From Perkinsus chesapeaki ATCC PRA-425 (taxonomy: Eukaryota; Protista; Perkinsozoa), in contig JAAPAO010000203.1 in the NCBI GenBank assembly GCA_013115145.1, forward strand, positions 1 to 53,197: DNA of 53,197 bases, given 5' to 3'. The notes beneath the pieces are model-generated. The model made no database searches, was not told the origin of the DNA, and saw only the letters and a program-made list of their open reading frames with translations. Of the stretch, positions 1 through 53,197 are shown one piece after another. Every line of letters begins with the position of its first letter. Position 1 is the first letter of the stretch. The translations under genes were made by a program, and so were the position numbers.

Positions 1-511
1 AACCCAACTACTTTTTCTACTCTTTAACTTATGGCTCTTGAGTCGACCAGTGTCCCAGCCAAGGCTCTGAACACTACCCTCCCCCTGGCGTGACGTAGCC
101 CTGCTCCATCCCGGTGTGACAGCCTATAAAACTTCCACGCGTGATAACTTCTACAGCCGGAGGATCAACGGCCATGACAAGGTACCGACTCTAGCCTTGA
201 GTAGCACTAATCATCTACGACTCAGCCGGGATCACCGCCGTTCGGTGGTTCCTGTGCGTATATCGCAGATAATGCCGGTAGACAGACTGCTACGTCACGG
301 TCTAAGACTGTCACGTGGCGCCAAGGTAGGCCAAGTCATCATTCAGAAGGAATCGGGCGACTCAGCCGTGGCCAACTTAGTGTCACATTACACCATGGAC
401 GTGGCATTGGACTCCACAATGGATTACACCATGGCACCATTTCCAAGCTCAGAATGGCGCCAATTTCGGGCGTCAGGCCCCAATAAAATAATCCACACGG
501 ACTCTCATATC

Positions 512-1165
512 ATGGTGGGCGGCTGGTTCCGTGTTATTATGTCACTAACTTTGGCGAGTGTGGCTATCTATGGCGCCCTTAGACTGGGCTGCATGTTATC
601 GGCCGATAATATAATACAGGCGTATGTGTCCCAATGGCGAGTCGAACTGCGGAATCTTCAAGTTGGCCCCGACCCTGCTTCATTTGGTATTCCTTCCGAT
701 CGCACAAGGTGCCTCACTTTTGGTTCGGATGGTTACGTCAACATTTCGTTTGTGGTTTCGTTTACTAACAATCCTTCATGGCTGGAGGTTTACATAGAAT
801 CAGCCCAAATATTGGAGCCCGATGTAACCCATAGTCGGCTAAGGGCTCGGACGGCGCCCTTCAAAGGCGACGGCGAGGTGATCGTCCATCACAGAGTGCC
901 CTCTGATTCTGTGCGCCGACTAAGTTATATCTCCCTGTGGAACATAACGCGGGCAGTGGAAGTGACTAATGTGCAAATAACTCTCGCTGCCCAGTTCTCT
1001 CTCTTCGGTTACAAGAGGGAAAGGCAGTTCCATATCCTAGCATGGGCAGCAGTGTACAACACAGCCCAGAGAAAGCTGGGCTCCGTCAACTCCAACCTCG
1101 GAATGGTACAGGGAGTCGCGTCTGACTTGGAATTATTCTGTGCACCTCTTCTCCTTCATTGCTAG
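512..1165 (+). CDS. Membrane-anchored hypothetical protein (N-terminal TM + beta-rich ectodomain), paralog A; probably has further exons to about 1750
   Basis: From ATG 512: MVGGWFRVIMSLTLASVAIYGALRLG... It aligns by eye with the 4729 protein (RVIMSLTL, DNII, ELRNL, DPA-FG, YVNISF, TNNP-WLEVYI, LRAR--PFKGDGEV). True start and 3' exons are uncertain. Confidence 0.6.
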   Translation: MVGGWFRVIMSLTLASVAIYGALRLGCMLSADNIIQAYVSQWRVELRNLQVGPDPASFGIPSDRTRCLTFGSDGYVNISFVVSFTNNPSWLEVYIESAQILEPDVTHSRLRARTAPFKGDGEVIVHHRVPSDSVRRLSYISLWNITRAVEVTNVQITLAAQFSLFGYKRERQFHILAWAAVYNTAQRKLGSVNSNLGMVQGVASDLELFCAPLLLHC

Positions 1166-2549
1166 TAGTATATTGGCCCTAGCAAGCAATTATAGGATAA
1201 TAACAAACGAAAACACCATCGCGACGAACTTCTCGTCGGTTGTTGATCACACTTCATTTATGTATGGGAGGAACTTATCGTTGTTCGAAGGCCCACCAAA
1301 CAGGTCCCCCCCCCGAGGAGCGCGATTCCACGTGCTTAGCAGCTTCCTGACTGTAGTTTCGTTCTCTCTATTAGGGATTGAGTTGATAGTTAATTATGTC
1401 CTGTCAGTTGGGCTCAAGTTCTTGCGCCCCTCTTGTTCACCAAGCTTTTGACGATGTGCCACTCTAGAAAGTGGAAGACTCGGTTCACTGATGAGAAGCT
1501 CATGTACCTGTGTCGGTAATAATCATGACCTTTCCCCGATTGACGGCGGCGAGTGCAATCAACCCGCGCATGCTTTCACTGTGTACGATGATGATACGGT
1601 GTCCGTGCAAGACAGTCAGTGTTGGTAACGCCACTCTCGGCAGCTGACCAGACTATTCAATTGAACCGGTCCTCAATAACGAGAAATACGCAGCGTCATC
1701 ATCAATACAGCTGACCATACCAAGCCTTGTCTCTTGACAGTAAAGCGACATACCGATCGCAGTACGAATTTTATCTGAAACCGAAAGATACTCGGCACGC
1801 AAGATACCAAATCCCAAGTGGCATCAGGATGGAGCGGCCCCGACTTCACCGTTATGCACTACTGTCATATATAATCCTTCCGTTCTCCTCGGAGAGTGGT
1901 TCTTCCTTTGAATGTCCCCTTTCACAAGTCACCCGCTTACGAGTACGAACTTAAGTAGAATCGTTTCATCTGTGAGGTAAGTTGGCTAAGGTCACTTCAA
2001 CCCGCCTCACCCTCAAGGTAAGGAGCATCAGCCTCACCGGGTAAGACCTAAAGTAGTACGAGTAAACCCGTAAACTTTTTTGACTTGCCTTACTAAGTTC
2101 TTACCAACTCAATCAACTTGCCGGTGAACCACCCATACCCAAGCCTTACCGCTGAAAATACGGTCCCTCCCGCACTTCGCCCCTCTGAGCTTCATACACA
2201 CTCCGAGAGAAACCAAAGCTCTGTTTTTGGCTCTTGTACTTGGCGCCGTCAATTCCCCATCGCTCCTACAGTCGCGCACTTAAGTGAAGAACCCAATACC
2301 GCACATCATCTCAAAGCATTGATGATCCGTATCTTCGGCATAGCTCTGTGTTTGTGAGTTTATAGTCCACCGCCGAAAATGGCTTAGTTAGACTATCCAT
2401 ACTATGTCCGGTGTGTTCAACTGCCGGGAAAGTTTAATGCCTATACTGTTTTTTCACTGTATGGTATCCACAGCTTCGGTAATGGAAAATTGTGCAGTCT
2501 CGTAACCTTTCCAAATGCACGGCTTCCTACGATTCTTGACTAACGGTTG

Positions 2550-3669
2550 CGGGGGAGCTTGCGACGCTGCTGGAGCTTGTCGGGAAAAGATACCTCCCAG
2601 CCCGGTTGAGGTTGTGGAGAGCGGTGAGCACACCGATGTTTACTATTGGGCATCTTTTGGTATTCAGAAGAGCCTGGATATGAGCCTGTGAACGATGATG
2701 ATTGCGAAACTGCGGACATACCGGAATGGAACGACCTTATGTAAATAGCTTTGAAACACTGGCGATGGCCAGCTGGCCCTTTCGTACCCATCAGAGTTCC
2801 ACGCTTCGATACGGCTACCTCGAGCCCCAGCTACCATGGCCGGAGCGATCGGGCATCCTGTAGTGGCTAATCTTGCCCAAAGCGAATACCTTTTCCGCTT
2901 ATCAGGCATGGAGTCCTTTGATGGATCGACGCGCGCTGAAAGCTCGCGTGGATGCTCAGAAGGCACGGGCGATAAACAGAAGCTGAGAGTAACGTTAATA
3001 GCGTATTAAGCTTGTAGCGTCTTCTTAGCAACTGGTTCGAGACTTCACAGCAAAGGCTGCCTCCGGAGTGGCGTGCTGGCAAGTTGACCTACGCAGTGGG
3101 AGGGTTCACAAGGCTATGTAAGCACCTTCACCATATTATCGTTCTAGCTAATGTGACAACACCTCTTAATTTCACACTGGCGAGTTGATAGTACTATGTT
3201 CAGGTATCAAATTGATAACGAACTTCGGCGACTAATACTCGCAACTGATGAGGACGTTCGGCAGTGTCCGCCATTGTCCTGCGACATAGCCGATATAGTT
3301 GAATTTATGCGTGCCGAAGAGTCTCTAACTTTGTTGGTAAGAGCCTCTACTGGTAGAGCCCGACCTCATTCTCAGGAGTATCCCTCTGTCCAGGACTCGC
3401 TGACACCGGAAGAGATTAATCGAATGATTTTCCTGCAAGTAAAGGCACGGACTCGGCCAGCCGACGGCCGTTCTCCGTAGGTATACCATCACGACCTTGA
3501 AGACGTTGAGGTGGTGGCATTCTTGGAGACTTCCCGGAATGATAGAGAAGTGTTCCTAGCAGGCATGAATATCCTACAGTGCGTATCCCTGACAAGCGTG
3601 CCTTCCACTTTCTTCGAATGCAGGATATACACCCAAGCTGCGGCGTTTGGAAGATCCACCGAAGGATGA
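2550..3669 (+). CDS. Multi-exon hypothetical protein
   Basis: Protein-like exons joined by short GT-AG introns (3337-3375, 3439-3480). Last exon 3481-3669 reads VYHHDLEDVEVVAFLETSRNDREVFLAGMNILQC...TEG*. 5' end uncertain. Confidence 0.4.
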
Positions 3670-4728
3670 AGGAGCGACGTTGTTGTGCTGCAACTGTGTC
3701 GGCGGCGCCACGACGGAGACACATTTCGAATGAATGAATACATGCTGCTACGTTACTCTCGAGTCTAAAATATTTGATTTCTGCTTTGCTTCGATTGTGT
3801 TCTATATTTAAGTGGATAAGCTACCCTAAAAGATAGTTATAAATCCTTCAAGATAGAAATACACCCCACGGAAGTCAAAGTGTACAATCCTTGCAGATCG
3901 CATTAATTGTTGTGAAACCCTTGTTGACTTGCTACACCAACTTGAGTGATCATTTTAGTCGAGCTGACAACTGCACTGTATTGTCCATTAAGCGGGACCA
4001 GCTTCGAATGGACCTTCGATCCCTAAGGAACCCCTCCACTTCGGAAGGGCGGCAATCTTTGGAAGTTCCAACGGTTGATTCCCCACTTTCTTCGAGGATG
4101 GTACAAGGTGTCTCTCTTCAACGTTCGGGTGTGCAGCGCTTCGCCACTACTACTCAGCTATATAGTACATAAATCCCATTATTTGACCCGAAGTCAAGTT
4201 ACTTGACTCCTTCATACTTGACTCAAGTATGAAGGAATTATTTGTATAATTCATGTGGAGCCACCTCTAAGAACTCCTTCAAATCCTTATGCCATAACTA
4301 CAGTCGCGTTCTCTCGTCTCGTCTCCACCAGTGTCACTCACACCTTCGCATACCCTCCAGCCCATCCTGCTAGTAAGACATCAAGCGCGTCTTGATCTGC
4401 GGTAAACGCCAGAAACATTCATCCAACTCGTCTGCGCATTGACCCTTGGTTTTCGGCGCACGGCGCCTTGCCTGAAGAAGGAGCCAGGAGGCATCCTCAA
4501 CAACGGTATTCCATGCTGATTGACCTTCAACTGTGGGCATTCATCGTACAGTTGCAAGAGCTGGACACTCACAGATAACCTCACAGTCCTATGGTGCTGA
4601 GCGATAAAACAATCGATTGAGTTTGAGAAATTGGTGCCCGGGGCCGAAGGAGCTGGGGTGACTGTCTCCGCGCCTTGGTGACACCGAACTCGTCGCCGAT
4701 GAGCCGTCTATCGATTCTCATATTCACT

Positions 4729-5888
4729 ATGGATCTCGACGTGAAAATGGGTCACCTTTTTGAGCTTGATCCAAGTATTCGTTTCCAAGCGAAGTACGGA
4801 GATTCGGAGCATCCGAAGGGAACATGGTACCGTGTTATTATGTCATTAACCTTGGCATGTACGGCTATCTATGGCGCACTCAGGATCGGTTTTTCACTAT
4901 CGGTCGACAATATAATAGAAGCGTACGTGTGGCAATGGCGGATCGAACTGCGTAACCTTGAAGTTAGTCCCGACCCTGCTACATTTGGCGATCTGGTTAA
5001 TACTACAGCGTGTATCGTTTCTGGTCCAGAAGATTATGTTAATATTTCATTCATTCTATCGATAACCAACAATCCTCCATGGCTGGAAGTTTATATCACT
5101 TCAGTGCGGGTCATTGAACCGGACTTGGATGGTATCCAGCTTAGAGCTCGGTCTCCACCATTTAAGGGCGACGGTGAGGTTCTCGTTCGGCAAGGAATTC
5201 AAGCGTATCGTGTGACGAGAGAGAAGTACAGAGAGTTGTGGGCCGTGGCAAACTTCGACACAGACTCCGCTCTATGGCTTGCACTCGATGTTCGGTTCTC
5301 AATTTTTGGTTATCAGGTAGATGGCCTCACTGTGAGAGGCTATGTAATACATAGTGCCCCGACCAGAGCGAATGATACTGAGGGTGCCTTACCACCTACC
5401 GACCGCTGGTTTGGCCCTATAGGCACATTCGGGAGAGACGACCTCTCCCTCCTGCTCCCAGCCTGTTTCACAATGTAGAGGTTGAAGTTGACACTTCTTC
5501 GTATCATTTTCATATACCGTACTTCTTGTGAGGATAGATTGGCTTCTAGCGGCCTACTGAGGTAACCTCGACCTGGTAAACTAAACGTTATCTTATAAGG
5601 TGAAACACGATGGACGGTCTTCCAATGGCGTTGCCAGCACACACCGCCGACTTGTATACCTGGAGTATTGATCGACCCAACTTGGCCCTTGGTTTGAGGG
5701 TATGGTATGGCGGGCCCTCGCTGGTATGGTCCACTAATGGTACGCATCTTTTAGGACGGCGGTCGATGCCCAGTTCTGAATCTTTGATTGTCGTAATGGA
5801 CGGTTTGCCTTGGTATCCTGAACTAAATGCAGTGTCTCGACTGGGAGCAACGATACCAACTGCTGCCGATCGGTTGGCTGTGTTGTGA
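4729..5888 (+). CDS. Membrane-anchored hypothetical protein, paralog B of the 512 gene
   Basis: ORF 4675-5478 shares the motifs listed for paralog A over about 140 aa. ORF 5610-5888 is a probable downstream exon. Confidence 0.6.
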
Positions 5889-6370
5889 AGCGAAAGAGTG
5901 TAACACGATTTCAAGTCTTTGCCGTTTTCGCTCGTTCTCACTTTAAAAGCCAACACCTCAAGTATCAGCGAGCTTTGAGGAAACCGCCCTGAGGCTCCCA
6001 CAAGATCATCTTTACTATTGATGTACATTTCCAGTTCAAGCGGAGATTGAGTTGTTTATAGTTCGATATGAGCTGTCTTGAGACCATCTGTGATGCCGGC
6101 CACTTTCTGCTTAATAGACTAATAACGCGACTCGAACTAAGGAGCTGAAGCTGGTAATAGCAAATGTGGTTATTCTCCATTCGCGTAGGTGGAGTACAAC
6201 ATATAAAACATCATAAATCCACCTACGCCTCTCATAATAACAGAACCGAGGTCTATCTCCGATGAGTCCTGACAAGAATGACAGTGATGGCGAGGAACCC
6301 TTTTGCCAGACGCACTTGATGCGCTAAAACATCCATCCAAAAGATCTACCAAGTCGCGAATAATTTCAAC

Positions 6371-7720
6371 TCAGGGTTTTGTATTTCCAGTGGAGGACTT
6401 GATAAGGAAGTCCAACAATAATACGGAACCGGTCGAACCAACAATGGTGTTGAGCAGTATAACTTGGACTGTTCACCCGCAAACAGGGAAATTGGCGGTA
6501 GGACTCACATCCATCGAGTGACTGTCAGCCGCCTGTGTAAAGTGACATGAAGGCCCGGGGGACTCCTTCAGCTTGTAGCTCACACGGGTGGTCTCGTATC
6601 TGCAGAGGATGCATACTAGGTTCAAGATAACTATAGTGACGGCTTACTTCATGGACTGCTGCAGTCTCATATTTGACTTCATCAGCTCTTCGAACAAGCG
6701 CCTCATCATTACGTCTTGATTCGTAGCGAACCTGCCAAAGACGAATTCGGTGAAAGCAACCGCGGAAGTCCGCCAGCCTCCGGACAGGCGCGATGCTCAC
6801 ATGTTCGCCACCAGCAGGAAGGTGGCAAATATCGGTGGAAATAATCGGCGGAGGAATTCCACTTTTTCAAATGGGAGCATCTTGGACATGAACGGGACGA
6901 AGTCGAAGGCTGTCGGTGACAGAATCCGGCAGTATCTGCGCGCAAGTAGATGACCGGACGGCGGTGGTGAAGGGGTGGGAGGCAGTAGCGCTTAACGACA
7001 CCACGGCTGTACTATCACACGGGAAGCCCTAAACTGCAGTCTACAGCTTGGAACCCGCAAAGTCATAGTAACTACTGCTAGCTTATATTAATTATAAAGT
7101 AGCAGTTCATTATTTGAACCATAAAGTATATCATCCTCGAACTTATGAAATCTTGCGATTCATCTTGAATCTGGCGAACCTTCCCCAGACACTCCAGCGG
7201 GGATTTTAAAGCCAAGAAGATGGACTCACAGTTCGAGAACGAAGTTAGTGAGAAGTAGGGCGAAGGAGGCATTCAACAGAGCTTGGGGGGTCCCGATGGC
7301 CAACGCCGCAGCGAGACATGCACAGAGTATCTAAATGAAGGACATGCAGCGGCGCTGCTGTACAGCAATGTCCAGCTCGTCACCACCTGTACGAATCCCG
7401 ACTGCACCAAAACAGCTGTGACTGTGGGAATCTCGTCACTTTCGCCGGTCTGAGGGTAAAAGTAGCATTGTTATGAGAAGACAAGACATAGCATGGATGA
7501 TACGATGATTGTGTTAGTTGTCCCGCTTCTACTGTATCCTATATCGATACGTATCGCCGTCGATACGTAAATTGTGTTGCTAGCGCGGGTCTGCAAAACT
7601 AGGGCTACTTGAGATGTTTTATACACGTATTAGTATTGTGCCCTAATCGGAGGGATGTATTTATAGAACTATCTGTATGTCCATTGGAACTGTATCGAAT
7701 ATTAACCATATCATCATCAA

Positions 7721-7758
<38 letters not shown>

Positions 7759-8535
7759 ACAACAACCCTCATCTGTCTTTGGTTATCGATGATTGGATTC
7801 ACGAAAGACACTCTTTAACAAGTGAAATGAGTGCATATATTCGACCTTGGCAGCACAGACGCCGTATCCGAATTCAGCCGCTGCGGTTGCGTTTCGACAG
7901 AAATGGACTTTTTTGAATGGAGCTCTCAGAAATTAGGTGCTTACTCTGACATCAGATATGTATACCCATGAATACCCTGACTTATATTTAAATAGGGAGC
8001 TTCTGAGCCCGCTAAAACCCCACCTACCATCTGCATAATATCTCCATACACATTGTACTCAGCGCGTCTCTTAGCTTTACCAACAACAGCGAAGGCTTCA
8101 TCGTACCTATCAGAACATCATCTCCTCGGCATCTTCCTCAACTCACTTTTCTCGCTCTTTGCGTCCCTCGGCTTCAGCTGTCAGCTTCTTGTACATCTCG
8201 TAGACCTCAACGTGCTGAGAATCTTTTCGCACCCCCAAGATTTGGTAATAGTTCGGAGTGCTTGCCACGAAGGCATAATAGAACATACCGACAATGACGA
8301 CCATCGCTATCTAAAACAACCAAACGATCCTTGGGCAACTCAAACACATCCCGAGGACCGGGCGGGTCCTCGGCTGCTGCAGTAGCGAACAGCGAGCTAC
8401 ATCACTGCTGCGGTTGGATAGGCTAATGCTGACGATAACGTATATCGTGTCAAGTAGCCAGACTTTTCTAGAGACCCTCCAATTCATCGAATTCCACTTC
8501 CCACTAGATCGAGAGCAGCACGCTTCAAGCTTCAC
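6371..8535 (-). CDS. Multi-pass membrane protein with an N-proximal J-like (DnaJ-type) domain lacking HPD
   Basis: Hand-spliced exons: IAMVVIVGMFYYAFVASTPNYYQILGVRKDSQHVEVYEMYKKLTAEAEGRKEREK / YDEAFAVVGKAKRRAEYNVYGD (J-domain helices I, II and III-IV pattern). Hydrophobic exons follow: ILCACLAAALAIG..., LSPTAFDFVPFMSKMLPFEKVEFLRRLFPPIFATFLLVAN. Both ends approximate. Confidence 0.55.
7709..7766. repeat. (TCA)n/(ACA)n microsatellite, probably intronic
   Basis: Directly visible trinucleotide run; it produces the poly-D, poly-S and poly-I shadow ORFs. Confidence 0.9.
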
Positions 8536-8553
8536 GGTATCATCCGACTAACG

Positions 8554-9669
8554 ATGCAAACTCTAACACCCGAATCGATATAAGTACTAATAGTACTGGG
8601 AATCACCAGACGACCCCAGACGACCTGGACAGGGCATTCGAGGCGTTCATGCGGGAAATTGTGGAAATGGTCCAACATGGCTCAACGAAGCTGTCCTACC
8701 ACGACATTAGGTCTCTTGAAGAGCTGAAGCCTTTGCCTCTGAGACTTGTCGCTCGGGTGGTCCAAAGACAGCAGCACCCTAAGATAGACACAGTAGGGAT
8801 ATAATAGGAGGGCAGTATTACTTCACCAGAGGAACCAGACATATAAATGGCATGAGCACCGCGTCGAGGGGGCAGCTGGTGAGACTGGCAAGATTCATGG
8901 ACAATGTAAAAACTGGTAACTAAACGATGAAAGACTCAACAACATCCTCAGACTCCAAAGCATCTATGAGATTGCCCCTCCTCGGAGCAGGAACCTCTCA
9001 AGAGGATCCATCCAAAGTAACTATGCAATTCAGAGCCGTTGAATCCGTCACCTTCAGCAGATGTGCCAAAGGCCGCCGCCGCCGATGCCGACCTTGCAGC
9101 TCCTAGTGGTGACGAAACAGCAGATGGTCCCGCCAGGATTGCATTCGATGATTGCCTCTGCCATGCAACAGAATCAGCCACCCCTACCAGATCCTCAGAA
9201 ACCTTCATTCTTTTTTAACGTTTACTTGGAGGAATCTGGTTAAACCACCTCAGCAGCCCCAACTTAACAACAAGCCCAACAATAGCAGAGGCTTCAACGG
9301 TCACGCAGAATCAGTCGAGCAAGGTCGATAGATATTTTTAGTGCAATATGGTTGGTGATGATGATATAACACCACTATATAGGGAGTAGTTTCGGACTCT
9401 TGCCGAATCAGTAAGGTATTAAACATAATCGTTGGGCAGTTCACGCAACCACGCAAGATCAAGTCAACACTTCCATCGCCACAACCGCGATAGTAAGTAG
9501 AACGCTTGGAGGGACATCGGATAGGGACTGCGGCATGGCGCTGAAGGCCAAATCATCGTCGTTAAAATTGGTATACAATCGCTGCTCTCGAACCGAAGGT
9601 GACAGCTCGACCACATCCAGGGGTGGAAGAGTTTGTGCCCAGGGTGCCTCGATGGCTATGAGAAAGTAA
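8554..9669 (+). CDS. Hypothetical multi-exon protein, divergent from the J-like gene
   Basis: Protein-like segments TPDDLDRAFEAFMREIVEMVQHGSTKLSYHDIRSLEELKPLPLRLVARVV and GGQYYFTRGTRHINGM with GT-AG boundaries. 3' structure ambiguous. Confidence 0.35.
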
Positions 9670-9825
9670 AGGATTAAGAGTAGTCGTAGCATAGATTAGG
9701 CAACCAGCAGCAACAGCTGACAAATGATTGCACTGAAAGGTCTCTCCGGTTGCCCCCTGAACTGTTAACGCAGAGCCAGGCAATTTGGACACCGATAGCA
9801 CATGAACATCACACTGCTTCTTCTT

Positions 9826-12087
9826 CTAATAGAAAGGAGACCTCCGAACACCCCCGCCGCCAGCGGCTCCCGAGGCTCTTGTAGCCATCATAGTCTTATC
9901 GAGATGCTCCTCCGCCCACCCGGCCTTCGACACTGACGGATGCCTCCTTCCTTCCGGCTTGCCATCAACCGTTCCCACCCCACCAGCGAGATGATCCGTC
10001 CAACCTTCCTGTGCCGCTGTCCCGTGCATCCTGCCATGAACCTGCTCCGGTTGATCCTCAGTTGTCCATCCGTGGATATGATCCTTCCAGCCCTCTTCCA
10101 TCGCTCCAGCATGCCCTCTGCCATGAGGCCTATCAACCACAACACTAGCCCTTGTAGTGTCTCCCTGAATGTGATCCTTCATGCAGCCTGCATTCTGATC
10201 AGCCCTCTTTCTCCCTTGCTGTCCCACCTGTCCCTTGCCATCATCAGCCTCCCCCTCATTGAGCATATGATCCCTAATCCACCCCTCCCCACCCTCCGCA
10301 TGCTTCCTCCCATGAACACCCTCCTCCTCCGTCCTGCCGTATCCAACTGTTCCTCCCTTAATATGATCCGACCAACCCTCAGTAGAAGCGTCTGCGTGCT
10401 TCCTGCCGTGAACTGTTTCGTCCACATTAGGCACTCCGTCATTCTCAAAATGATCCTTCCAGCCCTCCGTCTCCGGCGATGCGGCCTTCCTTCCCCTATT
10501 CCTCTGTCCCAAATCAACTCTCGACGTATTGCCAAACACATGATCATGCCACCCCTCAACCGTTGGTCTGGCATGTCTCATCCCCCTTGCCTTGTGCTCC
10601 GGCTCTATAGGCTCATCCTTATAGGCATCGAAGCGCCTCGATCCCTGCTGGAGTTCGTCCTCCAGTATATGATCCCTGATACAATCCTCCCCCTCCGGAG
10701 CAGCTCTCCTGCCCACCGGCGCCTCAACTTCATCTCCCTCCCCGCCCTTAATGTGGTCATGCCATCCCTCCTGCACAGACCCGAACCTTCGCAACCTCCG
10801 TCCACGTTCCTGCTCCTCGGGTAGCCCATCCTCCTCGAAATGATCCCTCCAGGCATCCGCGTCCGGATCGACATGTCTGCGGCCCCGAGCCTCCTCCCTC
10901 TCCACTGCAGCGTCACCAGTGATGTGATCATGCCAGCCTTCTTTGGTCTGAAAAATCGCCATCAATCATCAAGATACTATCCATCCACTTCTGAGCTGCC
11001 AAGCCCACTCTAGAGAACCTCAACAAATTCATCCTCAATAAGACCCCAGAGAGTTCCGAGAAGACCTACCAATCTAGCTATTTGCTTGAAATAACAACTT
11101 CGCCACAAATTAACTTTCAAACGCTTCCAAAACCCCCTTCTCACCGGTGAAGCATGCAGCCTCCCCCTCGTCTTCGTATTTGCCTCCTGCGCCGTCGGGT
11201 CCAGATGGTCTTTGATCCATTCAGCAGAACCATGCGCCCTCCTCACAGTCCCCTCTCGAGCCTCCTCGGTCGGATACGTCAGACCGTCCAATCTACGCTC
11301 ACCCAACGGAACGAAAGATGCCACGCGATCCTCTGCGTACAAATGAGGGAACTGATAATCGAAACAATTTACCGCGCGCCACGAAATTACTATCCCACCT
11401 TCTGATCAGGTCTGATCCTAAATGGGGACCTGTCCCTTGCTATATCATAGACCGTCTCCGGGCAGCCAAAGTCCCACGGGTTCTGGCCCGAGAGCTTACA
11501 TTGGAGATCGATAATCCATCTAAGTTGGATCTCATACCGCTCCCTCCGCTACCAAGCCAACTTACCTTATCATAGCATCACTCTGCCTAGGTATCCTAGG
11601 ACACTCCAGAGTGGCTTCTGCCTTGTCCCTGAAGTCTCGGCATCTTTGCAGTAGCTTGGCATTAGTAAGGCCCTCCAGTTGGTCATACCTGATGGATTAT
11701 TATTATATTATTTATATTAAAATTATTAAATATTATTTATTATATACATTTAATAGTATTAAGTGAATTCGTTGACATCACCAATTCCTCCTTCCTAGAC
11801 TGACTGCCCTAAAGGCCTTCCGAGGAGACTCAGACTTCCCATGACTCAGACAGCTCGACGAACATACTACTCCGCTTCGGGACACTAGGGACCCGGTCCC
11901 GAGAGTCCACATGTTCAGCAGGATAATCATACCGCGGTAACATTCCCTCCCTCGCCCGGTATTACGTCCATAAATGATAGACAGTATCATCAATCTCGAC
12001 CTCCGTGGTCACCGAATGCCTCAGATCCTTCCCACCACCAGCTGCTGCTGCTACTGCACGACGGCTGCTTTGAAATCTCTGACTCAT
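9826..12087 (-). CDS. Hydrophilic tandem-repeat protein (about 13 x GR[RK]H...GWxDH[IFL])
   Basis: The 379-aa terminal ORF has 12 W/C-x-DH-type repeats; ORF 11010-11342 adds one more (EWIKDHL). Upstream exons YDQLEGLTNAKLLQRC... and WIIDLQCKLSGQNPWDFGC... Putative ATG at 12087. Confidence 0.7.
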
Positions 12088-12173
12088 AAAAACCTGCCAC
12101 AATCCTCCTCCTCCCCGCAAACACAACCCCCGCGCTCTGTACGTAAGGGAATGATCTGATAGATACAGTTACG

Positions 12174-13625
12174 TCAGTCAACGTTGAACAGCAACACCTG
12201 TCCCCGAGAATTGCCCATAGCCAACCAATCCTCCTTGGCCGCCAATGACTCCACTCGCCCCAGATTACTAATGGTCGTTGGCCAGTTCGAATACGTCTGA
12301 GATGTCCCAGCATTGGTCGCTCTGATGGCCGAGTTCTTAGCATTGGTTGCGCCGAAAATGACATTGCCCTTCATGGAGCAGACCGAAGTCAACGGGTTCA
12401 CCAACGAGTCACAGATGGTCCTGAAGTCCCCGAGGCCGCCGCCGCCCTCCTGCTTGAAGTCCACCACATCCATAGTGCTGCTAGAAGTCCCGAAAGCCAG
12501 GCCCTTATCGAATGGAGCTCCACAGGTGATCGAGACGGCCAGGTCGTCATGGACTTTCGATACGCACCGTCTTGTACCGACGTCCCACTCGTAAACATTC
12601 GCCCGACCGTCCGCACAGATGAGATTGCCATTGTTAGGATGCCACATAACAACACTTGCCGGGCCACCAAGTTGGACTTTGGCTGCCAGCTTCCTGCTTC
12701 TGGTATCAGACACGAGGACCTCTCCGCCCTGTGTGGCCGTGGCGAAGTACTTAGTTCCGAGCGGAGCCAGGCACCAAAGCTTCCTATCCCTCCTCGACGT
12801 TCCGCAAGCTCCTTTAACCGCCGTCACAGTCTGCTTGTTCACATCGAACAGGCACACTGTCCCTTGGGGCCCGACCGCGGCCACCTCCTGATTGTTGAGA
12901 AATGCGGCCGACTGGATCTTAAAGTCCTTCAACTTCGCAGAGTAAACTTCAGTGTTCTTTTTTCCATCGACCTTATTCAACCGGAACGAATCGCTGAACT
13001 TGCTTGCCGACAGCAGAAGCTTCTCTCTAGGATGCCACGCTAACACCGTCACCGGTTGATAGCCGGACTTCTGCCTCACGGTGACGTTGGTGAGTCGGCG
13101 AATGGCCAGCTTGGTCGGGTCCGATATTTTCTTGAGACTCGGTACGAAATCGTCATCAGAGTCCTCACCAGTGGCAGGCTGGGTAGCCCATGCCTGCCGG
13201 CCGCTCATCTGCGTGAATCGACTCCTCAATCTGGACTCGTACTCCTTGACAGACACTTTGGCTTCATCACGACTGGCTCGAAGCTTCTTAAGACGGTTAT
13301 GGCTCGTCAAATCAACCTCGGGAAGATCTTCATCGTCCTCATCAACCTGATCGATTCACTGATATCTTCGCAGGCCATCGAACTTACCCAAGCGGCCTTA
13401 GCTGGCGCTGCCGGGGCCGCCTCTCCACTGGATCCACTCGCTTTCCTAAGAACGAGCAATGTGGTCGTCAACTTCGCTCCGCTGTCTAAATTTAGCGCGG
13501 AAAAGCGTTCCTAGGATACTCGGTACCACACAGTGTGTTAAGTGGCAAAGGCGATCTTTAATTGTACTAAAATAAGGCCTCAATCGAACGAGACGGCCGC
13601 CTGCTTACCTTTCCCTTTTGGGCAT
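12174..13625 (-). CDS. UTP18: U3 snoRNA-associated protein 18 (WD40, SSU processome)
   Basis: N-terminal AAW/VDEDDED across intron 13346-13387, WD repeats, and C-terminal YSNWPT...LGRV...LAMGNSRGQVLLF typical of Utp18. ATG at 13625 (MPKRE). Confidence 0.85.
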
Positions 13626-14117
13626 GTCGCAGTTCAAATCGATTACCAAGGCGCGCGCAAACTAAACTCGATGATATGCGTACGGTAGTACAGGTTCCAG
13701 GCCAACTCATCGGGGGTCGGGGTTGGAGTGCTAAGAGCCTGCTGGGCGTTATATAACAGATTCTGGGTCTCTAGAGCTCCCTGATTGAATAGCCCATGGA
13801 AGGGTACGTCAGAATTGGCTTGGCCAAAGTCGCGGAGTGGCGGATCGTGGGCGATGGTCCTCGGCGACTCTGCTGCCTACTGCCCGCCGCTTCAATGAGC
13901 GAGATTACTTAGGCAATCTAGGCATGTCTAGGAGGCCCACGGCACTAGTAGCAGTGTCTGGCGATAACCTGATGCTTGCGCACGCGTGCAGGCCCTCAGG
14001 CGCAGGACTGTCACGGCACTGGTGACTCACCACTGGTGAGGATCTCAAGGACTGGTGTCACACCGGTGATGTGATTCCAAGGTTGGAGGGTAGCTCTGAC
14101 ATATATTCTCCATAGTC

Positions 14118-15256
14118 GTGGGATTCGGGTCACACTTTCACCACCGTTTGGAGCTTGTTCATAATCGAGTACCTAATCCCGAATCAGTTGTTTATCTGAC
14201 CAATGCCCTTTCACAACTCCAACAGACCTGCCGTGGCTCCGTAATATCCCCTCCCAAATGTCATCACTTGATCAGTTGTTTAGGTTCGGCCTCGTTCTCT
14301 CTGACCCGAACAAGTACAACTCTGTGACAGGAATAATATTGCTCTCCCTCATCCCGGTGCTCTGCATCGCCCTCTTCGCTCTCATCCGTATCTGGGTTCT
14401 CGTTCCCGTTTACACATGGTAAGAAGAAGCAGCCTCTTAGCATTCCCCACAGACACACCTTCCCTCTAGGATGTACATCTTCAACGTGCTGTCGTTTGTG
14501 ACGCCAGTGCTGCTTTACTACGCCTTCCTCCGCAACAACAGCTTGAGCATGATCTGCTACTGCACCCTGTCCCTGGGCCTCTTCGTAACGTACCTCCTAT
14601 ATCTCGCCCGAGTAATGCGGGTTTTGGGTTTTCGGGTTTCGGGTTTTCCCACTGTATCACGACAGGTCTTCACCTTCGTTACGGCCTGTTATGTGTTCTC
14701 CAAGGAATGCAAAGTCGAAGGATCTAAAGTTGTCAACGCGGTGGCCAACCCCATGTAGCTCGATCAATCGACATTACTATTGTATCGCTCCTTCAGATAT
14801 AACTGCTCCGATTACAACGTAAGTGACTTGACTAATTTCCAGTACTGGGCCGAGACCACGACTACTACCTACTGGACCTACGGCGTCCTTATTGGCATTT
14901 TGATAGTCGCCGATCTGGTAAGTCGTGTCTGGTTATATCTTGGTTGTTCACTGATGATCAGGCTATGGGCATCTGGGGTATACTATTCGCCGTAAGACTG
15001 CGTAAAGGCGTCCTTGTCACGAGGGAAGCTCCTACTACCTTTGCCTATACGGTAGGCAGGAAGGGGGTGCATTTGATAGGGAATATGTCACTAGAGGAAC
15101 ACCCGACATTGCATTCTTTTTGGGAACACTGTGGTTTATCAATCGCTTTTTGGTCAGGTTGACACTGACGGGGTGACGATGACCAGAGGCACTCACCCCG
15201 ATGATGGTACCGTCGCCGTCGGCATTCCTGTTGAGAAGCCCGCGGAAAAGTTATGA
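14118..15256 (+). CDS. Multi-exon hypothetical membrane protein (about 4 TM)
   Basis: Hydrophobic exons IILLSLIPVLCIALFALIRIWVLVPVYTW / MYIFNVLSFVTPVLLYYAF / YWTYGVLIGILIVADL / ...PVEKPAEKL*. Start uncertain. Confidence 0.55.
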
Positions 15257-15319
15257 ACAGAACTTCAGCCGAGCTTAAGCTCGCTAGTTTACGCGGCGAT
15301 TAGATATAATTGATACTCA

Positions 15320-16605
15320 ACCTTTGACAACAAATTTTAGGATTTCATCTTCTACAGAATCCTGTTGTGCAATGCAGTGGGGCAAGGTGGAGACACTTGT
15401 GGTGTGTAAAGTGAATGGTAGCGCCATGTTGAATAGCAGTGCTCTGAGGGACCGTTTGAACTCAGAAAGAATCTCTCAAAATCTGATGTATAAGCTTGAC
15501 TTAATAAGGTGCTGCAAGAATCCAAAAGTGTGATCCTCCTTATTATTAGAATTAATACTCATATCAGGTTTGGATTACAAATATGGTATCAGTTTTAATT
15601 CTAAGGAGCGTTTGATGCCCCGTGTGCGTCCGTACCGAAAATAAAGACCAATAAATACACCCAACCGAAAGTACCGTTAGATCGGTGAACCCTTTAGTAT
15701 AAGAGTAGCGGTACAGTTGTCCGAGGACAAGTTAATATCGTTACACCTCAGAGCCATGCTCTCATGAGACTGGTAGGATGTCACTGTTACTGATTAATAC
15801 CACTGACCTCGCAGTATAATGGGAAGTTCCAGAAAAACGTGTTATTTGCAGATGACTATGTGGAGTAACAAAAGTTGAAATATGCTAGACACTGTCTATC
15901 CCATATGAGAAGTTCTCTCGTTCAACAACTTGAACATTGTTCTACTTTATCTCAATGAGAATGGTTTGTGTACCTGATATGTGGCGTGTAAGGCCGCTAC
16001 TATTCGCTTGAACGCCTGCCAGCGCCGAATGTGTAGATGTACGGGCGACCACATGTCCACAGGAGGGTATACTACTCGCGAAATTGATTCCTCAATCCGA
16101 CACCTACCGTTATATTGATGTCCCTATTCGCGGAAATAGCGAAATAGATTTCTGAAAGGTATAAACCACTTGTCGAGGAGAAGTTATCAATAGTGTCGAT
16201 GATGGAACTTATGTCGACCGTCTGACCGTGCTCATCTGCCATTATAAGTGTGTCACAGAGTGGAAGGCAATCCGCTGTATATCAACTTGCATATCATACA
16301 ATAGGACTTCGACGTTATATGACTTATGTAGATCTACACCATTGCGGACTATCTTTGCAATTCCATCGAAGTTTATTTTCTGCAGTCTGCACCGCATTGT
16401 GCATTTCTCTCGCAGCGATGTTACGTTCCCCTACCGACAGGTCCGCCTCGATGCTCTCAGTCGAGCTTATACAAGACCCGCATCCTCACCGGAAGTCTTA
16501 GATACAGTCAATATTTACTGCAACTTTGATGAACACAAGAACATGTTCCTGGCTTTCAGAGCTGTAATAGACGACTGGCATTCACAGTACCACATCCTTA
16601 TATAA
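15320..16605 (+). CDS. Possible multi-exon hypothetical protein
   Basis: Scattered short protein-like exons with splice signals; last exon QVRLDALSRAYTRP...DDWHSQYHILI*. No family recognised. Confidence 0.3.
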
Positions 16606-16680
16606 TTTAGGACCTCACAACCTGGTTCGACACAAACAAATCTACTCCACCTTGTGACGGTGAATGGATGAAAAAGGGTA

Positions 16681-16733
16681 CTCAACTGTCAGCAACAACG
16701 ATAAGCTTTCTCGTTGTTACTTCATTCGTCGAG
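16681..16733 (-). promoter_or_regulatory. SECIS element in the 3' UTR of the 17957-16854 gene
   Basis: Minus strand: CTCGAC-GA-ATGAA-GTAACAACGA-GAAAGCTTA-TCGTTGTTGC-TGAC-A-GTTGAG. Helix I 6 bp, AUGAN/NGAN non-Watson-Crick quartet, helix II 10 bp, apical loop with unpaired AAA. Confidence 0.9.
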
Positions 16734-16853
16734 ATATAATGCATCATATTCGGCATAAAGATACTATTGACTGACATTGGGATAACTCAGCGTACTTGAC
16801 TGTACGTAAGCTGAAATTGTGCTGCAAGAGCACGAGGAGGGGGGATCTTTTAT

Positions 16854-17957
16854 TTACACTTTATCAGATGAGCCTCCTCCACAACACTTGGCTCGGCATC
16901 CAGCCCAGCAGCCGCGCCAGTTAAGACTGCGGCACTGGGTGGCGAGTTTGCGAGGCAAACTGGTATACCAGGCTATCGATACGAACATCAAGATGTACCC
17001 TAGATACGTGAGGATAATTGTGAAGAATATTCCATAGAAGGAATATGACCCATCAGAGTTGTACCTGAAATGACATTAGCGTTACAGTTACTGAGCAAAC
17101 TTACATCGACATATGAACGCCTAAGGCATTCTCTTCAACCACTTGCAAAGGCCCGGCGCCAAGATCGGGACAAGTCCCTTCTTTGCCTTGTGCAACAGAG
17201 GCCACTTGATAAACACAGCTCCCAAGGTGGAACTTGTACTGCTTACCAGTAGCAGCTGAAACGATGAGGGTCGAGACAATTGAGAAATATGCGGACTTAC
17301 GATCGATAAGGTACCAGTTGACGGCATCCAGGAGAACGTGGCGGAGCAAGTCCATCATAACAGCCACAGTGGCCACTAGTATCATGTAAAAAGGGCCCCA
17401 TTTCCTAATGTGGGGTTTAACGTTTTTGCGTTTTCTTTTTGTACCAATAAAGACCTGGAGAACGTATGTCGGCCAAAGGGGAACATTGCCTTACAAATTG
17501 GCAGAGGTTAGTAAAGACAGCAAGGGTAAAGCCGAATGTGATAGAGTGCGAGAAGCCATTGAGCCCCGCGGAGCTCGCCAGGCCAAGGAGGCCGAGGACG
17601 AGCACAGGCCAGCATCAGGATCCGACCTGACCAGATGTTAGCGCGCTACGGTGAGATGAGATCTTACCAACGCCGGAATTGATACTAGCATGACCAGAAA
17701 TGAAACGATAAAGGACTTCACAGCGCTGCCCTGCGACACCTGGGCAAACATGTTGATAAAGTACCCTTCGGGGAAATCCTACCTCACTGGTGTCAGCAGA
17801 GGGAATCTCGTCCATCAGCACCTGCTTGTCCTCAGGCTCCTGTCATTCATCACACTCTTCAGCATCGGGCCTACTCTTATCGCCTGTAAAGGATATGAAA
17901 GTGAGGACCTACGTGAACCCCCTCCCTACGTAGGTCCTCGTTTACTTCTTGGGGCAT
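16854..17957 (-). CDS. Candidate selenoprotein: 282-aa multi-pass membrane protein with Sec23 (CDEU) and Sec71 (GSUCWP)
   Basis: Exons 17957-17930, 17883-17783, 17739-17668, 17626-17495, 17454-17301, 17255-17105, 17064-16854 total 849 nt. Six GT-AG introns of 40-46 nt, all phase-consistent. In-frame TGA at 17845-17843 and 17617-17615; TAA stop at 16856-16854; SECIS downstream. Confidence 0.85.
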
Positions 17958-18533
17958 CTAAATAACTTGCTTTCTATGAGCTTGTAAGGGTCAACTGTCC
18001 AACTAAAAACTACGAGGAATAACTCGCGCCAACCACGATAGTAAAGATATGCTTCATCACCCGAGTTACTTTTTAATTCGCTAAAGCAGCCAAGAATCTT
18101 GCACGCATGTACTTAAGGATACGCATGCGCTTTTTAACGCGGACTTCCCATGTACTGTATGCTCTGCCATCTGAAGAGTCTGTTCGCAGATCAAGTTATT
18201 TAATATAAAACAACAGCGCTTGAATACACGGCAATATCCAGTTACACTCAGAATGACCCTTTCCTTATACTAAAGGACGCACCAAGTAACAGGACATCAT
18301 ATCGCACGCGTGCACAATACCAACACAACGTTGACCGTTTCATTAAACCTTTCCCTTTTTCTGCCCCTCTATTTGACTTGTCTCTTGCATACTTCTTTTT
18401 AATATGTTGATCCGCACTATGGACAACACAACACCAACTAAACCAATGTAACTGCCACTTTGTATCCAAGATCCGACACCATTGTACGTTTATAGCAGAT
18501 TACAATTAACTCGCTTCAATTCACTTAACAAAA

Positions 18534-18983
18534 TTACAGGCCAGCAGCCTTCTTTTCACGCTCGTAACGTTTCTTATCATCCTCGGCCAGCTTATTGTAA
18601 GGAGCCTTCTCTTTCTCGCTCATCTGCCATAAAACTCACAAGTGTTCAATCTTTCCCACTTACCGCCTTCCAAGCTTCGCCCATCTTCTTGGCGAGCTCC
18701 CCTATATCCCGGCTCTGGAGGCCACTCTCCTTCATGATCTTATCGCGGTTCTTTTGCATAAAGAAGAAGTATCTAAACAAACACATCCATGGACGGTGGT
18801 GGAGCGAGTTCAGGGCTACACAAGAGTCAAACGCGCAACTATCTGCACACTTAAAACCTACGCGCTGATAGACCTCTTGATCTTCGGCTTGCCATCGTCG
18901 CTCTTGCCCTTCGTAACCTTTTTGACTTTGGTAGGCGTGCTCTTCTTAGGAGAAGCCTTGGTTGTCTTCTTAGTAGCCGCCAT
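18534..18983 (-). CDS. HMG-box protein (Nhp6/HMGB-like), copy 1
   Basis: Three exons: MAATKKTTKASPKK...KPKIKRSISA / YFFFMQKNRDKIMKE...GELAKKMGEAWKA / MADERKEPYNKLAEDDKKRYEREKAAGL*. Confidence 0.9.
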
Positions 18984-19173
18984 TTGTTCGATAAAGAACC
19001 TTTCCTAGAAAACCAATCGAAGGGGAACAACGTCAAACTCAAACTCTTGAAAAGTCAGTAACTGCCGCTAATTAAGGCTGTGAAGTGACAGAAACCGCTA
19101 TGGGTTACTCCAGAGCTACGTTCTGATCTTGAGCAAGTTACCAACTGAGCATGCATAAGCAGTGCAACGGCCC

Positions 19174-19574
19174 TTAGATGCCAGCAGCCGCCTTCTCGCG
19201 TTCATAACGCTGTTTATCATTGTCGGCCATTTTAGTATAAGGAGCTTTCTCCTCGACGCTCAACTGAAAACACCGCGATAATGAAAAGCTTGTGCAACAG
19301 TGCCTACGGCCTTCCAAGCTTCGCCCATCTTCTTGGCGAGGTCCCCAATATCTTTGCTCTGCAGACCATTCTCTTCCATGATCTTCTGGCGATTCTTCTG
19401 CATAAAGAAGAAGTATCTGGCAACAATCATACACCACCCACACCCTTAAGGATCCTACGCGCTCAAGGCACGCTTGATCTTCGGCTTGCCATCGTCCTTC
19501 TTAGCCTTCGAAGCCTTCTTGACCTTCACCGGGGAGGCAGCCGTCTTAGTAGCCTTCTTAGGAGCGGCAGCCAT
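19174..19574 (-). CDS. HMG-box protein (Nhp6/HMGB-like), copy 2
   Basis: Three exons: MAAAPKK...KPKIKRALSA / YFFFMQKNRQKIMEE...GDLAKKMGEAWKA / LSVEEKAPYTKMADNDKQRYEREKAAAGI*. Same intron positions as copy 1. Confidence 0.9.
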
Positions 19575-19781
19575 TAGACTACTATTAACCTTACAAAGCC
19601 AGTATATTTCGTTTGTTATCGACAACGCCGTTTTCGCCCGAAGTGCAGACGAAACGGGCACTGAGAAATCCCCAAGATCGCCAAGAGTATCTTTTCTTGC
19701 GCGTTTCATGCACGAAAAACACATTATAAAAAGCGCACGCCCAAAAATAATCTGCAGAATACCCCTCCGATCGTTGTTCTG

Positions 19782-21480
19782 ATGGAAGACTCGGGCAATC
19801 CGGAGATCCCAGAGCTGCCATTGGCAGACTCAGCTAGGACCACCAGCTCCACTGGACGGAAGGTCTCGACTGCTCGTGGTCGGCGAAAGAAGTTCACTCT
19901 GGACCAAGTAGAAGCTGAGCTATGCCAGTAAGCCGTACATTGCCAATTTTAGCGACTCTGCTGCACGGAAATGCCACCGTGTGCCAGCCAATCGATTCAA
20001 TCGAATCAAATATATGACTGAGCTGGCCGGAAATAGGCTTTGGGCTGCCTCTCGGAAGCCCCTAACTTGTTGAGCGTTCCCAAAAGTTGTGTAAACTCAA
20101 CTGCCTGAAAAGGGTGTGTCTATTCAACCTAATACTCTCAGGCGATTGGTCGACACAGAGAACAATTTCACCAAGACAGATGAGCACCTCGCCAAGTTGC
20201 TGGCGCGCAAGCTAACGTTTCCCGAGGACGATCACATCATTGAATCCGCTCGAGACCGCAGGACCAACACAGGTACCGATCCATGTCGGACGTTACAAGC
20301 CATTTGCAGCTGCGGTCAGATGCCGAGTACAAGCTGAAGGAGGCAGAAGGCCTGATAGCGATGCTTCAAGACGAGCTTTCGGCAGCCCGGAGAGCCAACG
20401 CCGACGCCCGAGACGAAGCCAGGTACGTCATTCGCATCAAATTTCGCGAGATGCCTTATCTGTGTTAGGTGCTGTGTGGAGGAGAGCGAGAACCTGAAGT
20501 GCGCATTGCGGGACATAAGACGCGATAACGAACGAGTGAGTTCCAGTCAACCGCTATGCTATCAGCCTAGGCTTAGCTCACGGCCGAGCGGGACCATGCA
20601 ATATGCCAACAATACGAGGCACGGAAAATCATAGAAGACCGCGACAGGAATGAAGCTCAAGGGTCAGGGATGGCCAACTGCGCCTGCGCATCTCCATTAC
20701 AGGTACCAAGATCTGTTGGCGACCCATGAAAGGACGCTTATCAACCTCGAGGATGCCTCGATGGAATTGGAGAGGGTTAAGGACGAAAATCGGTGAGACG
20801 CTTACGGAGATCCGCGCGACAGAACGATCCACCGCAGGCGACTCATGGACGAATTAGTAAAATGCAAAGTGCAATTAGCGTCATTTAGAGAGAAGCGAGA
20901 TAATGCAGGTCAGCTTGGTATCAGTCCTAGTGAAGGAAATCATCTTATTTCAGATCTAATTGAAGCTCATGAGCTGCCGTCCACTGAAGGCAGACTCCGA
21001 CGGTAGGTTAGAATTCCCTTGGCCTTCTATCAATATCTTTCAGGGACTCTCGAGACAGAAGAGCTCCTTTGACAGCAAGGACTTGGGGTGCCGTTAAAAA
21101 AGTAAGGACGATTCCGAGGGGCCGACGGGCTACTGGCAGATTGCAGGCCCTCGGCCAGTATAAGCCACCCGTTCATCGAACTCCTTCGCCTCCAGGCGTC
21201 TCGCGATACCCTAGCGACGCTTTCAACAGCGACAAGATATTCCGCGATGACTCTGGGATCGATGGTTGTTGAATTTAAAGGACTCGATTGTGCTGGTCGG
21301 TTGGCCGGCAATGTCCCGCCCCCAGCAGCTGCGTCATCGGCTCCGTATCGACGAGCAGACCGTTCATGACTTACCAATGTCATTACTATCGTTTTATCGA
21401 GTTAGTTTTATTCCAATGACGAGCATTTACACGCTCTTGTCGAACAAATGCTCGCGATCTCCTCTTGCTTAATCAGCAAA
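19782..21480 (+). CDS. Multi-exon coiled-coil hypothetical protein
   Basis: MEDSGNPEIPELPL...; heptad-rich exons DAEYKLKEAEGLIAMLQDELSAARRANADARDEAR and YQDLLATHERTLINLEDASMELERVKDENR. 3' end approximate. Confidence 0.55.
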
Positions 21481-21785
21481 ATCGAAGAAGTACTGTGGCT
21501 TCAGAGCTTATTTATTGTATGATACAGTTTGTATTTAGCATTTTAAGTCGCGACTATGTTCTCAGCTTTGAGTGCAGCGCTGACGCTCTTCCCGTTCCTG
21601 AACAGACTACTACTTCCCGAGATTTCCCCCTAGAGACTGTGACAACAACATGTCGAAGAAGAGGGTCTTATACGATCACTTGATGGTCCAATGAACTTAA
21701 ATAACTCAGCACAATAGATACGGAAAGATGCCCAGCAGAATTTCGCCGAATGCGCGGTACAATAGAAATATAATATGAAAAACTC

Positions 21786-24700
21786 TCAATATCGAGCCCG
21801 AACTTGGCCCGGTGGTGGATAATCCATCGCTCTGGCGTCCAATAATTCCTCGTCAACTTCATCCAGATTCTGGCATCCCAGCAACCTCATATTAACCAAT
21901 ATTTCCTCCTTGAATAGATTAGCCAGCTTCACCACACCATCCTCGCGAAAGGCCGCCATTGCAGTCATAAAGGGCCTGCCGATACCAACCGCGCTCGCCC
22001 CCAGAGCAATGCATTTTAGAATGTCGGTGCCTCGTCTGACACCACCATCAACGAATACTGAAAACTGAGCATCGGAACGGCCCTTCCAGCCAACCTGAGA
22101 AGCAACGTTGTAGTGGATTCATAGCCCCCTGGCCCGGAACATTTTGAGCCCGCGTCCAATGGCAGACCCACCGACGTCACTAGACAGACTGCCTGTCATA
22201 GGCAGTATTACCCGAAAGTAATTTTGGTAGAATTAATGATTTTCAATTATACATGAAAGCAGACAGCTCAACTGACAGTCGGGTTAATGACCAGCAGTCT
22301 CGAAGCTGTTCTTAGCGAACTAAACACTGAGAAACGGTATAAAAATGGCCGAGCTTTAGCTCACGGATCTCCAGTTTCAAGTGGGCCACTTGAAGTGGCT
22401 TAATCTTTCCGAAAAAGGTTGAGGTTCTCCGGTGGCACCAGACTGGTGCAATCTGTCACTGACACGCTGCGGGCTTCAAAAGGGATAAACCAAAAAGTAC
22501 TATAGTAGTATGGTAGAGAAGCATTCTCCGCTGCTAACTGGGGCTGCAGGGGGAGCAGCATTACTACTAAAATGTATAAATAAGCTGCGTCTTGGCTGCG
22601 ATACCAGAATAGCTTATAGCGAATACCAAACCTACGAAGCTGGCGATCTTGGCGCTACTGACTAGCAAGGCGAGTTTCGTCCTCTCAGCTTCGTAAACTC
22701 TGTTCTTCAGATTGTGGACCTCGTTACCAAGGACGAACTGAGTTCGTCGAACTCTGACGCGGTGCCCAATCACGGAGATTCGGAGTGACCACTGGTCATT
22801 CGGAGTCCGCATTTCGGACTTTCTGAGCCATGATTATCATGACGTGATATCCCTCGGGGAGAATCATCGCGAGGCACATACTGTAAACAAGGGATGACTC
22901 GAAAAAATGTTTCAGGCCCTTTCTTCATCTGCACGTCTTTTGCTTGAAGTTCTCCATGCAAGAGTGACAATAATTCCTTACTAAAAATGTGGTGCGAACT
23001 CCTCCTACCTTCTTCAATGCCCGTGTGCATTCGTATAGCATCTGTACTCCACTTTTAACCGTGTCCACCTGTCTCGCTCCATGATTCGATACCACTATAC
23101 CACGCAAGCCCAACCGATGGCGCTCTCGATATGCTCGGACAGCGTCAGTTGCTGAAACAATGAACACTGTCATCGATGCTCAACTCCCTGAACCCACGCT
23201 TTCCACACCCCGCAGTGGCGTTCCAAGCCCAAATATGCGCAACCCGTTTACTTCGCCGTATTCCTCTTAAGAGCGTTAAAATGCAAATCTCCTGCCCAAG
23301 CCTACGTGAGTGGATTCCCTTCAAAAATATGTCAATATTCCTACCGCGCTCTGCGGCTTTCTTCTTCGCCAAGTTAGTAATATCTGGTAAATTTTTCCAC
23401 GAAAGACTGTGGGTTATAAACGACGTAATAGCCTGCGCCACCCCAGCAGTTTCCCGCTTCGCTCCGCCCTGGACAGCCGCGCTCTCCCGGGCTTTGAAAC
23501 GCATATCCTTCTCCCTCATGCCGAGCTCTGGGGCGTCAACGGTGATGAAGAGCGCCGAAAAACCGTTGTCGATGATCTTCGTTATCATGGACTCGACCAC
23601 GGAAAAACTTGGATTGACGTAGAGCTGGTACCACTTATCTAGCGAAGGCTCACAAGCCGCCACAATTTCCCTCAGACCTGAAATCAAACTTAATGAAGCT
23701 AAGAAAACCGAAGAATTGCTACTGCAGCTGGCAAGAGTTGGGACCATGTAGGGCATGTCTATCCCACACGCCTTGGTCTTACTGACACCTCTAGCCATAC
23801 ACTTCTCTCCTGAAAACAAACCTTTTGCAAACCTTCCGGTTGGTCGTCTGTTATCCATGAGCTCTAATAGACTTATATTATATAAGTCTACTAGAGCTCA
23901 TCGGCTCATGGTCTATATGAGCTCATTATATAAGTTATATAACGAGGCTACATCATTTCAGGATATATTTCGGAATTTCATAAATCACGATGCGCGATTT
24001 CGCCTTGTGAATTTCCCGAATTACTCGCCAGCTACATTTCCCCATCCACTCCCAGACGACACATGCTGCAAGCACCTTGCATGAAGTACAATAAATCCAA
24101 GTTGCATTTGGCGAAGGAAATCCAATTACCAATTAGCTCCTCAGATACCCCGCAACCGAGCTGCTCTCACCATCTCTGTCGTAAAGCTTGGCCATAGCCA
24201 CCGCTGTGATGTAAAACGGTACGTCACAATGTCGGCCCAAAATATTAGCGGAGCAATCAACCTTGCTCACATCTACCAAGACTCGTGGAATCAGAGATAT
24301 CCTGGAAAACAAGGTCGAAAAATTTCACCGAGGAGAACTACCTGGCAAACGCATCTTCGTTCTCTTGATAGGAGAACTCGTCACCAGCTGCCGAATACAA
24401 ATACGCCCAACCTTCACGAGACACTTTACCTGCATGAGGCGAAGTTGGATACGTACGATATTGATATATTAGATAGTAAATAAGAAATTATGAAAGCAAT
24501 GCTACATTGCCGAAAATATTGAAAATCAAGCTATAATAGCTAAACTATTAACTAATTAGGAAATAAGTCCACTGTGCATTTGCTGTGAAAATGTGTATTA
24601 TACACATTTTCATACGGAATCGCAGTTGCAGCATCTGCTACTTTATACATAGCAAACAGTAGGTAAGAAGCACAAATGCTGATATACACAGGTAGCAGCT

Positions 24701-26097
24701 ACTGCTGGTAGTAGTAGTGCTATATAAACCTATATACACTTGAGATATACTCCGATTGAAATCGTTAAGGCATCGTATTTCCGAATGCTGGAATAGCAAA
24801 CGATGATCCTATATAGAGGAAATTCCCGCGCCTAAGTACTCTCATGAAATACGATCCACCCCAACCAGGCAGCATCCGTTCTATAGAGGGTGAAATCCGA
24901 ACCCTGAAGTGGCCTTACTCTGGCCAGGTATAGAAGGTATGTTATGAAGAGGCCAAGGTACAGGATGCAGTAGCGGGAGGATGCGTCCTTATCGACTCCG
25001 AATCGACTTATCAGATACCAAGGAGATAACGTGTCTTAATTTAACACCGAGAACATGTGAAAGAGAGGCGACCGCCCAATGCTGGCAACCTCAACCCGAC
25101 CCGACCTTGTCGAAATTGCCTAAGGGTAATGTTTCCTCACTGATACTCCACACACGAATAGATTTCGACACTGCCCAACGTCCAACCACTTTCTACCCTC
25201 AGCGACCGCCTTGAAGTCCATGGCATTGAGCATCATGTCGAGGGTAGCATTCTTAGGCTCCTCGTCGATCAGAGAGACCATCTCGGGCGTGTCATCTACC
25301 GGTGGCGGCTCCGATGCGGTCACAGTTGCCGGCTCTTCGAAATCACCAACTATTGCAGACTGGAAATGAGACACGAATTCGTGTGAACAGGTCTACTATA
25401 ATTAATGACATCCACCGGGATGAGCAGCGATATATTAGATACATACTACTAGAATAAATGGACATAATAATAAATGGACAATATAATAAATGGACAATAT
25501 AATAAATGGACAATATGATAAATGGACATAATAATATAATAAATGAATATACTAATATAATAACGTTTGGCATGCAATAACAAATAATATGTACCATTCC
25601 CTTCTACACCAGACTGCTCTCAAGCAATAAAGCTCCATTGATTGGGCGAAAATTCAACGAATTCCGATATTAAATGAACCGAAAAAAATCGACCTTCTTC
25701 TCCCAATTGCCAATTCTCCGGTTCCCTCTGCCCAATTACATTCGGCAAAACTCTCTCTATCATATCCTCCGAGTGGAACTTCTCAAATTCCTTCGTAGAG
25801 TCCCTTCCCGAATGCCGCAATAGGATCGCTGATCCTCCAGGATGTTCGTGGATGAATGCTGTGAGATCATAAACCTTGCCTGAGAATAGGCAAAATAACA
25901 ACAAATCTTCCCCTCAAAAAGGAATCCCAAGTCCATCACAGTTGGGAGCGGAAAACCGCCTAGAGTATCAAGTTACCAAATTCCAATTGAAGGTCAGACG
26001 CATGCCCCTCAATAATACTATTACCATGAATTGCCATCCAGCAGCTCTCCTTAGTAGTGTGCTTACTGAGCTCAGCAGCGGTAATCACTTTTACCAT
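21786..26097 (-). CDS. CYB2: Flavocytochrome b2-type L-lactate dehydrogenase (cytochrome b5 + FMN alpha-hydroxy acid dehydrogenase)
   Basis: MVKVITAAELSKH...CWMAIHG/KVYDLT..HPGG (heme b5 domain); WAYLYSAAGDE, IPRVLVDV, ALFITVDAP..G.REKD, GIVVSNHGARQVD and VDGGVRRGTDILKCIALGA FMN-domain motifs. Confidence 0.9.
25453..25545. repeat. AT-rich minisatellite (about 17-18 nt unit AATAAATGGACAATAT) in a CYB2 intron
   Basis: About 5 imperfect copies directly visible. Confidence 0.85.
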
Positions 26098-27082
26098 TCA
26101 GAAAAAAAAACTATCTATCTGATCACTCGAAATCAGACGGACACGTACTAGCGAGAGTGTTTCACTGACGAGCTGAGGGTTATTCAAAAATACCAAAACC
26201 CGTACAATGCAATTTCGGCGCAATCTTCCGCACTTGTCCACCGAGCCCAAGCCAGTCGTGTGACGCGAGTTGCCACAGATCAACTACCTCACGGAATGCA
26301 ACTATGCAAATTTGCATACATTATTCCACCACTCATCTGCGTCCTGTAAACTTCCCATCTTATCGTCCTCGAAAAGCAGCGAGCTTCCCCTTCTTTCGGA
26401 GCCCCCCGAATTTTCACAATACGGTTATCGGAGTACTATGCGAAACGATTTCTCCATTTTCTTCCCCCGCCTTCGACGCCATGAGGATGCGTACGCACGC
26501 ATGCGCACTAAAGATTCTTTTCCAGGTTGCAAAATGCTGAGCGTACTTCGGGGAAATATGAACCAGAAAACCATGGCTCTCGAATATGTGAATGAGTGAC
26601 GATAATAATAACTAATAGGTGGATTCCCGAGGGGAGCCCACAGTTCATCTTCTGCAAACCGCAGGCATCGACCAAGGATGGAGAAGTGCTCTCTGAGAGT
26701 CAATCAGCATTCCAAATACAGAATCAAGCACACCGCTTCAAAAACATCATTTTTAAAGGGGTGAAACGATAATATCGGACGACCCTCAGTAATACAGAGT
26801 TTTCCTGCCCTCCCCTCCGACTTGACAAACCCAACACTCAGTTCACTTTGCGCTAATACAGCGGTTATCAGTCCTCTTCACAGCAGACTGCAGTAGTAGT
26901 ACGGAGGGCAGCAGTACTAATAGAAGTCTAGATAGTTCTTATGACAGTTACAACAACAACAATTCGGTACGAATCTTTATGGTGAGTACGAATCTACTGG
27001 CTCGTGACACTGACGTTGACAGATATTCATGAGCGGATAAAGCTGCTGCTGCCGGTGTTGCCACTCAGACGGCATCATTCGT

Positions 27083-29656
<2,574 letters not shown>

Positions 29657-29904
29657 GGTCAAAGTCGAAAGCTACCTCGAAAAATATCTGCACGCATGCG
29701 CAGGACCCCCTCCCTTCGACGCCGCCGAGAGGCGTTAATCAGCTATGTGATCAATAACTTCCCTTTCTGCACAGAAAGACACACGGAAATTTAACAGTGA
29801 AAATCTGAGATTTTTTCCGGTTACCCCTGAAAAAATCGCCCGAAAAGATATCGCTACTTCTCCGTTTTTCCTTCCCTCGCCCCCACGGCCCACTAGCTCC
29901 CCTC

Positions 29905-32028
29905 AGCTACCCACGAGGGGGACAGCAGCACACAATCGATGCGCCCCAAAAACACAAGATACTTTTGAGGTTAAACGAACGGTGCGTTCTCGACACCTTT
30001 AATGAGTTACCGGCACACCTTCCTACTTGGCCGGCGAGTCGTCGCCTGCTGCTGCTTGCTTCTCGGTCGTTGCCGCCTCGCTCGCGGCCCGCTGTTGGGC
30101 CGCGGCAGCCTTTCTCGAGGAGGCCTCGACAACCTTCTGGTCGGCCTCAAAATGGTCGTTCATGTCCACAGTGTACATCTCATCGCCAGGGTTGGCGAAG
30201 CCCTCAAAGCCTATAGTGAAACGATCGGCATCATCGGGGGCAAGGGCTCTGAAAAAAAAGGGGACAGAATTTGTGCAACGAGCTTCACACGAAAAGTATC
30301 CCTATCCACGCGAGGAGCGGTACGACACAAAAACTGTCCCCCTTACTGGACAATGCGTTTGAATCTTAGTCCCAACGGCTTAACCAGCTTCTCCTCTCGG
30401 GAAGACAGCCATAAGGCGATCTTAACTCCACCTGAAATCCGTTTCTCAACAAACTCGGACAGAACTACGTAATCACTCCTGTCTACTCGAGCGATATATG
30501 TTTAATACAAATACTCATTACACTTCGAGGTCGAAGCGTGCATTAATTAAAAAATAAGATACGGTGCGGTCGGATGGTGTGGTCGCACTGCCAAGCTCAC
30601 AGAAGTTCCCCATCATTTCTAATATATTCTGACCAAACAGACCTAAACGAGGCCAGCTCATGCAATAATTCAATTCAGGTTCAGCCATGTCTCAACAAAC
30701 CGCACTTTAGTATTCATTCGCTCATCCGACAATCTCAGCGGCCATCTTTCAACACAGTCTCGAGCTATCAGCACTATCAATACCGCCTCCGCCGCCTTAC
30801 CTCTCCTGACACTGCATACCACTCCACACACCACATCCTCGTTAATAAGAGGGTAGTAGGTCTCACCGATCACCGAGAGGACCACATCAGTCCAAATATC
30901 ATCAACAATCTAACAAGTGATAAGTGACAACTGCCGATTTAAGCGATCTCCCATCATTTCCCGAAATACGGAGTCCATCAATCACATCCAATCCACAAGG
31001 CTTGGAATGCTCGTAACCTCATTTACATAAATGTACATGCGTCGGCATCATCATCACCACCGACTCGCATCACGCTTGCTCCCAGCCGTGCAGCTTATTA
31101 CGTTTAACGTGACCAGTACAACACAAAAAAGGATTCGAAAGGACCGACTTTGCGAACTTCACACGCATCCTACTCAACTTATCCCTCTTTTATAGAATCA
31201 ATCATGTAGCTCAAATTGAGCAAAAGCAAAGCGCTCCATCGAAGTAAAGAAATTCTTCAAACACTTGGCATAGCTGGGGTAAGAATTCTTCTATCCCAGC
31301 CATCTAATCCCGGATGCTCGCCCAGGCCTACTATGTCTACTAATTACTGTTATATTAGTACACTAATGATACTGACGCCTATTAACGTATGGTATCGACC
31401 ATACGTTTCACTACCTTTTGTTTCTCAGCCTTAACGATCCATCTGCCTCCCTCAGTGCATGCAGGATCCTCCCAGGCAGGACTCACACCAGCTCTAAAAA
31501 AGCCGGGCCTGGGATTCGAACCCGCGATCTCCCGCTTACTTGAAGACGCTGTAGTCCGCATGAACAAGTCTGCTGGGCTTGTGCATGTTATTAGAGATTC
31601 TCCAAAATTCTTCAATAGTATTAAAGTCGATGGCCTTCTGCTGGTTTTGCTGCCAATGATCTTTAACCGACTAAACGAAGCAGCAAAATGTGTATTCGTG
31701 AATCGCTTCGCTCCGCCATTTCTACTACCTTCCCTTGCTGTGACATGACCCACAAACTCCACTCATGCTGCAATTTATGATCTTCCACCGTACTAGGGGA
31801 CGCTTCTAAGATAACAAAAATACACCCACCAGGGATCGAACCCACGCCCTTTCCCTTACCTCCGTTAAACTTGGCGCTCTCCCCCTCGGCCACTGGAGCG
31901 TCGGCTTCCTTCTTCTCTTCTTCTGCGGGGACCGGCTGATTCACCACTTCCTCCTTTCGTGTCTCTTCCTCCTCCACAGGTGCCTCCTTCGTCGCCGCTG
32001 CTGCTGTTGGTTCAACCGATGATGCCAT
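29905..32028 (-). CDS. eIF4E: Translation initiation factor 4E family protein
   Basis: HKLQHEWSLW, DHWQQN, FNTIEEFW, DYSVFK/AGVSPAWEDP...GGRW, VIGE...VCGVVCSVR, KIALW. The 3' end lies in a low-complexity tail and is approximate. Confidence 0.85.
31494..31539 (-). other. 46-nt eIF4E intron made almost entirely of a tRNA 3' half
   Basis: GT-AA-GCGGG-AGATC-GCGGG-TTCGAAT-CCCAG-GCCCGGC-TTTTTT-AG. Removing it restores ADYSVFK/AGVSPAWEDP. Confidence 0.8.
31806..31859 (-). other. 54-nt eIF4E intron containing a tRNA 3' half
   Basis: GT-AA-GGGAA-AGGGC-GTGGG-TTCGATC-CCTGG-TGGGTGT-A-TTTTT...TTAG. The intron is in frame (54 nt), so retention cannot be excluded. Confidence 0.7.
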
Positions 32029-32684
32029 TATGGCTGAAAATTTATTATTCAACGAGAGAATTAAACAAGCCGGTAATTAAGCCTGAAAACGATACCTCTG
32101 CCCACCCCGACACAGCACCAACAATCACCCCCCCAACCCCCCCCCGAGGAAACAACAAAGTCGTTCGGTAAGAAACGTAGTAGATAGTAGACGTGGTAGT
32201 GCTAGCTTCGACGTCGCTTGGGTCTCGCTCGCTTCCCATTGGAGGCCTGAAGCGAGGAGAATGGTCGTGTGCCACAAGACGAGATCCGTTTAAGCAGTGG
32301 AGCAGAAGGTGGGGGGAGTAAAGCCGGGCATTCACGGCCTGCACGCGAGCATTCCTGGGACGGTATAGTAGACGGTTTGATAAGAAACGTGCTGCTTGTG
32401 AAAACCCGAGAATCCAGAGAAGGGTTACTAATAGACAAAGGGGCAGCCTAAGGAGCGTGTTAAAGCTATAATGAGTAGTAGCTTTACTTCGGGGAGTCTC
32501 CTTCATTTATATAATGATTTGAGGAAAGAGCGGTATGAGATTTAGTAAGTGCAACTTACTTCAGCGGGACGCTTGCCGAGCTGCATTGGATCAAGTTCAA
32601 CGTTGCGAGATGCTTGGTGACGAGCCTGAAGGGAAGAGTAGGGATGAAGTATCTCAAGTTGGACCGCGCACGATACATATTAGG

Positions 32685-34508
32685 TTAATCGTCGCCGAAA
32701 GCCTGCGATATTGAGTAAGTGGAATGTGAGATAAGTCAAATTGGGGAAGAGTATCTTAGGTCGAACATCGTAAGATACAGAATACGTAATTATGATACTA
32801 CACCAAACAATACAATGCAGGAAATCTCAAGCATGAAGGGTATCTTAGGTCTACCCATGCAAGATACACTGAAAGTCGACTTACTTTCAATATATCATCA
32901 TCATAGTGTACCATACCCTCGCCGGCATTCGAAGAATCGACCAAGTCTTGCAAAGACCTCCCTCCACTACGAGGTGGGCCACCCGAGCTCATCTGACAAA
33001 ATATTCAAAGGTCGAAGCATGCAAGATACAAAACAGGTCAACTTACTGTCTTAGAAGCTTTAACAATATCTCCCAAATTGCTCTTCTTCACAGCCATGTC
33101 CGCCATCTCCCCCACTTCCTCCAAGGTAACAGTGCCTCCACTTCCACCCGATCTGAGGCGGAAAGCCATCACATCTTCCGAACCGAGCTCGAGACTTGCA
33201 GCACTACATCAGCGACTTTCCCAAAAATAGAGATACAGGAATTTACAAAAAATAGCTGGGCATTCATATATAAAGATATAATATAGTATATATTAATAAG
33301 GCGGCCCTAATATAAAGATATAATAATATATATTAATAAAGCCGTCCTAATATAAAGATATAATAATATATATTAATAAAGCCGTCCTAATATAAAGATA
33401 TAATAATATATACTAATAAAGCCGTCCTAATATAAAGATATAATAATATATATTAATAAGGCCGTCCTAATATAAAGATATAATATATATTAAAGAAATA
33501 AGGATATATATCATATACCTATATAAGTAGTATTAATTAATTAATAATACCAGGTACAATATCTATAACAAGACCATCCCTCCGAGTCCACACAGGTGTC
33601 GAGATCGAGAGCCCAGGTGACACCAACGTGAACGGTTGCCAAAGCCTACTACTAGTAGTAGAACGTAAGAACAGCATCTTCCCCCTCCTCCCGTACCCTC
33701 CCAACACAGTGCTCCTAAGTCGCCTCAGCTCCGCTTTATTCTGCTTGGTAGTAGGCAATCTCAACATATTATTTTCCTCATACTCCTCCCTTTCTGTCCA
33801 TTTATTAATAAGCCTACTGTCCTCAGCGCTCATAGGTCCCTTGCCCTCCCCAACGACTACAGGGGCATCACTGAACTCATCCCGAAGGTCCCGAACGGCC
33901 CGGGATCTCTCCAATGCCGCCAGCCTTCTCTCGGCCTTCTTAATATCTCCTCCAGTAACATCATTATTCATCATTACACCTCCGGCCACCTTCGGTGCTC
34001 GATACAACTGCTCCCCAGGTCTCCCCTCCTCCTCCTCCGCCACCTCCTCCTCTTCAAGGCCCTTTTCTAGACTGGCCAGATTAGGCCGATCTTGGAGCTC
34101 CTCATCCATCTGGCCTTCGGAGCTTGCCAACTTCACCAACCTATCAATTTGATACTTTAATTTCTGCTCGATCGGTCTCATTCTTTCCATCAAAGCCCTT
34201 TGCCAAGCCAGTTGCTTCACTACTGGATGCTCGGCGATGCTGATGCCTCGGTTCTTAAGTCTCATATAGTACCCCAAATTCGCCATATAGCTCATCAACA
34301 GCTCTAACTTTGCCATGATAAATCTGACCACCCCCTTATCGGGAAGCTCAGGAAGCTTGGATATGCATTCGGCAAGCGGCTTAGTGCGGGCTTCTAGCTC
34401 TTGGGAACATTCTTTATAGTGCGCTAAGATACTCCGATACTCCTCCACCTCACCAGCGACAACCTCTTGCCTCTTAGAAGGGGAAAGGGCTGCCATGTAA
34501 GAAGACAC
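32685..34508 (-). CDS. Lcp5/neuroguidin (Sas10/Utp3/C1D family) SSU processome protein
   Basis: KLELLMSYMANLGYYM...HPVVKQLAWQRALMERMRPIEQKLKYQIDRLVK, RPNL, YRAPK, EEYEENNMLRLP. Further small exons are inferred at 33152-33047, 32992-32885 and 32702-32685. Confidence 0.8.
33268..33495. repeat. 40-nt AT-rich tandem repeat, about 5 copies, in an Lcp5/NGDN intron
   Basis: Unit GCCGTCCTAATATAAAGATATAATAATATATATTAATAAA starting at 33301, 33341, 33381, 33421 and 33461. Confidence 0.9.
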
Positions 34509-34574
34509 TGTGGTGAATGGTATTATTAAATGGCGCTCCTGGGACTAGAACCCTGGACCTTCTATCAGTCTTAC
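34508..34574 (-). other. Intron at the 5' end of Lcp5/NGDN containing a tRNA 3' half
   Basis: GTAAGACTGATAGA-AGGTC-CAGGG-TTCTAGT-CCCAG-GAGCGCC-A-TTT...CACAG. Confidence 0.6.
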
Positions 34575-34840
34575 TAGGAGTGCCCAGGGCCGTCCAAGCT
34601 ACTTAAGTTGACCCTAGTGGTATCTTATTAGGCCGCTTAATACCTTGCGGAAAAAATCTTGAAAATTTTGCCAAAATGACGATAATGAAGATGATGTAAT
34701 TCATTTACACCGACAACTCGCTAAGTGTACGTAATGTGGCGCGCGCGTAGTTTTGTGGCGCAGTGACGGTGGTCTCTACCCGATTTCCACACACTTTTGG
34801 CGCGGATATTTTTAAGGTTAACTTGTTGACCTTTGCCTGA

Positions 34841-37937
<3,097 letters not shown>

Positions 37938-37941
<4 letters not shown>

Positions 37942-37981
37942 TCGAAAGGTCGTGGGTTCGAATCCCACGGCATGCATTTTT
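37938..37981 (+). other. tRNA 3' half fused to the thiolase stop codon
   Basis: GT-AA-TCGAA-AGGTC-GTGGG-TTCGAAT-CCCAC-GGCATGC-A-TTTTT, with a perfect 5-bp T-stem and no recognisable 5' half. Confidence 0.75.
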
Positions 37982-38213
37982 ACATGATGATAATAGTGTG
38001 TTTTTAACTTATTATTTTATAGTTTCTGAGAGCCACTTGCCTGTTGTGTTTGACATCGGTTGCATTGTGCATTTAGAAATTGCCTGTTGACCAAACCACG
38101 CCCGGTTCGCCTCTAGAAGGCAATGGTGATCTAGTTTGGCAATGCCCTTCGGTCCTCTGCGACTGAGCACTTTGAGTGTTTGCAGTATCCTTTTTTGTCT
38201 ACATTCATCTACT

Positions 38214-39995
38214 ATGTCTCAGGCAGGCAGCAAACGTGAATGGGACCCTACGTTGGAGCCATTAAGTAGGCGAGAGAAGGTCGTGGGTTCGAATCCTGGC
38301 AGGGGTATTTTTATTTAGTGAAAGTGCTGATGAGCAAGAAGGGTATCAATCATCGCAATGCGACTGAAGTTGGCAAGAAGGTGGTCACCATCATCCGAGG
38401 TAGGAAAGATTCCCGGAAGCTCAGCTTGAGATTGTTAGGGGCGGTTATCTAGCCTCCCGAGAATGGGCTCTATGACGGTCAGAAATTGTTCCCTATATGG
38501 AGATATAATTAAAATATAGATAGAGTTGATAGATGCTGCTAGTGCAATAATGAACATTACGCCCCCTCTGTGCACATTCTATGTCCCCCCGACTCCCTAG
38601 GAGGAGAGGGACTGCTGCTCGGCTGCCTTTCTCCCTAATTTCGTGGCGCGCGGTCATTGATATTCCGTCAGGCAAGGAGTTAACTGAGTTCCTGCTCAAT
38701 AACGGCGCACTTCTTAAGAAGAGATGCCCCGATGCCTTGAAGGAGTATCTCGACGGTAAAATGCCGGAGTCGGAGGCCGATAATGCCAAGTTGGTTATAC
38801 CGCTCATACGAGGCGGTTTCATGTTCCGTTGTGTCGATGCTACGGTAGGGCCGAATGGGGGGGCTGTAGAATGTCTTGGATCAGATTCAAGCAACGGATA
38901 AGCCTTCTGGGAGCACAGAGCGTCGACGTCGGAAGTGGCCTGATAGGGTTGCTAGAGTGGCACCTCAACATCAAGGATATGATCCTAAGGGCCTTTATAT
39001 CGTGGAGTGGGAGGTGAGGGAGGGGAGAGGGAGGCGGAGCGAAGCGTTTCATGCTTACCATTTTTGTTATTTAGGGATCGAAGACCATGCAATATGTGTT
39101 GTTGGCTGTGATTATCACCGCGGTTCTTCTTATGTGTCTTTTCCCTGTATGGCCTTTGTGGGCTAAATTCGCTGTTTGGTAAGGGGTATCTTTGGCGGTA
39201 TCGCACTATGAAGAATTTGGGGTATCTTTCAGGTATCTTACGGTGGCGTTTTCGACCTTTATGATTGCGCTATTGATCATCCGTATGGTATTCTACGTCG
39301 CTCTATGGGCCTTTGGCGCTGACTTCTGGATTTTCCCTAACCTCTTAGATGAAGACGTAGGCGTCAACTTGACCTTTCATGTATCTTGCACGCTTCAACC
39401 TCGGATTTTTTTCAGCTCGGAGTGATAGAATCCTTCCAACCTCTCTATTCCTTCGCTTATCGTTCTGATGACTGGTTAATGATAATCTGCCGCGTCCTGT
39501 CCGTGGGCGTCATAGGCATTGCCCTCCACCAGCTCAGTCAGACGCACTCCTTGTCTGATATCGGCGAGTTTGCGAAGGTTCAGTTTTTGGATATTGTCGA
39601 ATGGGGCGAGAACAAGTTACAGAGCGGTAAGGTTCTAACTCATTACCAACACTGGGTAACGCAGAGTATCCACCGGTCGCAGGTTCGATTCCCAGGCTGG
39701 GGTTTTGTCCCTATTTTATTACAATTATCAAATACATATATTTTTTCTAGTCTCCTTACTCTCGAAAGTTCTTTTTGGAAATCTCGGCGGAAAATTTTCC
39801 GGTATTTTTTTGTTTTTTTCAGGTCCCGAGATGAAGCAAAGATTCCCCTCGCTGGAGCAAGTTAAACAGGAGACCGAGGTTGACTTTGACAACGACACGG
39901 AACGTGTCCACACCGACTACACTACCCAGGATACCGGCGACCAGGCTAAGGAGGCTGATGATGATATGGATGACTTTATAGATGAGGAGCAATAG
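38214..39995 (+). CDS. SEC62: Translocation protein Sec62
   Basis: N-terminal GKKVVTIIRG, LLNNG...LIRGGF, two TM segments (CVFPVWPL; FWIFPNLLDED/LGVIESFQPLY) and an acidic C-tail. Confidence 0.85.
38266..38318 (+). other. 53-nt SEC62 intron 1 containing a tRNA 3' half
   Basis: GTAGGCGAGAGA-AGGTC-GTGGG-TTCGAAT-CCTGG-CAGGGGT-A-TTTTT-ATTTAG. It shares a 20-nt identity with the 37938 element. Confidence 0.8.
39674..39706 (+). other. tRNA-3'-half-like sequence in a late SEC62 intron
   Basis: CGGTC-GCAGG-TTCGATT-CCCAG-GCTGGGG-TTTT. Confidence 0.6.
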
Positions 39996-40057
39996 GCTCG
40001 ATGATGGTGATGATGATCATATTCCATCCTATGTGATGATCCTCCTTTCAAAAGGGA

Positions 40058-40466
40058 ATGCTGTGGTGTTATTATAGCGGGAATCTTTATAGTGGGATGA
40101 TGCTGTGGTGTTATTATAGGGGGAATCTTTATAGTGCGATGATGCTGTGGTGTTATTATAGCGGGAATCTTTATAGTGCGATGATGCTGTGGTGTTATTA
40201 TAGCGGGAATCTTTATAGTGGGATGATGCTGTGGTGTTATTATAGCGGGAATCTTTATAGTGCGATGATGCTGTGGTGTTATTATAGGGTGAATCTTTAT
40301 AGTGCGATGATGCTATGGTGTTATTATAGCGGGAATCTGTATAGTGCGATGATGCTGTGGTGTTATTATAGGGGGAATCTTTACAGTGCGACGATGCTAT
40401 GGTGTTATTATAGGGGGAATCTTTATAGTGCGACGATGCTATGGTGTTATTATAGGGGGAATCTTG
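40058..40466. repeat. 42-nt minisatellite, about 9.7 copies
   Basis: Unit ATGCTGTGGTGTTATTATAGCGGGAATCTTTATAGTGCGATG; substitutions only, no indels, no spacers. Confidence 0.95.
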
Positions 40467-52645: not shown

Positions 52646-53197
52646 TACAAGCACAGGAGCCGACGGGATCTGGCAAAGGAAGAATCGGAATCAGTTTATC
52701 AGGACGGCAGGACTGAAAATAAGAACAATTTGCTACATGCAAGTTTTAAGCGAGAAATCCTTCATTGGTTTCACTGAAAGCTTCTCATTCCCGATGACGC
52801 AAATGCGTTCGTGTGCACACACCAGGGACCCTGGCCCAGGATGTTGGTCAACTCGACACTCATACTCTATTGGGCGAGGAAAAACTGCTTACAATTTCTC
52901 AAGTGGTCTTAAACTCGTCGAAGCGATGATCGATCATGGTGTGAGGCCTGACAAAGATCATTAGTCGTTCACAATCATAGGCGCTGAGTCATAGCTAATG
53001 GCCGCCTGCACGCGTGTTCACCACCACCTGCGGGCCACTGGACGTAATTATACTGGATCAGATGGGCTACTCCGCTTGACCGGGCATCCCTCCTTCGCGG
53101 TGATGATGCGTGATACCATGAGACTCTACACCTTTTCAACGCCTATTTCGACAATAGTAACTTCTATTTCGACAGGCGAGCGAAATTTATGTTAAGA

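Follow-up and report, generated by a model that had tools for sequence, protein, structure and literature searches.

We report that a gene on the minus strand of Perkinsus chesapeaki ATCC PRA-425 contig JAAPAO010000203.1 is very probably the orthologue of membrane selenoprotein (MSP) in this organism, a five-helix membrane protein of 282 residues in which 2 UGA codons are decoded as selenocysteine (Sec) by means of one SECIS element. It is a genuine gene that is transcribed and conserved, and it almost certainly encodes a protein with 2 Sec residues. Independent reconstruction of the gene from the raw sequence of the window (the whole stretch of 53,197 nt that was analyzed) gave 7 exons separated by 6 GT-AG introns between positions 17957 and 16854, the introns measuring, from first to sixth, 46, 43, 41, 40, 45, and 40 nt. 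The coding sequence comprises 849 nt, or 283 codons including the stop codon TAA at 16856-16854, and contains in-frame TGA codons at positions 23 and 71. This reproduces exactly the exons, introns, and reading frame proposed in an initial annotation made from the sequence alone, including both TGA codons and the TAA stop. The features of the locus, in the direction of transcription, are the following:

18011-18010, minus strand: trans-splice acceptor AG, to which the spliced leader is joined in RNA contig X3 record 10
17958..18009, minus strand: 5' UTR of 52 nt, from the spliced-leader-bearing contig X3 record 10
17930..17957, minus strand: exon 1, with the ATG at 17957-17955; junction 17930/17883 found in RNA
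17783..17883, minus strand: exon 2, acidic N-terminal tail with C20-D-E-U23; rebuilt model and RNA
17843..17845, minus strand: TGA codon 23, Sec in CxxU (...AEECDE-U-QEPEDK...); unchanged in the mRNA contig, and TGA in L001, L004, and L005
17668..17739, minus strand: exon 3, first transmembrane helix (TM1), ending ...SIPAL; rebuilt model, RNA, and hydropathy
17495..17626, minus strand: exon 4, VGS-U-CWP, TM2, and TM3; rebuilt model, RNA, and hydropathy
17615..17617, minus strand: TGA codon 71, Sec of the MSP signature PALVGS-U-CWP (...SIPALVGS-U-CWPVLVLG...); present in X3 record 10 and X2 record 9
17301..17454, minus strand: exon 5, basic loop followed by TM4 with WGPFY...DLLRHVLLD; rebuilt model, RNA, and BLASTP
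17105..17255, minus strand: exon 6, clade-specific loop with C176 and C191; rebuilt model, RNA, and alignments
16854..17064, minus strand: exon 7, TM5, Cys-rich basic tail, and TAA at 16856-16854; rebuilt model, RNA, and BLASTP
16621..16853, minus strand: 3' UTR, minimum extent given by RNA (X1 record 1, X4 record 11, and the depth table)
16681..16733, minus strand: SECIS with helix I, AUGA/GA core, 11-bp helix II, and AAA in the apical loop

Contigs from public RNA runs were compared with positions 16400-18300. All 6 modelled junctions were found exactly in the RNA contigs, and no alternative junction was seen in this interval. One contig originating from a spliced-leader-primed marine metatranscriptome (X3 record 10, 17493-18011) has introns 1-3 removed and matches the genome without a difference over both TGA codons, and the second TGA is covered by a further contig (X2 record 9). 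At its 5' end, X3 record 10 continues into TGAGCCAAAATGGCTACGG, which is the dinoflagellate-type spliced leader in reverse complement; the AG at 18011-18010 is therefore the trans-splice acceptor, and the 5' UTR has 52 nt. In addition, a loose end in X1 was found to be the Perkinsus-type leader GTAGCCATCTTGGCTCAAG, which matches PmaSL1, a Perkinsus spliced leader (PMC3101222). RNA cover extends beyond the stop codon and over the SECIS element, reaching at least position 16621, which places polyadenylation of the mRNA downstream of the SECIS. The initial annotation had proposed an RNA check of the junctions and of the 3' UTR, and had named transcripts that splice out or avoid the TGA codons, or that are polyadenylated before the SECIS, as evidence that would speak against the gene. 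The RNA confirms the junctions, places the SECIS within the transcribed 3' UTR, and contradicts both objections.

The same RNA runs contained a second transcript approximately 89% identical to the gene, representing a paralogue or else a divergent allele. The 29 listed differences fall in exons 4, 5, and 7; none changes an amino acid when read in the model frame, and 27 affect third codon positions. The 3' UTR of this transcript has diverged except at 16680-16733, which corresponds to the SECIS (joint 16733 to 16903; X4 record 12). Because 29 out of 29 differences are synonymous and only the SECIS is kept in an otherwise diverged 3' UTR, purifying selection acts on the frame downstream of both TGA codons and on the SECIS itself.

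The SECIS-type hairpin (16733-16681) lies 120 nt 3' of the stop codon and has the layout CUCGAC-GA-AUGA-(11 bp)-loop-(11 bp)-GA-CA-GUUGAG. Helix I is formed by CUCGAC/GUUGAG, the internal loop carries AUGA on its 5' side and GA on its 3' side, as does the non-Watson-Crick quartet of eukaryotic SECIS elements, and helix II has 11 bp. The apical loop of 9 nt, GAAAGCUUA, contains an AAA that begins 12 nt past AUGA, within the 11-13 nt expected of a eukaryotic SECIS, a spacing that is also 12 nt in the homologous locus L002 and 12-13 nt in L001 and L004. When both strands of the 53-kb window were scanned with a pattern written for this architecture, 16733-16681 was the single match, with approximately 0.1 matches expected by chance according to first-order Markov simulations. 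A covariance model built from 4 homologous SECIS elements (those of the gene, L001, L004, and L002) found no other match in the window. Among these 4 loci, 7 of the 13 helix pairs show compensatory double changes, and GAAUGA and CUGA(C/U)AG are invariant. The Rfam SECIS models gave no match at E<=10 in 16300-18300, nor at the gathering score across the whole window, and the Rfam output otherwise consisted only of weak snoRNA-like noise and one tRNA. The Rfam SECIS seed sequences are mostly metazoan, and we treat this result as a limit of the Rfam models rather than as counter-evidence; it is outweighed because the homologous elements share invariant cores and covarying helices. The textbook SECIS that had been noted about 120 nt after the stop is thus borne out by its fold, its unique pattern match, and its covariation.

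To find relatives, we used the stop-free stretch formed by exon 5, the in-frame intron 5, and exon 6 as a query in a HMMER search against 1.84 billion representatives. The search returned a small family, and nearly all of its gene models begin just past the position of Sec71, which is the usual sign of truncation at a UGA. Genomic locus L001, which contains a gene matching P. marinus protein P0039, reads ...EDEECDE-TGA-QEPDEK... and ...GS-TGA-CWP... and has a SECIS. The closest relative, a cDNA contig (L004), contains both TGA codons within one continuous frame and also has a SECIS, and a further cDNA contig (L005) reads EDCAT-TGA-EAPP and SIPALLGA-TGA-CWP. L002 and L003, from an intronless metagenome eukaryote, show SIPALIGS-TGA-CWP and a SECIS, the gene's own stop being TGA. 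In L006 (FIGS-TGA-AWQ), the Sec codon is retained and the adjoining Cys is replaced by Ala. Hence, both TGA codons are retained in L001, L004, and L005, and at least the second in L002 and L006; the homologue check suggested by the initial annotation returned TGA at both positions in the first 3 of these loci.

MSP was first described in Ostreococcus, Chlamydomonas, Volvox, and Dictyostelium (Lobanov et al. 2007, Genome Biol 8:R198, PMC2375036). Dictyostelium MSP carries 2 Sec residues, and a 75Se-labelled band of matching size was seen (PMC2375036). In the supplementary alignment of that study, the N-terminal tail of the D. discoideum protein reads ...GEDCEGGVU-ARPEDE... (PMC2375036). It continues with ...SIPALVGSUCWPVLIASLSG...AHSLTFAITLSILSNLAQY..., then ...FGPFYLTATAVPLATFDILRHILVD..., with ...FGPFY...DILRHILVD... 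in the TM4 region and a last helix ...FTYTG..L..GTIWAADL (PMC2375036). All 5 published MSPs have Sec at the second site, in the forms SIPALVGSUCWPVLI, LPALVGSUCWPLL, and PSLVGSUCWPLL, and the green-algal MSPs have no Sec in the tail (PMC2375036). In a survey of algal selenoproteomes, MSP occurred almost exclusively in the Sec form (PMC7539508).

The P. chesapeaki protein shares this architecture. It reads SIPALVGS-U-CWPVLV at the turn between TM1 and TM2, in agreement with the signature (I/L)PALVG(S/A)-U-CWP found between these helices in MSP (Lobanov 2007), and both have TN(L/I)xQ in TM3 and GPxY...D..RH.L.D in TM4. The corresponding segments of the model protein are FTNLCQF (TM3) and WGPFYMILVATVAVMMDLLRHVLLD (TM4), and the TN.xQ and GPxY...D..RH.L.D columns are invariant or nearly so across 25 sequences. 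Also common to both are a final TM helix with T(Y/W)xG(F/Y)xL...W, the multi-pass membrane character, and the SECIS in the 3' UTR. With Dictyostelium MSP, the protein further shares an acidic N-terminal tail that holds a second Sec, with xxPED after it. Profile-profile comparison with hhalign of an alignment of the gene's clade (A1) and an alignment of the classic clade (A2), which includes P0034, annotated as 'membrane selenoprotein [Heterostelium album PN500]' (NCBI, UniRef), gave a probability of 99.87% and an E value of 1.7e-31 over 149 columns. By BLASTP, exon 5 and exon 7 matched P0034 with E values of 2e-10 and 6e-06, respectively, and a chain of matches leads from the gene to P0010 (3.4e-4) and from P0010 to P0034 (4.6e-38). 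Exon 5 was also used for a feature search of the ESM Atlas, whose best score, 0.71, is uninformative. No Pfam family was found for any single exon or for the stop-free stretch of exon 5, intron 5, and exon 6. To our knowledge, MSP has no Pfam model, and this empty result is therefore uninformative.

Several features set the Perkinsus protein apart from the classic MSPs. The motif in its N-terminal tail is CxxU, whereas that of Dictyostelium MSP is CxxxxU. The loop between the last 2 helices is about 30-40 residues longer than in the classic MSPs (a gap of 28 columns in the hhalign alignment); in the clade of Perkinsus and its relatives this loop has predicted beta strands, 2 conserved Cys residues, and the pattern F.F..C.Y ... 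C ... GP..V..ENALG...SMYN.DGS, whereas the classic MSPs have a short YRPGC....CLS at this place. The C-terminal tail, which in the translated model is Cys-rich and basic (CRSLNWRGCWAGCRAKCCGGG), is an addition to the MSP core found only in this Perkinsus subgroup.

Kyte-Doolittle hydropathy revealed 5 hydrophobic spans, consistent with the approximately 5 TM helices and multi-pass character that had been predicted from the sequence. The net charge is -12 in the N-terminal tail, +8 in the loop between TM3 and TM4, and +6 in the C-terminal tail. By the positive-inside rule, the basic TM3-TM4 loop, the C-terminal tail, and the U71-C72 turn would be cytosolic, and the N-terminal tail and the Cys loop would lie outside. 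The invariance of polar residues within the membrane, N and Q in TM3 and D, R, H, and D in TM4, suggests that an active or binding site lies inside the bilayer. For the closest relative, an AlphaFold model computed with the 25-sequence alignment covers the residues after Sec71, so that TM1 and both Sec sites lie outside it; the model is fairly confident, with a pLDDT of 82.7 and a pTM of 0.68, and 3 long helices are above 90. With this model, Foldseek found nothing below E 1 in the PDB (best E 1.5, rhodopsins, TM 0.17), VIA-align wide gave only generic helical bundles (catenin, talin, BAR; Z<=7.6), and a search of the AFDB clusters returned only unnamed members of the family. The PDB Foldseek (E>1) and VIA-align results gave no sign of a fold shared with VKOR, DsbB, or DsbD.

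Most characterised selenoproteins are oxidoreductases, and CxxU and U-C are classic redox motifs. By the established route, the SECIS would recruit SBP2, eEFSec, and Sec-tRNA, so that both UGA codons are read as Sec. Sec23 would then belong to a C-x-x-U motif in the strongly acidic tail at the N terminus, and Sec71 would adjoin Cys72 where the chain turns tightly from TM1 to TM2. It is possible, although short of probable, that the protein is a membrane-bound thiol/selenol oxidoreductase. The vicinal pair U71-C72 would then cycle via a selenenylsulfide, as does the C-terminal redox center of thioredoxin reductase, aided by the polar residues within the membrane (TN..Q in TM3 and D..RH...D in TM4), and the CxxU tail would be a second, mobile redox center. 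The likeness to the Gly-Cys-Sec-Gly center of thioredoxin reductase is one of analogy, in that Sec adjoins Cys and an eight-membered selenenylsulfide ring may form. However, the order there is Cys-Sec and here Sec-Cys, the pair sits there on a flexible soluble tail and here in a turn between membrane helices, and the Perkinsus protein has neither a flavoprotein domain nor any relation to that enzyme in sequence or fold. A conceptual likeness can also be drawn with VKOR, DsbB, and DsbD/CcdA, small helical membrane proteins in which a redox pair at the edge of the membrane is complemented by a second pair on a flexible segment, but no similarity in fold or sequence to these was found. The L006 clade, which has Ala in place of the vicinal Cys, argues against the redox mechanism. 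Under the positive-inside rule, the membrane would separate the N-terminal CxxU from the U71-C72 turn, one lying on each face, and a direct exchange between the two sites is thereby disfavoured.

A protein of the same gene and family could instead be a transporter, channel, or sensor that binds a soft metal or a selenium or sulfur species, its binding groups being Sec/Cys, the intramembrane Asn, Gln, Asp, Arg, His, and Asp, and the Cys-rich tail. We regard this as unlikely, although it deserves serious attention: there are invariant polar and charged residues inside TM3 and TM4, the tail CRSLNWRGCWAGCRAKCCGGG is rich in Cys, the L006 clade dispenses with the vicinal Cys, and neither a thioredoxin-like nor another known redox fold was recovered (Foldseek PDB, AFDB clusters, VIA-align). 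However, characterised selenoproteins are mostly oxidoreductases, CxxU and U-C are typical redox motifs, and the Cys-rich tail is confined to this Perkinsus subgroup. Moreover, the near-exclusive Sec form of MSP (PMC7539508) suits catalysis better than binding.

A more far-reaching proposal, which we consider doubtful, is that the MSPs of Perkinsus and its relatives constitute an undescribed subfamily, with a beta-rich and probably disulfide-bridged outer loop and, in some, an ancestral CxxU in the N-terminal tail. If the topology is right, Sec would then be present on both faces of the membrane, and the protein may form a two-center transmembrane selenol relay. Such a relay, if true, would be unlike any characterised selenoprotein.

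The identification as a two-Sec MSP orthologue requires that the TGA codons encode Sec. They could alternatively be a sense codon (for example Trp), or leaky or true stops in a pseudogene or behind a 22-residue peptide, which we consider very improbable. A sense TGA has a precedent in the syndinean Amoebophrya, which reportedly reads all 3 stops as sense (PMC6394959); every stop that was read in Perkinsus and its closest relatives is TAA or TAG, TGA as a stop not being directly seen; and one automatic gene call, P0004, shows W where the second TGA stands. However, this W sits over a codon that in the genomic sequence of L001 is TGA, and none of the 6 Trp residues of the model is encoded by TGA. 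Releasing TGA as a stop lengthened the open reading frames of the window no more than trinucleotide frequency predicts, a weak test whose outcome is consistent with the standard code. Against stops, a pseudogene, or a short peptide stand the 29 out of 29 synonymous differences downstream of both TGA codons, which indicate selection on the downstream frame, and against any reading other than Sec stands the conserved and covarying SECIS that follows. The same positions are Sec in the MSPs of Dictyostelium, Chlamydomonas, and Ostreococcus, organisms whose use of Sec is proven, that of Dictyostelium having been labelled with 75Se (PMC2375036).

Hardly any weight can be given to the family assignment of the initial annotation, a new selenoprotein family unrelated to known ones: no exon, nor the exon 5-6 stretch, has a Pfam match, and public records label the gene and its Perkinsus relatives 'hypothetical protein', but published MSP has the very same motifs and arrangement of 2 Sec residues (PMC2375036), and the profile match to named MSPs (E 1.7e-31) refutes it together with that alignment. 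The 'uncharacterised protist TM family' to which the protein had been likened there, on the basis of the pattern W/YGP-Y...D--RH-L-D, is MSP itself. The annotation therefore stands as regards a mis-called, multi-pass, two-Sec gene with one SECIS, and falls as regards a new family.

The same annotation had predicted that standard gene callers would fail on this gene, and the public records agree. The public model of the gene, FOL47_003379 (P0037, 'hypothetical protein' [Perkinsus chesapeaki]), dodges both TGA codons by means of junctions that RNA does not support: it runs from exon 1 into intron 1 (...DLRREGVH), resumes just past the first TGA (EPEDK...), and has exon 4 in the wrong frame (SDPDAGLCSSSASLAWRAP...), and the RNA junctions contradict its own. 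In P. olseni, the model FOZ62_007751 omits the first TGA together with the entire exon 4, and the P. marinus model Pmar_PMAR009614 begins at a Met inside TM4. The avoidance of UGA by gene callers explains why these models are truncated or mis-spliced, and none of the 3 is annotated as a selenoprotein. No description of an MSP in Perkinsus was found in the literature searched.

The known MSP family gains a new member in this gene, which public databases mis-annotate; its identification corrects the model FOL47_003379, as well as the corresponding 'hypothetical proteins' from P. olseni and P. marinus. It opens no new class of selenoproteins; it extends the range of MSP to the Perkinsozoa. The two-Sec layout, known so far from Dictyostelium, is now found in an alveolate, so that the Sec of the N-terminal tail is either ancient or recurrent. 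We know of no characterised function for MSP in the literature, and an expressed and conserved gene in a culturable organism provides a practical entry point to it.

RNA runs X1 and X2 contained a second transcript with approximately 89% identity to the MSP (membrane selenoprotein) gene of the window over 16903-17567. When this transcript was compared with the window gene, all listed differences (29/29) were synonymous. Its exon 6 was too diverged to align at 85%, and its 3' UTR was dissimilar to that of the window gene except for the SECIS. This second transcript is probably a paralogue or a divergent haplotype of the window MSP gene. The spliced-leader cDNA (X3 record 10) terminates in a T-run slightly inside exon 5 (window 17440-17493), and this end coincides with the A-rich stretch ACAAAAAGAAAACGCAAAAAC. 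The end looks like the product of internal oligo-dT priming rather than a genuine poly(A) site.

Further features of the window were:

17903-17939, minus strand: perfect 12-bp inverted repeat with a 13-nt loop, arms GAGGACCTACGT (17939-17928) and ACGTAGGTCCTC (17914-17903)
47104-47176, plus strand: tRNA-Asn (GTT) gene, Rfam / ARAGORN

The tRNA-Asn gene was the sole Rfam or ARAGORN match in the window. Because the inverted repeat straddles the exon 1/intron 1 boundary, a hairpin formed by it would occlude the GT of the 5' splice site (17929-17928), a site that is read through in the public gene model. The repeat showed no obvious conservation in L001, the locus matching the P. marinus protein.

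A distant MSP clade (L006:137-139 and L007) retains the TGA with the vicinal Cys replaced by Ala (FIGS-TGA-AWQ), and the N-tail TGA was not seen within the partial transcript examined. In an intronless metagenomic homologue, an in-frame ATG-GCA-TGA (MA-TGA-SMPP...; L002:2860-2862) precedes the Sec codon by 43 codons. Since it probably lies before the true start, which would be the next Met, the homologue most likely contains a single Sec.

Among the public gene models, FOL47_003379 (P0037; P. chesapeaki, 255 aa), which is annotated as 'hypothetical protein' and covers window 16854-17957, dodges both TGAs by means of an unsupported intron and an exon 4 in the wrong frame. FOZ62_007751, the model from P. 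olseni, leaves out exon 4, and truncation has reduced its P. marinus counterpart, Pmar_PMAR009614, to 153 aa. In the Heterostelium album protein P0034, named 'membrane selenoprotein', the VGS-U-CWP...AG segment is absent and SIPAL runs directly into GFAHAITF. Mis-splicing around the UGA affects even annotated MSPs, including this named reference.
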